Assembly (NCBI GenBank): GCA_947589675.1
Contig: CANQCI010000003.1
Coordinates: 1 to 59,834, forward strand
Source of the DNA: an uncultured Bacilli bacterium
GTDB lineage: Bacteria > Bacillota_I > Bacilli_A > RF39 > UBA660
Direction of reading: 5' to 3'
DNA length: 59,834 nucleotides
A program made the position numbers and the translations under genes. Under the pieces are notes generated by a model. The model was not told where the DNA came from. It worked only from the letters and a program-made list of their open reading frames with translations, and ran no database searches. The stretch's first letter is position 1, and each line of letters begins with the position of its first letter. This document shows positions 1 through 59,834 of this stretch, piece by piece.

Positions 1-46
1 GCTTTTGATTTTTTACTTTCCCTATTAGTCGTATTTACTTTGACTT

Positions 47-170
47 TTATGGGATGCATTTACTTTGAAATTTTGCCATTTTTCTAAAAATTTGCTTTAA
101 TAAATCAAATTCATATGAAGCACCTTCTACAACAATTAATACTGAACCAATATTTCTTTTAAAATTAATC
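47..170 (-). pseudogene. Truncated TOPRIM-like (RloB/OLD-partner-like) gene remnant downstream of AAA ATPase
   Basis: Manual translation gives INFKRNIGSVLIVVEGASYEFDLLKQIFRK...CIP*. The hhhVEG motif is TOPRIM-like; there is no clear start codon and it stops after ~40 aa. Confidence 0.35.
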
Positions 171-1319
171 TTTAAAGATTTTGTTGTATCTAGGCATTCC
201 ATTAAACACTCCATTTAAATACATTTTTTCTGTATTCTGAGATTCTCTCGGCATTTCCTCAGAAAATCTTTTTAAAACTGAACCATTTTTTGAATCAAAA
301 GAAACTGAATATATTTGATCTGGTCTAATCAATGTATTATTTAAAATATTCGTAGAATGTGAAGTAAAAAATAATTGTGAATTTTTGGAATAATGAAAAA
401 AATATTTTACTATGCATTCTTCTAATTCATTATGAAAACCACTACTAAATTCATCAATAATTAGCATACATTCATTATTAATAGCATGTAAAAATGATGG
501 TATTAATTCCATAAAAGTTATATTACCTGTAGATTCAAAAATTTCTGGAATATAAATGTCTGTTCCTTTTTTATTAAACGAAATAAACTTTTTATTGTCA
601 TTTGCCTTAATAAAAAATTTTTTATTTGAATTAGAGAGTTCTGCACTATATTCTATTTTTTGCTTATAATCAATTTTTTCTAAAAATTTATTTATTTCAT
701 CAACTGTGTTGTTATTTAAATATTCATGAACCAATAAGTTTGTTCCTGAATAATTAAAAACTGTTCTATAATAGCAATTAATATATACAGATTTTTTCAT
801 ATACTCAAACCATTTATTTAAAATTTCATTTCCGTAAAAATTAGTGTCAAAATAAATTCTACGTAAAAATAATAGTTTATTTGAAATATCATTAAATGTT
901 TTTTCATCATTTAAATTAAACTTGGCAGTATTACCTAATCTTTCTAAAATTATTTGCTTATCAAATATCAATTTTTCGGAAACAATTTCGTTTAAATTTA
1001 ATTCGATTAAATAAATTATTTCTTTTTCTTCCTCTATAAATGTATACTCAAGCTTGTAAGTTGGCTTATTGGTGTAAAAACTTTTATTGGGCATTAAATC
1101 TACTTCACTATTTCCAAATAATAAATCAAGCAATAAAGTTATACTTTTCAGTATTTTGGTTTTACCAGAAGCGTTTTCGCCAACAAAGAGACACCCCTTA
1201 AGTATTTTATTTCTTCCAACATTTTCAGTTTCTAAAAACTTGTAGTTAGTAGCCGAAAAATCTATTTCTGTGGGTTTAATAAAAGTTGTATAATTATCCA
1301 ATTTTATTTTTTTTAACAT
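165..1319 (-). CDS. AAA_21/ABC-type ATPase (RloA/AbiLi-like, possible defence component)
   Basis: Walker A GENASGKT, signature-like ESTGN, Walker B IIDEFSSGFH, H-loop FFTSH. Confidence 0.8.
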   Translation of the reverse strand: MLKKIKLDNYTTFIKPTEIDFSATNYKFLETENVGRNKILKGCLFVGENASGKTKILKSITLLLDLLFGNSEVDLMPNKSFYTNKPTYKLEYTFIEEEKEIIYLIELNLNEIVSEKLIFDKQIILERLGNTAKFNLNDEKTFNDISNKLLFLRRIYFDTNFYGNEILNKWFEYMKKSVYINCYYRTVFNYSGTNLLVHEYLNNNTVDEINKFLEKIDYKQKIEYSAELSNSNKKFFIKANDNKKFISFNKKGTDIYIPEIFESTGNITFMELIPSFLHAINNECMLIIDEFSSGFHNELEECIVKYFFHYSKNSQLFFTSHSTNILNNTLIRPDQIYSVSFDSKNGSVLKRFSEEMPRESQNTEKMYLNGVFNGMPRYNKIFKD

Positions 1320-1487
1320 AATATCACCTTTCTACTAATATTATAAGCAAAATGTAAAAAAAATACAACAACTTATAAAATCAATGTATTTTTTTTACAC
1401 CATAATAATTTTTAATTATTTTTTACAATAAGTATTAATTGATGACTTGTGTTTCATTTTTTCACCATACCTTTCTTAGCTAAACAA

Positions 1488-1526
1488 AAAGGAATGTCAA
1501 CATTTAATTTATGTTAACACTCCTTT
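1488..1526 (-). terminator. Intrinsic terminator after secA
   Basis: Minus strand AAAGGAGTGTTAACAT-loop-ATGTTGACATTCCTTT followed by a T-rich tail. Confidence 0.7.
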
Positions 1527-1570
1527 ATTTATCAGTGTTTTTGCTTTTATTTTCTATGAACAAATTATAA

Positions 1571-4069
1571 TCATTTTCCACAACAGTTTTTATATTTCTT
1601 ACCTGAGCCACATGGACATGGGTCATTACGACCAATTTTGTTTTTATTTACTTGCGGCTTAGCTTTAACTTTTTCTTTTCCATCATTAGCATTTAATTTT
1701 TGAGCTTTAGTTGGACGAGGTGGTTTAATTTCCTGTCTAACATCAATTTTCAAAAGGAAGGAAGCAATTTCGGCATCAATATCAGCCAAAAGTTTATCAA
1801 ACATTTCATAACCTTCCATTGTATAAGCTTGAATTGGATTAATTTGACTATAACCTCTTAACCCAATTCCTTCTTTTAAATGTTCCATCGCATTCATGTG
1901 GGCAATCCAATTACGGTCAATAATTACTAATGCTAATTTTTTTTCAACATCATGCATTAATGGCGAAATTATCATTTTCTTTTCATAATCCTTTAAAATC
2001 ATATCAAAAAGAAAATCAATAATTTCATCAGGACTTTTTCCATCAATATCTTCTATTTTTAAAACATGATTCTTTAAAAAGTTAGTATTTACATAGGAAA
2101 CAATATCTTCAATATCATTTTCTGTTAAATGATTTTCAGGTGGTATATGAGATTCTACTAAATTAGTTACAGTATTTTTAAATATCTCAACAACTTTATC
2201 ATGAATATTATCTTGATCCATTATTTCATTGCGTCGACTATAAATAATTTCTCTTTGTTCATTTAAAACGTTATCAAAATCTAAAAGATTTTTACGAATA
2301 TCAAAGTTATTACCTTCCACTTTCTTTTGAGCGGCTTCAATACTTTTGGTAAATGACTTTGAACGAATTGCTTGGTCTTCTGGGAAGCCCATGGTTTTTA
2401 ACACCTTTTTCATTTTTTCAGAGCCAAATTTCTTCATTAAGTCATCATCAAATGACACAAAAAATTGACTTGTACCTGGGTCACCTTGCCGACCTGAACG
2501 TCCTCTTAATTGGTTATCAATTCTTCGGGATTCGTGTCTTTCAGTACCAATAACATATAAACCACCTAGTTCTTTAACTTCATCTGTCAATTTAATGTCG
2601 GTTCCCCGACCAGCCATATTAGTTGCCAAAGTTATAGCTCCTTTTTCACCAGCTTTGGCTATAATTTCTGCTTCACGAGCATGGTTTTTCGCATTTAAAA
2701 CTTCATGTTTTAAACCAGCTTTAGTTAATAATTTACTAATTTTTTCATTCGATTCAACTGAGATAGTCCCAATCAAAATTGGTCTTCCCTCTTCATGAAT
2801 AAACTTAATAGTATCCACCAAAGCTTTTAATTTACCTTTTTCATTACAATAAACTAAATCTGGTAAATCATCACGAATAACTGGTTTATTCGTAGGGATT
2901 CGAATAACATACATATTATAAATATTTCGAAATTCTTCTTCTTCTGTTTTCGCTGTCCCAGTCATCCCTGATAATTTTTTATACATTCTAAATAAATTTT
3001 GGAAAGTTATAGATGCGGCTGTTTCCGCTTCAATATTAATAGGTACGCCTTCTTTAGCTTCAATAGCTTGATGTAGTCCATCTGTAAATTGTCTTCCTTC
3101 CATTAACCGTCCGGTGAAAGAATCAACAATAATAATTTCATTATTTTGCACTACATAATCAACATCTTTTTTAAAACCATAATTAGCCCGAATAGCTAAA
3201 TTAATGTGGTGAACTTGTTTTGCATTATTAACCGCATATAAATTATCGACACCTAAGAAAGCTTCAACTTTTTTACTTCCCGCCTCAGTTAACGAAACAT
3301 TCTTAGTTTTTAAATCAACGGTATAATCTTCTTCGTCTTTTAATTTTTTAGCAATTTTATCAGCTTTTGTGTATTCATCAACAGATGTTCTTCCACCCCC
3401 ACTGATAATTAACGGAGTCCTTGCTTCATCAATTAAAATAGAGTCTATTTCATCGATAATACAATAATTTAACCCACGTAAAACCTTATGTTCTTTTTTT
3501 AAAACCATATTATCACGTAGATAATCAAAACCAACTTCACTATTAGTTGAATAGGTAATATCACAAGCATAAGCTTTTTGCTTATCTGGTAAAGACATAT
3601 TATTTAAATTAACACCAACTGTTACACCTAGTGCTTCGTAAACAGGTCGCATCCATTCCGCATTACGGGTAGATAGGTATTCATTCGTCGTAACAACATG
3701 AACTCCTTTTCCCTCTAAAGCATTAAGATAAGCTGGTAAAACGGTTGTTAAAGTTTTTCCTTCCCCAGTTTTTAACTCGGCAATATTACCATAATGGGTT
3801 GCAAAGCCCCCTACAAGTTGCACATGAAATGGCTTTTCTCCTATTTTTCTCGCACAAGCTTCTCTTGCCACAGCAAAAGCGGGAACAGCGATATCATCAA
3901 TTGTTTTCCCTTCTTCTAACATTGCTTTAAATTCCGCCGTCTTATTCTTTAAGTCTTCATCACTTAAAGCTTGCATCTCTTCATCTAAAGCTTCAACTTC
4001 TTTTGCCATCTTTTCAAAACGACATAATTCTTTATATTCACTATCAATTAATTTTCTTAATATACCCAC
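1571..4069 (-). CDS. secA: Protein translocase ATPase SecA
   Basis: ELKTGEGKT, DEIDSILIDEARTPLIISG, NMAGRGTDI, C-terminal GRNDPCPCGSGKKYKNCC. GTG start at 4069 follows GAGGTGA. Confidence 0.98.
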   Translation of the reverse strand: MGILRKLIDSEYKELCRFEKMAKEVEALDEEMQALSDEDLKNKTAEFKAMLEEGKTIDDIAVPAFAVAREACARKIGEKPFHVQLVGGFATHYGNIAELKTGEGKTLTTVLPAYLNALEGKGVHVVTTNEYLSTRNAEWMRPVYEALGVTVGVNLNNMSLPDKQKAYACDITYSTNSEVGFDYLRDNMVLKKEHKVLRGLNYCIIDEIDSILIDEARTPLIISGGGRTSVDEYTKADKIAKKLKDEEDYTVDLKTKNVSLTEAGSKKVEAFLGVDNLYAVNNAKQVHHINLAIRANYGFKKDVDYVVQNNEIIIVDSFTGRLMEGRQFTDGLHQAIEAKEGVPINIEAETAASITFQNLFRMYKKLSGMTGTAKTEEEEFRNIYNMYVIRIPTNKPVIRDDLPDLVYCNEKGKLKALVDTIKFIHEEGRPILIGTISVESNEKISKLLTKAGLKHEVLNAKNHAREAEIIAKAGEKGAITLATNMAGRGTDIKLTDEVKELGGLYVIGTERHESRRIDNQLRGRSGRQGDPGTSQFFVSFDDDLMKKFGSEKMKKVLKTMGFPEDQAIRSKSFTKSIEAAQKKVEGNNFDIRKNLLDFDNVLNEQREIIYSRRNEIMDQDNIHDKVVEIFKNTVTNLVESHIPPENHLTENDIEDIVSYVNTNFLKNHVLKIEDIDGKSPDEIIDFLFDMILKDYEKKMIISPLMHDVEKKLALVIIDRNWIAHMNAMEHLKEGIGLRGYSQINPIQAYTMEGYEMFDKLLADIDAEIASFLLKIDVRQEIKPPRPTKAQKLNANDGKEKVKAKPQVNKNKIGRNDPCPCGSGKKYKNCCGK

Positions 4070-4148
4070 GTATATCACCTCACTATGTATTATAACATGA
4101 GAATTACTAAAAAACTAGGTGGATACACCAAGAAACATCAACCCATAT

Positions 4149-4172
4149 AAAAAAGATAACCTAAGTTATCTT
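4149..4172 (-). terminator. Intrinsic terminator after hpf
   Basis: AAGATAAC-ttag-GTTATCTT followed by Ts on the minus strand. Confidence 0.55.
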
Positions 4173-4179
4173 GAAAACA

Positions 4180-4713
4180 TCATTTTACGTTTATGATTCC
4201 AAAACTACCATCTTTACGACGATATAAGACGGAAACGCAATCTTCATCAATATTTTTAAAAACAAAGAAATCATGATTTAACATTTCAATTTGAATTAAG
4301 GCTTCTTCCTCATCCATCGGTTTCATATCAATATTCTTTCTTTTGACTATAATTTCTTTTTCTAATTCATCATCTGAAACATCAAATTCCATATTCATTT
4401 CAAATTTAGGGATATTTTTATATTTCTTTCCTAAACGGTCTTTGTTTTTGCGTATTTGTCTTTCCAATTTATCAATGACTAAATCAATTGCACTATATAA
4501 ATCTTCATTTCTTTCTTCCGCCCGCAACGTAAATTTGGATGTTGGTACGGTTATTTCAATAGATTGGTCTATATTCTTAACCTTTATTAATACCTTACAT
4601 TCAATATTTTTGGGATTTTCAAAATACTTATCTAATTTCCCTAGTTTTTCCGTGATGTAGTCTTTGATGGATTTAGTGACGGTTATTTTATCGCCACGAA
4701 TAACGATTTTCAA
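4180..4713 (-). CDS. hpf: Long ribosome hibernation promoting factor
   Basis: LRAEE..EDLYSAIDLVIDKLERQIRK and C-terminal KPMDEEEA..HDFFVF; upstream of secA. TTG start follows GAGGAGTGA. Confidence 0.95.
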   Translation of the reverse strand: MKIVIRGDKITVTKSIKDYITEKLGKLDKYFENPKNIECKVLIKVKNIDQSIEITVPTSKFTLRAEERNEDLYSAIDLVIDKLERQIRKNKDRLGKKYKNIPKFEMNMEFDVSDDELEKEIIVKRKNIDMKPMDEEEALIQIEMLNHDFFVFKNIDEDCVSVLYRRKDGSFGIINVK

Positions 4714-4758
4714 AAAATCACTCCTCTTTTTCATTATAACAAAAAAAAGGGAAAAAAA

Positions 4759-4974
4759 CTACTTAATTGTCGACATTTCTTCTTCAACAACATCAACAGC
4801 TTGCAAACCTTTAGAAGTTTCAATTAATTTAAAATTAACTATACTTCCTTCGTTTAAAGTTTTAAAACCATCTTTAACGATTGCTGAATAATGAACAAAT
4901 ATGTCAGAAAGTTGATCATATTGGATGAAGCCATAGCCTTTTTCGTTATTAAACCATTTGACTTTTCCTCTCAT
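4759..4974 (-). CDS. Cold-shock domain protein
   Basis: GKVKWFNNEKGYGFI, DIFVHYSAI, GFKTL.EG. Confidence 0.95.
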   Translation of the reverse strand: MRGKVKWFNNEKGYGFIQYDQLSDIFVHYSAIVKDGFKTLNEGSIVNFKLIETSKGLQAVDVVEEEMSTIK

Positions 4975-5120
4975 TATCTACCACCTACCCTTCTACTTAT
5001 AATTACATGACTAACATAATAACTAATCCATCAAACTTTATTATTTTTTAGCCACAACGAAAGTATAACATTATTGCTAACCAAAAATATTTTTAGTGTC
5101 TAAAACTTAATTTATTATGC

Positions 5121-5840
5121 TTAAAATACTTCTTTACTCTCAATGTTCTCTTTATAGTGCTTTGATAAGAGATTAATACTTATACCATTATCCAAAATAA
5201 AACTATTATGACTCCAATCAAATTTCTGAGTTCTTTGCGTATTCACTAAACAAGCTCGATGAACCTGCTTAAATCTTTCATCCAATAAATAAAAAACATC
5301 TTTTAAACCCATGTTTATTGAATATAAATTATTATCTGTTACAATGACAACCTTCCTTTCTTCGGTATCCCGATAAATATACAATATATTTTCTAAATAA
5401 ATACTTAGATTCATATCCCGATTTTGATAATTAAAACATTTTTGCTCACCCATATGCTTAAATATTAATTCTAAATCATTTTTTAATTTAATATGTTCTT
5501 TGGAACTTAAATTTAAAATATCAAATATGTTATGTAAATTATTCCAAGACGAATCCAAAATAGCTTCATTATCTTTAACTAAAATAATTTCATTATGATA
5601 ATCATTTTCCCGAATATACTTAATTAACTGATATTTGCGATTTAAATCTTTCTTGCCCAAATCTATTATATAAACTTTCTGATTTTCCTTATTTAAAATT
5701 TCTTCTTTTAATCCAGGACATATTTTTTGATACTGTTTCATCGTAATTGTATTTTCATATAAAAAATCTAATTCACTAATCACATTTCTTACTAATTTGT
5801 AACATTTCTCTTCACTACCTACCATGATAATTTTTATCAT
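5121..5840 (-). CDS. LytTR-domain regulator with degenerate receiver domain
   Basis: C-terminal F.QVHRACLVN LytTR motif. The N-terminal REC-like region lacks the acidic DD pocket. Confidence 0.75.
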   Translation of the reverse strand: MIKIIMVGSEEKCYKLVRNVISELDFLYENTITMKQYQKICPGLKEEILNKENQKVYIIDLGKKDLNRKYQLIKYIRENDYHNEIILVKDNEAILDSSWNNLHNIFDILNLSSKEHIKLKNDLELIFKHMGEQKCFNYQNRDMNLSIYLENILYIYRDTEERKVVIVTDNNLYSINMGLKDVFYLLDERFKQVHRACLVNTQRTQKFDWSHNSFILDNGISINLLSKHYKENIESKEVF

Positions 5841-5894
5841 ACGCTATTAATTATATTATAATCTCACCCAATTTAAAAGAAGCAAAGTAAGACT

Positions 5895-6497
5895 TTACAA
5901 TGCTTTTATATTCTCTAACAAATAATATTCACTATTCGTAAACATATAGGTTTTATTATGATATTTATTTTCAAAATTTTGATACATTTCAGTTATTATT
6001 TTACCATTTCCTAATAAATAGATATTGCGTTTTTTGATTTTACTTTTCAAAAAATTAAATAACTCTTTTTCGGTATTAAAAAAATTACTTTCAATTAAAT
6101 AACTTTGGTATTTATTAAATTCATCAATATAATAAAGATTAATATAATTATCCCAAATTATTACATAAGCATCTTTTTGATTTAACTTTAAATACTTGCT
6201 TTCTTTTTCAACTTGAGTTTGGCGATAATTTAGTTTTTCAAAAATATTTTTTAAAAGAGATATATCCGCGGCTGTATATTTATCATGAACTACAATTAAT
6301 ATTTTCTCACCAATTAATCCCTTATTTAAATTATATTTATCACTTAAACTTTCATATTTAGTTATAAATTTATTAATACTAGCTATTTTCCCATTATCCA
6401 TAATTCCTTTAGCTAATTTTACTTTAATAATATCTTGATGTTTATAATTTTTTAGATAAAGGCAATTATCGGTTAAGTAAAGGATATTTTTTTTCAA
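5895..6497 (-). CDS. Small degenerate MreB/Mbl-like (actin-fold) protein
   Basis: Lies directly after spoIIID, the mbl position in Bacillus. Segments GIMDNGKIA, NKGLIGEKILIVV..T..D..LLKNIFEK and IYLLGNG resemble Mbl; the phosphate motifs are lost. Confidence 0.5.
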   Translation of the reverse strand: MKKNILYLTDNCLYLKNYKHQDIIKVKLAKGIMDNGKIASINKFITKYESLSDKYNLNKGLIGEKILIVVHDKYTAADISLLKNIFEKLNYRQTQVEKESKYLKLNQKDAYVIIWDNYINLYYIDEFNKYQSYLIESNFFNTEKELFNFLKSKIKKRNIYLLGNGKIITEMYQNFENKYHNKTYMFTNSEYYLLENIKAL

Positions 6498-6500
6498 CTA

Positions 6501-6755
6501 TCATCCCTTCTTTTTTTGATATTTATTTTTAGTTACTTCTCCCCCACGAATATGCCGAATAGCCAAGTGGTCTTGAAAAATGTCGGAAACATTTTGGAAT
6601 AAGTTTTTATCTATTTCTTTTAAGCGTTCACTTAAATCTTTATGAACCGTACTCTTACTGACATTATATTTTTTGGCTACTTCCCGAATAGTTTCTTTGG
6701 TATTAACCACATGCTTGGCTTCATTTAAAACTCGATCATTTAAATTTCTCATCAT
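6501..6755 (-). CDS. spoIIID: Sporulation transcription factor SpoIIID
   Basis: TIREVAKKYNVSKSTVHKDLSERL, RHIRGGEVTKNKY. Confidence 0.95.
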   Translation of the reverse strand: MMRNLNDRVLNEAKHVVNTKETIREVAKKYNVSKSTVHKDLSERLKEIDKNLFQNVSDIFQDHLAIRHIRGGEVTKNKYQKKKG

Positions 6756-6776
6756 TAATAAACAACCCCTTAATAA

Positions 6777-6805
6777 AATTTATTATTAAGAGGTATTTTT
6801 TATGA
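6777..6805 (-). promoter_or_regulatory. Putative sigma-E promoter of spoIIID
   Basis: TCATAAA-N14-AATAAATT on the minus strand, with the same -35 and spacing as the bofA candidate. Confidence 0.45.
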
Positions 6806-7462
6806 TTATTGAAGATCATTAATATTCATTGTATAAAATTCTTCTGGATCTAAAGAGCTTCCATTGTAGTAAACTTCAAATAGTAAACAATTATCTTTTT
6901 CTTTAGTTAAATTATTGTCCCCACTTTTACCTATAATATCACCCGTATTGACATGGTCATCTTTTTTAAGATTAATTTCGCCTAAACTGTAATAAACGGT
7001 TTTTAAATTAGTATTATGGGTTATTTCAATGACATTTCCTAATATTTCATCAGTAGTAACATTTGTAACCGTTCCCTCATATACCGCATTGACGTCAAAA
7101 GCTTCACTTGATGTATATAAAATGCCACTGTTTTGTAAATAGGTATTTTCATAGTAAACTAAAGAGTTTTGTTGCGTTACCTCATCATCCTTCATATCAT
7201 AGTATGACTTACTTACCGTAACTTTTTCACTCGTAAAAGGTTTTGTGATTGTGGCAACTGGATTTTCCTCAGCTTTATCAATTTCTGCCGGTTCTGATAT
7301 TACGGGTTCAGCGTCTTTTTTTAACGCATTTACCGACAAATCATCATATTGCAATTCAGCTTTTAAAGTTGTACCAAGTACAGTTATGGTAACAAATAAG
7401 ATAACCATGATAGAAATATACAAGGTGGGAAGAACATATCCTTTCAATTTTCTTTTTTTCAT
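6806..7462 (-). CDS. spoIIQ: SpoIIQ-like membrane-anchored degenerate M23/LytM protein
   Basis: N-terminal TM, SLVYYENTYLQNSGI, degenerate M23 motifs (CLLFEV in place of HLHFE); lies between spoIID and spoIIID. Confidence 0.85.
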   Translation of the reverse strand: MKKRKLKGYVLPTLYISIMVILFVTITVLGTTLKAELQYDDLSVNALKKDAEPVISEPAEIDKAEENPVATITKPFTSEKVTVSKSYYDMKDDEVTQQNSLVYYENTYLQNSGILYTSSEAFDVNAVYEGTVTNVTTDEILGNVIEITHNTNLKTVYYSLGEINLKKDDHVNTGDIIGKSGDNNLTKEKDNCLLFEVYYNGSSLDPEEFYTMNINDLQ

Positions 7463-7480
7463 AATTCACCATCCTACTTA

Positions 7481-7510
7481 AAGTATGGGATGATTTTGGA
7501 AAATTTATAC
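7481..7510 (-). promoter_or_regulatory. Putative forespore sigma-F/G-type promoter of spoIIQ
   Basis: GTATA-N18-CATACTT on the minus strand, upstream of the spoIIQ RBS. Confidence 0.5.
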
Positions 7511-8407
7511 AACATTTTTCGTTAAATTCACATTTTTATAATAATATTTTAATATTTCCTCGTAAGTAAATCCCAATTTAGCCATTTCATTTGCCCCATA
7601 TTGACTCATTCCTACCCCATGTCCATAGCCCCTCGTTGTAATATTTATCCCCTTATCTGTAACTTCAATATCAAAATCAGTAGAACGAAGATTAAGCTTG
7701 GAACGGATGGTAGTACCTTTAAATTCTTCATCATTAATCACTATTTTATTAACTCGATTAGTATTACTTCGGGTAATTTCCCCAATCCGTATATTTGTAC
7801 AATCTAAATTTAATTGGGTGCAAAACTCCTCTTTCGCAATTGTGTTGGTAACTACAAAGTTATCCACATTTTTATCCCAAAACGAATCCACACTTTCTAA
7901 ATAATCTTCCTTTTCCCCGAATACTATGGAAGCATCTTCGGTTTTCCCATTACTCATGGCAAAATAATAAGCAATTATCACTTGGTCATTATAAGTCATA
8001 ACTTGTGAATTGGTATCTTCAACCGCTTTCTTTATTTTCGCATAATACTTATCATAATCTTGTTGCCACTTATCTTGCATTTCTTCTTTTGTTAAATATG
8101 CTTGATTAGAGATATCGGCGATAACATCATAATTTTCTTGCGTATGTTGCATTTTATATAAAGCATATGTTCGGGCAGCAACCGCTTGAGCTTTTAAAGC
8201 TTCCTCTTGAAACAATGCGGGCATTTCCGCAGCAACCACGCCAACAACATAATCTTCTAAATTCATTTTCGCAATGGTATTATCTTCTGGATTAAGTAAC
8301 GAAATATCTTCTTGGTCATTTAAAAAAGTAGTCTTATTATTTTGACTACTTAAAACAGCTATAATACTTAAAACAAATACTACCATAAGTAAATATTTAT
8401 TTTTCAT
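7505..8407 (-). CDS. spoIID: Stage II sporulation lytic transglycosylase SpoIID
   Basis: LEDYVVGVVAAEMPA, EALKAQAVAARTY, GYGHGVGMSQYGA. Confidence 0.95.
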   Translation of the reverse strand: MKNKYLLMVVFVLSIIAVLSSQNNKTTFLNDQEDISLLNPEDNTIAKMNLEDYVVGVVAAEMPALFQEEALKAQAVAARTYALYKMQHTQENYDVIADISNQAYLTKEEMQDKWQQDYDKYYAKIKKAVEDTNSQVMTYNDQVIIAYYFAMSNGKTEDASIVFGEKEDYLESVDSFWDKNVDNFVVTNTIAKEEFCTQLNLDCTNIRIGEITRSNTNRVNKIVINDEEFKGTTIRSKLNLRSTDFDIEVTDKGINITTRGYGHGVGMSQYGANEMAKLGFTYEEILKYYYKNVNLTKNVV

Positions 8408-8422
8408 AAAATTAGTTCCCCT

Positions 8423-8620
8423 TTATACAATGGTTGTGAGGCTTACAAATTCTAATAAAAATTTTGTTAATAAATAGCCAAGAGCAAAACTCAAAACCAT
8501 TGCTAATACTTTTGCTTCTTTATCATGTCCTTTTTTTATAAAGCCATTAAAATTAATTCCTGATATACCATATGCGGCGACAAAAGTAAATATGATATAT
8601 AAAATTATACTAAAGTTCAT
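8423..8620 (-). CDS. DUF1146/YwzB-like small membrane protein
   Basis: Two TM segments with a central INFNGFIKK; position upstream of spoIID resembles ywzB. Confidence 0.7.
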   Translation of the reverse strand: MNFSIILYIIFTFVAAYGISGINFNGFIKKGHDKEAKVLAMVLSFALGYLLTKFLLEFVSLTTIV

Positions 8621-8622
8621 AT

Positions 8623-9066
8623 TTAGCCTTCATTTTCTTTAGCAATTATCTTATTAATTCTTCGTAAATACTTGGCATCACTTGGAGCTTTCGTAGCTAA
8701 AAATGTATCAATCATTTTTTTAATTTCTTCTTCATCATGTTTAATACTCAAAGCAATAACATTGGCTCCATTGTGATTTTTGGCATAAAAAGCATCATCT
8801 TCATCATCGACTTTCGCACAATAAATGCCTTTAACTTTATTCGCGGAGATACTCATGCCAATTCCCGTTCCACAAACTAAAATACCCACACTATTAGGCT
8901 CTTTTAAAACATTTTGACAAACATCAAACGCAAAATCAGGGTGATCATCTAAAGGATTATTCGGTATTTTTGAATCAATGACCGTTATCCCATTATTCGT
9001 TAAATGATTAATTATTAATTCTTTTACCTTGGCTCCCCGATGGTCGGCTCCTAAAAATACTTTCAT
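8623..9066 (-). CDS. rpiB: RpiB/LacA/LacB sugar-phosphate isomerase
   Basis: GADHRG, GILVCGTGIGMSISANKVKGI, HNGANV. Confidence 0.9.
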   Translation of the reverse strand: MKVFLGADHRGAKVKELIINHLTNNGITVIDSKIPNNPLDDHPDFAFDVCQNVLKEPNSVGILVCGTGIGMSISANKVKGIYCAKVDDEDDAFYAKNHNGANVIALSIKHDEEEIKKMIDTFLATKAPSDAKYLRRINKIIAKENEG

Positions 9067-9134
9067 ATATTCCCTCTTTCCTAAATATTGTATCAAAAAC
9101 TAATTAGTTAATAAATAAAAAAACAAAAATATCC

Positions 9135-9347
9135 CTACTTTTGTTTTTGATCAAGACCAAATTTTTTATTAAATTTTTCAATATTACCAGTCTTTTTAGC
9201 TTTTCCTTGACTTCCTGTATAAAAAGGATGACATTCACTACATACTTCAACATCAATATTTTCTTTAGTTGATTTTGTCATAAATGTTGCTCCACAAGCA
9301 CAAGTAACTTTCGCATCTTTCATTTCTGGATGAATATTCGCTTTCAT
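9135..9347 (-). CDS. rpmE: 50S ribosomal protein L31 (Zn-binding type)
   Basis: [21 protein letters not shown]. Confidence 0.97.
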
Positions 9348-9441
9348 AATTTCTCCTTTCCCATGTTTTATAAAAAAACATAGTTTCTTTCGTCTTTTGT
9401 ATTATAATATAATTAATATGGAAAAATCAAGTCTATTTTCG

Positions 9442-10131
9442 CTAAACACTTAAGCTTTTTCGAATTATTTTATATATCGCTTTATGTCCTTTATAATTCA
9501 TATAATAACTAGTATTATCACTATAATATTTGGGATTTAAAGCTAGGGCGGTAATATCAATAAACTGGCAACTATTATTCGCGGCAATTTTTTGTAATTC
9601 TTTATTTATACTAAATACTGTATTTTGGTCTAAATTATAAGTGGGATATAAGCCAATAACTAATAAATCATTTTTATAAAATGTTCTTATTTCTTTCAAA
9701 AACAAATTATAATCATTAAGAAAATCCTCAATTCTTTTGGCATTTAATTTGTCTTTTAGTTGGTAATCCACAATTTCGTCCATACCAATTGCCAATGTTA
9801 CTAAATTAGATTTGGCAATAATTTGTTTAAGCGGTATTGCACTTTCTTCCCCCATTTTATTTTCTTTTAAAGCATACTTTAATTCTTCCATGGTTAAACT
9901 ATCTTCCATAAATTCATGATTATAAATAACTGGTTCATTTTTATTTTCATAATAATCTTTTAAATAATCGTTAAAACTTAAACCAACTACTTGATAAGAA
10001 GTTACGCCTAAGGCTACCCCATCACCAAGGGCAGTTAAATAAAATTTAGGCTTCATTGTTAAGACATTAATTAATATTGTCAAAGAAATTCCCATAACTA
10101 TTATTAATAAAAGTTTATATCTTCTTTTCAT
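9442..10131 (-). CDS. SGNH/GDSL-fold protein with N-terminal anchor, catalytic residues apparently degenerate
   Basis: ALGDGVA (GDS-like), IGMDE (GxND-like), YMNYKGH (HPN-like). Confidence 0.7.
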   Translation of the reverse strand: MKRRYKLLLIIVMGISLTILINVLTMKPKFYLTALGDGVALGVTSYQVVGLSFNDYLKDYYENKNEPVIYNHEFMEDSLTMEELKYALKENKMGEESAIPLKQIIAKSNLVTLAIGMDEIVDYQLKDKLNAKRIEDFLNDYNLFLKEIRTFYKNDLLVIGLYPTYNLDQNTVFSINKELQKIAANNSCQFIDITALALNPKYYSDNTSYYMNYKGHKAIYKIIRKSLSV

Positions 10132-10192
10132 TTTGCCTCCTAAAAAAAGTAGAGTTTTATCTCTACCATTATATTTATTATTTTAGGATTTA

Positions 10193-11452
10193 TTAACAAT
10201 CAATTATTTTAATTTTGGCTCCCACATTCGATAATTTATTTATTATTCGTTCATAACCTCTTAGGATATGTTCGGCATCGTTAATTATTGTTGTTCCAGA
10301 GGCTATTAAACCGGCGGTAACTAAAGCGGCTCCAGCTCGTAAATCAGTAGCCACAATTTCCTTGCCAGTTAAGGGAGTAGTCCCTTTAATTAAAGCTTTC
10401 ATACCATTTACTTCAATATTTGCTCCCATCATATTTAAATATTTAATATGCCCCATGCGACTTTCCCAGATGGTTTCCTCAAAATGACTGATGCCACTGG
10501 CTTGGGTAAGTAACACGGACATTGGTTGACCTAAGTCAGTTGGAAATTCAGGATAAACATCCGTTTTAACATCCGTGCTTAAAAAACTAGGAGTTTGACT
10601 AATCATAATTCCTCCAGGAATAATGTCATATTTGATATTCATTTTTTGAAACTTGTCAAGTAAACTTTGTAAATACTCTGGTTCAATGCCCATAATCTTT
10701 AGGTTATCACCTAATAAAGCTCCCATGATAAGATAAGTTCCGGCTTCTATTCTATCGCAAATGACACTAACCGATGCGGAATGTAAATGCTCTACGCCTT
10801 CAATAGTAATCACATTTGTTCCGGCTCCTTTAATATTTGCTCCCATATTATTTAATAATTCGGCTATATTAATAATTTCGACTTCCTGAGCGGCATTATA
10901 AATTTTGGTTACCCCTTTGGCTAATGTCGCAGCAAACATAATATTAATTGTTGCACCGACACTTGCAAAATCTAAATGAATATCGCTTCCGGTTAATTCT
11001 TGGGCATCAATTATATATTTAGAATTATTTTCATCTTTCGTTACTGTTGCCCCCAAAGCTTCAAAACCTTTTAAATGGAGGTCAATCGGACGAGCCCCAA
11101 TATTACACCCACCTGGAAAATAGATTTCCACATGTTTAAATCTGGCTAATAAAGCTCCCATGAAATAATAAGAAGCTCGAAGTCTTGTGCTTAAATCTTC
11201 TGGAATAACATTATTTTGTAAATTACGAGCATCAATGGTATATTTATCCTCTTCAAAATTGACATCAACATTTAAAAATTTTAAAATTGCGGTTAAAGCA
11301 TCAGCATCACTAATTCGTGGAACATTACTAAGTTTAACCACACCATCAGCCATAATTGCCGCGGGTATTAAAGCAACTGCACTATTTTTAGCTCCCCCAA
11401 TATTAATAGTTCCTGATAATTTATTTTTTCCCTCAATTATTATTTGTTTCAT
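10193..11452 (-). CDS. murA: UDP-N-acetylglucosamine 1-carboxyvinyltransferase
   Basis: GAKNSA, LRASYYFMGALL, PGGCNIGARPIDLH, TDLRAGAAL. Confidence 0.97.
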   Translation of the reverse strand: MKQIIIEGKNKLSGTINIGGAKNSAVALIPAAIMADGVVKLSNVPRISDADALTAILKFLNVDVNFEEDKYTIDARNLQNNVIPEDLSTRLRASYYFMGALLARFKHVEIYFPGGCNIGARPIDLHLKGFEALGATVTKDENNSKYIIDAQELTGSDIHLDFASVGATINIMFAATLAKGVTKIYNAAQEVEIINIAELLNNMGANIKGAGTNVITIEGVEHLHSASVSVICDRIEAGTYLIMGALLGDNLKIMGIEPEYLQSLLDKFQKMNIKYDIIPGGIMISQTPSFLSTDVKTDVYPEFPTDLGQPMSVLLTQASGISHFEETIWESRMGHIKYLNMMGANIEVNGMKALIKGTTPLTGKEIVATDLRAGAALVTAGLIASGTTIINDAEHILRGYERIINKLSNVGAKIKIIDC

Positions 11453-11639
11453 CTTCATCACCATATTAAAATTTATGTATTATGCTTAAAATAAAGCACA
11501 TTCATCATAAATTTTAGGGTATTACCCAACTTATGTCAAGCAAACTTTGTGTTTGGAATGTCTACTTTTGTCTTTGCTTACTAGTAATATCGTCATAGTT
11601 ATGCTAAGATTAAAAATAACAAAAAGTTGGAGGTAACAT

Positions 11640-11855
11640 ATGGAAATAAACGCTAGAAATTATAATTCAAATGAAACTATAAAATTTATTCGTCAAGGAT
11701 TAAACGAAACCCAAAAAGCCATGGCAAAAAAAATTGGCATAAGTGAAAGCTCTTTACGAAAATATGAATTAGGAATAGTTAATTATACTTTTGAAACCTT
11801 ACTACGAATTGCTAAAGAATATAATTTAGAAATTATAATTAAAGAAAAAAAATAA
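11640..11855 (+). CDS. XRE-family HTH regulator
   Basis: TQKAMAKKIGISESSLRKYELG; GGAGG RBS. Confidence 0.85.
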   Translation: MEINARNYNSNETIKFIRQGLNETQKAMAKKIGISESSLRKYELGIVNYTFETLLRIAKEYNLEIIIKEKK

Positions 11856-11859
11856 ATTT

Positions 11860-12390
11860 TTAAAATAAATGATATATTCCTAAAATAAGTAAAATAACAA
11901 TACCTAACAACGTCGCTTTTTTACCTATCATCCTCGATGAATATTTACCAATCAAAATTCCTAAATAAGTAAAAGCGGCACTACATAAAGCAAAAATAAT
12001 ACTAGCTTTTAAATAATTATGCGTTATCGCACTTATTCCTAAGCCCACCGTAAAACTATCAATACTTACCCCAAAGGCAAAGATAAAAAAACCTAATAAA
12101 CTTAAATTAATTTCAATATTTTCATCTTTAAAATAATGAATAGCTAAATTAATACCTAAAAAAATTAATATTAAGCCCAATAATACATGGCTAGCTAAAT
12201 TAAACCATGATACGAGTTTTAAGCCAAAAATATTTCCTAATAAAGGCATAAAAAAATGAAATAAACCCACAATAAGGGGAAGTATTTTAATTTTTTTTGA
12301 GTTAATAATTGAACCTAAACTTAAAGACAAAGAAAAAGTATCCATCGATAACGAAATCCCAATCATTAAAATGGATACAATTTCTTTCAT
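11860..12390 (-). CDS. mntP: Manganese efflux pump MntP family
   Basis: SLSMDTF and VSIDSF repeats, FHFFMPLLG, about six TMs. Confidence 0.9.
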   Translation of the reverse strand: MKEIVSILMIGISLSMDTFSLSLSLGSIINSKKIKILPLIVGLFHFFMPLLGNIFGLKLVSWFNLASHVLLGLILIFLGINLAIHYFKDENIEINLSLLGFFIFAFGVSIDSFTVGLGISAITHNYLKASIIFALCSAAFTYLGILIGKYSSRMIGKKATLLGIVILLILGIYHLF

Positions 12391-12412
12391 TAATATTCAC
12401 CACTAAAGTATA

Positions 12413-12922
12413 TTATGAATACTCATCAATTATGTCTTTAATAAAAAAGGAATATTCAGCATCAGCTATATCAGCATCGGTTGCTTCTAATAAACATAAA
12501 GGAGGAAATAAAACACACCACCAATTTTCACCTAAACCATCCCCCAAAGTAACCACTAAAGATTCATAATTCCCCGCTTCATATTTAACATTCCTATAAG
12601 TTTTTTCAGGAAAATAATTTAATCCATAATTAGTTGAGAAATTACTAGTATATCTATTAATTGTTTTTTCAATGGTTGGAAGACTTTTATTAATATTTTG
12701 CCGCGATTCATCAATGGTTTTGGAATTAGCCATTATATCTTGAAAAATCGGTTTAATATCATTACTAATTAACATTTTTTGTTCTTGGTCTTTAAAATCA
12801 TTACTATTAGCTATAATACGAAATCTAATAGCTGATGTGGGAATTATAACGGTATTTTCATCGGAACTAATTATCATTAAACATATACTTATTATAAACA
12901 AAAATACTAATATTTTTTTCAA
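12413..12922 (-). CDS. spoIIR: Stage II sporulation protein R
   Basis: AIRFRIIANSN, FPEKTY, GDGLGENWWCVLFPPLC. Confidence 0.95.
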   Translation of the reverse strand: MKKILVFLFIISICLMIISSDENTVIIPTSAIRFRIIANSNDFKDQEQKMLISNDIKPIFQDIMANSKTIDESRQNINKSLPTIEKTINRYTSNFSTNYGLNYFPEKTYRNVKYEAGNYESLVVTLGDGLGENWWCVLFPPLCLLEATDADIADAEYSFFIKDIIDEYS

Positions 12923-12964
12923 ACTTTATCACCTAAATTTAATAAAGTAACAAATATTAGTATT

Positions 12965-13675
12965 TTATTCATTATAAATAAACAAGTATCTATCTAAACC
13001 AGTCAAATCTGGTTGAAAACTATAATTGTGAATTGCAAGTTCATCAAGTAAACCCTTAAGTAAGTCTTTCTCATTATCCCCAATTTCCAAAGCGATTAAC
13101 CCTGGTTTAGTTAGATTATTAAAAGCATAACTTAAAATTTGTTGATAAAAATATAAACCTTTATTAGGAGCAAATAACGCTAAATGAGGCTCATTTTTTA
13201 AAACAATATCTTCAATAAATCCATCCTTATCTAAATAAGGGGGATTAGAAATTATAACGTTATATTGTTTATTTAAAGGCTTAGTCATATCATGATAATA
13301 AAAATTTATTTCTAAATTATTATTTTGGGCATTTTCTTTAGCTAAGTCTAAAGCTTCAAGGGAGATATCAACAGCATCAATTTCACAATTAAGGCTTTTT
13401 TTTAACGCAATAGCAATACACCCAGAGCCTGTACCTAAATCAATAATTTTTAAATCTTTTAAACCCATTCGCTTTATTTCTTCAATTGTTTTAGCCACTA
13501 AAGTTTCGGTTTCAAAGCGAGGAATTAAAACTCGATTATCAACTTTAATAATATTACCACAAAAATCAACATTCCCAATAATATATTGGATTGGCTCCCC
13601 ACTTGCTAATCTATTTAAAGCATCAGTTTGCTTCGCTTTAGGAACATATTTTTGAATTAATTCTTTATCAGTCAA
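12965..13675 (-). CDS. prmC: Release factor glutamine methyltransferase
   Basis: GEPIQYIIG, VLIPRFETE, DLGTGSG, SNPPY; follows prfA. Confidence 0.95.
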   Translation of the reverse strand: MTDKELIQKYVPKAKQTDALNRLASGEPIQYIIGNVDFCGNIIKVDNRVLIPRFETETLVAKTIEEIKRMGLKDLKIIDLGTGSGCIAIALKKSLNCEIDAVDISLEALDLAKENAQNNNLEINFYYHDMTKPLNKQYNVIISNPPYLDKDGFIEDIVLKNEPHLALFAPNKGLYFYQQILSYAFNNLTKPGLIALEIGDNEKDLLKGLLDELAIHNYSFQPDLTGLDRYLFIYNE

Positions 13676-14735
13676 AGTTTTCTCCTGCTAATTTTAATTT
13701 TAAATCCTCGGTAATTAAGGCTTCAATTATTGGTTCTAATTCCCCATCCATCACACGGTCTAAGGTCATCGTTGAAAAACCAATCCGATGGTCTGTAACC
13801 CTGTTTTGAGGATAATTATAAGTCCGAATTTTTTCTGAACGGTCACCAGTACCTATTTTAGATTTTCGTTCTTCACCCATAGCTCCTTCTTGAGCTCTTT
13901 TTTGTTCATCTAATATTTTTATTTTCAAAAGATTTAAAGCTCTTTCCTTATTTCTTAATTGACTTCGTTCCGTTTGACACCCAACAACAATGCCCGTTGG
14001 AATATGGGTTATCCGTACTGCCGAATTAGCGGTATTAACTGATTGTCCTCCGGCTCCACTAGAGTGAAAGACATCAACTTTGATATCCGTATCCTTGATT
14101 TCCACATTACCAATTTCATCAAACTCCGGCATAACTAAAACTGTTGCTGTTGAAGTATGTACCCGTCCTTGGGCTTCCGTTTCAGGAACTCTTTGGACAC
14201 GATGTGAACCACTTTCATATTTTAATTTCGAATAAACATTACTGCCCTTAACTAAAAATTCAATTTGGGCAAATCCCCCACTGGCTCCCTCAATTGCATG
14301 AACAACTTCAATCTTCCAATTATTTTTATCAGCATAATAACTATACATCCGAAATAAATCACCAGCAAATATATTAGCTTCATCACCACCTGCAGCTCCC
14401 CGAATTTCCATGATAACATTTTTGCCATCATTTTCATCTTTCGGTACTAATAATATTTCTAATTGATGATATAACTTTTGTTCCTCTTCTTCTAAATTTG
14501 CCATTTCCATTAAAGCCATTTCTTTTAAATCAGGGTCATTTTCCATATCTTTAGCCTGTTTCAAATCATCTTTGACTTTTTTATATTGTTCATAAATATC
14601 AACAATTTCTTTTAAATCACTTTGTTCTTTAGACAATTCTTTTAATTTATTAAAATCATTTAATACTTCTGGTTTAACTAATTCTAAATTTAATTCCTTA
14701 AATTTTTTTTCAATGGCATCTAAGCGATTAAACAT
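13668..14735 (-). CDS. prfA: Peptide chain release factor 1
   Basis: GGDEA, HRVQRVPETE (PxT), GAGGQ, RTYNYPQNRVTDHR. Confidence 0.98.
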   Translation of the reverse strand: MFNRLDAIEKKFKELNLELVKPEVLNDFNKLKELSKEQSDLKEIVDIYEQYKKVKDDLKQAKDMENDPDLKEMALMEMANLEEEEQKLYHQLEILLVPKDENDGKNVIMEIRGAAGGDEANIFAGDLFRMYSYYADKNNWKIEVVHAIEGASGGFAQIEFLVKGSNVYSKLKYESGSHRVQRVPETEAQGRVHTSTATVLVMPEFDEIGNVEIKDTDIKVDVFHSSGAGGQSVNTANSAVRITHIPTGIVVGCQTERSQLRNKERALNLLKIKILDEQKRAQEGAMGEERKSKIGTGDRSEKIRTYNYPQNRVTDHRIGFSTMTLDRVMDGELEPIIEALITEDLKLKLAGENFD

Positions 14736-14804
14736 AGTAACCAACTCCTCGGTATAATTCTATCGAAATTTTCCCAAAATAACAAGTATATGTTTTTAAG
14801 TTTA

Positions 14805-14828
14805 AAAAAAGTAAACCGAAGTTCACTT
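14805..14828 (-). terminator. Intrinsic terminator after pyrG
   Basis: AAGTGAAC-TTCG-GTTTACTT followed by a T-run on the minus strand. Confidence 0.7.
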
Positions 14829-16426
14829 TATTTTATACAAGCTTCAATAAACCCCACAAATAAAGGATGAGGTCTAGTTGGGCGACTTTTAAATTCAGGG
14901 TGAAATTGACTAGCTATAAAAAACTTATTTTTAGGATACTCTATAATTTCAACCAAATTACTAGCTTCATTAATACCTGAAAAAACTAAACCTTTACTTT
15001 CTAATAATTCTTTATATTTGTTATTAAATTCATAACGATGGCGATGTCTTTCTAAAATGTTATCAGCACCATATAATTTACTAGCTAAACTATTTTTTTG
15101 TAATTTACATTCGTAGTTGCCGAGCCGAAGAGTTCCTCCCATATTTAAGATATATTTTTGATCAGCCATTAAATCGATAATTGGCTCTTCGGTCGTTTGG
15201 TCAAATTCCGTAGATGTAGCATCTTTCAACCCACAGACATGGCGGGCAAACTCAATCACGGCAATTTGCATCCCTAAACAAAGACCTAAATACGGAATGT
15301 TGTGAACTCGAGCATATTCACAAGCCTTAATTTTTCCTTCAATTCCTCGAGAACCAAATCCCCCAGGAACTAAAATACCTTTTACCCCTTTAAAAATATC
15401 ATCTAATTTCACATTATTTTTCTCTAAATCCTCAGAATCAATCCATCGAATATTTACCTTATAATTATATTTATAGCCAGCATGTTTTAAGGCTTCACTA
15501 ACAGAAATATAGGCATCATGAAGTTCAATATATTTACCTACTAAAGCAATTTCTACTTCATTTTTTAAATTAGCAACTGTATTAATTAAATTTTTCCATG
15601 CACTTAAATCAGCTCGATGCAAAGTTAGTTTAAATTGCTTTAAAATAATTTCATCAATTTTTTGATTATAGTAATTAATCGGAATTTCATAAATATTTTT
15701 CACATCTACAGAGTCAATTACATTTTCAAGAGGGACACTACAAAAAGCGGATATCTTTCTTTTTAAATTTTCCGGAGTAGCATAGGGAGCTCTTAAAACC
15801 AAAGCATTGGGATAAATCCCTAATCCTCTTAAATCCTTCACACTATTTTGGGTAGGTTTACTCTTTAATTCTTCTGAACCATAAATGAAAGGAACGAGTG
15901 TAGCATGGGTAATAAAAATATTTTCATCACCTAATTCATGTTGTAATTGCCGAATTGCTTCTAAAAAAGTTAAAGATTCGATATCACCTACTGTTCCCCC
16001 AATTTCGGTAATAACAATATCGGCTTGGGAAGAAACCCCCGCTTCAATAATTTTATTTTTTATTTCATTGGTAATATGAGGAATCATTTGCACGGTGGCA
16101 CCTAAATATTCCCCTTTTCTTTCTTTTTCAATTACCGAACTATAAATCTTACCACTGGTAATATTCGAACTATAATTTAATTCTTCATCTATAAACCGTT
16201 CATAATGACCTAAATCTAAATCGGTTTCACAGCCATCATAAGTTACAAAAACTTCTCCATGTTGCATAGGGTTCATTGTCCCCGGATCAACATTAATGTA
16301 AGGATCAAATTTTTGCATAAAAACTTTGTATCCTCTAGCTTTTAAAAGCAAAGCAATGGATGAAGCTGTTATTCCCTTTCCTAAACCAGAAACAACTCCA
16401 CCAGTCACAAATACATATTTTGTCAT
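14828..16426 (-). CDS. pyrG: CTP synthase
   Basis: [38 protein letters not shown]. Confidence 0.98.
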
Positions 16427-16502
16427 ATAATACTCCTTCACTTGAGAGTAGGCTCTCTTAAATTATATCACCAACAGCAAGCTAAAAAAAGACCAATTTA
16501 GA

Positions 16503-16949
16503 CTATTCTAAATTAGTTTCATCAGGGTCATCGACAATCATTAAATCGGCTAAATCATCATCAGCTACATCATCAGTTTCATCATCTTTATCATAAAAAA
16601 TATCTTCGTCATTATTTTCTTCATTTATGTCTTCTTCAATATCTTCATTAGTTTCTGTAACTTCTTCATCTTCATCACTATCTTCAATGACAACATCTAA
16701 TTTATGACGAGATTGTAAATCCCAAAAGCCATTATCTAACATAATAAATTTTTTATTAATTGACATTTGTTCAAAAAAATCCATTAACTGATTTTCCAAA
16801 ACATTATCAGGTAATTCTAAAACTTCACAAACTTTTTTAAATATATCAGCTAATTTCATTTTTTTACCTGATTCTTGTAAAACTATTAAGGCTATATCAT
16901 CATATCCCATTAATTCTAATTCTTCTTTAGGTATATCCTTTAATTTCAT
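16503..16949 (-). CDS. rpoE: RNA polymerase delta subunit
   Basis: N-terminal delta domain (F....D.G.WDL) with an acidic C-terminal tail; upstream of pyrG as in Bacilli. Confidence 0.9.
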   Translation of the reverse strand: MKLKDIPKEELELMGYDDIALIVLQESGKKMKLADIFKKVCEVLELPDNVLENQLMDFFEQMSINKKFIMLDNGFWDLQSRHKLDVVIEDSDEDEEVTETNEDIEEDINEENNDEDIFYDKDDETDDVADDDLADLMIVDDPDETNLE

Positions 16950-16961
16950 GTTAATCTCTCC

Positions 16962-18566
16962 CTACATTTTTTCTGGTGGTACAACACCTATTAAATCTAA
17001 TGCATTAAATATTGTTTGTTTAACACATTGAATTAAGTTTATTCTTTCCTTGGTAGCTTCTTCATCATCGGTAATTATACGATTATTAGCATAGTATAAA
17101 TGAAATAAGCTAGCTAATTCATAAACATAATTAGTAATTAAATGAGGAAGCTCTTTTAAAGCGGCGGTTTCCACCACTTCTGGAAATTCGTAAACTTTTT
17201 CTAAAACATTATATGATGAATCATCATTTATTGCAACATATTTCGTTATTTTTTCATCTGGTTGACGTTCCCGCAAAATGGAACAGATTCGAGCATAAGC
17301 ATAGCAAACATAAAAAACAGGATTATCATTCGATTTTGATTTAGCTAAATTAAGGTCAAAATCCATTTGTGTATCTAAACTATATTTTGCAAAATAATAT
17401 CTTGCCGCATTTACCCCAACTTCATCAATTAATTCTTTTAACGTTACGGATTTTCCGGTTCTTTTACTCATTTTTACAACTTCGCCATTTTCCACTAAAC
17501 GGACTAATTGAAGGAGTTTTACTTCTAATTTGTCGGGATCATTACCCAATGCTTTAACACTACTTTTAAGGCGAGCTACATAACCATGATGATCAGTTCC
17601 TAAAATATCAATCATCTTATCATAGCCACGTTTATATTTATCTTTATGGTATGCTATATCAGCCACCAGATAAGTAAGGGTGCCATCTTCTTTCACTAAA
17701 ACATGGTCTTTATCATCTAATAGTTCACTACATTTAAACCAAGTAGCCCCATCAGCTTCATAAGTATAACCAGATTTACCTAATTCCTTTATTAAATCAT
17801 GTAAATCATATTGCTCGGCTATTTTCTTTTCACTCGTAAGCTTATCATAAATAATTCGATATTCTTTTAAATCATCCATAATATGGTTTAACATTTCTTT
17901 AATCCCTAATTCTTTAAAAAAATCAATTGGTTCATTTAAATATTGATCTTTTTTGGCATCATATAGGTTTTGAGCTATAACTTTAATTTCCTCTCCATAA
18001 TAACCATTTTCAGGCATAGGATTAGCAATACCACATATATTTTGATACCGAGTTAAAATTGATAAAGCTAAATTATTGATTTGACTACCTGCATCATTAA
18101 TATAATATTCTTTAGTTACATTATAACCCGCAAAAGACATAATCCGAGCTAAAGAATCTCCGTAAGCTCCCCCTCGAGCATTGCCTAAATGTAAGATTCC
18201 CGTTGGATTAGCACTAACAAACTCAATATTTATTTTTTTATTATGACCAATATTACTCCGACCATAATTTTCTTTTTCTTTTAATACTTTATTAATATTG
18301 GTAAATAAATAATCTTTTTTCACAAAAAAATTAATAAAGCCTGGTGATTTAATTTCCATTTTGAGTATTTTATCATCTTCGATTTGAGATACAATTTCCT
18401 CAGCTATATCTAAGGGACTTTGATGTTTTATACTCGCTAATTTAAGGGCTACATTAGTTGAAAAATCGCCATTTTCAGCCTTTTTAGGTTTAGTTAATTC
18501 AATATCTATCTCACAATCTAATTTTTTAATTGCTTTAGTTAATACTTTAATTAATTCATTTTTCAT
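16962..18566 (-). CDS. argS: Arginine--tRNA ligase
   Basis: GDFSTN, EFVSANPTGILHLGN, KMSKRTG, YAYARICS. Confidence 0.97.
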   Translation of the reverse strand: MKNELIKVLTKAIKKLDCEIDIELTKPKKAENGDFSTNVALKLASIKHQSPLDIAEEIVSQIEDDKILKMEIKSPGFINFFVKKDYLFTNINKVLKEKENYGRSNIGHNKKINIEFVSANPTGILHLGNARGGAYGDSLARIMSFAGYNVTKEYYINDAGSQINNLALSILTRYQNICGIANPMPENGYYGEEIKVIAQNLYDAKKDQYLNEPIDFFKELGIKEMLNHIMDDLKEYRIIYDKLTSEKKIAEQYDLHDLIKELGKSGYTYEADGATWFKCSELLDDKDHVLVKEDGTLTYLVADIAYHKDKYKRGYDKMIDILGTDHHGYVARLKSSVKALGNDPDKLEVKLLQLVRLVENGEVVKMSKRTGKSVTLKELIDEVGVNAARYYFAKYSLDTQMDFDLNLAKSKSNDNPVFYVCYAYARICSILRERQPDEKITKYVAINDDSSYNVLEKVYEFPEVVETAALKELPHLITNYVYELASLFHLYYANNRIITDDEEATKERINLIQCVKQTIFNALDLIGVVPPEKM

Positions 18567-18570
18567 CTTA

Positions 18571-18906
18571 TCACTCTTTTCTTATTATAGTTAATTTTTT
18601 TTCTTCATCCGCAATCCAATAAGTTATTGCGATTTTTTGTGGTGTAATTTGCAAATCACATGTAATATCAATACTACATTGTTCTCCACTAGCAAATCTT
18701 ATATTACAAACTTTACTGGGAAAATCAATATCCATTACATAATCATTGGTTGTTCTTGTATATAAACTTTTATTAAAATCTAAATGATGACAACCAGTAG
18801 CCTCCGAAAAGTCTAACTCATCGTCATTCATAATACAAGGAATATCTTCTTCACCTAATTCAAAAACCCCATTTGAAGTTAATTCCCAATCAATATCCGT
18901 TTGCAA
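18571..18906 (-). CDS. Hypothetical protein (YwiB/DUF1934-like by position)
   Basis: Intact 111-aa ORF immediately upstream of argS, beta-rich composition. Confidence 0.55.
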   Translation of the reverse strand: MQTDIDWELTSNGVFELGEEDIPCIMNDDELDFSEATGCHHLDFNKSLYTRTTNDYVMDIDFPSKVCNIRFASGEQCSIDITCDLQITPQKIAITYWIADEEKKLTIIRKE

Positions 18907-18986
18907 AAATACACCTTCTTTTTTTCGAAAACATTATAGCATGTCTAATTATACTTGTAAATTACAAAATAATCCTAACTTTTTTA

Positions 18987-19015
18987 TTATAATTTTTTAA
19001 TACTTTTCCATACTA
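18987..19015 (+). promoter_or_regulatory. Putative sigma-G-type promoter of the PBP gene
   Basis: TTATA-N17-CATACTA just upstream of the RBS. Confidence 0.45.
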
Positions 19016-19032
19016 AATTTTAGGTGATACCC

Positions 19033-20997
19033 TTGAAAATTATAAAATTTGCTCTAAAATTAACAACCTTTCTTTTTATATCTTTTATTGTCGTTATTAT
19101 CGGCTTATATACTTATGCTTATTTAAGCCCTAAATTGGATTTAAAAGCCAGTGGTAGTATGTATATCTATGATTCTAAAGAAGATTTAATTTATCAAGGC
19201 TCTAGTTCCAATGAATGGGTTAATATCGAAGATATTAGTCCTTATGTATTAGATGCGGTGGTGGCGGTAGAAGACAAAAATTTTTATAAGCATAATGGTT
19301 TTGATTATTTAAGAATTGCTAAAGCAATGTATCTTAATATTAAAAATCGGTCTATTGTCCAAGGAGCATCAACTATTTCGCAACAATACATTAAAAATTT
19401 ATATTTAGATTTTAACCAAACTTGGAAGCGAAAAATTGAAGAAGCTTTTTTAACTTTAGAATTAGAAGTTCATTATGAAAAAGAAGACATTTTAGAGGGT
19501 TATTTAAATACGATTAATTATGGGCAAGGAAATTTAGGTATAGTTAATGCGGCTCAATATTATTTTAATAAAAAAGCTAAAGATTTATCTTTAGAAGAAG
19601 CTATTATTTTAGCTGGTATTCCTAAAAATCCGAGTCGTTATAATCCGGTAGCTAATTATGATGAATGTATTAAAAGAGCTTGGGTTGTTGCGAAAAGTAT
19701 GTTAAATAATAATCTCTTAACCCAAGAAGAATATGATAATTTATTTAAAGAAAAAATCCAAATTTATGGTGAAAATAAAGATAATAATTTACAAATGTTA
19801 ATGTATTACCAAGATGCTGTTTTAAATGAACTTAATGGAATAAAACAAATTCCCTCTTCTTTACGGGAGTCAGGCGGGTTAAAAATTTATACTACTTTAG
19901 ATTTAAATGCTCAAAAGAATATGGAAGAAAGTATTTTAAATAATACTGATGATAATAAAATTCAAGTCGCTAGTGTGATTGTTGACCCTAAAACGGGAGC
20001 TGTGAAAGCCCTTACAGGAGGCATGAATTATACCACAAGTCAATATAATCGAGCTTTAAATTCCAAAAGGCAAGTTGGGTCAACTATGAAAAGTTTTCTT
20101 TATTATGCCGCCTTAGAAAATAATTTAACGATGTCAAGCACTTTTTCCAGTGAGCCAACCACTTTTAATTTAGCTAACGGAAAAACCTATGCTCCAATTA
20201 ATGCTAGCGATGTCTATGGTAATAAGGAAATCACAATGGCGGCGGCGGTTGCCTATTCTGATAATATTTATGCCATCAAAACGCATTTATTTTTAGGTTT
20301 AGATAAAATGATTGAAGTTGCTAATCGAACCGGAATAAAAGAAAATTTAAAAGAAATTGCTTCTCTTCCTTTAGGGACTAGTGAAATTAATCTTTTAGAC
20401 TATGCTAGTGGTTATACGACTTTTGCTTCGGGTGGCTATAAAAGAGATTTATACTTTATTGAAAAAATTGAAGACTTAGATGGTAATGTTTTATATGAAC
20501 ATAAAAATGAAAAAGATTTAGTTTTAAATCCTAATTATACTTACATTTTAAATGAAATGCTTACCTCGACCTCAAATAGTGCTTTTATCGATTATACCAC
20601 GCCAACAGCTTTTCCAATTGCTAAAAAATTAACTAACAAATATGCGATAAAAACTGGAACAACAAACACTGATTATTGGATTGTTGGCTATAATCCAGAC
20701 TGTTTAGTTATGACTTGGATGGGCTATGATAACAATGAAGCGATGAATGCAAAAGTACGAAAAAGTGGACGAAATGCGTGGGCGGATACAATTGAAGCTT
20801 ACTTAAGCGATAAAGAAACTGCTTGGTATGAAACTCCCGAGAATGTTGTTGCTGTTCCTTTAGATGCCATAACGGGAAAAACTACCAATAAAAGTAGTAA
20901 AATTGCCCTCTTTTATTATCTTAAAGGAAGTGAACCAGGTTATACTCCCGAACAATATGTTTCAAGTGAAACTAAAAAAGATGGGGAAAAAAATTAA
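19033..20997 (+). CDS. Class A penicillin-binding protein (PbpG/PBP2d-like)
   Basis: GT motifs EDKNFYKH, GASTISQQ, RKIEE; TP motifs STMK, SDN, KTGT. Confidence 0.93.
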   Translation: MKIIKFALKLTTFLFISFIVVIIGLYTYAYLSPKLDLKASGSMYIYDSKEDLIYQGSSSNEWVNIEDISPYVLDAVVAVEDKNFYKHNGFDYLRIAKAMYLNIKNRSIVQGASTISQQYIKNLYLDFNQTWKRKIEEAFLTLELEVHYEKEDILEGYLNTINYGQGNLGIVNAAQYYFNKKAKDLSLEEAIILAGIPKNPSRYNPVANYDECIKRAWVVAKSMLNNNLLTQEEYDNLFKEKIQIYGENKDNNLQMLMYYQDAVLNELNGIKQIPSSLRESGGLKIYTTLDLNAQKNMEESILNNTDDNKIQVASVIVDPKTGAVKALTGGMNYTTSQYNRALNSKRQVGSTMKSFLYYAALENNLTMSSTFSSEPTTFNLANGKTYAPINASDVYGNKEITMAAAVAYSDNIYAIKTHLFLGLDKMIEVANRTGIKENLKEIASLPLGTSEINLLDYASGYTTFASGGYKRDLYFIEKIEDLDGNVLYEHKNEKDLVLNPNYTYILNEMLTSTSNSAFIDYTTPTAFPIAKKLTNKYAIKTGTTNTDYWIVGYNPDCLVMTWMGYDNNEAMNAKVRKSGRNAWADTIEAYLSDKETAWYETPENVVAVPLDAITGKTTNKSSKIALFYYLKGSEPGYTPEQYVSSETKKDGEKN

Positions 20998-21000
20998 TAA

Positions 21001-21038
21001 AAAATGGTATCCACCAAAATGCGGGTACCATCTTTTTA
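21001..21038. terminator. Bidirectional terminator between PBP gene and noc
   Basis: ATGGTATCC...GGGTACCAT inverted repeat flanked by A- and T-runs. Confidence 0.6.
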
Positions 21039-22160
21039 TATTTTATCTTTCTTTATTTTAATATTTATTTGATATTCAGCCGGTAAATTGATTTCTTCCA
21101 CTTTTACTTTATCACTATCTAAATGTAAACCACGGATAGTATTAATAATATTATTCAAAAATTCATTTTCGGTAACTGATTTATCTTCTTTGACAGACGG
21201 AACAATAAAGTCATCAAGCATTTCAATCCCATCTGTATTATTTAAAATATCTTGAGGTGTTTTTTTCACATTAGTTTCTGGCACTTTATAAACAACTGGT
21301 TTTTCTTCCATATTCATATCGGCTGCTTCATCTTCCAAAAAGTTAAAGAATTTATTAGGCATTTTATCAGCACCATTATACATTAAATTAGGATTAATTA
21401 CTTGTGGTTCTTCTTTTGGCTTAACTTCCTCCTTAGCACCTAATACATCTTCTTTAATTGGTTGAGGAGAAACTATATCTTGAGCCATATTTACCATATT
21501 ATTAATATCAAAGTTTTGAATTATAGGGATATCACTATTATCATTATTTATATTCATTTTCTTAATTTCCTCTTCTAATTGACGAACAGTCAATCTTTCA
21601 TTTATTATTCTTTTTAATAATTCTTTTTGAACACTTAAATCCTTTACTTTTAATAAACTTCGAGCATGTCTTTCCGATATTTTTTCTTCTAATATTGCTT
21701 GTTGGACATCATCATCTAAAGATAATAATCTTAATTTATTAGAAATTGCTGATTGCGAAATCCCCATTCTTTTAGCTAGTTCTTCTTGGGTCATTCCATC
21801 TTTATCTAGTAAAGCTTTATAAGAACGAGCTTCTTCAATGGCAGTTAAATCTTTTCGTTGAATGTTTTCAACAATAGCTACTTCAGCACTTTTATTATCA
21901 TCCATATCAGATATAATTGCGGGAACGGAAGTAAGACCTGCCATCGTGGAAGCTTTATATCTTCGCTCACCTGCTATTATTTCATACTTATCGCCCACTT
22001 TTCGCAATACTAATGGTTGAATTATACCATGTTGTTTTATCGAATTAGATAATTCTTCTAAGGATTTATCATCAAAAGCCAATCGTGGCTGAAAACGATT
22101 AGGTATTATATCTTCAATGGGAATTTGTAAAACTTTATTTTCAATATTTGTTTCGTTCAC
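21036..22160 (-). CDS. noc: Nucleoid occlusion protein Noc (ParB family), atypical architecture
   Basis: PNRFQPR, GERR CTPase motif, HTH SQSAISNKLRLL, ISERHAR, Noc-like C-terminus INTIR...EYQINIKI; located after rsmG. Confidence 0.85.
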   Translation of the reverse strand: MNETNIENKVLQIPIEDIIPNRFQPRLAFDDKSLEELSNSIKQHGIIQPLVLRKVGDKYEIIAGERRYKASTMAGLTSVPAIISDMDDNKSAEVAIVENIQRKDLTAIEEARSYKALLDKDGMTQEELAKRMGISQSAISNKLRLLSLDDDVQQAILEEKISERHARSLLKVKDLSVQKELLKRIINERLTVRQLEEEIKKMNINNDNSDIPIIQNFDINNMVNMAQDIVSPQPIKEDVLGAKEEVKPKEEPQVINPNLMYNGADKMPNKFFNFLEDEAADMNMEEKPVVYKVPETNVKKTPQDILNNTDGIEMLDDFIVPSVKEDKSVTENEFLNNIINTIRGLHLDSDKVKVEEINLPAEYQINIKIKKDKI

Positions 22161-22197
22161 AATAAAATCAACCCTTCACTTCAATTTTTATTTTATC

Positions 22198-22914
22198 TTA
22201 TTTACTACCTTTTTGCAATGGCTTTTTAATTATTTTGTCATAAGGACGTAGTATATTTGGCAAACTATTTTCTAATTTTTCAATAGAAATTAAGGTTCTT
22301 TTTCCAAATGTAAACAAATCAAAACTTTCTATTTGCTTAATCTTACTTTTTAACACTTCTATACAGTATGTTGATTCTTTAATTTCTTGTGAAGCATTAG
22401 CTTTCATCGCAATAAATTTTCCATTTTTCTTGACAAGTGGTAAGGCTAATTCGCATAACACAACTAACGTAGTAACAGCTCGAGCGGTTACTATATCAAA
22501 ATAATTAAGATAATTGGGGGCAATGTTTTCAATTCGATTATTTATAATGGTAATGTTGGTAAGTTGTAAGTTATCAACAACACTTTGTAAAAAAGTTGTT
22601 TTTTTATTATTAGAATCGACTAAAGTCACGTGAATATGCGGAAAAAATATTTTTATTACTAATCCAGGAAAGCCCGCCCCACTACCGATATCTAAAAAGG
22701 TTGTACATTCATTTAAGTCTACAACTTTTACCAAAGTTAAAGAATCATAAAAATGTTTTACATAAACATCTTCTAAATTACGAATAGCTGTCAAATTTGT
22801 ATGCTTATTATATTCTAATAAATATTGAGCATAGTAATCAAGTTGATTTACCATTTCTTCTGTATAGGAAATATTAAGCTTGGCAATTTCCTTTTTAAAT
22901 TCTTCTTTAGTCAT
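22198..22914 (-). CDS. rsmG: 16S rRNA m7G527 methyltransferase
   Basis: NLTAI, KHFYDSL, DIGSGAGFPG, TARAV. Confidence 0.96.
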   Translation of the reverse strand: MTKEEFKKEIAKLNISYTEEMVNQLDYYAQYLLEYNKHTNLTAIRNLEDVYVKHFYDSLTLVKVVDLNECTTFLDIGSGAGFPGLVIKIFFPHIHVTLVDSNNKKTTFLQSVVDNLQLTNITIINNRIENIAPNYLNYFDIVTARAVTTLVVLCELALPLVKKNGKFIAMKANASQEIKESTYCIEVLKSKIKQIESFDLFTFGKRTLISIEKLENSLPNILRPYDKIIKKPLQKGSK

Positions 22915-24775
22915 GATTATATTCCTTTTTTAGATAAATACTTAATAATGATATATCAACCGGATTTACGCCACTTATCCGAGAAGCTTGAGCAATAGTC
23001 CGAGGGCGAACTTGAGTTAATTTTTGCCGAGCTTCACTAGCTAGATTTTTTACTTTTTGGTAATCAATATCTTCGGGAATTTCCTTTAACTCTAATTTAT
23101 TTAGCTTTTCGACTTCACGATAAGCTTTGTTAATATATCCTTCATATTTAACAGCAATTTCTACCTGTTCTTCCACTTCTTCCGGATAATCAATTGTTAT
23201 TATTTTTTTTATAAAATTTATTGTTATTTCTGGTCTTTTTAATAAATCATAAAAACTTAAACTACTTTTCGGAATATCAAGCTTATTTTGCTTAAAAATA
23301 TTTTCTACTTCGCTTGTTAATTTGCAATGATTTTCTTTTAGATAATTTGTTAATTCCTTTATTTGTTTTCTTTTTAACAATAATCTATTATAAGTTTCTT
23401 CACTAATCGTGTGATATTTGTAAGCATAATCTCTTAAACGCAAATCAGCATTATCATGTCTTAATAACAAACGAAATTCGGCACGACTAGTAAGCATTCG
23501 ATATGGTTCAATAGTTCCTTTAGTTACTAAGTCATCAATTAATACGCCAATATAGGCATCACTTCTTTTTAAAATTAATGGTTCTTCATTATCAACTTTT
23601 AATGACGCATTAATTCCGGCAATTATTCCTTGACCCGCCGCTTCCTCATAACCACTTGTGCCATTTATTTGCCCAGCTGTAAATAAGTTAGCTAAAACTT
23701 TATTTTCTAAAGATGGTTTTATTTGTAAGGGATCAATGGCATCATATTCAATGGCATAAGCATATTTAGTTATAACCGCTTTTTCCAACCCTTTTAAACT
23801 ATGAACCATTAATTCTTGAACATCCTCAGGCATACTAGTAGAAAATCCTTGTAAATACCAATCATCATAATATAAACTTTCCGGTTCTAAAAATAATTGA
23901 TGACGTTCTTTATCAGCAAATCGTACTATTTTATCTTCGATTGATGGACAATATCTAGGGCCAATTCCCGTAGCATAACCGCCATACATCGCTGATTTTT
24001 TTAAATTAGCTTTAATTATTTCATGAGTCTTCGCATTGGTATATATCAAATAACAAGGATGTTGGTCAGCAACTTGATAACTAGGCTGATCATCAAGGCT
24101 AAATGTCCAAAGTTTATCGTCACCATCTTCACGTTTCATAACTGAAAAATCAATTGAACTAGCTTTTATTCTTTGCGGAGTTCCAGTTTTTAAACGTAAT
24201 ATTTTTAACCCATATTCCTTTAATCGATCAGAAAGATGATTACTACGTCGTTCTCCATGTGGCCCTCCAGGTGTATTTTTCGCACCCACCAAGATATTTC
24301 CCTTTAAGTAAGTTCCTGTGGTTAAAATAACTGTTTTGGCGAGAATTTTTTCCCCCGCTTCTGTAATAATTCCTAACACAGTATCATCTTTTACAATTAA
24401 ATCCTCAACCATGGCTTCTTTTATTTCCAAATTTTCGGTCTTTTTTAAGGCTTCTTGCATATTGTGGGGATATGTTATTTTATCAGCTTGAGCTCGCAAA
24501 GAACGAACAGCTGGACCTTTCGAATTATTTAACATTTTTATTTGTAAATGGCTTTTATCAGCAATTTTACCCATTAAGCCACCTAAAGCATCTACTTCTC
24601 TCACAATTATCCCTTTTGCTGTTCCACCTATCGAAGGATTACAAGGCATATCGCCAATATTATTTAAATTGCTTGTAATTAAAAGCGTTTTTTTCCCTCG
24701 AATTGCAGCAATGTGACAAGCTTCAATTCCCGCATGGCCACCTCCAACAACAATTACATCATACATTTTTATCAT
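22907..24775 (-). CDS. mnmG: tRNA uridine modification enzyme MnmG (GidA)
   Basis: GGGHAG, CNPSIGG, GPRYCPSIEDK, GQINGTSGYEEA. Confidence 0.98.
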   Translation of the reverse strand: MIKMYDVIVVGGGHAGIEACHIAAIRGKKTLLITSNLNNIGDMPCNPSIGGTAKGIIVREVDALGGLMGKIADKSHLQIKMLNNSKGPAVRSLRAQADKITYPHNMQEALKKTENLEIKEAMVEDLIVKDDTVLGIITEAGEKILAKTVILTTGTYLKGNILVGAKNTPGGPHGERRSNHLSDRLKEYGLKILRLKTGTPQRIKASSIDFSVMKREDGDDKLWTFSLDDQPSYQVADQHPCYLIYTNAKTHEIIKANLKKSAMYGGYATGIGPRYCPSIEDKIVRFADKERHQLFLEPESLYYDDWYLQGFSTSMPEDVQELMVHSLKGLEKAVITKYAYAIEYDAIDPLQIKPSLENKVLANLFTAGQINGTSGYEEAAGQGIIAGINASLKVDNEEPLILKRSDAYIGVLIDDLVTKGTIEPYRMLTSRAEFRLLLRHDNADLRLRDYAYKYHTISEETYNRLLLKRKQIKELTNYLKENHCKLTSEVENIFKQNKLDIPKSSLSFYDLLKRPEITINFIKKIITIDYPEEVEEQVEIAVKYEGYINKAYREVEKLNKLELKEIPEDIDYQKVKNLASEARQKLTQVRPRTIAQASRISGVNPVDISLLSIYLKKEYNHD

Positions 24776-26131
24776 CTACTTTCCTAAACAAAAATTAGCA
24801 AAAATATTATCAACTAATTCTTCATTATATGCATCCCCAATAAGCTCACCCAAATACTCCCAAGCATCTCGCAAATCTATTTCTATAATATCAATAGGTA
24901 ATTTTTTTTCTTCAGCTAAAGAAGCATTTTCCAAACTTTTATAAGCTTTATTAACTAATTCTATTTGCCGTAAATTAGAGATATAACTCACATCTTTGGT
25001 TATAATTTTTCCTAAATTAAATTTGTTGATAATTGCTTCCTTTAATTTATCTAAACCATTCGTATCAAAAATATTTCCCGGGAAATATTCATACCCCTTT
25101 AATTTATCAACATCAATTTTGGTTTTTAAATCAGATTTGTTAATAAGTATAAGCAACTTTTCCCTAGGAAATTCCTTGAGTAATTCGAGTTCATCGTTAG
25201 AAATTTTTTCATTATTACTTACCACAAATAAAATTAAATCAGCTGTTGAAGCAATTTTTTTACTTTTTATTACTCCTATCTTTTCAACTTCATCATCAGT
25301 TTCCCTTATCCCAGCTGTATCAATAAAATTTAATAGAATACCATTTAAACTTATACTTCCTTCCACAATATCTCGAGTTGTTCCCGGAATATTCGTTACA
25401 ATTGCTTTTTCTTCATCTAATAAAGTATTAAGTATACTACTTTTGCCTACATTTGGTTTTCCAACAATTGCAACATTTATTCCCTCTTTTATAAGCCGAC
25501 CATTTTTACTATCGGCAATTAATTTTTGTAACTCAGTACTTATTTCGGCTAAATTTTTATTTAAGATATTATGAGTTACTTCCAATTCATCTTCATATTC
25601 AGGATAGTCAATATTAACCTCAATATTAGCTAAAACTTGCACCATTTTAGCTCGTAAATTTTTAATTTTACTACTCAACATGCCACCTACATTATTTAAA
25701 GCCATATTCCGAGCGGCATCAGTCTTAGCAGTAATTAAATCGTTTACCGATTCAGCTTCCACTAAATTTATTCGCCCATTTAAGAAAGCTCGCTTTGTAA
25801 ACTCGCCAGGTTCAGCTAAACGACAACCATTTTTTAATAATACTTCAACAATCTTATTAGTCGTATTTATTCCACCATGACAATTAATTTCCACCGTATC
25901 CTCAGTCGTATAAGTTTTCGGAGCCCGCATTAACATAACTAAAACTTCATCAATGTTTTCATTTTGATCCTTGATATAACCGTAATGAATAGTATGGCTA
26001 GGTGCCTCACCAAAATTGGCATTTGTAAAAACTTTTTTTACAACCGAGATAGCTTCTTTTCCAGAAACCCGAACAATTGAAATAGCCCCCACTCCTAAAG
26101 CTGTTGATATTGCCACAATAGTATCTTCCAT
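24776..26131 (-). CDS. mnmE: tRNA modification GTPase MnmE
   Basis: DTIVAIST, GKPNVGKSS, DTAGIR, C-terminal FCLGK. Confidence 0.98.
   Translation of the reverse strand: MEDTIVAISTALGVGAISIVRVSGKEAISVVKKVFTNANFGEAPSHTIHYGYIKDQNENIDEVLVMLMRAPKTYTTEDTVEINCHGGINTTNKIVEVLLKNGCRLAEPGEFTKRAFLNGRINLVEAESVNDLITAKTDAARNMALNNVGGMLSSKIKNLRAKMVQVLANIEVNIDYPEYEDELEVTHNILNKNLAEISTELQKLIADSKNGRLIKEGINVAIVGKPNVGKSSILNTLLDEEKAIVTNIPGTTRDIVEGSISLNGILLNFIDTAGIRETDDEVEKIGVIKSKKIASTADLILFVVSNNEKISNDELELLKEFPREKLLILINKSDLKTKIDVDKLKGYEYFPGNIFDTNGLDKLKEAIINKFNLGKIITKDVSYISNLRQIELVNKAYKSLENASLAEEKKLPIDIIEIDLRDAWEYLGELIGDAYNEELVDNIFANFCLGK
25072..25087. promoter_or_regulatory. Noc-binding site (NBS) within mnmE
   Basis: TATTTCCCGGGAAATA, a perfect match to the Bacillus NBS consensus, inside a 20-bp palindrome (25070-25089). 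Confidence 0.8.
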
Positions 26132-26311
26132 ATTAGTCTTCCTTTCTTGCGGTTGTATTATAGCACAAAACTCGTCATTTGACATCATTAGGCTATTATT
26201 CTATGTTATAACTACTAATAAAATTGATTTTTCACGATGATTTAAAACAAAAACTTGTATTTTTTACTTTAATACTTTATAATCATAATAGTAAGAATAT
26301 AGGAGATTGAT

Positions 26312-26959
26312 ATGAAAAAAATAGTGGTAATTATTATTTTTCTTTGTACTAGTAGTTTCATTATTTTTTCAATTGGCAAAATCGAAAATCAAAATATTAT
26401 CATTAGCAATAAAGCTGGCCCAACAAATTCTAAATCTCAATTAGCAATTATGCTTGAGTCAGATAAAGTTGGCGAGTATATCATCAGTGATGCAAAAACT
26501 TGGCCAACTGATGGTTATGTTTTTAATGCTGACCTTAGTAAGTGTGAAAATAATGGGACATTAACATGGAACAGTGAAAATAAAACTGTTGAACTTAATG
26601 CCAATAATTCCGATAAATGTTATGTTTATTTCGACAAAGCTACCCCATTATCCATTAATAATATTGAGGTACATAAAGAATTAGGTTTATTAAGATTTAC
26701 AGTGCAAACCTCTGGAGGAATTGGTACCCTTAATTATTTTTATGAAGGATATATCAAAAATAGAAATGGCAATGTTAATTTAAATGGAACAGAAGCCACG
26801 ATTGAAAATAATACTTACACTTTTAATAATATAAATAATTGTGATCTTTATAATATTACAGTAATTGTTCGTGATGAACAAAATAATACGCAAACATATA
26901 CACTAAATAATATCGAACCAGTTGGTTATGATACTTGTAATTTAAACCCTAGTGAATAA
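26312..26959 (+). CDS. Hypothetical secreted or membrane-anchored beta-rich protein
   Basis: AGGAG RBS, N-terminal hydrophobic segment, Cys pair (SKCEN...DKCYVYFDK), Ig-like-looking C-terminal half. Confidence 0.75.
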   Translation: MKKIVVIIIFLCTSSFIIFSIGKIENQNIIISNKAGPTNSKSQLAIMLESDKVGEYIISDAKTWPTDGYVFNADLSKCENNGTLTWNSENKTVELNANNSDKCYVYFDKATPLSINNIEVHKELGLLRFTVQTSGGIGTLNYFYEGYIKNRNGNVNLNGTEATIENNTYTFNNINNCDLYNITVIVRDEQNNTQTYTLNNIEPVGYDTCNLNPSE

Positions 26960-26994
26960 AAAACAGAAATTCATTTGCTTTGAATCTCTGTTTT
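26960..26994. terminator. Bidirectional terminator between the hypothetical gene and jag
   Basis: AAAACAGAAATTCA...TGAATCTCTGTTTT imperfect inverted repeat. Confidence 0.55.
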
Positions 26995-26999
26995 ATTTT

Positions 27000-27605
27000 T
27001 TATTCGGGTTTTATAACCACATGTCTATTAGGTTCTTCTCCTTCACTTTCAGTTTTAACACCTTTAAAATTAGTTAAAATATTGTGAATTATTCGTCTTT
27101 CATAACTAGTCATATTATCTAATTTAACTTCCGTTTTAGTTCGTACAACGTCCCTTGCTAATTGCTTAGCCATCCGTTCTAAACTTTTATCCTTGTTGGT
27201 TTTATAATTTTCAACATCTAAGCTAAACTTAAAACGAATATTATATTTTGTTAGAAGCATTTGCTTAATCAAAATTTCTAAAGATTTTAATGTTTGACCA
27301 TTTTTACCAATTAAAATCGAATTATTATCAGAATACATTTTTATTATACTACGGTTATAATTAGTCGTAACTTCAAAATTAACATCTAATCCCATATTAT
27401 TTACTACTTGAGTTAAATATTGTTTTATTTCATCAATAATAGCTTTTTTAGGAAAAACATTAACTTCCACTAACGAACCTTGAAATAATTTTCCTTTTTT
27501 ATTATTTGTCGTATAAATTATATCATCTTGAACTAAATTATTTTCTGTTAATATCTCTTGTAAAACTACATCTACATCTTTACCTTCTTTAGTTATTTTT
27601 TCCAT
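27000..27605 (-). CDS. jag: Jag/KhpB (EloR) KH-R3H RNA-binding protein
   Basis: LIGKNGQTL KH motif, ERRIIH R3H motif, SEGEEPNRHVVI; follows yidC. Confidence 0.93.
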   Translation of the reverse strand: MEKITKEGKDVDVVLQEILTENNLVQDDIIYTTNNKKGKLFQGSLVEVNVFPKKAIIDEIKQYLTQVVNNMGLDVNFEVTTNYNRSIIKMYSDNNSILIGKNGQTLKSLEILIKQMLLTKYNIRFKFSLDVENYKTNKDKSLERMAKQLARDVVRTKTEVKLDNMTSYERRIIHNILTNFKGVKTESEGEEPNRHVVIKPE

Positions 27606-28635
27606 ACTTCATACCTTCCTTCTTTGCTAGTTTATCCTTAATCTTTTCCCTTTTTTCTTTTTTAACTTTTCCATTCATTCGAAAAGTTTTGTTATTTATA
27701 TAATTAAGTAATAAATTTTGAATTGCTATAAAGGCATAGGTAATTATCCAGTAGAATGCTAAGGCGGTTGGTAATGAAAGTGATGCATAAACTATTACTA
27801 CTAGCATTACATACAACATAATTTTCATTTGTTTTTCCGCTTCTGGATTACCTTGCGGTGTTTGATTTAATGTTTGTTTAAATGAAAAGAATGTTGATAT
27901 AGCAATTAAAATTAATAAGATTAAATATAAATACTGGCCAGAAGCAATTCCTTTGGCTGGGGACATTCCTAAATTAAAACCTAAGAGGCTTTCTTCATAA
28001 ATGGATGGAACTCGGTAAATAGCTTGTAAGAAAGCAAAGAACAATGGCAATTGAATAAAGGAAAGCAAGCACCCCAACATCGGATTAACTTTATATTTTT
28101 GATAAATTAACATTGTTTCTTGGCTTTTAGCCATCAGTGCTTCATTATCCGTCCGATTACGATATTTTCGTTCCAATTTTTCAATTTCCGGCTGAGCTTT
28201 TCGCATATTTTGTGTTTGTTTCATACTCTTCACAGTTAAAGGTAACAATACTAATCGAATAATTAGACCTATTAGTATTAAGCTTATCCCCAAGTTATGA
28301 ACTACATTGCCTAAACGTAATATTAAAAATGCTAACGGTTTAACAAATAAAAATTCCCATAAGCCTGTACTTTCATTCGAAGTTACCTTAAATTGCGTAC
28401 ATGGTGGTAATTCTTTAAATTTTAAATTTAATTGTTTTTGATATTCTTCATATAGTTTATATAACTCACCATCTTCATCTGGTAAGCAAACTATATCTTT
28501 CCGTAATAATTGATCTGTTGATTCTTGGCGAACTAATTCTTTCTTATCATTGGTAATATATGTACTATTACCACATCCCGAGAGAGTAATCAGTAATAAA
28601 AAAATTAGTAATACACTTTTGATTTTATTCTTCAT
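27589..28635 (-). CDS. yidC: Membrane protein insertase YidC/SpoIIIJ
   Basis: Lipobox LSGC, IRLVLLPL, GCL..FIQLP, LAFYW. Confidence 0.93.
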   Translation of the reverse strand: MKNKIKSVLLIFLLLITLSGCGNSTYITNDKKELVRQESTDQLLRKDIVCLPDEDGELYKLYEEYQKQLNLKFKELPPCTQFKVTSNESTGLWEFLFVKPLAFLILRLGNVVHNLGISLILIGLIIRLVLLPLTVKSMKQTQNMRKAQPEIEKLERKYRNRTDNEALMAKSQETMLIYQKYKVNPMLGCLLSFIQLPLFFAFLQAIYRVPSIYEESLLGFNLGMSPAKGIASGQYLYLILLILIAISTFFSFKQTLNQTPQGNPEAEKQMKIMLYVMLVVIVYASLSLPTALAFYWIITYAFIAIQNLLLNYINNKTFRMNGKVKKEKREKIKDKLAKKEGMKYGKNN

Positions 28636-28961
28636 TGGGTCATCCTTTCTAATAATTCATCGAACTTTTGTTCTAATAAATTATAAGGGATATTCACACA
28701 TTCCCTCTTAATCATTATAATATAATTATTGAATTTTTTAAATAGTAACTTATGTTGGTCGATTAGAACCCGCATTTGTCTTTTTAACTTATTGCGGCAT
28801 ACAGCATTTCCCACTTTTTTACCAACCGCTATTCCAAACTTTGGTTTTTCACTGGCTGTTGGCATATAAAAAAATATAATATACTTATTCCCTACTTTTT
28901 GACCTTTGTTGATAATTTGATTAAAATCATCTGGTGATTTTACTATTTCGTATTTTTTCAT
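28632..28961 (-). CDS. rnpA: Ribonuclease P protein
   Basis: FGIAVGKKVGNAVCRNKLKRQMR. Confidence 0.95.
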   Translation of the reverse strand: MKKYEIVKSPDDFNQIINKGQKVGNKYIIFFYMPTASEKPKFGIAVGKKVGNAVCRNKLKRQMRVLIDQHKLLFKKFNNYIIMIKRECVNIPYNLLEQKFDELLERMTQ

Positions 28962-29011
28962 TTATAAACCTCAACTTTTTCATTTTAAAAAAACCACAAA
29001 ACGTGGTTTTC

Positions 29012-29134
29012 CTATTTACAAAGTACTTTGCGTCCTTTGCGACGACGATTATTTAATATTTTTGATTCTTTACGTGCAAAAAAACCATGCTTTTTCGCTT
29101 GTTTTCTTTTATTTGGTTGATAAGTTCTTTTCAT
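29012..29134 (-). CDS. rpmH: 50S ribosomal protein L34 (40 aa, absent from the ORF track)
   Basis: Manual translation [40 protein letters not shown]; GAGGAG RBS; canonical position. Confidence 0.95.
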
Positions 29135-29278
29135 AATCCATTTCTCCTCTTTCTTTTTAGCGTTCTTAATATATCATTAAATATAAGTAAAAGTCAAGAA
29201 AATTCGTTAAATAAGCTAGAGCGAGAAAAATAAATACTATCAACTCTTATATATAATATAGAGAGAAAAAATTTTAAG

Positions 29279-29467
29279 TTATCAACAAAAATGTGGATTG
29301 TTGATAACTTGTGGATAACTTTCCACATAATTAACAACATTATATCAACACGTTGTTGATAATTGTGTGGATATGTTGGTAGTGTTGCTTTAAGTTTTGT
29401 TGATAGTGTTGGTTTAGATATTTTTCCCGTAAATTGGGATTTTTTTTGTTAATAACTTTGGGGATAA
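29279..29467. promoter_or_regulatory. oriC upstream DnaA-box cluster
   Basis: Perfect TGTGGATAA at 29310-29318; TTATCAACA/TGTTGATAA at 29279, 29299, 29354; near-matches at 29292, 29319, 29331, 29342, 29366, 29398, 29447, 29459. Confidence 0.9.
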
Positions 29468-29545
29468 AACTTTTTTTATTTTTTGCTTTAACTTTTCCAG
29501 ATTTTATATTACAATTTAAGAAGTAGTGGTAAGTGGGGTGAGGTT

Positions 29546-30907
29546 ATGAAAACTGACTATACAAATTTATTGACTAATTTTTTAAACGAAATTGCTAACA
29601 AAGTATCCCAAAATGCGTATACTATTTGGTTTTCACAACTTGAGATAGTTGCCATTAAAGAACAAGAAATGACTATCAAAGTCCCGATGGAAATTCACAA
29701 GCAAATGCTTAGTGAAACTTATCAAGAAACAATCGATACAATTTTTAATTCTTTAACCGGAATTAATTATACTTTTAAATACTTAACAGAGGAAGAATTA
29801 GAAACTTTTACGCCTCCCAAAATCATCAAAAATAAACAGGAAGTTGTCAAAAAGGAGTGGGAAACAAACTTAGATCCCAAATATACTTTTGATAACTATG
29901 TAGTTGGTAACAGTAATCGCTTAGCTTTTGTCGCCGCTAAGTCAGTTGCCGAAGCCCCAGGTACAATCCATAATCCTCTTTTTATTTACGGACGAAGTGG
30001 ACTTGGGAAAACGCATTTAATGCAAGCAATAGGTAATTATATAAAAGAACATAGTAACTTAAAAGTTTTATATACAACAAGTAAAGCATACATGACCGAT
30101 TTTACTGGAATGGCTACTATGGATAATGGAAGTAATAAAATAAATTCCGCAAATGAGTTTAATAATAAATATCAAAATGTTGATGTACTAATAATTGATG
30201 ACATTCAGTTCTTAACATCCGCAGAACGAACGCAGCAAGAATTTTTTCATACATTTAATACTCTACATCAGGCTAACAAACAAATAATTATAAGTAGTGA
30301 TAAGAGTCCCGATGATTTAAAGAAAATCGAGGAACGTTTGCGAAGTAGATTTAGTTGGGGATTACCTGTTGATATTTATCCACCAGATTATAATCTTCGT
30401 TGTGATATTATCAACGCCAAAATAAAAAATACTAGTATTGAAAACAAATTAACGGAAGATGTGATAGAATATATAGCAAATTCTTGTGTTAATGACGTCA
30501 GGCATATCGAGGGAACCATTAATCGGTTAATGGTTTATACCGCTATAATGGTTCCTGAAAAAATAACACTAGATTTTGCCATTGAAGCTTTAAAGGATTA
30601 TGTTAATACCAACATATTTATCAACAATTCAATAGCTTCGATCCAAAATGCGGTCGCTGAATACTTTAAAATTTCTGTTGAAGATTTAAAAGGGAAAAGG
30701 CGAACCAGTAATGTTGTACGACCTAGACACATTGCTATGTACCTGTGCCGAGCCGAAACAGATGAAAACCTTGCCAAAATAGGGCTGGAATTTGGCGGGC
30801 GCGATCATTCCACAGTTTCTACCGCAATTGATAAAATAAAAGAAGAAATTGAAACAGATGATAACTTGAATAAAATGTTGAAAGAAATTAAAACTAAGTT
30901 ACAATAA
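29546..30907 (+). CDS. dnaA: Chromosomal replication initiator DnaA
   Basis: YTFDNYVVG, NPLFIYGRSGLGKTHL, DDIQF, RLRSRF, FGGRDHSTV. Confidence 0.98.
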   Translation: MKTDYTNLLTNFLNEIANKVSQNAYTIWFSQLEIVAIKEQEMTIKVPMEIHKQMLSETYQETIDTIFNSLTGINYTFKYLTEEELETFTPPKIIKNKQEVVKKEWETNLDPKYTFDNYVVGNSNRLAFVAAKSVAEAPGTIHNPLFIYGRSGLGKTHLMQAIGNYIKEHSNLKVLYTTSKAYMTDFTGMATMDNGSNKINSANEFNNKYQNVDVLIIDDIQFLTSAERTQQEFFHTFNTLHQANKQIIISSDKSPDDLKKIEERLRSRFSWGLPVDIYPPDYNLRCDIINAKIKNTSIENKLTEDVIEYIANSCVNDVRHIEGTINRLMVYTAIMVPEKITLDFAIEALKDYVNTNIFINNSIASIQNAVAEYFKISVEDLKGKRRTSNVVRPRHIAMYLCRAETDENLAKIGLEFGGRDHSTVSTAIDKIKEEIETDDNLNKMLKEIKTKLQ

Positions 30908-31015
30908 TGTTGATAACTTTTGAGTTATAAACACCGATTTTATCTAAAAAATATGTTGGTAACTATATACTTATCAACATATCAACACTATAATAATTAT
31001 AATAATATATATAAG
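30908..31015 (+). promoter_or_regulatory. oriC unwinding region (DnaA boxes, trio-like repeats, AT-rich stretch)
   Basis: TGTTGATAA at 30908, overlapping boxes TTATCAACATATCAACA at 30971-30987, then CTA-TAA-TAA-TTA-TAA-TAA-TATATA. Same layout as the B. subtilis dnaA-dnaN origin. Confidence 0.85.
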
Positions 31016-31035
31016 AAGAAAGAAGGAATTTAAAA

Positions 31036-32154
31036 ATGAAATGGACAATTGAAAAAAATATTATATTAGATGCATTAAATAATGTTACAAAAGCATTATC
31101 ACAAAGGACAACGATACCGGTTTTAAATGGTATTGTCTTTGATATAAGTGAAAAGGGGATAGACTTATTAGCAAGTGATTCAGAATTAACTATCAAAGTA
31201 ACTATTTCAAAAGAGGATATTAAAAATTTAGAAGGACAAGGACGAATAATTATTCAAAGTAAATATTTTTTAGAAATGATTCGGAAAATGCCTGCAGATA
31301 TAATTGATTTTGAAACAGATGAAAACTTAAAAATAAAGATATCAACACCAAATAATCAATACTGTTTAAATTGTTATAATCCAGATGATTATCCGAATAT
31401 TAATATTGAAAAAAGTAAGGAAGCTATAATAATTAAATCAGATATTTTAAAAGAAATTATTAATCAAACATCTTATGCGTTATCAACGCAAGAAGTAAGA
31501 CCCTTATTAACGGGAATTAATTTAAAAATTAATGGTGATATCTTAGAATGTATTGCAACTGACTCATATCGCTTATCGAAGAAGAATTTAAAATTAGGAA
31601 CAGTAGTTAATAATCCAATTAATATTGTTATTCCAGGACGTAGTATTACTGAATTAGAAAAAATAGTTACTGAGGATGATGACATGGAAATTCATGTTTT
31701 TAATAGTAAAATATTATTTATTTATAAAAACATTTATGTTCAAAGTAACTTATTAAATGGTTCTTATCCTGAAACATCTCATTTTATTCCTAATGATTTT
31801 GCTTATATAATTAATTTAAGTGTTAGAGAATTTTATGATGCTGTTGACCGTGCCGCCTTACTTGCACAAAATAAAGAAAAGAACATTATAAAAATGCATA
31901 TAGAAGATAAAGAAATGATAATTACTTCAACATCAAATGAACTAGGAAATGCTGAAGAAAAACTAAAGATTGATAGCAATAATAAAGAACGAATTGAATT
32001 ATCATTTAGTTCTAAATTTATGATGGATGCCTTAAAAGTTATAAAAGAAGATAATATTTTGTTACTATTAAATACTGATGATAAACCAATTTTAATTAAA
32101 CCAGTTACCGATGAGTCATTAATTGAATTAATATTACCAATAAAAACTTATTAA
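31036..32154 (+). CDS. dnaN: DNA polymerase III beta clamp
   Basis: TTIPVLNGI, RPLLTGI, ATDSYRL, C-terminal LILPIKTY. Confidence 0.97.
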   Translation: MKWTIEKNIILDALNNVTKALSQRTTIPVLNGIVFDISEKGIDLLASDSELTIKVTISKEDIKNLEGQGRIIIQSKYFLEMIRKMPADIIDFETDENLKIKISTPNNQYCLNCYNPDDYPNINIEKSKEAIIIKSDILKEIINQTSYALSTQEVRPLLTGINLKINGDILECIATDSYRLSKKNLKLGTVVNNPINIVIPGRSITELEKIVTEDDDMEIHVFNSKILFIYKNIYVQSNLLNGSYPETSHFIPNDFAYIINLSVREFYDAVDRAALLAQNKEKNIIKMHIEDKEMIITSTSNELGNAEEKLKIDSNNKERIELSFSSKFMMDALKVIKEDNILLLLNTDDKPILIKPVTDESLIELILPIKTY

Positions 32155-32159
32155 TTTTG

Positions 32160-32192
32160 TGTTGATAACGTTAAAGTTATCAACATTTCTTT
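32160..32192 (+). terminator. Hairpin after dnaN made of two inverted DnaA-box variants
   Basis: TGTTGATAAC-gttaaa-GTTATCAACA followed by TTTCTTT. Confidence 0.6.
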
Positions 32193-32265
32193 TATATTAG
32201 GAGATATTTCGACATTTTTTGCGGATTAATTATGTTAAGATAGAGCCAATTTTGAGGTGAAAATC

Positions 32266-32712
32266 ATGTTAAATGAATACATAATAAATCAAGGAACTTT
32301 ATATTTTGTATTTAATAAAGACTATATTTTTGTGCAAGAAAAAAATGCTAATTATAAAATTAAAAGTGATCAAATTGCATTGTTTTTAAATAAAAGTTGT
32401 CTTTATTATGGTTCGACATTAACTGGTAGGTTGGTTGCATCTCGGGGGGTTTTAAAAGAAAAATATAAACTACCAATAATGATTAATAATTATCAGCTAA
32501 TCATCTTTTCAACAGGTGGGCAAAAAAAAGCAAATTCAACTTTTTTTGTTTATAATAATATTGTTAATTTTCAACAGTTATCCAAAGCAAAGATTTTAGT
32601 GGAGTTTAAAGGTGGTATCACCCAAGTCTTTAATATTTCGTATAATATTTTTTATAATCAGATCTTAAAAGCTAGTCGGCTTCTTGCAATTTATAATGCT
32701 AGGTGGCAATAA
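32266..32712 (+). CDS. comK: ComK-family competence transcription factor-like protein
   Basis: SCLYYGSTLTGR...YKLPIMI...IIFST resembles the ComK SC.FFGSS..GR...HKPPI motif; GAGGTGA RBS. Confidence 0.75.
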   Translation: MLNEYIINQGTLYFVFNKDYIFVQEKNANYKIKSDQIALFLNKSCLYYGSTLTGRLVASRGVLKEKYKLPIMINNYQLIIFSTGGQKKANSTFFVYNNIVNFQQLSKAKILVEFKGGITQVFNISYNIFYNQILKASRLLAIYNARWQ

Positions 32713-32813
32713 TTAAGCTTTTAAATATACTATATTTGTGTTATAATTATAGGGCGTATAGGTATACATAACTACCTTAAATTTTAAAACTATGTCATAA
32801 ATGAGGCTCGAAA

Positions 32814-33902
32814 ATGAAAATTAGTAGTTTAATATTAAAAAATTTTAGAAACTATAATAAGCTTCAGTTGAACTTTTCCCCAAAATTAAATATAATTTAT
32901 GGAAAAAATGGGACTGGTAAAACTAATTTAGTTGAAGCTATATATGTCTTAGCATTAAGTAAGACATTTCGAATAAATAATGATAAGGTTTTAATAAAAA
33001 AGGGAGCAGAAAATGGTTCTATAGCAGGGGAAATTTTAAAGAATAATAATCAATCTACTTATAAAATTATTATTAGTAATGAGGGTAAAAAAGTAGAAAT
33101 TAATCATACCAAAATTGATAAAATGAGTGATTATGTGGGGAGGATTAATGTTATTTTATTTAATCCAAGTGATACAGGGTTAATTAGTGCTTCTCCAAAC
33201 GATAGAAGATTATTTATTAATATTGAAATAAGTCAACTGTATAAAGAGTACTTAATTGTTTTAACGAAGTATAACCGAATTTTAAAACAGCGAAATAGTT
33301 ATTTGAAACAAGCTTCGCAACATATTAATAAAGATTATTTAGATATTTTGACTCATAAATTAATTGAGTATGGAAAAACAGTTAATAATTATCGAGAAGA
33401 ATTTATCAAAAATATTAATAAATATATTGGCAAAATTTATAATGATATATTTATGCAGGGGGAAATTCAAATTAAGTATGTTTCTACTTATAATAATAAA
33501 GATGAAAATTCTTTATGGCAGATGTATGAAAATAACTATGCTCAGGAAATAAAAACGGGTAAAACAATGTTTGGTATTCATCATGATGATTTTGTTTTTA
33601 AATTAGATAATGAAGTTTTAAAAGAATGGGGTAGTGAGGGACAACGAAAAAATAGTATTATTTCTTTTAAGTTGGCAGAATTAAAAATTATTAATAAAAT
33701 TAAAAAAACTTATCCTATTTTAATATTAGATGATTTATTTAGTGAATTAGATAACGAAAAAATAACTAATATTTTAACAATGTTGAATGATGAAGTCCAA
33801 ACATTTATTACGACAACCGAGATTGATAAAGTAAGTGAAGAGATTATTAACAAGAGTAAAATTTTTGAATGTCTTGGAGGCAAAATTAAGGAGGAAGTAT
33901 GA
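32814..33902 (+). CDS. recF: DNA replication/repair protein RecF
   Basis: [28 protein letters not shown]. Confidence 0.96.
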
Positions 33903-35827
33903 ATAAAGAACAAGAAAGACATTATTCTGATAATGATATTCAAGTTTTAGAAGGATTAGAAGCGGTCAGAAAACGTCCAGGTATGTATATAGGTAGCACC
34001 GGAGAAAGAGGGCTCCATCACTTAGTATGGGAAATAGTTGACAATGCTGTTGATGAAGCTTTAGCGGGCTTTTGTGATGATATTGAAGTTATTATTGATA
34101 AAGGGAATGTTATTGAAATCCGTGATGATGGTCGAGGAATGCCAACTGGGGTTAATGCGAAAACCGGATTATCAACCATTGAAACGATTTTTACCGTGCT
34201 TCATGCCGGTGGAAAATTTGGAGGCGAAGGCTATAAAGTAAGTGGGGGACTTCATGGTGTTGGTGCTAGTGTTGTTAATGCTTTATCGGAATGGCTAGAA
34301 GTAACTGTTTATCGGGATGGAAAAATCCATTTTCAACGGTTTGAAGATGGAGGAAAACCTAAAGAACCATTGAAAATAATTGGGGATTGTGATGAAAATC
34401 GGACGGGAACTACGGTTAGATTTAAGGCAGATCCGCAAATATTTACGGAAACAACAATTTATAATTATGATATTTTATATAAAAGATTACAAGAAATTGC
34501 TTTCTTAAATAAAGGTTTACGAATTAATTTATATGATGAAAGAGAAGATGAAAAGAAAGAAAGTTTCTTATATAATGGTGGGATTATTGAATATGTGCAA
34601 ATGCTTAATAAGACCAAGCATCCTATTCACGACGATATAATTTATTTAGAGGGAAGTGAAAATGGTATTCAACTAGAAGTAGCTTGTCAATATAATGATA
34701 GCTATACATCTTCTATTTATTCCTTTACGAATAATATTAACACGTATGAAGGGGGAACTCATGAAGATGGGGTAAAAAATGCTTTAACAAGAGTTATCAA
34801 TAGCTATGCTAAAGGGGCAAAGATGTTAAAAGACAACGATGATTCACTAACGGGTGATGATGTTCGAGAAGGTTTAACGATGATTATTTCTTGTAAGCAT
34901 CCCGATCCTCAATTTGAGGGGCAAACGAAAACCAAGCTTGGCAATAGTGAAGTTAAGAAAATTGCCAATGATATATTTTCGAAAGGATTTGAACGTTTTT
35001 TAATGGAAAATCCAGATGCCGCAAAAGTCATAATTGAAAAATGTATGACAGCATCAAGAGCTCGTTTAGCCGCTAAAAAAGCTCGAGAATTAACTCGGCG
35101 AAAAAGTGATTTAGATGTTGTAAATTTTGGTGGAAAACTGGTTGATTGTAAAGAAAAAGATTCATCAGTTTGCGAGATATTCTTAGTCGAAGGGGATAGT
35201 GCCGGTGGTTCAGCGATAAAGGGTAGAGATAGTATGACCCAAGCAATACTTCCTTTGCGAGGGAAAATATTAAATGTCGAAAAAGCTCGTCTTGATAGAG
35301 CATTAAGTAATGAAGAAATAAGAACAATTATAACCGCATTTGGGACGGGAATTGGACAAGAATTTGACCTTAGTAAATTAAGATATAATAAAATTATCAT
35401 TATGACTGATGCCGATGTTGATGGTTCACATATCAGGGTATTATTATTAACGCTTTTCTACCGCTTCTTTCGTCCAATTGTGGAAGAAGGACATGTTTAT
35501 GCGGCTCAACCACCTTTATATTGTATAAAGCATGGAAAAACGATAAAATACGTATTAAATAATGAAGAACGTGATGAATATTTAGCCCCTTTAATTGAAA
35601 AGCATACTAACTATGAAATTACCCGAATGAAAGGGTTAGGCGAAATGGATGCTGAGGAACTAAATGAAACGACTATGGATATTAACAAACGGGTTTTACG
35701 AAAAATTACCGTTGATGATATTATTCAAGCCGATGCCGCATTTAGTAAACTTATGGGTGAAGAAGTAGAACCACGGCGAAAATTTATTGAAGAACGGGCA
35801 GCATATGCCACAAATTTAGATATTTAG
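33899..35827 (+). CDS. gyrB: DNA gyrase subunit B
   Basis: [34 protein letters not shown]. Confidence 0.98.
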
Positions 35828-35839
35828 GAGGTTTTTTAA

Positions 35840-38293
35840 ATGGATCATAGTAGAGATAGATTAGAGGAAAATAATATTGTTGATGAAATTGAAAGCTCCT
35901 TTATAGAATATTCAATGAGCGTTATTGTTTCGAGGGCTTTACCTGATTTACGAGATGGTTTAAAACCAGTTCATCGGCGGATTTTATATTCGATGTATGA
36001 ATCTGGTTATACTCCAGATAAGCCTCATAAGAAGAGTGCCCGTATTGTTGGGGATGTCATGGGGAAATATCATCCTCATGGGGACTCAAGTATTTATGAA
36101 GCCATGGTTAGAATGGCTCAAGATTTTAGTTATCGCTATATGCTTGTTGATGGACATGGAAATTTTGGGAATATCGAAGGTTATGGTGCCGCCGCAATGC
36201 GTTATACAGAATCTCGATTATCAAAAATATCTTTAGAATTACTTAGAGATATCAACAAAAATACAGTTGATTTTGGACCTAACTTTGATGAATCAGAAAA
36301 GGAACCATTAATATTACCAAGTAGATTTCCCAACGTTTTAGTTAATGGAACAATGGGAATTGCTGTGGGGATGGCTACTAATATTCCTCCCCATAATTTA
36401 GGCGAAGTTATCGATGGTTGTATTGCTTATATAGATAATCCTGAGATAACCACAACAGAATTAATGCAATATATTAAAGGTCCAGATTTTCCAACAGGTG
36501 GTATTATTTTAGGTAATAGTGGGATAAAACAAGCTTATGAAACCGGAAGAGGTACAGTTACTGTTCGAAGTAAGGCTACAATTGAAGAAAAAAATGGTCG
36601 GCATTATATTATTGTCGATGAAGTTCCATATGGCGTAAATACCTTAGAATTAAAAAATAAGGTAGCAGATTTAGTTCATAATAAAGTACTTGATGGAATA
36701 GCCGATTATCATACTGATTTAAAAAATGGGGTAAAAATTACAATAACTTTAAAAAAGGATGCTAATCCGCAAGTAGTGTTAAATAATTTATATAAACATA
36801 CAGCTTTTCAATCAAATTTTGGGATAATCTTTTTAATGCTTGATAAAGGAGTTCCAAAAACTCTAGGATTAAAAGATATTGTTTCTAAGTATATAGATTA
36901 TCAACGGGAAGTAATTGTTCGCCGTACACAATTTGATTTAGATAAAAATGAAAAAAGAGTTCATATTTTAGAAGGTTTAAAAATTGCTTTAGATAATATC
37001 GATGAAGTAATTAAAATCATTCGTGGGGCGGAAAATGATGAAGAAGCCAAAGCTAAATTGACAAGCCGATTTGGCTTAAGTGATGCCCAAACAACAGCTA
37101 TTTTGGAAATGCGGTTACGTCGTTTAACTGGTTTAGAACGAGATAAAATTGAATCCGAATTAAATGATTTATTAGCAGAAATTCAAAGATTAAGAGAAAT
37201 TTTAGCTGACCCTAAGAAAGTTGATGAAGTTATCAAAAAGGAAATGCTTGAAATTAAAAATAAATTTGGCGATGAAAGAAAAACGCAAATTGATATGACC
37301 GCAGTGGATTATATTGAAGATGAATCTTTAATTCCAAATGAAAATATTTTAGTAGTCCTAACCAACAGTGGTTATATTAAACGAACTACTTCTGACACAT
37401 TTAAGGCTCAAAAACGTGGTGGAGTTGGCGTAAAAGGGATATCTACTCATGATGAAGATTTTGTTACCCATGTGTTAAATTTAAATTCTCATGATTATGT
37501 TCTATTCTTCACTAACAAAGGAAGAGTATATCGATTAAAGGGTTATGAAATACCTGAATTTAGTCGTCAATCTAAAGGCTTACCAATAATTAATTTATTA
37601 TCCTTAGATAAAGACGAGAAAATTAATAATATTTTACCAGTGGAAAAGAATGATGATAGCAAACATTTGTTATTTGCCACTCGTATGGGAATTGTAAAGA
37701 AAACATTATTGTCAGAGTTCGAAAATATTCGAAATAATGGGAAAATATGTATTACATTAAAGCCAGATGACGAACTAATTGATGTTAAAAAAACGACTGG
37801 TTCAAATTTAATTTTACTTGGGTCTTCATCTGGAAGAATGGTAAAATTTAATGAAAATGAAATCCGTAATATGGGAAGAACCGCATCAGGTGTTCGAGGT
37901 ATTAATTTAGGTGAGTCGACTTGTATTTGCTGTGAAGTAGTACATGAAGATGATACCATACTTTTGGTTACGGAAAAGGGTTATGGTAAGCGAACAAATG
38001 TTCGAGATTTTAGACAAACAAAGCGTGGAAGCAAAGGGGTAAAAGCCCTTAATATTACTGAGAAAAATGGTAATTTAGTTGCGACCAAATTGATTTCAGT
38101 AGATAATGACGTAATAATAATGACAGATTCTGGCATGACTGTAAGAATTGCTGTTGACCAAATTTCATTACTTGGAAGAGTAACCCAAGGCTTAAGATTA
38201 ATTAACTTAAAAGATAATCAAAAAGTTGCTACTATAAGTATAGTAAGTAAGGAAGAAATTGATAATACGTCTAGTGATGACACTCAAAATTAG
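35840..38293 (+). CDS. gyrA: DNA gyrase subunit A
   Basis: [17 protein letters not shown], GyrA-box QKRGGVG. Confidence 0.98.
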
Positions 38294-38323
38294 AAATGTT
38301 TCTATAAAACATTTCTTTTTTTT
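38292..38323 (+). terminator. Intrinsic terminator of gyrA
   Basis: AGAAATGTTT-ctata-AAACATTTCT followed by a T-run. Confidence 0.75.
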
Positions 38324-40706
38324 AAACAAAAATAGCAATGTTCCACGTGTAACATTGAATTTTTTGGCGTACTTCCGGGAAATTGGTATACAAATTTCAG
38401 TGAGATGATGGATATGATAATTTTGTATAATATCTAAATTAGGATATATATAATAAGATAAAAAATAATCAAAATAACGATGTTCCACGTGTAACATTGG
38501 ATTTTTTGGCATACTTCTGGGAAGTGAGTATTCAAATTTCAGTGAGATGATATACGATAGTTTTATATAATATCTTTAAGTTATATATAATAAGGATAAA
38601 AAATAATCAAAATAACAATGTTCCACGTGTAACATTTGAATTTTTGGCGTACTTTTGGGAAGTGAGTATTTAAATTTCAGTAAAGATGAGTGAAATAAAA
38701 GAAGAACAGTTTTGTATAACAATTCAAGTTATATATAATAAAGGTAGAAATATATAAAATAACGATGTTCCACGTGTAACATTCGAATTTTTGGCGTACT
38801 TCTGGGAAGTGAGTATACAAATTTCAGTGAGATGATGGATATGATAATTTTGTATAATATCAATATATATAATAAGGATAAAAAATAATCAAAATAACGA
38901 TGTTCCACGTGTAACATTGGATTTTTTGGCGTACTTCTGGGAAATGGGTATTCAGATTTTAGTGAGATAGCGGATAAGAGAAGATTAACTTAAAGGTAAT
39001 AATTAAAACCATAATGATATTTATAATAAGGATAAAAAATAAATAAAATAACGATGTTCCACATGTAACATTCGAATTTTTGGCGTACTTCTGGGAAGTG
39101 GGTATTCAAATTTTAGTGAGATGATGGATACGATAGTTTATATAATATCTAAATTAAGTTATATATAATAAAGATAGAAATATATAAAATAACGATGTTC
39201 CACGTGTAACATTCGAATTTTTGGCGTACTTCTGGGAAGTGGGTATACAAATTTCAGTGAGATGATGGATACGATAGTTTATATAATATCTAAATTAGGA
39301 TATATATAATAAGGATAAAAAATAATAAAATAGCAATGTTCCACGTGTAACATTGGATTTTTTGGCGTACTTATGGGAAATGGGTATTCAGATTTTAGTG
39401 AGATAACGGATAAGAGAAGATTAACTTAAAGGTAATAATTAAAACCATAATGATATATATAATAAGGATAAAAAATAATCAAAATAACGATGTTCCACGT
39501 GTAACATTCGAATTTTTGGCGTACTTTTGGGAAGTGAGTATTTAAATTTCAGTAAAGATGAGTGAAATAAAAGAAGAATAGTTTTGTATAACAATTCAAG
39601 TTATATATAATAAAGATAGAAATATATAAAATAACAATGTTCCACGTGTAACATTCGAATTTTTGGCGTACTTCTGGGAAGTGGGTATACAAATTTCAGT
39701 GAGATGATGGATACGATAGTTTATATAATATCTAAATTAGGATATATATAATAAGGATAAAAAATAATAAAATAGCAATGTTCCACGTGTAACATTGGAT
39801 TTTTTGGCGTACTTCTGGGAAATGGGTATTCAGATTTTAGTGAGATAGCGGATAAGAGAAGATTAACTTAAAGGTAATAATTAAAACCATAATGATATTT
39901 ATAATAAGGATAAAAAATAAATAAAATAACGATGTTCCACGTGTAACATTCGAATTTTTGGCGTACTTCTGGGAAGTGGTTATTCAGATTTCAGTCGACA
40001 TGATGGATAAGAGAAGATTAACTTTAAGTAATAATTTAAACCTTAATGATATATATAATAAGGATAAAAAATAATCAAAATAACGATGTTCCACGTGTAA
40101 CATTGGATTTTTTGGCGTACTTCTGGGAAGTGGGTATTCAAATTTTAGTGAGATGATGGATACGATAGTTTATATAATATCTAAATTAAGTTATATATAA
40201 TAAGGATAGAAATATATAAAATAACGATGTTCCACGTGTAACATTGGATTTTTTGGCGTACTTCTGGGAAATGGGTATTCAGATTTTAGTGAGATAGCGG
40301 ATAAGAGAAGATTAACTTAAAGGTAATAATTAAAACCATAATGATATTTATAATAAGGATAAAAAATAAATAAAATAACGATGTTCCACGTGTAACATTG
40401 GATTTTTTGGCGTACTTCTGGGAAATGGGTATTCAGATTTTAGTGAGATAGCGGATAAGAGAAGATTAACTTAAAGGTAATAATTAAAACCATAATGATA
40501 TTTATAATAAGGATAAAAAATAAATAAAATAACAATGTTCCACGTGTAACATTGGATTTTTTGGCGTACTTCTGGGAAGTGGGTATTCAGATTTCAGTCG
40601 ACATGATGGATAAGAGAAGATTAACTTTAAGTATTAATTTAAACCTTAATTATAATAAGGATAAAAAATAATCAAAATAACGATGTTCCACGTGGAACAT
40701 CGTTAT
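38324..40706. repeat. Tandem array of 16 units (135-154 bp) bounded by 17 parS-type palindromes
   Basis: 16-mers start at 38339, 38481, 38619, 38766, 38901, 39055, 39196, 39337, 39491, 39638, 39779, 39933, 40087, 40228, 40382, 40536, 40684. Fifteen are TGTTCCACGTGTAACA, one is TGTTCCACATGTAACA (39055) and one is TGTTCCACGTGGAACA (40684); compare parS TGTTNCACGTGAAACA. Confidence 0.95.
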
Positions 40707-40707
40707 A

Positions 40708-40736
40708 TTGACAAAAAATATTTTTATTGATAATAT
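40708..40736 (+). promoter_or_regulatory. Sigma-A promoter of SRP RNA
   Basis: TTGACA (40708-40713), 17-bp spacer ending in TGA, then TAATAT (40731-40736). Confidence 0.75.
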
Positions 40737-40742
40737 AAGTAT

Positions 40743-40813
40743 GTGCAACAAGGATGCTGTAACTTGGTCAGAATTGGAAAATAGCAGCCATATCAGCCTC
40801 TACTTGTGTGCAC
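40743..40813 (+). ncRNA. ffs: Small signal recognition particle RNA (4.5S-type)
   Basis: Helix-8 motif GGTCAGAATT-GGAA-AATAGCAGCC, terminal pairing GTGCA.ACAAG / CTTGT.TGCAC, then T7; adjacent to tadA-dnaX. Confidence 0.88.
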
Positions 40814-40838
40814 TTTTTTTATGCAAGGAAGTGAGTAA

Positions 40839-41249
40839 ATGGATTATTGGAATGAAGTTATAAAATTAGCTTTAAAAGCCGCTAAAAAAGGAGAAGTCCC
40901 TGTCGGGGCAATTTTGGTATATAAAAATAGGATAATAGCTCGGGGGTATAATAAACGCGAAAAAAGCAATAATATTCTTGGGCATGCTGAGATTCAGGTA
41001 ATCAAAAAAGCGAACAAATGTTTGCATTGCTGGAAGTTAGACGATTGCGAACTATACGTAAGTTTGAAACCATGTTCAATGTGTGAGGAAATTATAAAAC
41101 AATCTAGGCTTAAAAACGTATATTACTTGTTAGAAAAGCCAACTCAAAAAAAAGAATATTATAAAACGGAATTTATTAAAGATAATAATTATGATTTAGA
41201 AAATGAATATAAGGCAATAATGACAAATTTTTTTAAGAAAATGCGTTAA
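40839..41249 (+). CDS. tadA: tRNA adenosine deaminase
   Basis: GEVPVGA, HAE, PCSMC. Confidence 0.9.
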   Translation: MDYWNEVIKLALKAAKKGEVPVGAILVYKNRIIARGYNKREKSNNILGHAEIQVIKKANKCLHCWKLDDCELYVSLKPCSMCEEIIKQSRLKNVYYLLEKPTQKKEYYKTEFIKDNNYDLENEYKAIMTNFFKKMR

Positions 41250-41280
41250 GTATGATATAATAATTAATACGGAGGATAAC

Positions 41281-42933
41281 ATGAATTATAAGGTTTTGTA
41301 TCGTAAATATCGCCCAACTGGTTTTGACAGTTTAATTGGGCAAAATGCGGTTGTCCAAATATTAAAAAATTCTATACGAGAAAATAAAATAGCCCATGCT
41401 TATATTTTTTCGGGACCTCGGGGAACCGGAAAGACCAGCACCGCTCGAATTTTAGCAAAATCAATAAACTGTTTGCATAATCAGGATGGCGTTGCTTGTG
41501 GAGAATGTGAGAATTGTCAACATTTTAGTACGAGTCCAGATATTATTGAAATAGATGCCGCATCTAATAATGGTGTTGATGAAATAAGAGAATTAATAAA
41601 TAATGTTAAAATAATGCCAACATCATTAAAATACAAAATATATATTATAGATGAAGTTCATATGTTAAGTACAAGTGCTTTTAATGCTTTGCTTTTAACC
41701 TTAGAAGAACCACCAGAACATGTTATATTTATATTAGCAACAACCAACTTAGAAAGCGTACCGATTACGATTTTATCTAGGTGTCAAAAATTTGATTTTA
41801 AAAGGATTAATCAAAAAGACATAATTGCAAGATTACGATATGTATGTGAAGAAGAAAAAATCTCAATCGAAGACGATGCTTTAACAGAAATAGCTTTATT
41901 AGCTGATGGAGGTATGCGGGATGCATTAAGTATTCTCGACCAGCTTTCCAAAAATGAAGAAAAGATAACTTTAAATTTAGTAGTTAATGAAGTTGGTACA
42001 ATTTCAAATAAAAAAATAAGTGATCTTGTGGATTATTTAGATAAAAATGAGATTGATAACGTAGAAACTACGATAAAAGAAGTTCGTAATGCCAATTTAA
42101 ACTACAAAGTGGTTATAAAAAAATTAATTGATATTTTAGCTAGTAGAGCAGTTGATAATATAAAGTATGGGGTAGTTAATCATCTCACATATGATGATTA
42201 TAAAAATTTGATATTTGAATTAAATGAATTACTTAATAAAATAAATATTAGTATTGATCCATATGTCTTAATAGAAATCTTATTACTAAAATATATAGAT
42301 AAAAAGGAAATAAAAAATAGTAGTCCTGTTGATGTGAAAGTGAATAATGAGGTTAAAGAAGAACCTAAGGTTGATTTGGTAAGGGAGGTTCCTCCCCAAC
42401 AAATTAGCGAGGATGTTAAGCCTAAAGAAATACCTCGAACACCGATACAAAACGATAGTTTGTCTAATTATAATGTTGATATTAGAATTAATAATTGTTT
42501 TGTAGATGCATCTAAGGATATGTTGAATAAAGTTAAAAATGCTTGGAATGACTTGATTGAAAATGCTGATAAGGCTCAGCTTAAAGGCTTAATTAGTGAT
42601 ACTCAACCTGTGGCGTCTTCCGCAGGGTATACTATTATAGCTACCTCAATTAATCATAAAGACCAAGAACTTAATGATAATCTTGCAATGTTGGAAAAAG
42701 AATTTAATCAAAGATATAGTTTTAATTTAAAATTAGTATTTATTGAAGAAAAAAGATGGCAAGAGGAAAGGAATAAATATATTGAAAATATAAAACAAAA
42801 TAAAAAGTATACTCTGAAAGAAGAAAAACAAGAGGAAGAAAAAAAAGAAAAAGCAGAAGAAAAAAAGTTGGGAAATAACATTGAAGATGTTGTAAAAGAT
42901 ATTTTTAATGTTAATAAAATAGAAATAATTTAG
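41281..42933 (+). CDS. dnaX: DNA polymerase III gamma/tau subunit
   Basis: LYRKYRP, GPRGTGKT, EIDAASN, IIDEVHML, SRCQ. Confidence 0.97.
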   Translation: MNYKVLYRKYRPTGFDSLIGQNAVVQILKNSIRENKIAHAYIFSGPRGTGKTSTARILAKSINCLHNQDGVACGECENCQHFSTSPDIIEIDAASNNGVDEIRELINNVKIMPTSLKYKIYIIDEVHMLSTSAFNALLLTLEEPPEHVIFILATTNLESVPITILSRCQKFDFKRINQKDIIARLRYVCEEEKISIEDDALTEIALLADGGMRDALSILDQLSKNEEKITLNLVVNEVGTISNKKISDLVDYLDKNEIDNVETTIKEVRNANLNYKVVIKKLIDILASRAVDNIKYGVVNHLTYDDYKNLIFELNELLNKINISIDPYVLIEILLLKYIDKKEIKNSSPVDVKVNNEVKEEPKVDLVREVPPQQISEDVKPKEIPRTPIQNDSLSNYNVDIRINNCFVDASKDMLNKVKNAWNDLIENADKAQLKGLISDTQPVASSAGYTIIATSINHKDQELNDNLAMLEKEFNQRYSFNLKLVFIEEKRWQEERNKYIENIKQNKKYTLKEEKQEEEKKEKAEEKKLGNNIEDVVKDIFNVNKIEII

Positions 42934-42952
42934 AAGGAAGGAATGATTTATA

Positions 42953-43249
42953 ATGAATATGCAAGCAATGATGCAACAAGCACAAAGATTACAAAAAGAA
43001 ATTTTAAAAAAGAAAGAAAATGTGGAAAAGAAAATATTTCCCGGGAAATATGAATGGGTTGAAGTAAGTTTTAATGGTAAAAAAGAAATCCAATCAATAA
43101 AAATAAATAAAGAAGGGGATATTGCCCAAGATGATAAGGACATGTTAGAGGATATGATTATGTTAGCTATTAAGGATGCAATGCAAAAAATTGATGAAGA
43201 ATTTGATAAAGAAATGGGACAATATGGTTCCTTAAGTGGATTAATGTAA
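42953..43249 (+). CDS. ybaB: YbaB/EbfC nucleoid-associated protein
   Basis: MMQQAQRLQ, DKDMLEDMI; lies between dnaX and recR. Confidence 0.92.
   Translation: MNMQAMMQQAQRLQKEILKKKENVEKKIFPGKYEWVEVSFNGKKEIQSIKINKEGDIAQDDKDMLEDMIMLAIKDAMQKIDEEFDKEMGQYGSLSGLM
43035..43050. promoter_or_regulatory. Noc-binding site (NBS) within ybaB
   Basis: TATTTCCCGGGAAATA, perfect consensus, inside an 18-bp palindrome (43034-43051). Confidence 0.8.
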
Positions 43250-43250
43250 A

Positions 43251-43853
43251 ATGATATATCCGCCATCACTTGAAAATTTAATTAATTCGTTTAAAAAACT
43301 TCCAGGAATTGGCGAAAAAAATGCAGAAAGATTAGCCTTGGCTGTTTTAGATTTTAAAAATGATGATGTAGAGGCTTTTGCCAATTCTTTATTAGAAGTA
43401 AAAAATAAGGTGGAAAGATGTCATATTTGTGGTTACTTATCGGAAGGAGATACCTGTTCAATTTGTCAAAATGAATTTCGCAATCATGAATTAATTTGCG
43501 TTACGGAAGATGTGAAAAGTGTCGTATCGTTTGAAAAAGTTGGAAGCTTTCAAGGTGTTTATCATGTTTTAAACGGATTAATTTCTCCAGCTGATGATAT
43601 AGGCCCTGAAAATATTAATTTGCAATCTTTGGAAAAAAGAGTAGAGCAACTAAAAAATCCGGAACTCATTTTAGCGTTAAAATCAACCATTGAGGGAGAA
43701 ACAACTACATTATATATTCAAAAAATATTTGAAAATAAAAAGGTCGCAATTTCACGTTTGTCTTATGGAATACCTATGGGAGCTGAAATTGATTATTTAG
43801 ATATTCTTACTTTGGATAAAGCTTTAGCTGATCGTAAGCAAATATCATCATAA
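43251..43853 (+). CDS. recR: Recombination mediator RecR
   Basis: LPGIGEKNAERLA, C4 zinc finger, YHVLNGLISP, EGETT. Confidence 0.97.
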   Translation: MIYPPSLENLINSFKKLPGIGEKNAERLALAVLDFKNDDVEAFANSLLEVKNKVERCHICGYLSEGDTCSICQNEFRNHELICVTEDVKSVVSFEKVGSFQGVYHVLNGLISPADDIGPENINLQSLEKRVEQLKNPELILALKSTIEGETTTLYIQKIFENKKVAISRLSYGIPMGAEIDYLDILTLDKALADRKQISS

Positions 43854-43876
43854 AATGAAAAATCGATGCATAAATA
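43848..43876 (+). promoter_or_regulatory. Putative sigma-E promoter of bofA
   Basis: TCATAAA-N14-CATAAATA. Confidence 0.6.
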
Positions 43877-43881
43877 ATGAT

Positions 43882-44067
43882 ATGAAAAAAATTTTATTTA
43901 TTATAAAAAGAATAATATTTGCTTTTTGTGTTATTTATGCTTTTAATTTAGTAGGTGGGGGCTTAGAAATATTTATTCCGTTAAATGTTATAACCATAGC
44001 TGTTGTTTCTTGTTTAGGCATGAGTGGGCTTTTAGCTTTAATAGGAATATATTTTGTTTTGTTATGA
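43882..44067 (+). CDS. bofA: Pro-sigmaK processing inhibitor BofA
   Basis: Hydrophobic, FN..G....IPLN.IT......LG..G pattern; downstream of recR as in Bacillus. Confidence 0.8.
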   Translation: MKKILFIIKRIIFAFCVIYAFNLVGGGLEIFIPLNVITIAVVSCLGMSGLLALIGIYFVLL

Positions 44068-44087
44068 TAACCCCCTGAGGAGGTAAA

Positions 44088-44969
44088 ATGATTGAATCAG
44101 AATTAGCTAAGTTAATTACTTTTTATCATGAGGATAAGCTTTCTCATGCTTATTTGATTGAAACAAATAACCAAGCTCAAGCTTATGAAGACTTGAAGAA
44201 GGTTATAAAAAATATAATATGTCCAAATAAAGATTACCAAGATGAATGTTCTAAATGTAATTTATGTAATTTAGTGGATAATAATTTTTTACCATCCTTG
44301 ATTGTCATTGAAGCAACAGATAGTGCTTTTATAAAAAGAAATCAAATTGATGATTTAAAAGGACGTTTTAGTACAATACCAACATATACAAAAGTAAATA
44401 TTTATGTAATTAAAGAAGCGGAAAAGTTAAATGCTTCCTCAGCTAATGCTTTATTAAAATTCTTAGAAGAACCAGATGAAAATATCCTTGGTTTTTTAAT
44501 CACTAATAATAGTAATAATGTTATTAACACGGTAAAAAGCCGTTGTGAAATTATGAGAGTAATATATAAAGATGAAAAAGATAACTGGGAAGATAATCCT
44601 TACTATCAAGTAACTAAAGATTATTTAGCAAGTATTTTAACAAGTAATAGTAATGATATAATTTATTGTAATAGAAATAATTTATTAAATTATTATACTG
44701 ATAAGCTTGATATTATCAATATATTTCATTTACTATTAGATTTATTGCGAATTGCTATAAAAGAAAAACAAGTATCGCAAAATCAAAAATATCAACAAGA
44801 TTTTTCGTTTTTATTAAAAAAAGATATTAAAGAATTAATTCATTATGAGGAAATAGTAAGTAGATATATTGATGATTTAAATTATAATGTTAATATTGAA
44901 TTATTTTTAGATAAATTTGTAATAGAATTGAGTGGTTTATGTGGAAAAAGTATATGGTGTAATATTTAA
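44088..44969 (+). CDS. holB: DNA polymerase III delta' subunit
   Basis: SHAYL, C..C..C, SANALLKFLEEP, TVKSRC. Confidence 0.9.
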   Translation: MIESELAKLITFYHEDKLSHAYLIETNNQAQAYEDLKKVIKNIICPNKDYQDECSKCNLCNLVDNNFLPSLIVIEATDSAFIKRNQIDDLKGRFSTIPTYTKVNIYVIKEAEKLNASSANALLKFLEEPDENILGFLITNNSNNVINTVKSRCEIMRVIYKDEKDNWEDNPYYQVTKDYLASILTSNSNDIIYCNRNNLLNYYTDKLDIINIFHLLLDLLRIAIKEKQVSQNQKYQQDFSFLLKKDIKELIHYEEIVSRYIDDLNYNVNIELFLDKFVIELSGLCGKSIWCNI

Positions 44970-45717
44970 AGAAGGGGGAAAAAGTGCCAATTTTAAATCT
45001 GAATTGGCTATTGATGATGGTACTAACGTCATTGTTAATACAGATAAGGGACTTCAATTTGCCAAAGTTTTAAATATCGTGGAAGAACCGATAGAAGATG
45101 AGGATAATGAAATAGTCCGTATTGCGAGTGAAGAAGATTATGAGAAATATCTAGCTAATTTAAAGGATGCCGATATTGCGTTAAAGAAAAGTGCTGATTT
45201 AGTAAAATCAATGGGCTTAAAAATGCGGTTTGCGAGTGCTAGTTATAATTTTGATCGCAGTCAATTAATTTTAAATTTTACCGCAGATGAGCGAATTGAT
45301 TTTCGTGAGCTAGCTAAAAAATTAGCTGGTATCTATCATACACGGATTGAACTCCATCAAATTGGGGCTCGAGATAAAGCTAGAGTTATAAGTGGAATTG
45401 GCATTTGTGGTAAGAAATTATGTTGTAGTAATTTTTTAAAACAAATTGATGGCATTTCAATGAGTATGGCAAAAAATCAAAATCTTTCTTTAAATCCTAG
45501 TAAAATCAATGGTTGCTGTGGACGATTACTTTGTTGCTTAGCCTATGAGGATAAAGAATACTTAGAATGTTCTCAAGGTATGCCAACAGTTGGTTCCCAA
45601 ATGACCACTGAAAAGGGCGTGGGGATAGTTCAAAGTGTTGATATTTTAAATCGCAAATGCACAGTAGTAATTGACGGCAATAAAGAGGAAATTTTAATCG
45701 ATGATTGTCAAGAATGA
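44932..45717 (+). CDS. yaaT: RicT/YaaT (PSP1 domain) protein
   Basis: RIDFRELAK, GICGKKLCC, MAKNQNLSLNPSKINGCCGRLLCCL. Confidence 0.95.
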   Translation: MVYVEKVYGVIFKEGGKSANFKSELAIDDGTNVIVNTDKGLQFAKVLNIVEEPIEDEDNEIVRIASEEDYEKYLANLKDADIALKKSADLVKSMGLKMRFASASYNFDRSQLILNFTADERIDFRELAKKLAGIYHTRIELHQIGARDKARVISGIGICGKKLCCSNFLKQIDGISMSMAKNQNLSLNPSKINGCCGRLLCCLAYEDKEYLECSQGMPTVGSQMTTEKGVGIVQSVDILNRKCTVVIDGNKEEILIDDCQE

Positions 45718-46411
45718 TTTATTTGATTATCCTAATAGATACATTTATCAAGAAACCTCAGGTTTTAAATTTTCCTTAGATGCAATTTTACTAGCTGAAT
45801 TTGTGAAAATATCCCCTAAAAACCAGAGAATTTTGGATATGTGTACCGGTAATGCTCCCATTCCTTTAATTTTATCCACCAAAACAAAATGCTCGATTGT
45901 TGCTTTTGAAATCCAACCCGAAGTATATAAATTAGCTAAAATGTCAGTGGATGAAAATAACCTCACGAACCAAATAAAAATTATAAATGATGATGTATTA
46001 AATATTGCGAATTATGAAAACAAGGAAAAATATGATATAATAACATGCAATCCGCCATTTTTTGCTACGTCTAAGCAAGGATATTTTAATAAAAATGATT
46101 TATTAACAATAGCTCGTCATGAAATAAAAATTAATTTAGAACAAGTTTTTGAAATTGTTAGTAAATATTTAAAGGATAATGGAACTTTTTATATGGTTCA
46201 TCGTCCAGAAAGATTAGATGAAATTATTTTTTTAGCCCATAAGTATAAGATTAATGTAAAAGAACTTCAATTTATAGCCACAAAAGAACAGAACATTAAG
46301 TTAGTACTTATAAGTTGTAAGAAAAATAGTCAATGGGGAATTAAAATTAATAATACAATAAATGTGAATAATCTTAAAACATATCAACATTTATTTGAAA
46401 GGAAAATTTAA
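45701..46411 (+). CDS. yabB: tRNA1(Val) A37 N6-methyltransferase (YabB)
   Basis: FSLDAILL, DMCTGN, CNPPFF, ARHE, VHRPERL. Confidence 0.9.
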   Translation: MIVKNDLFDYPNRYIYQETSGFKFSLDAILLAEFVKISPKNQRILDMCTGNAPIPLILSTKTKCSIVAFEIQPEVYKLAKMSVDENNLTNQIKIINDDVLNIANYENKEKYDIITCNPPFFATSKQGYFNKNDLLTIARHEIKINLEQVFEIVSKYLKDNGTFYMVHRPERLDEIIFLAHKYKINVKELQFIATKEQNIKLVLISCKKNSQWGIKINNTINVNNLKTYQHLFERKI

Positions 46412-46963
46412 ATGAAGTTAATCGTAGGTTTAGGTAATCCCACCAAGGAATATGATAAAACAAGACATAACATAGGTTTTATGGTAATAGATAATTATTT
46501 AGGTCAAGTAAATTGGCAAAATAAATTTAAGGCATTATATTATAAAAAAAATATTGCCTCAGAAACGGTTTATTTTGTAAAACCATTAACTTTTATGAAT
46601 TTATCTGGGGAAGCTGTTCGAGAATTTGTGCAGTATTTTAATGTTGATATAAAAGATATTTTAGTTATTCAGGATGATTTAGATGAAAGTATTGGACAAT
46701 ATAAACTAAAAAAAAATAGTTCCTCTGGGGGACATAATGGGATAAAAAATATTATTAAAGAATTAAATTCAGAAGAATTTTTAAGATTAAAAATAGGAAT
46801 AAATAATGGAACTGTTTGTAATACAATAGATTTTGTTTTAAATAAATTTTCGCAAACAGAGATAGATACGTTAGAAAAATTATATCCGACGTTTAATAAT
46901 ATTATCGAAAGTTTTGTTATAAATGGTATAGAAAAAACAATGAATATTTATAATACTAAATGA
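46412..46963 (+). CDS. pth: Peptidyl-tRNA hydrolase
   Basis: LIVGLGNP, TRHNIGF, KPLTFMNLSG, GGHNG. Confidence 0.97.
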   Translation: MKLIVGLGNPTKEYDKTRHNIGFMVIDNYLGQVNWQNKFKALYYKKNIASETVYFVKPLTFMNLSGEAVREFVQYFNVDIKDILVIQDDLDESIGQYKLKKNSSSGGHNGIKNIIKELNSEEFLRLKIGINNGTVCNTIDFVLNKFSQTEIDTLEKLYPTFNNIIESFVINGIEKTMNIYNTK

Positions 46964-46970
46964 GGTTTAT

Positions 46971-49900
46971 ATGAATTTTTTAAATGATTATTTTAAATAT
47001 GATAATAATATGGAGATTTCCGGCTTAACTGAGGATTTAAGTAATATTTATTTAGCAAGACTTTATCAAGAGAAAAAGCAAAATATTATTGTAGTAACTA
47101 GTTCGTTATATGAAGCTAATAAAATTTATAATAATTTAGGTACTTACACTAATGATATTTTTATGTTTCCTATGGATGATTTTTTATCGTCCATGATTGT
47201 GGCTTTAAGTCCTGATTTAAAGTATAAACGTTTAGAAACTCTTAATAAAATAAAAGAAGGACAAAAAGGAATATTTATCACGAATTTAATGGGATATTTA
47301 AAGATGTTACCATCTAAGAAGGAAAACAATAGTTTATTGTTAAAACCTGATATGGTTATTAAGCGTGATGAACTTTTAACCCTCTTAACTAAGTTTGGAT
47401 ATCACAAGGAATCACTCGTAACTCAAACAGGCGAATATGCTGTTCGAGGTTTTATCATGGATTTATATCCTATTGATGAAATGCATCCTGTTCGGATTGA
47501 GTTTGATGATAATAAAATAGAGTCTATTCGTTATTTTGATGAAGCAAGTCAAATTTCCACTGGTGTAAAAGATAATATTAATATTAAAGCTTTAGAAGAA
47601 ATAAAATCGGATATAACTAATTCATTATATGATTATTTAGAAGAACCAATTGTCGTTATGATTGATAAAACCCAAATTGAAGCTTCCGCAGGAAAGCTTG
47701 CTTTAGAAATTGCTGAATATCAAGAAAAAAACACAATTTCGGAAAAGATAATGTATAGCATTGACGAAATTAAACCGAATAATATTATTTATTTAAATAA
47801 GTTTTCAACTGGTTCATATAATCTTAATGCCAAAACAATTCCTAATTATCATTTAAATTTTACCAAATTAGCTGAAGATGTTAGTAAATATCAAAAAATG
47901 GGAAAACAAGTAATTTTTTATTTAAGTAATGATAAGCAAATTAAAGAAATAAAAAGTTATGTTAGTAATTGTGAATTTGTAAAAGAAAGAATAAATCAAG
48001 GCTTTATTTTAGATAAATATGTGGTTATTAGTGAATATGACCTTGAAGAAACTCATCATCAAACGATAAATTATAAAAATAATTATCGAATAGGGAAGAA
48101 GTTAAAAGATTTTAATCAAATTAATGTTGGTGATTATGTTGTTCACTTAAGTCATGGGATTGGTATTTATAAAGGGATAACAAGTCTTACTGTCCATGGG
48201 GTTTTAAAAGATTTTATTGAAATTGGTTATGAGGATAATGATAAAATTTATGTCCCAGTGGAAAAAATAACGACAATCTATAAATATACTGATAAGGATG
48301 GAACTCCTCCAAAGATTAATAAATTAGGAAGTATAAATTGGCTTAAAACGAAAAAATATGTTGAAAGTAAAGTAAAGGATATATCCGCCGATTTAATTAA
48401 GTTATATAAAGCCAGAATTAGTGTAGTTGGCGAAGCTTATAAAGATTATCCCGAAGAATTAACCTTTGGTTCTAGTTTTCAATATGAACTTACAAAAGAC
48501 CAACAAAAAACAATTAATGAAATAAATCAAGATTTAAAAAGTACTGTCCCGATGGATCGGCTTTTATGTGGCGATGTTGGTTTTGGGAAAACAGAAGTAG
48601 CAATGCGGGCAATATTTAAAACGATTTTAAATAATAAACAGGCAATGTATTTATGTCCAACCACTATTTTATCCAAACAACAATATTTAGTGGCTAAAGA
48701 ACGTTTTAAAGAATGGGCAATTGATATTGAGCTAATAAATCGCCATGTTTCTACTAAGAAAATAAAAGAAATTAAAGAAAATTTACAAAAGGGCAAAATC
48801 GATTTAGTTGTGGGGACACATCGCTTATTAAGTGATGATATCAAATTTAAAGATTTAGGGTTATTAATTGTGGATGAAGAACAACGTTTTGGCGTAACCC
48901 ATAAAGAAAAAATTAAAAAGTATAAAAACGATGTTAATGTTTTAACTTTAAGTGCCACGCCAATTCCTCGAACTTTAAAAATGGCGATGTCAGGACTAAG
49001 GGATTTATCAGTTATAGATACCCCACCTGTCAATAGATATCCGGTGCAAACCTATGTTGTAGTGGAAGATGATTTAATTATTCGTGATGCTATTTATAAA
49101 GAATTATCCCGAGCCGGACAAACATTTATTTTATATAATAGTATCGAAAATATTGAAAACTATACTTATCATATTCAATCCTTAATTCCCGAAGCTCGCA
49201 TAAAATTTGCTCATGGGCGAATGGATAAAAATGAATTGGAAATGATTATGGCAAGCTTTGTTAATCAAGAATATGATATTTTAGTATGTACTACCATTAT
49301 CGAAAGTGGAATAGATATTCCCAATGTAAATACTTTGATTGTGCATGATGCTGACCATTTTGGGTTGAGTCAATTATACCAAATAAGAGGAAGAGTCGGA
49401 CGAAGTAATAAAATTGCTTATGCGTACCTTTTATATGAAAAAAGTAAAGTTTTAAATGATATCGCTGTCAAACGGTTAGAAACCATAAAAGAGTTTACCG
49501 AACTAGGTAGTGGTTACCGAATAGCCATGCGGGATTTAAGTATTCGTGGAGCTGGAGATATCTTTGGTGCTTCCCAAGCGGGCTTTGTTGATTCTGTCGG
49601 TATTAATTTATATATGAAAATGATTGAAGATGAAATTAAAAGACAACAAGGCATAGAAGTTAGTAACGATGATGAGGGAACTAAAGCTTTAATTAATGTA
49701 GCTACTCATATCAGTGATGAATATGTAGCAGATGAAGATATTAAAATCGAAATTCACCAAAAAATTAACGAAATTGATTCTTATGAAAAATTATTAAGTA
49801 TTAAAGATGAATTAGAAGACCGTTTTGGTAAAATTGATAATGACCTTTTAGTTTATATGTATGAAGAATGGTTTGAAAAAATAGCTCAAAAATATCATAT

Positions 49901-50120
49901 TACTAAGGTTAATCAAACCGATCGTTTTATTGAAATTGAATTACCGGAAGATATATCTAAAGAAATTAAAGGGGATAAACTTTTAATGGAAGCTTTAGCT
50001 TTATCCCGAAATTTTAATATTAGTTATCAAATGGGGAAAATTACAATTCAATTAAAATACCAAGGTTTAGATAAACATTTTATAATTTATATTGTAACTT
50101 TATTAGAAAAAGTATTATAA
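46971..50120 (+). CDS. mfd: Transcription-repair coupling factor
   Basis: GDYVVH..HGIG, CGDVGFGKTEVA, DEEQRFG, QIRGRVGR. Confidence 0.97.
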   Translation: MNFLNDYFKYDNNMEISGLTEDLSNIYLARLYQEKKQNIIVVTSSLYEANKIYNNLGTYTNDIFMFPMDDFLSSMIVALSPDLKYKRLETLNKIKEGQKGIFITNLMGYLKMLPSKKENNSLLLKPDMVIKRDELLTLLTKFGYHKESLVTQTGEYAVRGFIMDLYPIDEMHPVRIEFDDNKIESIRYFDEASQISTGVKDNINIKALEEIKSDITNSLYDYLEEPIVVMIDKTQIEASAGKLALEIAEYQEKNTISEKIMYSIDEIKPNNIIYLNKFSTGSYNLNAKTIPNYHLNFTKLAEDVSKYQKMGKQVIFYLSNDKQIKEIKSYVSNCEFVKERINQGFILDKYVVISEYDLEETHHQTINYKNNYRIGKKLKDFNQINVGDYVVHLSHGIGIYKGITSLTVHGVLKDFIEIGYEDNDKIYVPVEKITTIYKYTDKDGTPPKINKLGSINWLKTKKYVESKVKDISADLIKLYKARISVVGEAYKDYPEELTFGSSFQYELTKDQQKTINEINQDLKSTVPMDRLLCGDVGFGKTEVAMRAIFKTILNNKQAMYLCPTTILSKQQYLVAKERFKEWAIDIELINRHVSTKKIKEIKENLQKGKIDLVVGTHRLLSDDIKFKDLGLLIVDEEQRFGVTHKEKIKKYKNDVNVLTLSATPIPRTLKMAMSGLRDLSVIDTPPVNRYPVQTYVVVEDDLIIRDAIYKELSRAGQTFILYNSIENIENYTYHIQSLIPEARIKFAHGRMDKNELEMIMASFVNQEYDILVCTTIIESGIDIPNVNTLIVHDADHFGLSQLYQIRGRVGRSNKIAYAYLLYEKSKVLNDIAVKRLETIKEFTELGSGYRIAMRDLSIRGAGDIFGASQAGFVDSVGINLYMKMIEDEIKRQQGIEVSNDDEGTKALINVATHISDEYVADEDIKIEIHQKINEIDSYEKLLSIKDELEDRFGKIDNDLLVYMYEEWFEKIAQKYHITKVNQTDRFIEIELPEDISKEIKGDKLLMEALALSRNFNISYQMGKITIQLKYQGLDKHFIIYIVTLLEKVL

Positions 50121-50149
50121 GTATAAATTTTAAAAAAAACTCCAAACTA
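50121..50149 (+). promoter_or_regulatory. Putative sigma-G promoter of spoVT
   Basis: GTATA-N17-CAAACTA. Confidence 0.6.
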
Positions 50150-50173
50150 ATAACGAAGTGGAGTGAATAATTT

Positions 50174-50689
50174 TTGAAAGCTACAGGAGTTACAAGAAAA
50201 ATTGATGAATTAGGAAGAATAGTTATTCCAAAAGAAATAAGACGAAATTTAGGAATAAGAGATGGGGAGTCTTTAGAAATATATACAGCTGATGAGGGAA
50301 TATATTTAAAAAAACATTCTATATTACATAATATTGAAGATATTGCTAGTAAGTTATGTGAAATTATTAGTTCAGTTTTAGATGTAGAAATTTTTTTAAC
50401 CGACCGTGAAAAGTTTATTGCCTCAGCTCATCACGAGGAATTAATTGGTAAGAAAATACCGGAGGAATTAATAAATTTAATTGATAAAAGAGAAAGTAAA
50501 AATTATGAGGAAGAAACAACCCTTAAAATTAATGATGAAGAAATAACTGGTTATATTAGTATAGTACCAATTATTGCTTCCATTGACTCATTAGGTTTGG
50601 TTTTAATTGTTTCAGAGAAGCCGAATAATAATCAAGACATTGCCAAATTGATGGCAAAAATTATGGCAGAAAAATTAGATATTTACTAA
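50174..50689 (+). CDS. spoVT: Stage V sporulation protein T
   Basis: AbrB-type KATGVTRKIDELGRIVIPKEIRR plus a GAF-like C-terminal domain; follows mfd. Confidence 0.92.
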   Translation: MKATGVTRKIDELGRIVIPKEIRRNLGIRDGESLEIYTADEGIYLKKHSILHNIEDIASKLCEIISSVLDVEIFLTDREKFIASAHHEELIGKKIPEELINLIDKRESKNYEEETTLKINDEEITGYISIVPIIASIDSLGLVLIVSEKPNNNQDIAKLMAKIMAEKLDIY

Positions 50690-50714
50690 GAGTGTAAGAA
50701 ATTACACTTTTTTT
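50688..50714 (+). terminator. Intrinsic terminator after spoVT
   Basis: AGTGTAA-gaaa-TTACACT followed by a T-run. Confidence 0.65.
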
Positions 50715-50759
50715 CTGGGCATTATTTTGCTACAATTTAACTAGAAATGAGGAATAATT

Positions 50760-51515
50760 ATGTTTATTGATACCCATGCTCATGTTTTGGTAGAGTATTA
50801 TGAAGATATAGATGCAATTATTAATAATGCTAAAAGTGCCCAAGTAAATTTGATTATTAATAATGGATGTGATGCCAAAAGTAATCAGGAAGTTTTGGCT
50901 AATTTAAGTGATAATATAGTTGGAGCATTAGGAATACATCCCGAAAGTGTTTTAGATTACACTGATGAAGATTTAAAAATTTTGGAAAATAATTTAAATA
51001 ATCCTCGCATTGTAGCAATTGGCGAAATTGGTTTAGACTACCATTATGGGAAAGAAAATCGAGAAAAACAAATAGAGTTATTTAGTAAACAATTAGAATT
51101 AGCTTTAAAATATCAGATGCCAGTTATTATTCATTCTCGTGATGCTACTCAAGATACCATTGATACTTTAAAGAAATATCCCGTAAGAGGGGTAATTCAT
51201 TCCTTCTCAGGTAGTCTGGAAACCGCCCGAATATATATAAAGATGGGTTTTTTGCTAGGGGTTAATGGAGTAGTAACTTTTAAAAATGCCCACTTAAAAG
51301 AAATAATTAAAGAAATATCTTTAGAAAATATTGTGTTAGAAACTGATAGTCCATATTTGACTCCAGAACCTTATCGGGGTAAGCAAAATGAACCACAAAA
51401 TATTTTGACGATTGCCAAATTTTTAAGTGCTTATTTAGAAGTTGATTTAGAAGAAATTGCGAAGATAACTACCCAAAATGCTAAGCGAATTTTTGACAAA
51501 CTACCAGATAATTGA
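50760..51515 (+). CDS. tatD: TatD-family nuclease
   Basis: IDTHAH, GIHP, GEIGLDY, IHSR, ETDSPY. Confidence 0.95.
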   Translation: MFIDTHAHVLVEYYEDIDAIINNAKSAQVNLIINNGCDAKSNQEVLANLSDNIVGALGIHPESVLDYTDEDLKILENNLNNPRIVAIGEIGLDYHYGKENREKQIELFSKQLELALKYQMPVIIHSRDATQDTIDTLKKYPVRGVIHSFSGSLETARIYIKMGFLLGVNGVVTFKNAHLKEIIKEISLENIVLETDSPYLTPEPYRGKQNEPQNILTIAKFLSAYLEVDLEEIAKITTQNAKRIFDKLPDN

Positions 51516-51547
51516 TATAATCTACTTATCCAATTGAGGTGGATCCA

Positions 51548-52075
51548 ATGAAGAAAATTTTTAGTTATTCCGTAAGATTAACTATCATCATAATGCTTTT
51601 AGTAATAACTAAGACAACACCAAGAGAATTTACTACCCTAGTTGAAAATGATAATATCAATAAAACTATTGATTTAACAACGATGGCTATTAAAGTGGTG
51701 GAAGATAGTACAATTAATAAATATACTGTGAAAGACTCTTTTACAGGGGATTTAACAGGTTATGCTTATAATTGTCCCTTATGTAATGGCAAATTATCTT
51801 GTACGCCTGATTATAATATTAAAGATGGAACTATCCATTATAACGATATAGATTATGGCGAAGTAGCAATTGTTGCCGCTAGTAAGAATTTAGATTGTGG
51901 GACAATAATTAGATTTAATAGTAAGCGTGTAAGTAATGAACCAACCTATGCTATTGTGTTAGACCGAGGAGTAATGGGGAGTGCCATTGATTTATTGGTT
52001 CCATCTGAAAAATATGCTTATGATTATATTGGACGTAGTACGATAACTTATGATGTTTTACGAAATGGATGGTAA
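51548..52075 (+). CDS. Exported 3D-domain-like cell-wall protein (yabE position)
   Basis: N-terminal hydrophobic segment; TGY...IVAA...GT...VLDRG...IDLL; the first Asp of the 3D motif appears replaced. Confidence 0.7.
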   Translation: MKKIFSYSVRLTIIIMLLVITKTTPREFTTLVENDNINKTIDLTTMAIKVVEDSTINKYTVKDSFTGDLTGYAYNCPLCNGKLSCTPDYNIKDGTIHYNDIDYGEVAIVAASKNLDCGTIIRFNSKRVSNEPTYAIVLDRGVMGSAIDLLVPSEKYAYDYIGRSTITYDVLRNGW

Positions 52076-52078
52076 AAA

Positions 52079-52840
52079 ATGAAAGCCAAGAAAAGTTTAG
52101 GTCAAAACTTTTTAATAGATAAAAATTACATTAATAGAATTATTGCTTCTATTAATGTTTTTTCAGATGACTTAATAATTGAAATTGGGGCAGGGCATGG
52201 AGCTTTAACTCGTGAACTTCAAAAAAAGGGTAGTGAGGTTGTCGCTTATGAAATCGACCAAGATTTAATGCCTGATTTAAAAAAGATAGAAAATAATAAG
52301 ACAACTATAATTAATCAAGATTTTTTAAAAGTTGCTAAGTTACCAGCCAGTAAAGGTAAGATAATAATTGTTGGGAATTTACCTTATTATATTACTACAC
52401 CAATTATCGAACATATCATAAATATTCATAATTCTTCTTTAAAATATTTAGTGATTATGGTGCAAAAGGAAGTGGCTAATCGTTTTTTAGCTCAGCCGCA
52501 TAGCAAAGATTATGGCTATTTTACGGTTTGGCTTCAACATTTTTTTACAATTACCAAAATAACTGATGTTCCTCGCACCGCTTTTAGTCCCGCTCCGAAA
52601 GTGGAAAGTACCGTGTTAAAATTAACTCTTAAAGATAATGATGAAGTATTAGATTTAGCAAAATACCAAATAACTTTAAAGAAATGTTTTAGGCAAAAAC
52701 GAAAACAACTAAAAAATAATTTTAGTAAAGAAGAATGGGCAAAAATAGTTCCTATTTTAGAAAAAAATAAAATAGCTTTAAATATTCGGGCAGAAGAATT
52801 AGACGATAAGATATTTAAAGAAATTAGTCAAATTATGTAA
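52079..52840 (+). CDS. rsmA: 16S rRNA dimethyltransferase RsmA/KsgA
   Basis: KKSLGQNFL, EIGAGHG, GNLPYYITTP, MVQKEVA. Confidence 0.97.
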   Translation: MKAKKSLGQNFLIDKNYINRIIASINVFSDDLIIEIGAGHGALTRELQKKGSEVVAYEIDQDLMPDLKKIENNKTTIINQDFLKVAKLPASKGKIIIVGNLPYYITTPIIEHIINIHNSSLKYLVIMVQKEVANRFLAQPHSKDYGYFTVWLQHFFTITKITDVPRTAFSPAPKVESTVLKLTLKDNDEVLDLAKYQITLKKCFRQKRKQLKNNFSKEEWAKIVPILEKNKIALNIRAEELDDKIFKEISQIM

Positions 52841-52866
52841 ATTTTGATGGTTAAATTCTTAATTTA

Positions 52867-52889
52867 AATAGCCCTAGTTTAGGGCTATT
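52867..52889 (+). terminator. Hairpin, probable terminator after rsmA
   Basis: AATAGCCCT-agttt-AGGGCTATT; weak U-tail. Confidence 0.5.
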
Positions 52890-52975
52890 ACTGAGATTAT
52901 CTTTAAATTTCTCAATTTTCTTAAAGACAATTTTTCGGAAATTTGTTAAAATGAAATTAGAAATGAGGTATAGTT

Positions 52976-54169
52976 ATGGGATTTATTAAAGCTTTTAGTG
53001 GAGCACTTGGAGGAACGTTTGCTGATCAATGGAAGGATTATTACAAACCACTTCCTGGCGTTAGTGCCACAGCTGGGGTTTTTCCCGCCGTAGCGGTTGG
53101 TGAAAACAATGGTCGTGGGTCTAATACTAAAGGTTCAGCTAATATTATTACGAATGGTAGTAAAATAATTGTTCCAGAAGGAACCGCTTTAGTAACCATT
53201 GAAAATGGACAAATTACAGGCTTAATTGCCGAAGCAGGAGGATTTGAATTTTCTAGTAATGATCCAAATTCTAAGTCAATATTTAGTGGTGATGGAATAT
53301 TGGCATCAACTTTATCAACTTCTTGGGAAAGGTTTAAATTTGGTGGGCAACCAAGTAATGAACAGTTAGCATTTTATGTTAATTTGAAAGAAATTCCCAA
53401 TAATAAATTTGGAACCGCTTCAGAAATTTATTGGGATGATGCGTATTTTGGGACACAAGTTGGTGCTATAACCAGAGGTACTTATACTTTAAAAATTGTT
53501 GACCCAATTCTATTTTTGAAAAATTTTGTGCCAACTTCCTATCTTATTGCTGATGCTCCTGTTTTTGATTTTGCCGATATGAATAATGAAGCGGGAACGC
53601 AATTATTTAATGAAGTAGTTGGTAGTTTAAGTGCCGCTTTTGCCAAATACACAAATGACCCAAGTAATGGCAATCGGATATCCAAAATTCAAAGCGACCA
53701 AATGGGGTTTGCTAAATCACTAGCTGGAGCGGTGGAAGAAGCTTATGGTTGGAAAACTAATCGAGGTTTAGAAATTGTGCAAACCGCAATTTTAGCGATT
53801 GAATATGATGAAAATACGAAAAATCTATTAAAAGATGTTCAAAAAGCTGATGCTTTAGCTGGAGCTAGGGGTAATTCCTTTATGCAACAAGCCGCCGCTC
53901 GGGGTTTGGAAGCCGCTGGTGAAAATGGTGGAGGAGCTGGTATGGCTTTTATGGGTATGGGAATGAATGCCGCCAGTAATGTAACAGGAGGTTTTGCTCA
54001 ACAACCAACGCCGTCATCATATCAACCAGCTTTTAATCAACCAACGAATAATCAAAATAGTAATGAATCACCTACGGAAAAACTTTTAGAAATGAAAAAA
54101 TTATTAGATGCTGGAGCTATTACTCCTGAGGATTATGAAAAAATTAAAAATCAATTGTTAGGATTATAA
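52976..54169 (+). CDS. SPFH-like (YdjI-like) protein with C-terminal SHOCT domain
   Basis: SPFH-type core, Gly/Met-rich linker, C-terminal LLEMKKLLDAGAITPEDYEKIK. Confidence 0.8.
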   Translation: MGFIKAFSGALGGTFADQWKDYYKPLPGVSATAGVFPAVAVGENNGRGSNTKGSANIITNGSKIIVPEGTALVTIENGQITGLIAEAGGFEFSSNDPNSKSIFSGDGILASTLSTSWERFKFGGQPSNEQLAFYVNLKEIPNNKFGTASEIYWDDAYFGTQVGAITRGTYTLKIVDPILFLKNFVPTSYLIADAPVFDFADMNNEAGTQLFNEVVGSLSAAFAKYTNDPSNGNRISKIQSDQMGFAKSLAGAVEEAYGWKTNRGLEIVQTAILAIEYDENTKNLLKDVQKADALAGARGNSFMQQAAARGLEAAGENGGGAGMAFMGMGMNAASNVTGGFAQQPTPSSYQPAFNQPTNNQNSNESPTEKLLEMKKLLDAGAITPEDYEKIKNQLLGL

Positions 54170-54176
54170 TGCGAAA

Positions 54177-55586
54177 ATGGACAAGGAAGTAATCGAAACC
54201 AATTCATTAAAAAATGGGCAAGATAAATGTCCTAAATGTGGTGCAACCGATATTACTTTAAATGTCGCAACTGGTAAGTTACGTTGTAACTTTTGTCGTT
54301 TTGAATTTGACCCAGTTAAAAATTCTTCGGAAGATTTAGCTAATTTACAAGGAAAAGTTTTTACCACGGGTGTTGCCGATATAAAAGAAGATGCCGAAAA
54401 TATTATGACCCTTAAGTGTCAAAGTTGTGGAGCTGAGGTAGTTATTGATACTTCTAATTCCGCTCAAGCAAGGTGTCATTGGTGTCGGAATATATTATCA
54501 ATTAATGAAAAAGTTCCCAATGGTAGTATTCCTGATTTAGTACTACCTTTTGGGATTACAAAGGAAGTCGCCCAAAAAGAAATCGAAAAGTTTGTTAAAA
54601 AACGCCAATTTTATGCTCATCCAAAATTCCGCAAAGAATTTACAACGGAAAATATCATGGGTGTTTATTTACCGTATATACTAGTTGATTTTAATTCTCA
54701 TGTCATTTTAACAGGTCAAGGCGAACATACAGCTAGGCGTTACATGGTAAAACAAAACGATATAGAAACGACTTATTATGATGCTGATTTATATAATGTT
54801 AAAAGAGAATTTGATTTAGTAATTAATGGTTTAACCATTGAATCAAGTAAAGATAAATTAAATGTTAATAATGCGAATAAGACCACGAATATTATTAATT
54901 CTATTATGCCATTTGATTTAGATAATTGTGTGAAATTTAATGCCAATTATTTAAAAGGATATACATCAGAAAAAAGAGATACTAATTTAGAAGATTTACG
55001 ACCTACGGTGGAAATGCAAGCCAAAGACATTGCTAAATTTTCGGTGAATAATACTTTGCAAAATTATGATCGAGGTGTGGCTTGGCAAGATAATCAAATG
55101 ACAACCAAAGGCGAAAAATGGCAATCCGCTTATTTGCCGGTTTGGTTATATAGTTATTTACAAGTAAAAGGTAATCAAAAAATTTTACATTATGTAGCGG
55201 TTAATGCCCGAACCAAAGAAACTATGGGAAGCGTTCCTATCCATTATCCTAAATTATTTATAATTTCGTTTTTAATCGAAGTTTTAGCCGTTATATTAAT
55301 GCTATTTATGGATTTTGATTATGACTTTTTGGTTTTAATTGCCGGTTTTCTATATTTCTTTATTATGGTAGCTCGGTATCGGAACAAAGATGCTCGGCAT
55401 TATTATGAAACCGAAACAAATACGGTAGTGAGTAATTTAGTAAGTACGGATAATTTTGTAATGCAAAGAAAAGGTTTAACGAATATGAAAATGCATGGAG
55501 CTAATAATAAAACGGTTTCCCAATCAAGTAACATTGGTAATGTCGAGAGTTTAGCTAATGAAATTAATAAATTTTTAAATAAGTGA
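54177..55586 (+). CDS. Zinc-ribbon membrane protein (YdjG-like)
   Basis: CPKCG, CNFC, CQSCG, CHWC; YLPVW motif; two C-terminal TMs. Confidence 0.8.
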   Translation: MDKEVIETNSLKNGQDKCPKCGATDITLNVATGKLRCNFCRFEFDPVKNSSEDLANLQGKVFTTGVADIKEDAENIMTLKCQSCGAEVVIDTSNSAQARCHWCRNILSINEKVPNGSIPDLVLPFGITKEVAQKEIEKFVKKRQFYAHPKFRKEFTTENIMGVYLPYILVDFNSHVILTGQGEHTARRYMVKQNDIETTYYDADLYNVKREFDLVINGLTIESSKDKLNVNNANKTTNIINSIMPFDLDNCVKFNANYLKGYTSEKRDTNLEDLRPTVEMQAKDIAKFSVNNTLQNYDRGVAWQDNQMTTKGEKWQSAYLPVWLYSYLQVKGNQKILHYVAVNARTKETMGSVPIHYPKLFIISFLIEVLAVILMLFMDFDYDFLVLIAGFLYFFIMVARYRNKDARHYYETETNTVVSNLVSTDNFVMQRKGLTNMKMHGANNKTVSQSSNIGNVESLANEINKFLNK

Positions 55587-55672
55587 AAACAAATAATTAT
55601 TGTTTTCTTTTTTATTGAAACTTTTTTAGATTTAAAAGCGAGGTATAAGTGTAGGAGGAATAATTACTACTC

Positions 55673-56176
55673 ATGAAAATAGCCGATGATTTTACAAATA
55701 TTTATAAAGATACTTATCATGATATCCTAAAATATATAATAATTAATTGTGATAATTTAAATGATGTTAATGATATAATCCAAGATACATATTTAACTTT
55801 GTACAAGGTAATGGAAAAACAACCAATCGAAGATATTCGTCCCTTTCTTTTTGGCATAGCCAAGAATATGTTAAAACGCCACCGAAGGCGGTTTGCCAAG
55901 TTAAGACAGATGTTTACGAAGGAAGATATTGATGATTTTCATATTAAAGATAATTTCATTTTAGAAGAGGAAGTTTTAAAGCGTATTACCTCCGAACAAA
56001 TATGGCATTATTTGGATAATAAAAATATTTTAATTAGTAAAACCTTTTATTTATTTTATAGTGAGGGTTTAAGTATCAAAGAAATAGCTCAACTTTTAAA
56101 TAAAAATGAATCAACAATTAAAAATTACTTGTATCGTACGAAAATTGAATTACAAAATTTTATCGGAAAGGAATAG
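55673..56176 (+). CDS. ECF sigma factor
   Basis: DIIQDTYL, FLFGIAKN, GLSIKEIA..L...ESTIKNYLYR. Confidence 0.9.
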   Translation: MKIADDFTNIYKDTYHDILKYIIINCDNLNDVNDIIQDTYLTLYKVMEKQPIEDIRPFLFGIAKNMLKRHRRRFAKLRQMFTKEDIDDFHIKDNFILEEEVLKRITSEQIWHYLDNKNILISKTFYLFYSEGLSIKEIAQLLNKNESTIKNYLYRTKIELQNFIGKE

Positions 56177-56181
56177 ATAAT

Positions 56182-57015
56182 ATGAAGAATAAATTAAATA
56201 GTAAATTTGATTATAATGATAACTACCAAAAAATTATGGAGAAAATAGTTAAAAAACAGTACCAAAAAAAGTTTGTTTTTCGTTTAGCAACTTTGCTATG
56301 TATTTTTACAACCGGCTTGATGATAGTAAACGCCAAAGAGATTAGTGAAGTTATTAATAAAGTAAAATATAAATATGAGTCGCAAGAAACTTGGCAAAAT
56401 AAGGAGCATTACGGTGTTTCTAAGGACAGCACTGGGGTTCATAGTATTGCCATCGGAGGGACAGTTTCTATTAAAGATGTTGATGAAAATACACTTATCA
56501 ACTCAGTTAGTGATTTTGAAAAAAAGGTTGGAGTAAAACTTTTACAACTATCAGAATTAAAGCCTAATTATATTGATGTAAAAAGTTTAGATGCTAATCG
56601 TGTAAATTATTTAGGTTTTTATAAAAATCCTAGTCATATTGTTTTTAAGATTAGTAATTATTATAATTTTGCTTGTTATAATCCTCTTGATTTTCAAGCT
56701 GAGCCCCAAAATGTTTCTGAATGTTTAAATGAAAGCGCGAAATCAAATCAAGATAAACGCTTAAAAATGAGTATAACATTTCTTACCCAATATGCAAGTG
56801 AACAAGAAATTAATGATTTTGTTTTATATATTGCAGATTTTCCTCAAGAAGAAACGGAAATTATCAATTTTGATGAACTAAATACGAAAATTTATATAAC
56901 TCGTTGGAATGAATATATTTTTGTTTATGATAATATTGTTTATATAATTGATAATAGTAAAAATGATTATCCTAAAGATGAATTATTAACAATAATTAAG
57001 AAAATGACATATTAA
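56182..57015 (+). CDS. Putative membrane anti-sigma factor
   Basis: Starts 5 bp after the ECF sigma gene; short N-terminus, one TM, large C-terminal domain. Confidence 0.6.
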   Translation: MKNKLNSKFDYNDNYQKIMEKIVKKQYQKKFVFRLATLLCIFTTGLMIVNAKEISEVINKVKYKYESQETWQNKEHYGVSKDSTGVHSIAIGGTVSIKDVDENTLINSVSDFEKKVGVKLLQLSELKPNYIDVKSLDANRVNYLGFYKNPSHIVFKISNYYNFACYNPLDFQAEPQNVSECLNESAKSNQDKRLKMSITFLTQYASEQEINDFVLYIADFPQEETEIINFDELNTKIYITRWNEYIFVYDNIVYIIDNSKNDYPKDELLTIIKKMTY

Positions 57016-57105
57016 TCTTTATGTTAAAAGCATGTAAATAAAATAAAAAAAAGTATTAGCCATCAAAAACTTTATGTTAGAATGAATTTAGGATGGTTGA
57101 TAGTA

Positions 57106-59178
57106 ATGGAAGAGTTATTAAAATTCAAATATAAAGATTATGAGTTAGTTTTACTTTATGATAAGGAAAAAGTTTATTATGCCAAAAGAGTTAATAATGT
57201 CCTAAGCTATGATATTAGCGATAATGATAGAGCCTTGCTTAAGTTTGTATATAAAAAGGTTATGCCCTCAAATAATTTAGGGGTAAGAAAAGATATTAAT
57301 TATCAAAATAAAACATATAAACATTTGGTTGATAAAAATAATTCTCTTCATTTATTTTATGAATTAAAAGATAATGAATTATGTATCCCAGATTTAGAAG
57401 TAAGGAAAAAATTAAATTATTTATATAATAATCAAGAAGCTTTAGTATATGAAATGAAGGATAAAGCAAATAATCATCAAGGCTTCTTTAAAAGGGTCAT
57501 TAAAATAGGTAAAAAATCTCTTCTTGTATTTGTGGCAACATCTGTTGTTTTAGGGCATAATTATTTAAATGCCAATAAAAATGTCGTTATTGAAGATGAA
57601 CCCCCGATAATTGTTGAAGACTATATTCCTAGTCCTACTATTGATGATTCAGCGGAGGATTTTATTGTAGCCGATGCAATTGCCTTTGATGATGGTAATG
57701 TTTTAATGGATGATAATGGTGGAGAGGAAGAAGAGGAAGAAAGACATATACCTCAATATTTTGATAAAACACCATGGGTTGATGTTGCTTTTAAAAACGA
57801 AGAAGAAAATCCAAACAAAAAGTGGCATTTAGAAGAACTGGTTAATAGTTATTTAACAGAAAAGAAAGACAATGAAAATAATCAGACAAAAAGAGACTTA
57901 CTTGATGATGAATTACGAGAAATTTATATGTATGAAGATATCTTTTATGACATAAATGAAATGTTTCTTAGTAATCCTGATTTTTTAAATTATGACATAT
58001 TAATTAATTACAAAGGTCAAGATTTTATTGCAACTTATGATAAAAAAATAAACTTTATCTCATATACTTCAAAGCGTAATTTGGCACTTTATGATAAATT
58101 AGATTTTGATGGATTTTCAGAAATAACAGAAAAATTACCAGATTTAAAGCTAAGTTTTGTTAAGAAAAAGAATATTCATTTAAACTATGATGATATAGCA
58201 AAACTTTTAAATTATAATACAAATTTAACTAAAGAGGAAAAGGAATTTATATTATCAAATCCGAAATTCATAAGTGATAACTTAAACTATATGGATCATA
58301 ATTATGTCTTTGAAATGCTTCTTAATTTAAATACTAAGTATATCAATAAAGATAGTGGAAGAGGAGTTGCGGGGGAATATTATTCTGATAGTTACAAAAT
58401 AACTTTATATGATACCCCAGATTTTAGTAATTGTAATAAAGCTGTATTTACTCATGAACTAAGTCATGCTTTTTCCTGTCCAACAAGTGGTGATAATACC
58501 CTATATATAGAAATTATCAATAATATTGTAAATAATGAATATTGGGGAAAGGGAAATTGTAATTATGATTTAGGATATAGAAATGTTTTAAATAAAGCCT
58601 ATATGTTATTAGAATTATTTAATCCTGAGGAAGTAAGAATGGCTTATTTTCAAAAAGATGTTGATGCTTTGAAAAAGAGTTTAATGAATATTATTGATAG
58701 TGAAGATATGGCAAATGAATTATTTGAGTGTCTAGATGCATCTGTAAATGATTTATTACTCACAGCGGCTGGCAATAATCAAAATACTGAGGAATTAAGA
58801 ATGGCAATAAACCAAAGATTTAATGATTTAGTGAAAATGTATTATGAAGCTAAATATCATAAGCCAATAGAAGAAAATGAGGAATTAATGTTTAATGGTA
58901 ATTATGATGATTATTTAGGAAAATTATCAGTGCAACTATTAAGTGATGATGCTAGGATGGGATATCGGTCAGACATTCTTTCCCGAAAGGCTTATTTTAA
59001 TGATGCTCTTTTAAAAAATATGTATACTACATTAAATATTTATGGTGAAATTATTGAAAATAATGGTACTTTATACCAAGGTGGTGGTAACTCTATTACT
59101 TCTTTACAAGTTATATATAGTAATCCAAAATGTTATGGACTTAATGTTGGCGTTTTAAATCAAGAATTAGAAAGATAA
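57106..59178 (+). CDS. Large hypothetical membrane-anchored protein with HExxH metallopeptidase motif
   Basis: Hydrophobic segment SLLVFVATSVVLG, acidic linker, AGEY...VFTHELSHAF...EIINN. Confidence 0.65.
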   Translation: MEELLKFKYKDYELVLLYDKEKVYYAKRVNNVLSYDISDNDRALLKFVYKKVMPSNNLGVRKDINYQNKTYKHLVDKNNSLHLFYELKDNELCIPDLEVRKKLNYLYNNQEALVYEMKDKANNHQGFFKRVIKIGKKSLLVFVATSVVLGHNYLNANKNVVIEDEPPIIVEDYIPSPTIDDSAEDFIVADAIAFDDGNVLMDDNGGEEEEEERHIPQYFDKTPWVDVAFKNEEENPNKKWHLEELVNSYLTEKKDNENNQTKRDLLDDELREIYMYEDIFYDINEMFLSNPDFLNYDILINYKGQDFIATYDKKINFISYTSKRNLALYDKLDFDGFSEITEKLPDLKLSFVKKKNIHLNYDDIAKLLNYNTNLTKEEKEFILSNPKFISDNLNYMDHNYVFEMLLNLNTKYINKDSGRGVAGEYYSDSYKITLYDTPDFSNCNKAVFTHELSHAFSCPTSGDNTLYIEIINNIVNNEYWGKGNCNYDLGYRNVLNKAYMLLELFNPEEVRMAYFQKDVDALKKSLMNIIDSEDMANELFECLDASVNDLLLTAAGNNQNTEELRMAINQRFNDLVKMYYEAKYHKPIEENEELMFNGNYDDYLGKLSVQLLSDDARMGYRSDILSRKAYFNDALLKNMYTTLNIYGEIIENNGTLYQGGGNSITSLQVIYSNPKCYGLNVGVLNQELER

Positions 59179-59199
59179 TGTTAATTTAATAATTTAGAT

Positions 59200-59235
59200 A
59201 ACCCTTAAATTTGAAAAAAAGATTTAAGGGTTTTT
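59200..59235. terminator. Terminator between convergent genes
   Basis: AACCCTTAAAT...ATTTAAGGGTT followed by TTT. Confidence 0.7.
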
Positions 59236-59274
59236 GATTAATTTAATAAATACTAAAAGAACAAAAAATAATAT

Positions 59275-59487
59275 TTACTTTTTTTGTTCTTTTTCTAAAA
59301 TTATTAATTCATTTACGGTGCAATCAAGATATTCACAGAGTTCTTCAATATATTTAAAACTAATAGATGATGTTTCCCCATTGATAATTCTATTTAAATT
59401 TCGAGAAGTAATATTCATTTGTTGTTTTAACCAATACTTTGTTTTCTGTTTGCGTTTTAATAATTCAACTATATTAATTTTTATCAT
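59275..59487 (-). CDS. Cro/CI-type HTH regulator (YozG-like)
   Basis: TKYWL...NLNRIINGETSSISF..IEELCEYLDCTVNELI. Confidence 0.85.
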   Translation of the reverse strand: MIKINIVELLKRKQKTKYWLKQQMNITSRNLNRIINGETSSISFKYIEELCEYLDCTVNELIILEKEQKK

Positions 59488-59620
59488 GTTAATTACCTTC
59501 AATCAAGATTTTATCGAAAACTTAATTTATAAATAAGATACTTGTATTACCCCTATTAAAGTGCTATGTTATTTAACTTAATTTTTTGGTTTGAGTTTCC
59601 GTAAAAAAATAGAAGAAAAG

Positions 59621-59662
59621 AAAAAGTTAGAATAAATGTTCGATAATTTATTCTAACTTTTT
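59621..59662. repeat. 17-bp perfect inverted repeat in a divergent intergenic region
   Basis: AAAAAGTTAGAATAAAT-gttcgata-ATTTATTCTAACTTTTT. Confidence 0.8.
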
Positions 59663-59760
59663 TTGCTAAAAATAGGTGTAAAACCCTTCATAATTTGTTA
59701 AAATATAAAAAATAACATAAATAATTTATCAAAAACAAATTAATGGAGGTGTTCTACATG

Positions 59761-59834
59761 GTGCGACAGCGAGCGTTAATTAATACAGTTGGAGATAAAC
59801 CAACCCAGTAATCTAGGTTAAGAGCTGGTACTAA
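59761..59834 (+). mobile_element. Possible 5' end of a group II intron, truncated by the window edge
   Basis: GGAGGTG RBS and ATG (59758) are followed directly by GTGCGAC (GUGYG consensus); the frame closes after 17 codons; hairpin GTTGG/CCAAC. Confidence 0.4.

What the first reader, a model, noticed from the sequence alone, without database searches (positions are those of the whole stretch)
38324..40706. Satellite-like centromere: 17 parS sites in a regular ~147-bp tandem array near oriC
Seen: a 2.4-kb non-coding array after the gyrA terminator, with 17 near-identical 16-bp palindromes (15 are TGTTCCACGTGTAACA) at 135-154 bp spacing, all in the same orientation, about 7-10 kb from oriC. Established: this matches the chromosomal parS consensus bound by the CTP-dependent ParB clamp, which recruits SMC. 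B. subtilis has its parS sites dispersed around the origin and has an rRNA operon at this position. Inference: the lineage concentrated its centromere into one locus by tandem amplification, giving a dense ParB/SMC loading platform whose strength could vary with copy number. I do not know of a described equivalent but cannot exclude one.
Basis: partly seen in the sequence, partly recalled or inferred. Interest (0 to 1): 0.92.

Follow-up and report, generated by a model that had tools for sequence, protein, structure and literature searches.

The report
Tandem 17-site parS centromere array
This small gut bacterium carries all of its chromosome-partition (parS) sites as 17 tandem copies between gyrA and the SRP RNA gene, an extreme case of a clustered centromere that is common in its family and has a described counterpart in Myxococcus.

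Summary
Seventeen parS 16-mers, 135-154 bp apart and all in one orientation, fill the gyrA-ffs spacer 7-11 kb from dnaA/oriC. They are the only parS sites in the 1.46-Mb draft genome.

The genome encodes Soj, a Spo0J-type ParB with parS-type specificity residues, SMC and ScpA. A cluster of 2-10 parS sites lies in the same spacer in 26 of 28 genus relatives and in other genera of the family. Copy number, period (64-172 bp) and spacer sequence differ, but the palindrome is kept.

The best reading is a real chromosomal centromere and ParB loading locus enlarged by recent tandem duplication. It is not unique:
- M. xanthus has a published 3-kb cluster of 22 parS repeats.
- One scan found parS arrays of up to 25 sites in many phyla.

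Copy number rests on a short-read assembly and is only roughly supported by unitig depth.

The fresher observation is at family level. Canonical Noc-binding sites sit in the same spacer, in some genera alternating with parS. This genome's units carry a different conserved motif instead.

Verdict: new member of a known kind, moderate interest.

The parts
35840..38293 (+). gyrA, the upstream flank
   Evidence: NCBIfam TIGR01063 gyrA, 1126 bits
38293..38323 (+). AT-rich hairpin plus T8 after gyrA, terminator-like
   Evidence: Read by eye. The terminator scan did not list it because it has too few G-C pairs.
38324..40706 (+). Tandem array of 16 full units of 135-154 bp plus a terminal site. Three unit subtypes (141, 147 and 154 bp) give a higher-order period of about 449 bp.
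38339..38354 (+). parS 1, TGTTCCACGTGTAACA
38481..38496 (+). parS 2
38619..38634 (+). parS 3
38766..38781 (+). parS 4
38901..38916 (+). parS 5
39055..39070 (+). parS 6, a variant with CACATG at the core (1 mismatch)
39196..39211 (+). parS 7
39337..39352 (+). parS 8
39491..39506 (+). parS 9
39638..39653 (+). parS 10
39779..39794 (+). parS 11
39933..39948 (+). parS 12
40087..40102 (+). parS 13
40228..40243 (+). parS 14
40382..40397 (+). parS 15
40536..40551 (+). parS 16
40684..40699 (.). parS 17, the perfect palindrome TGTTCCACGTGGAACA. It is the core of a 30-bp perfect palindrome (40677-40706) that ends 1 bp before the ffs -35 box.
38366..40577 (+). Second conserved motif, GGCNNACTTCTGGGA (at most 1 mismatch). 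One copy per full unit (16 copies) starts 27 nt after each parS start: 38366, 38508, 38646, 38793, 38928, 39082, 39223, 39364, 39518, 39665, 39806, 39960, 40114, 40255, 40409, 40563. It contains the 13-bp palindrome ACTTC[CT]GGGAA[AG]T. Function unknown.
   Evidence: It occurs nowhere else in the genome.
40708..40736 (+). ffs promoter-like site, TTGACA-17-TAATAT with a TG extension
40734..40824 (+). ffs (small SRP RNA), the downstream flank
   Evidence: Rfam RF00169, 53.3 bits
40839..41249 (+). tadA-like deaminase
   Evidence: NCBIfam NF008113, E 5e-22, below the curated cut-off
41281..42933 (+). dnaX
   Evidence: NCBIfam NF004046, 465 bits
29546..30907 (+). dnaA. DnaA-box clusters lie upstream (29279-29459) and downstream (30908-30971), marking the origin region.
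21036..22160 (-). Noc-like ParB paralogue next to rsmG. Its specificity residues are Q-K-S-R (NBS type). It has no long N-terminal extension.

Best explanation
The array is the chromosome's only centromere (parS) locus, enlarged by recent tandem duplication of a unit of about 147 bp.

Proposed mechanism; each step is inferred from established ParABS biology, and none was assayed here:
1. Dimers of the Spo0J-type ParB, encoded with Soj on another contig, nucleate at each of the 17 palindromes.
2. They bind CTP, close into clamps and slide onto flanking DNA.
3. This builds one partition complex 7-11 kb from oriC, which Soj/ParA moves and which loads SMC-ScpAB at a single entry point.

The address (gyrA-[parS]n-ffs-tadA) is ancestral to the family. 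The number of sites is set by gain and loss of units through slippage or unequal recombination. This genome is the largest case seen in its family. Nothing here shows that 17 copies, rather than a few, are needed or selected.
For: Shown by sequence:
- 17 consensus sites against 0 in shuffles. All parS within 1 mismatch of TGTTNCACGTGNAACA in the 1.46-Mb genome lie here.
- A soj-spo0J operon is on contig C16. The Spo0J-like protein has the GERR motif and residues R-I-K-S at the four ParB/Noc specificity positions. The paper's passages require R at 173 and allow S at 201 (PMC7383237). I mapped the positions by eye on the alignments.
- SMC is present (923 bits summed), as is ScpA.
- The origin is close by.

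Conservation:
- 26 of 28 genus relatives whose ffs was found carry 2-10 parS (at most 1 mismatch) in the same spacer. Both flanks lie on one contig in 22 of them.
- Four of the five other genera checked in detail show the same gyrA-parS-tadA order; the fifth (G133) was tied to ffs only.
- Exact-site counts for whole genomes equal the counts in this locus in nearly all genus members.
- Periods differ even among the closest relatives: 64 bp in G014, non-repetitive spacers in G017 and G023.
- G000 spacers find only a 22-37-nt motif in the relatives.
- Three near-identical species differ by whole units.

Recent duplication: some units are identical, and there are three subtypes in a higher-order repeat.

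Precedent:
- M. xanthus has 22 parS repeats in 3 kb, and ParB shifted a 3.12-kb probe holding them (PMC3899335, passages).
- Clustering of strong parS sites is proposed to avoid SMC collisions in B. subtilis (PMC8357415, passages).
Against: - No binding, ChIP, Hi-C or expression data exist for this uncultured organism.
- Fifteen of the 17 sites carry the same uncommon half-site (GTGTAACA). Their identity therefore reflects recent duplication, not 17 independent tests of selection.
- The review passages say one parS is often sufficient (PMC7333895), so most copies may be redundant.
- Copy number and unit order rest on one short-read assembly. Unitigs of four runs of one sample, probably the source, break at 38434 and 40665, and none spans the array.
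- About 45 bp beside each parS are as conserved as parS itself. The unit may therefore hold a second function that this explanation ignores.
- The parAB operon is not beside the array. In relatives with long contigs it lies 19-110 kb away.
Confidence: 0.78

Rival explanations
1. Dosage-selected 'super-centromere'. The high copy number is itself adaptive: it raises the ParB nucleation and SMC loading rate, and strength is tuned by copy number.
For: This genome has the most sites in its class sample: 16 exact against at most 9 in 49 family genomes and at most 4 in 351 genomes of other families. Large arrays recur in unrelated phyla: 25 of the 80 loci examined hold 10 or more sites, which hints at a recurrent advantage.
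Against: Sister species manage with 2-10 sites at the same place. Close species gain and lose units freely. The review passages state that a single parS is often sufficient. A high SMC flux is reported to be harmful in B. subtilis. No phenotype data exist.
Confidence: 0.25
2. Two-factor module. Each unit is selected as a pair: parS plus the conserved motif TTTTTGGCGTACTTCTGGGAAG. The motif would be bound by a second protein, either the Noc-like paralogue or an unknown factor, so the array is a composite platform.
For: - The motif is present in 16 of 16 full units and nowhere else in the genome.
- A single copy lies in the same spacer in 6 of 55 genus relatives: G013, G020, G022, G024, G046 and G538.
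- It occupies the position that canonical Noc-binding sites hold next to parS in other genera. In G345, 11 of 11 parS have one 26-27 bp downstream. In the family sample, 28 of 120 genera have one within 4-34 bp of a parS.
- Its 13-bp palindrome resembles the Noc-binding site with one central base pair missing.
Against: - Conservation among the units can be explained by recent duplication alone.
- The motif is absent from 49 of 55 genus relatives and from all 80 loci of the wider scan.
- In relatives it sits on the opposite strand and is not paired with parS.
- The Noc-like recognition residues are unchanged (Q-K-x-R) in genomes with and without canonical sites. A site with altered half-site spacing is therefore not expected to fit it.
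- No such module was found in metagenome contigs.
Confidence: 0.2
3. Assembly artefact. The true locus has far fewer units, or a different number, and the 17 copies come from mis-assembly of a repeat in a metagenome bin.
For: No unitig spans the array. The pieces are 66-169 bp long, and all four runs come from one sample. In relatives, contigs break at this locus in G005, G007, G010, G020, G041 and G043.
Against: The assembled contig has unique flanks on both sides. All unit variants are present in the unitigs with few differences. For 23 pieces, the ratio of depth to flank depth tracks their multiplicity in the assembly. One example gives 4.0 for 4 copies; the 159-bp piece gives 3.1-3.5 for 2 copies, so if anything the count is slightly low. 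Relatives with multi-site arrays on long contigs show that such arrays are real.
Confidence: 0.08
4. Operator array. ParB bound and spread at the sites mainly represses or insulates the adjacent ffs-tadA-dnaX promoter; segregation is secondary.
For: The last parS ends 8 bp before the ffs -35 box. The parS cluster lies directly upstream of ffs throughout the family. ParB repression of promoters next to parS is reported in P. aeruginosa (PMC5521831, abstract in the search listing only).
Against: One site would be enough for an operator. These are the only parS sites in the genome, so they must also serve segregation if the encoded ParABS system is used. Promoter-like sites inside the array are below chance, 12 against 21 expected.
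Confidence: 0.05
5. Remnant of a plasmid or phage partition site, integrated and amplified.
For: Iterated centromeres are typical of plasmids, for example F sopC (recalled, not checked here).
Against: The locus is syntenic between core genes in the genus and in four other genera of the family. Three units have no BLAST match in 72,556 plasmid or 50,697 phage records. No mobile-element genes flank it.
Confidence: 0.02

Closest known systems
Myxococcus xanthus chromosomal parS cluster (Iniesta 2014, PMC3899335; passages read)
   Same: It has many consensus parS repeats packed into one short origin-proximal stretch: 22 sites in about 3.05 kb, which by my arithmetic is a mean spacing of about 145 bp. 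Here there are 17 sites in 2.36 kb, about 147 bp apart. M. xanthus ParB shifted a 3.12-kb probe containing the cluster.
   Different: The Myxococcus cluster lies about 4 kb upstream of parA. Here the array is between gyrA and ffs, and parAB is on another contig (19-110 kb away in relatives). This array is a clear tandem repeat with a higher-order period and a conserved extra motif. I did not see whether the Myxococcus sites form a tandem repeat. The genome here is 1.46 Mb against 9.1 Mb.
Dispersed multi-site chromosomal centromeres (B. subtilis strong sites spread over about 60 kb; S. coelicolor and L. innocua with 20-23 sites, from PMC8357415 and PMC7333895 passages)
   Same: The same 16-bp consensus, the same ParB/Soj/SMC machinery, origin proximity, and a variable number of sites.
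   Different: Those sites are spread over tens to hundreds of kb among genes. Here all sites are in one 2.4-kb non-coding spacer, so there is effectively one loading point.
Plasmid iterated centromeres such as F sopC (12 tandem 43-bp repeats; recalled, not checked here)
   Same: They work in a similar way: direct tandem repeats, each carrying one inverted repeat for a ParB-type protein.
   Different: Here the locus is chromosomal and syntenic in the genus and in other genera of the family, carries the chromosomal parS consensus, has much longer units, and has no plasmid or phage match.
Noc/NBS nucleoid-occlusion system of Bacillus (PMC8429893 and PMC7383237, passages)
   Same: A ParB paralogue next to rsmG has the NBS-type specificity residues. 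Perfect NBS 14-mers are present in the family.
   Different: In B. subtilis the sites are scattered around the chromosome. In this family there are mostly 1-5 exact sites per genome. In the five relatives checked genome-wide, 19 of 22 exact sites sit in the parS spacer. The paralogue lacks the roughly 26-residue N-terminal segment that carries Noc's membrane helix. This genome's array has no canonical NBS.

Membership tests
Chromosomal ParABS centromere (parS) | 16-bp palindrome matching TGTTNCACGTGNAACA | tested here: met
   16 of 17 sites match exactly and 1 has one mismatch.
Chromosomal ParABS centromere (parS) | Cognate ParB with a ParB_N domain (GERR CTP motif) and parS-type specificity residues (R173; small residue at 201) | tested here: met
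   PF02195 scores 128.7 bits on C16. GERR and R-I-K-S were read from the alignments. The rule comes from PMC7383237. This is sequence inference only.
Chromosomal ParABS centromere (parS) | ParA/Soj partner encoded with ParB | tested here: met
   A 264-aa ParA-family ORF overlaps the start of spo0J on L001.
Chromosomal ParABS centromere (parS) | Origin-proximal position | tested here: met
   The array is 7.4-11.4 kb from the DnaA-box clusters and the GC-skew switch.
Chromosomal ParABS centromere (parS) | SMC-ScpAB present for ParB-dependent loading | tested here: met
   SMC scores 923 bits summed and ScpA 121.8 bits. ScpB was not searched.
Chromosomal ParABS centromere (parS) | Specific ParB binding, site-stimulated CTPase and spreading | not testable with these tools
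   This needs purified protein or ChIP.
Chromosomal ParABS centromere (parS) | Site conserved in relatives while flanks diverge | tested here: met
   The three-species substitution test was only weakly informative: 97.7-98.6% identity in parS columns against 94.4-96.3% elsewhere.
Noc/NBS system | Canonical NBS (ATTTCCCGGGAAAT) in the array | tested here: not met
   There are 0 in the array at up to 1 mismatch. The genome has 3 exact sites: window 25073, window 43036 and C1:21552.
Noc/NBS system | Paralogue with Q173/K179/K184/R201 | tested here: met
   Q-K-S-R in this genome and Q-K-(S/T/N)-R in 5 orthologues. Three of the four positions match, and position 184 is not K.
Noc/NBS system | N-terminal amphipathic membrane helix plus helix 2 (about 26 residues before the ParB N domain) | tested here: not met
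   Only about 10-15 residues precede the conserved IPIEDIIPNRFQPR block, even when the frame is read back to the upstream stop. This was judged by inspection; no helix prediction was run.
Plasmid/phage partition site | Similarity to, or linkage with, a mobile replicon | tested here: not met
   No match in the plasmid or phage collections. The flanks are core genes.
CRISPR array | Identical short repeats separated by unrelated spacers | tested here: not met
   The 'spacers' are 82-100% alike and belong to the repeat unit.

The most novel reading that the evidence does not exclude
In this family of small-genome gut Bacilli, the gyrA-ffs spacer is a composite centromere where two paralogous CTP clamps load side by side: Spo0J on parS and the helix-less Noc-like protein on NBS. 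The Noc-like protein would then be a centromere-associated factor and not a genome-wide nucleoid-occlusion protein. In this genome the NBS partner has been replaced in every unit by a different conserved 20-nt motif, which would mark a second, still unknown, bound factor. What is observed is where the sites lie and how many there are; the binding and the role are inferred.
Probability: 0.3. Interest if true: 0.7.

Novelty: new member of a known kind. Interest (0 to 1): 0.45.

Why it matters
The 2020 review names two open questions: why parS number varies from 1 to more than 20, and why the sites cluster (PMC7333895). This family offers a natural series at one fixed address. Copy number runs from 0-1 to 17, the period from 64 to 172 bp, and partner Noc sites are present or absent, across at least 55 species of one genus and more than 100 genera. 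That makes the questions approachable by comparative genomics, metagenomic Hi-C and in-vitro work with two small proteins.

The single scan also shows that long tandem parS arrays are common in public genomes of many phyla. My literature searches found only the Myxococcus cluster as a dense natural chromosomal array; other hits for the same phrases were not read.

For this one window the practical message is modest: it is an ordinary centromere function in an unusually repetitive form.

Tried and rejected
RNA gene or small RNA in the units: Rfam gave nothing in the array at gathering threshold. At E up to 1 the only extra hit was a 21-bit match at 40656-40728 (gathering score 65), which I take as chance. 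No tRNA was found.

Promoters in each unit: 12 promoter-like sites against 21 expected from shuffles, so no enrichment.

CRISPR reading: rejected, because the spacers are part of the repeat.

Mobile-element origin: no plasmid or phage match.

Other samples: two metagenome-contig scans found nothing. One looked for a pair of the asymmetric sites 131-156 bp apart, the other for parS followed by the second motif. No closer relative of this array type was therefore available.

Second motif in the genus: of the two relatives carrying the exact G000 version, G538 has it as a single copy in the spacer, and G539 has it at a place with no parS nearby.

Substitution test on three close species: right direction, but too little divergence to be decisive.

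Reads: only unitigs of four runs of one sample (X1-X4, recorded as rabbit gut metagenome) were available. No piece spans the array, and a few bins had almost no cover in some runs. That shows neither presence nor absence of those parts. No RNA run was listed, so transcription was not examined.

Literature:
- Livny et al. 2007 (PMC2168934) is not held. Its tables may list other dense clusters.
- The claim that tandem parS arrays are little described rests on searches only. The claim that parS-NBS juxtaposition is not described rests on search 27 (listing) and the passages only.

Not run: structure prediction, complex prediction, protein atlas and the large protein searches. Family membership of the proteins was clear without them.
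Full report
OBSERVATION. The feature is exactly as described. A search for TGTTCCACGTGTAACA with up to 2 mismatches gave 17 sites on the + strand between 38339 and 40699. Fifteen are exact, one has CACATG at the core (39055), and the last (40684) is the perfect palindrome TGTTCCACGTGGAACA. None of 100 shuffles gave any match. Spacings run from 135 to 154 bp. Tandem Repeats Finder reports a 154-bp period and a 449-bp higher-order period. An alignment of the units shows three subtypes (141, 147 and 154 bp), several identical copies, and a strongly conserved block of about 45 bp just downstream of each palindrome. No ORF longer than 62 aa lies wholly inside the array. There is no Rfam or tRNA hit in it, and promoter-like sites are fewer than chance, 12 against 21.

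CONTEXT. The order is dnaA (29546-30907), dnaN, gyrB, gyrA (35840-38293), the array, ffs (40734-40824), a tadA-like gene, then dnaX. DnaA-box clusters lie on both sides of dnaA, and the GC skew changes sign near 29-30 kb. The array is therefore 7.4-11.4 kb from the origin region. The last site is the centre of a 30-bp perfect palindrome that ends 1 bp before the -35 box of a good ffs promoter.

MACHINERY. The window belongs to a 1.46-Mb draft genome of 60 contigs, 95% complete. Every match to TGTTNCACGTGNAACA (up to 1 mismatch) in that genome is in this array. Two ParB_N proteins are encoded.
- The first is a 296-aa Spo0J type, directly behind a 264-aa Soj/ParA on contig C16.
- The second is a 374-aa Noc-like protein next to rsmG in the window.

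At the four positions that decide parS versus NBS specificity (ParB R/T/A/G against Noc Q/K/K/R; PMC7383237, passages), the first protein reads R-I-K-S. That is the parS type: R173 is required and S is tolerated at 201. The second reads Q-K-S-R, the NBS type. I mapped these positions by eye on alignments to solved Spo0J and Noc chains, and they are the same in five orthologue pairs. Both proteins carry GERR. SMC and ScpA are present.

RELATIVES. Same-genus genomes were examined by fetching the region upstream of ffs.
- 26 of 28 relatives whose ffs was found carry 2-10 parS (up to 1 mismatch) there. In the other two, the contig begins at ffs.
- In 22 of them, gyrA and tadA flank the cluster on one contig.
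- Spacings range from 51 to 293 bp. True tandem arrays occur with other periods: 64 bp in G014, 84 bp in G004 and G005, 86-98 bp in G015.
- The three closest relatives by GyrA identity (83-86%) have a 64-bp array or non-repetitive spacers.
- Whole-genome counts of exact sites equal the counts in this locus in nearly all of them.
- G000 spacers with parS removed find nothing in the relatives except one 22-37-nt motif.
- Three very close species differ by whole units.

In five other genera of the family the clusters again lie next to ffs, and in the four checked for flanks (G345, G408, G317, G178) they lie between gyrA and tadA. G345 has 11 sites over 2.5 kb with a 172-bp period. In a class-wide sample, genomes outside the family have 0-4 exact sites (351 genomes). 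The family has up to 9 (49 genomes, 45 of them with sites). This genome has 16 exact sites. The spo0J gene is 19-110 kb from the cluster in three relatives with long contigs.

So a single multi-site parS locus at gyrA-ffs is a family trait with rapid unit turnover, and this genome is its extreme.

BEYOND THE FAMILY. One scan of 185,579 species genomes looked for three consensus sites 131-161 bp apart. In the 80 loci returned:
- 25 hold 10 or more sites and 4 hold 17 or more: 25 in a Bdellovibrionota MAG, 19 in an uncultured Bacilli MAG, and 17 in two others. Many have strict periods of 36-85 bp.
- 21 loci are of the gyrA/tadA type with GyrA 56-76% identical to this genome. Most of these are titled 'uncultured Bacilli bacterium'; one is 'Firmicutes bacterium CAG:460'.
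- By my count from the output, about 32 of the 80 arrays lie beside parA-parB.

[quoted passage not shown] A review notes 1 to 20-23 sites per genome and asks why number and clustering vary (PMC7333895, passages).

THE REST OF THE UNIT. The G345 unit contains, 26-27 bp after each parS start, a perfect Noc-binding site (11 of 11). Following this lead:
- 22 of 29 genus loci have 1-3 NBS (up to 1 mismatch); in 21 of them the NBS lie between the parS cluster and ffs. G000 and its closest relatives have none there.
- In five relatives, 19 of 22 exact NBS in the whole genome lie in this spacer.
- In a sample of one genome per genus, 105 of 120 have exact NBS, mostly 1-5 per genome. One has 20, most of them in a tandem array of about 79 bp.
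- 28 of 120 have an NBS 4-34 bp from a parS.
- Two loci of the wide scan hold matching numbers of the two site types at a 75-76-bp parS period: 9 parS with 9 NBS, and 6 parS with 7 NBS. I did not inspect their order.

The Noc-like protein lacks the roughly 26-residue N-terminal segment that carries Noc's membrane helix (PMC8429893, passages).

G000 has only 3 exact NBS, none in the array. Instead, each full unit carries GGCNNACTTCTGGGA: 16 of 16 units, and nowhere else in the genome. The same motif occurs once, on the other strand, in the spacer of 6 of 55 genus relatives. Its inner 13-bp palindrome looks like an NBS lacking one central pair. I cannot say what it does.

ASSEMBLY. Four runs of one sample, recorded as rabbit gut metagenome and probably the source, hold the stretch only as short unitigs. 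The flanking unitigs stop at 38434 and 40665, and none spans the array. For 23 pieces, depth relative to the flanks roughly follows their multiplicity in the assembly. The copy number is thus about right and perhaps slightly low, but unit order is unverified.

MECHANISM AND RIVALS.
- Most likely (0.78): this is the working centromere. Spo0J dimers nucleate at each site, become CTP clamps and spread. Soj moves the complex, and SMC-ScpAB loads from one point, an arrangement that avoids the SMC collisions reported for distant sites (PMC8357415, passages). The size of the array is the outcome of duplication and loss of units. All these steps are inferred from family knowledge.
- Adaptive dosage: possible but unsupported (0.25).
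- A two-factor module: open (0.2).
- Assembly inflation: unlikely to remove the array (0.08).
- Operator-only (0.05) and mobile-element (0.02) readings fit poorly.

VERDICT. The feature is real and correctly identified as a parS array. It is a new member of a known kind, not a new kind. It is of moderate interest in itself. The family-wide co-location of ParB and Noc-type sites is of greater interest and was only partly followed up here.

Noticed in passing
L060 (G345:C1:201500-209200) 2640-5211; L061 (G408); genus loci L036-L058: Canonical Noc-binding sites (ATTTCCCGGGAAAT) share the gyrA-ffs spacer with parS across the family. In G345, 11 of 11 parS have an NBS 26-27 bp downstream. In the genus, 1-3 NBS lie between the parS cluster and ffs in most loci that have one. 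In five relatives, 19 of 22 exact NBS in the whole genome lie in this spacer.
   Followed up: partly
G456:C1:89140-90102 (not fetched): A family member has 20 exact NBS. At least 12 of them form a tandem array with a period of about 79 bp, so it is a Noc-site array and not a parS array.
   Followed up: no
window 21036-22160 (-): The Noc-like ParB paralogue next to rsmG has NBS-type residues Q-K-S-R and GERR. It has no room for Noc's N-terminal membrane helix, and it has a tail of about 165 residues rich in acidic residues and lysine with no family match.
   Followed up: partly
window 25073-25086 and 43036-43049; G000:C1:21552: These are the only three exact NBS in this genome. Two of them lie within 5-13 kb of oriC, inside the mnmE-like ORF and a 98-aa ORF after dnaX.
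   Followed up: no
window 38366-40577 (16 copies); single copies in L044 (G046), L045 (G022), L040 (G024), L059 (G020), L055 (G013), L192 (G538): A conserved motif of about 20 nt, TTTTTNGGCNNACTTCTGGGA, is specific to this spacer. It is amplified with parS in this genome. In six relatives it is single-copy and on the opposite strand.
   Followed up: partly
L103, L093, L109, L073, L080, L141, L127 and others (loci): Long, regular tandem parS arrays (13-25 sites, periods of 36-85 bp) occur in many phyla. They usually lie beside parA-parB or mnmG/rsmG.
   Followed up: partly
L101; L114; L132: Contigs titled as a Methanobacteriaceae archaeon MAG or Muribaculaceae MAGs have 26-28% GC and a GyrA 57-76% identical to this genome's (GyrB 75-77% in L101 and L114). 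They look like contigs of this Bacilli lineage binned into the wrong genome.
   Followed up: no
L046 (G017) and L050 (G023), spacer between gyrA and ffs: DnaA-box-like 9-mers (TTATCAACA or its complement) sit directly against several parS sites and elsewhere in the spacer of the closest relatives. This was seen by eye. This genome's array has none within 1 mismatch.
   Followed up: no
G005, G007, G010, G020, G041, G043: In six of 28 genus relatives the contig ends at or inside the parS locus. Arrays in this group are therefore probably under-counted in short-read MAGs.
   Followed up: no
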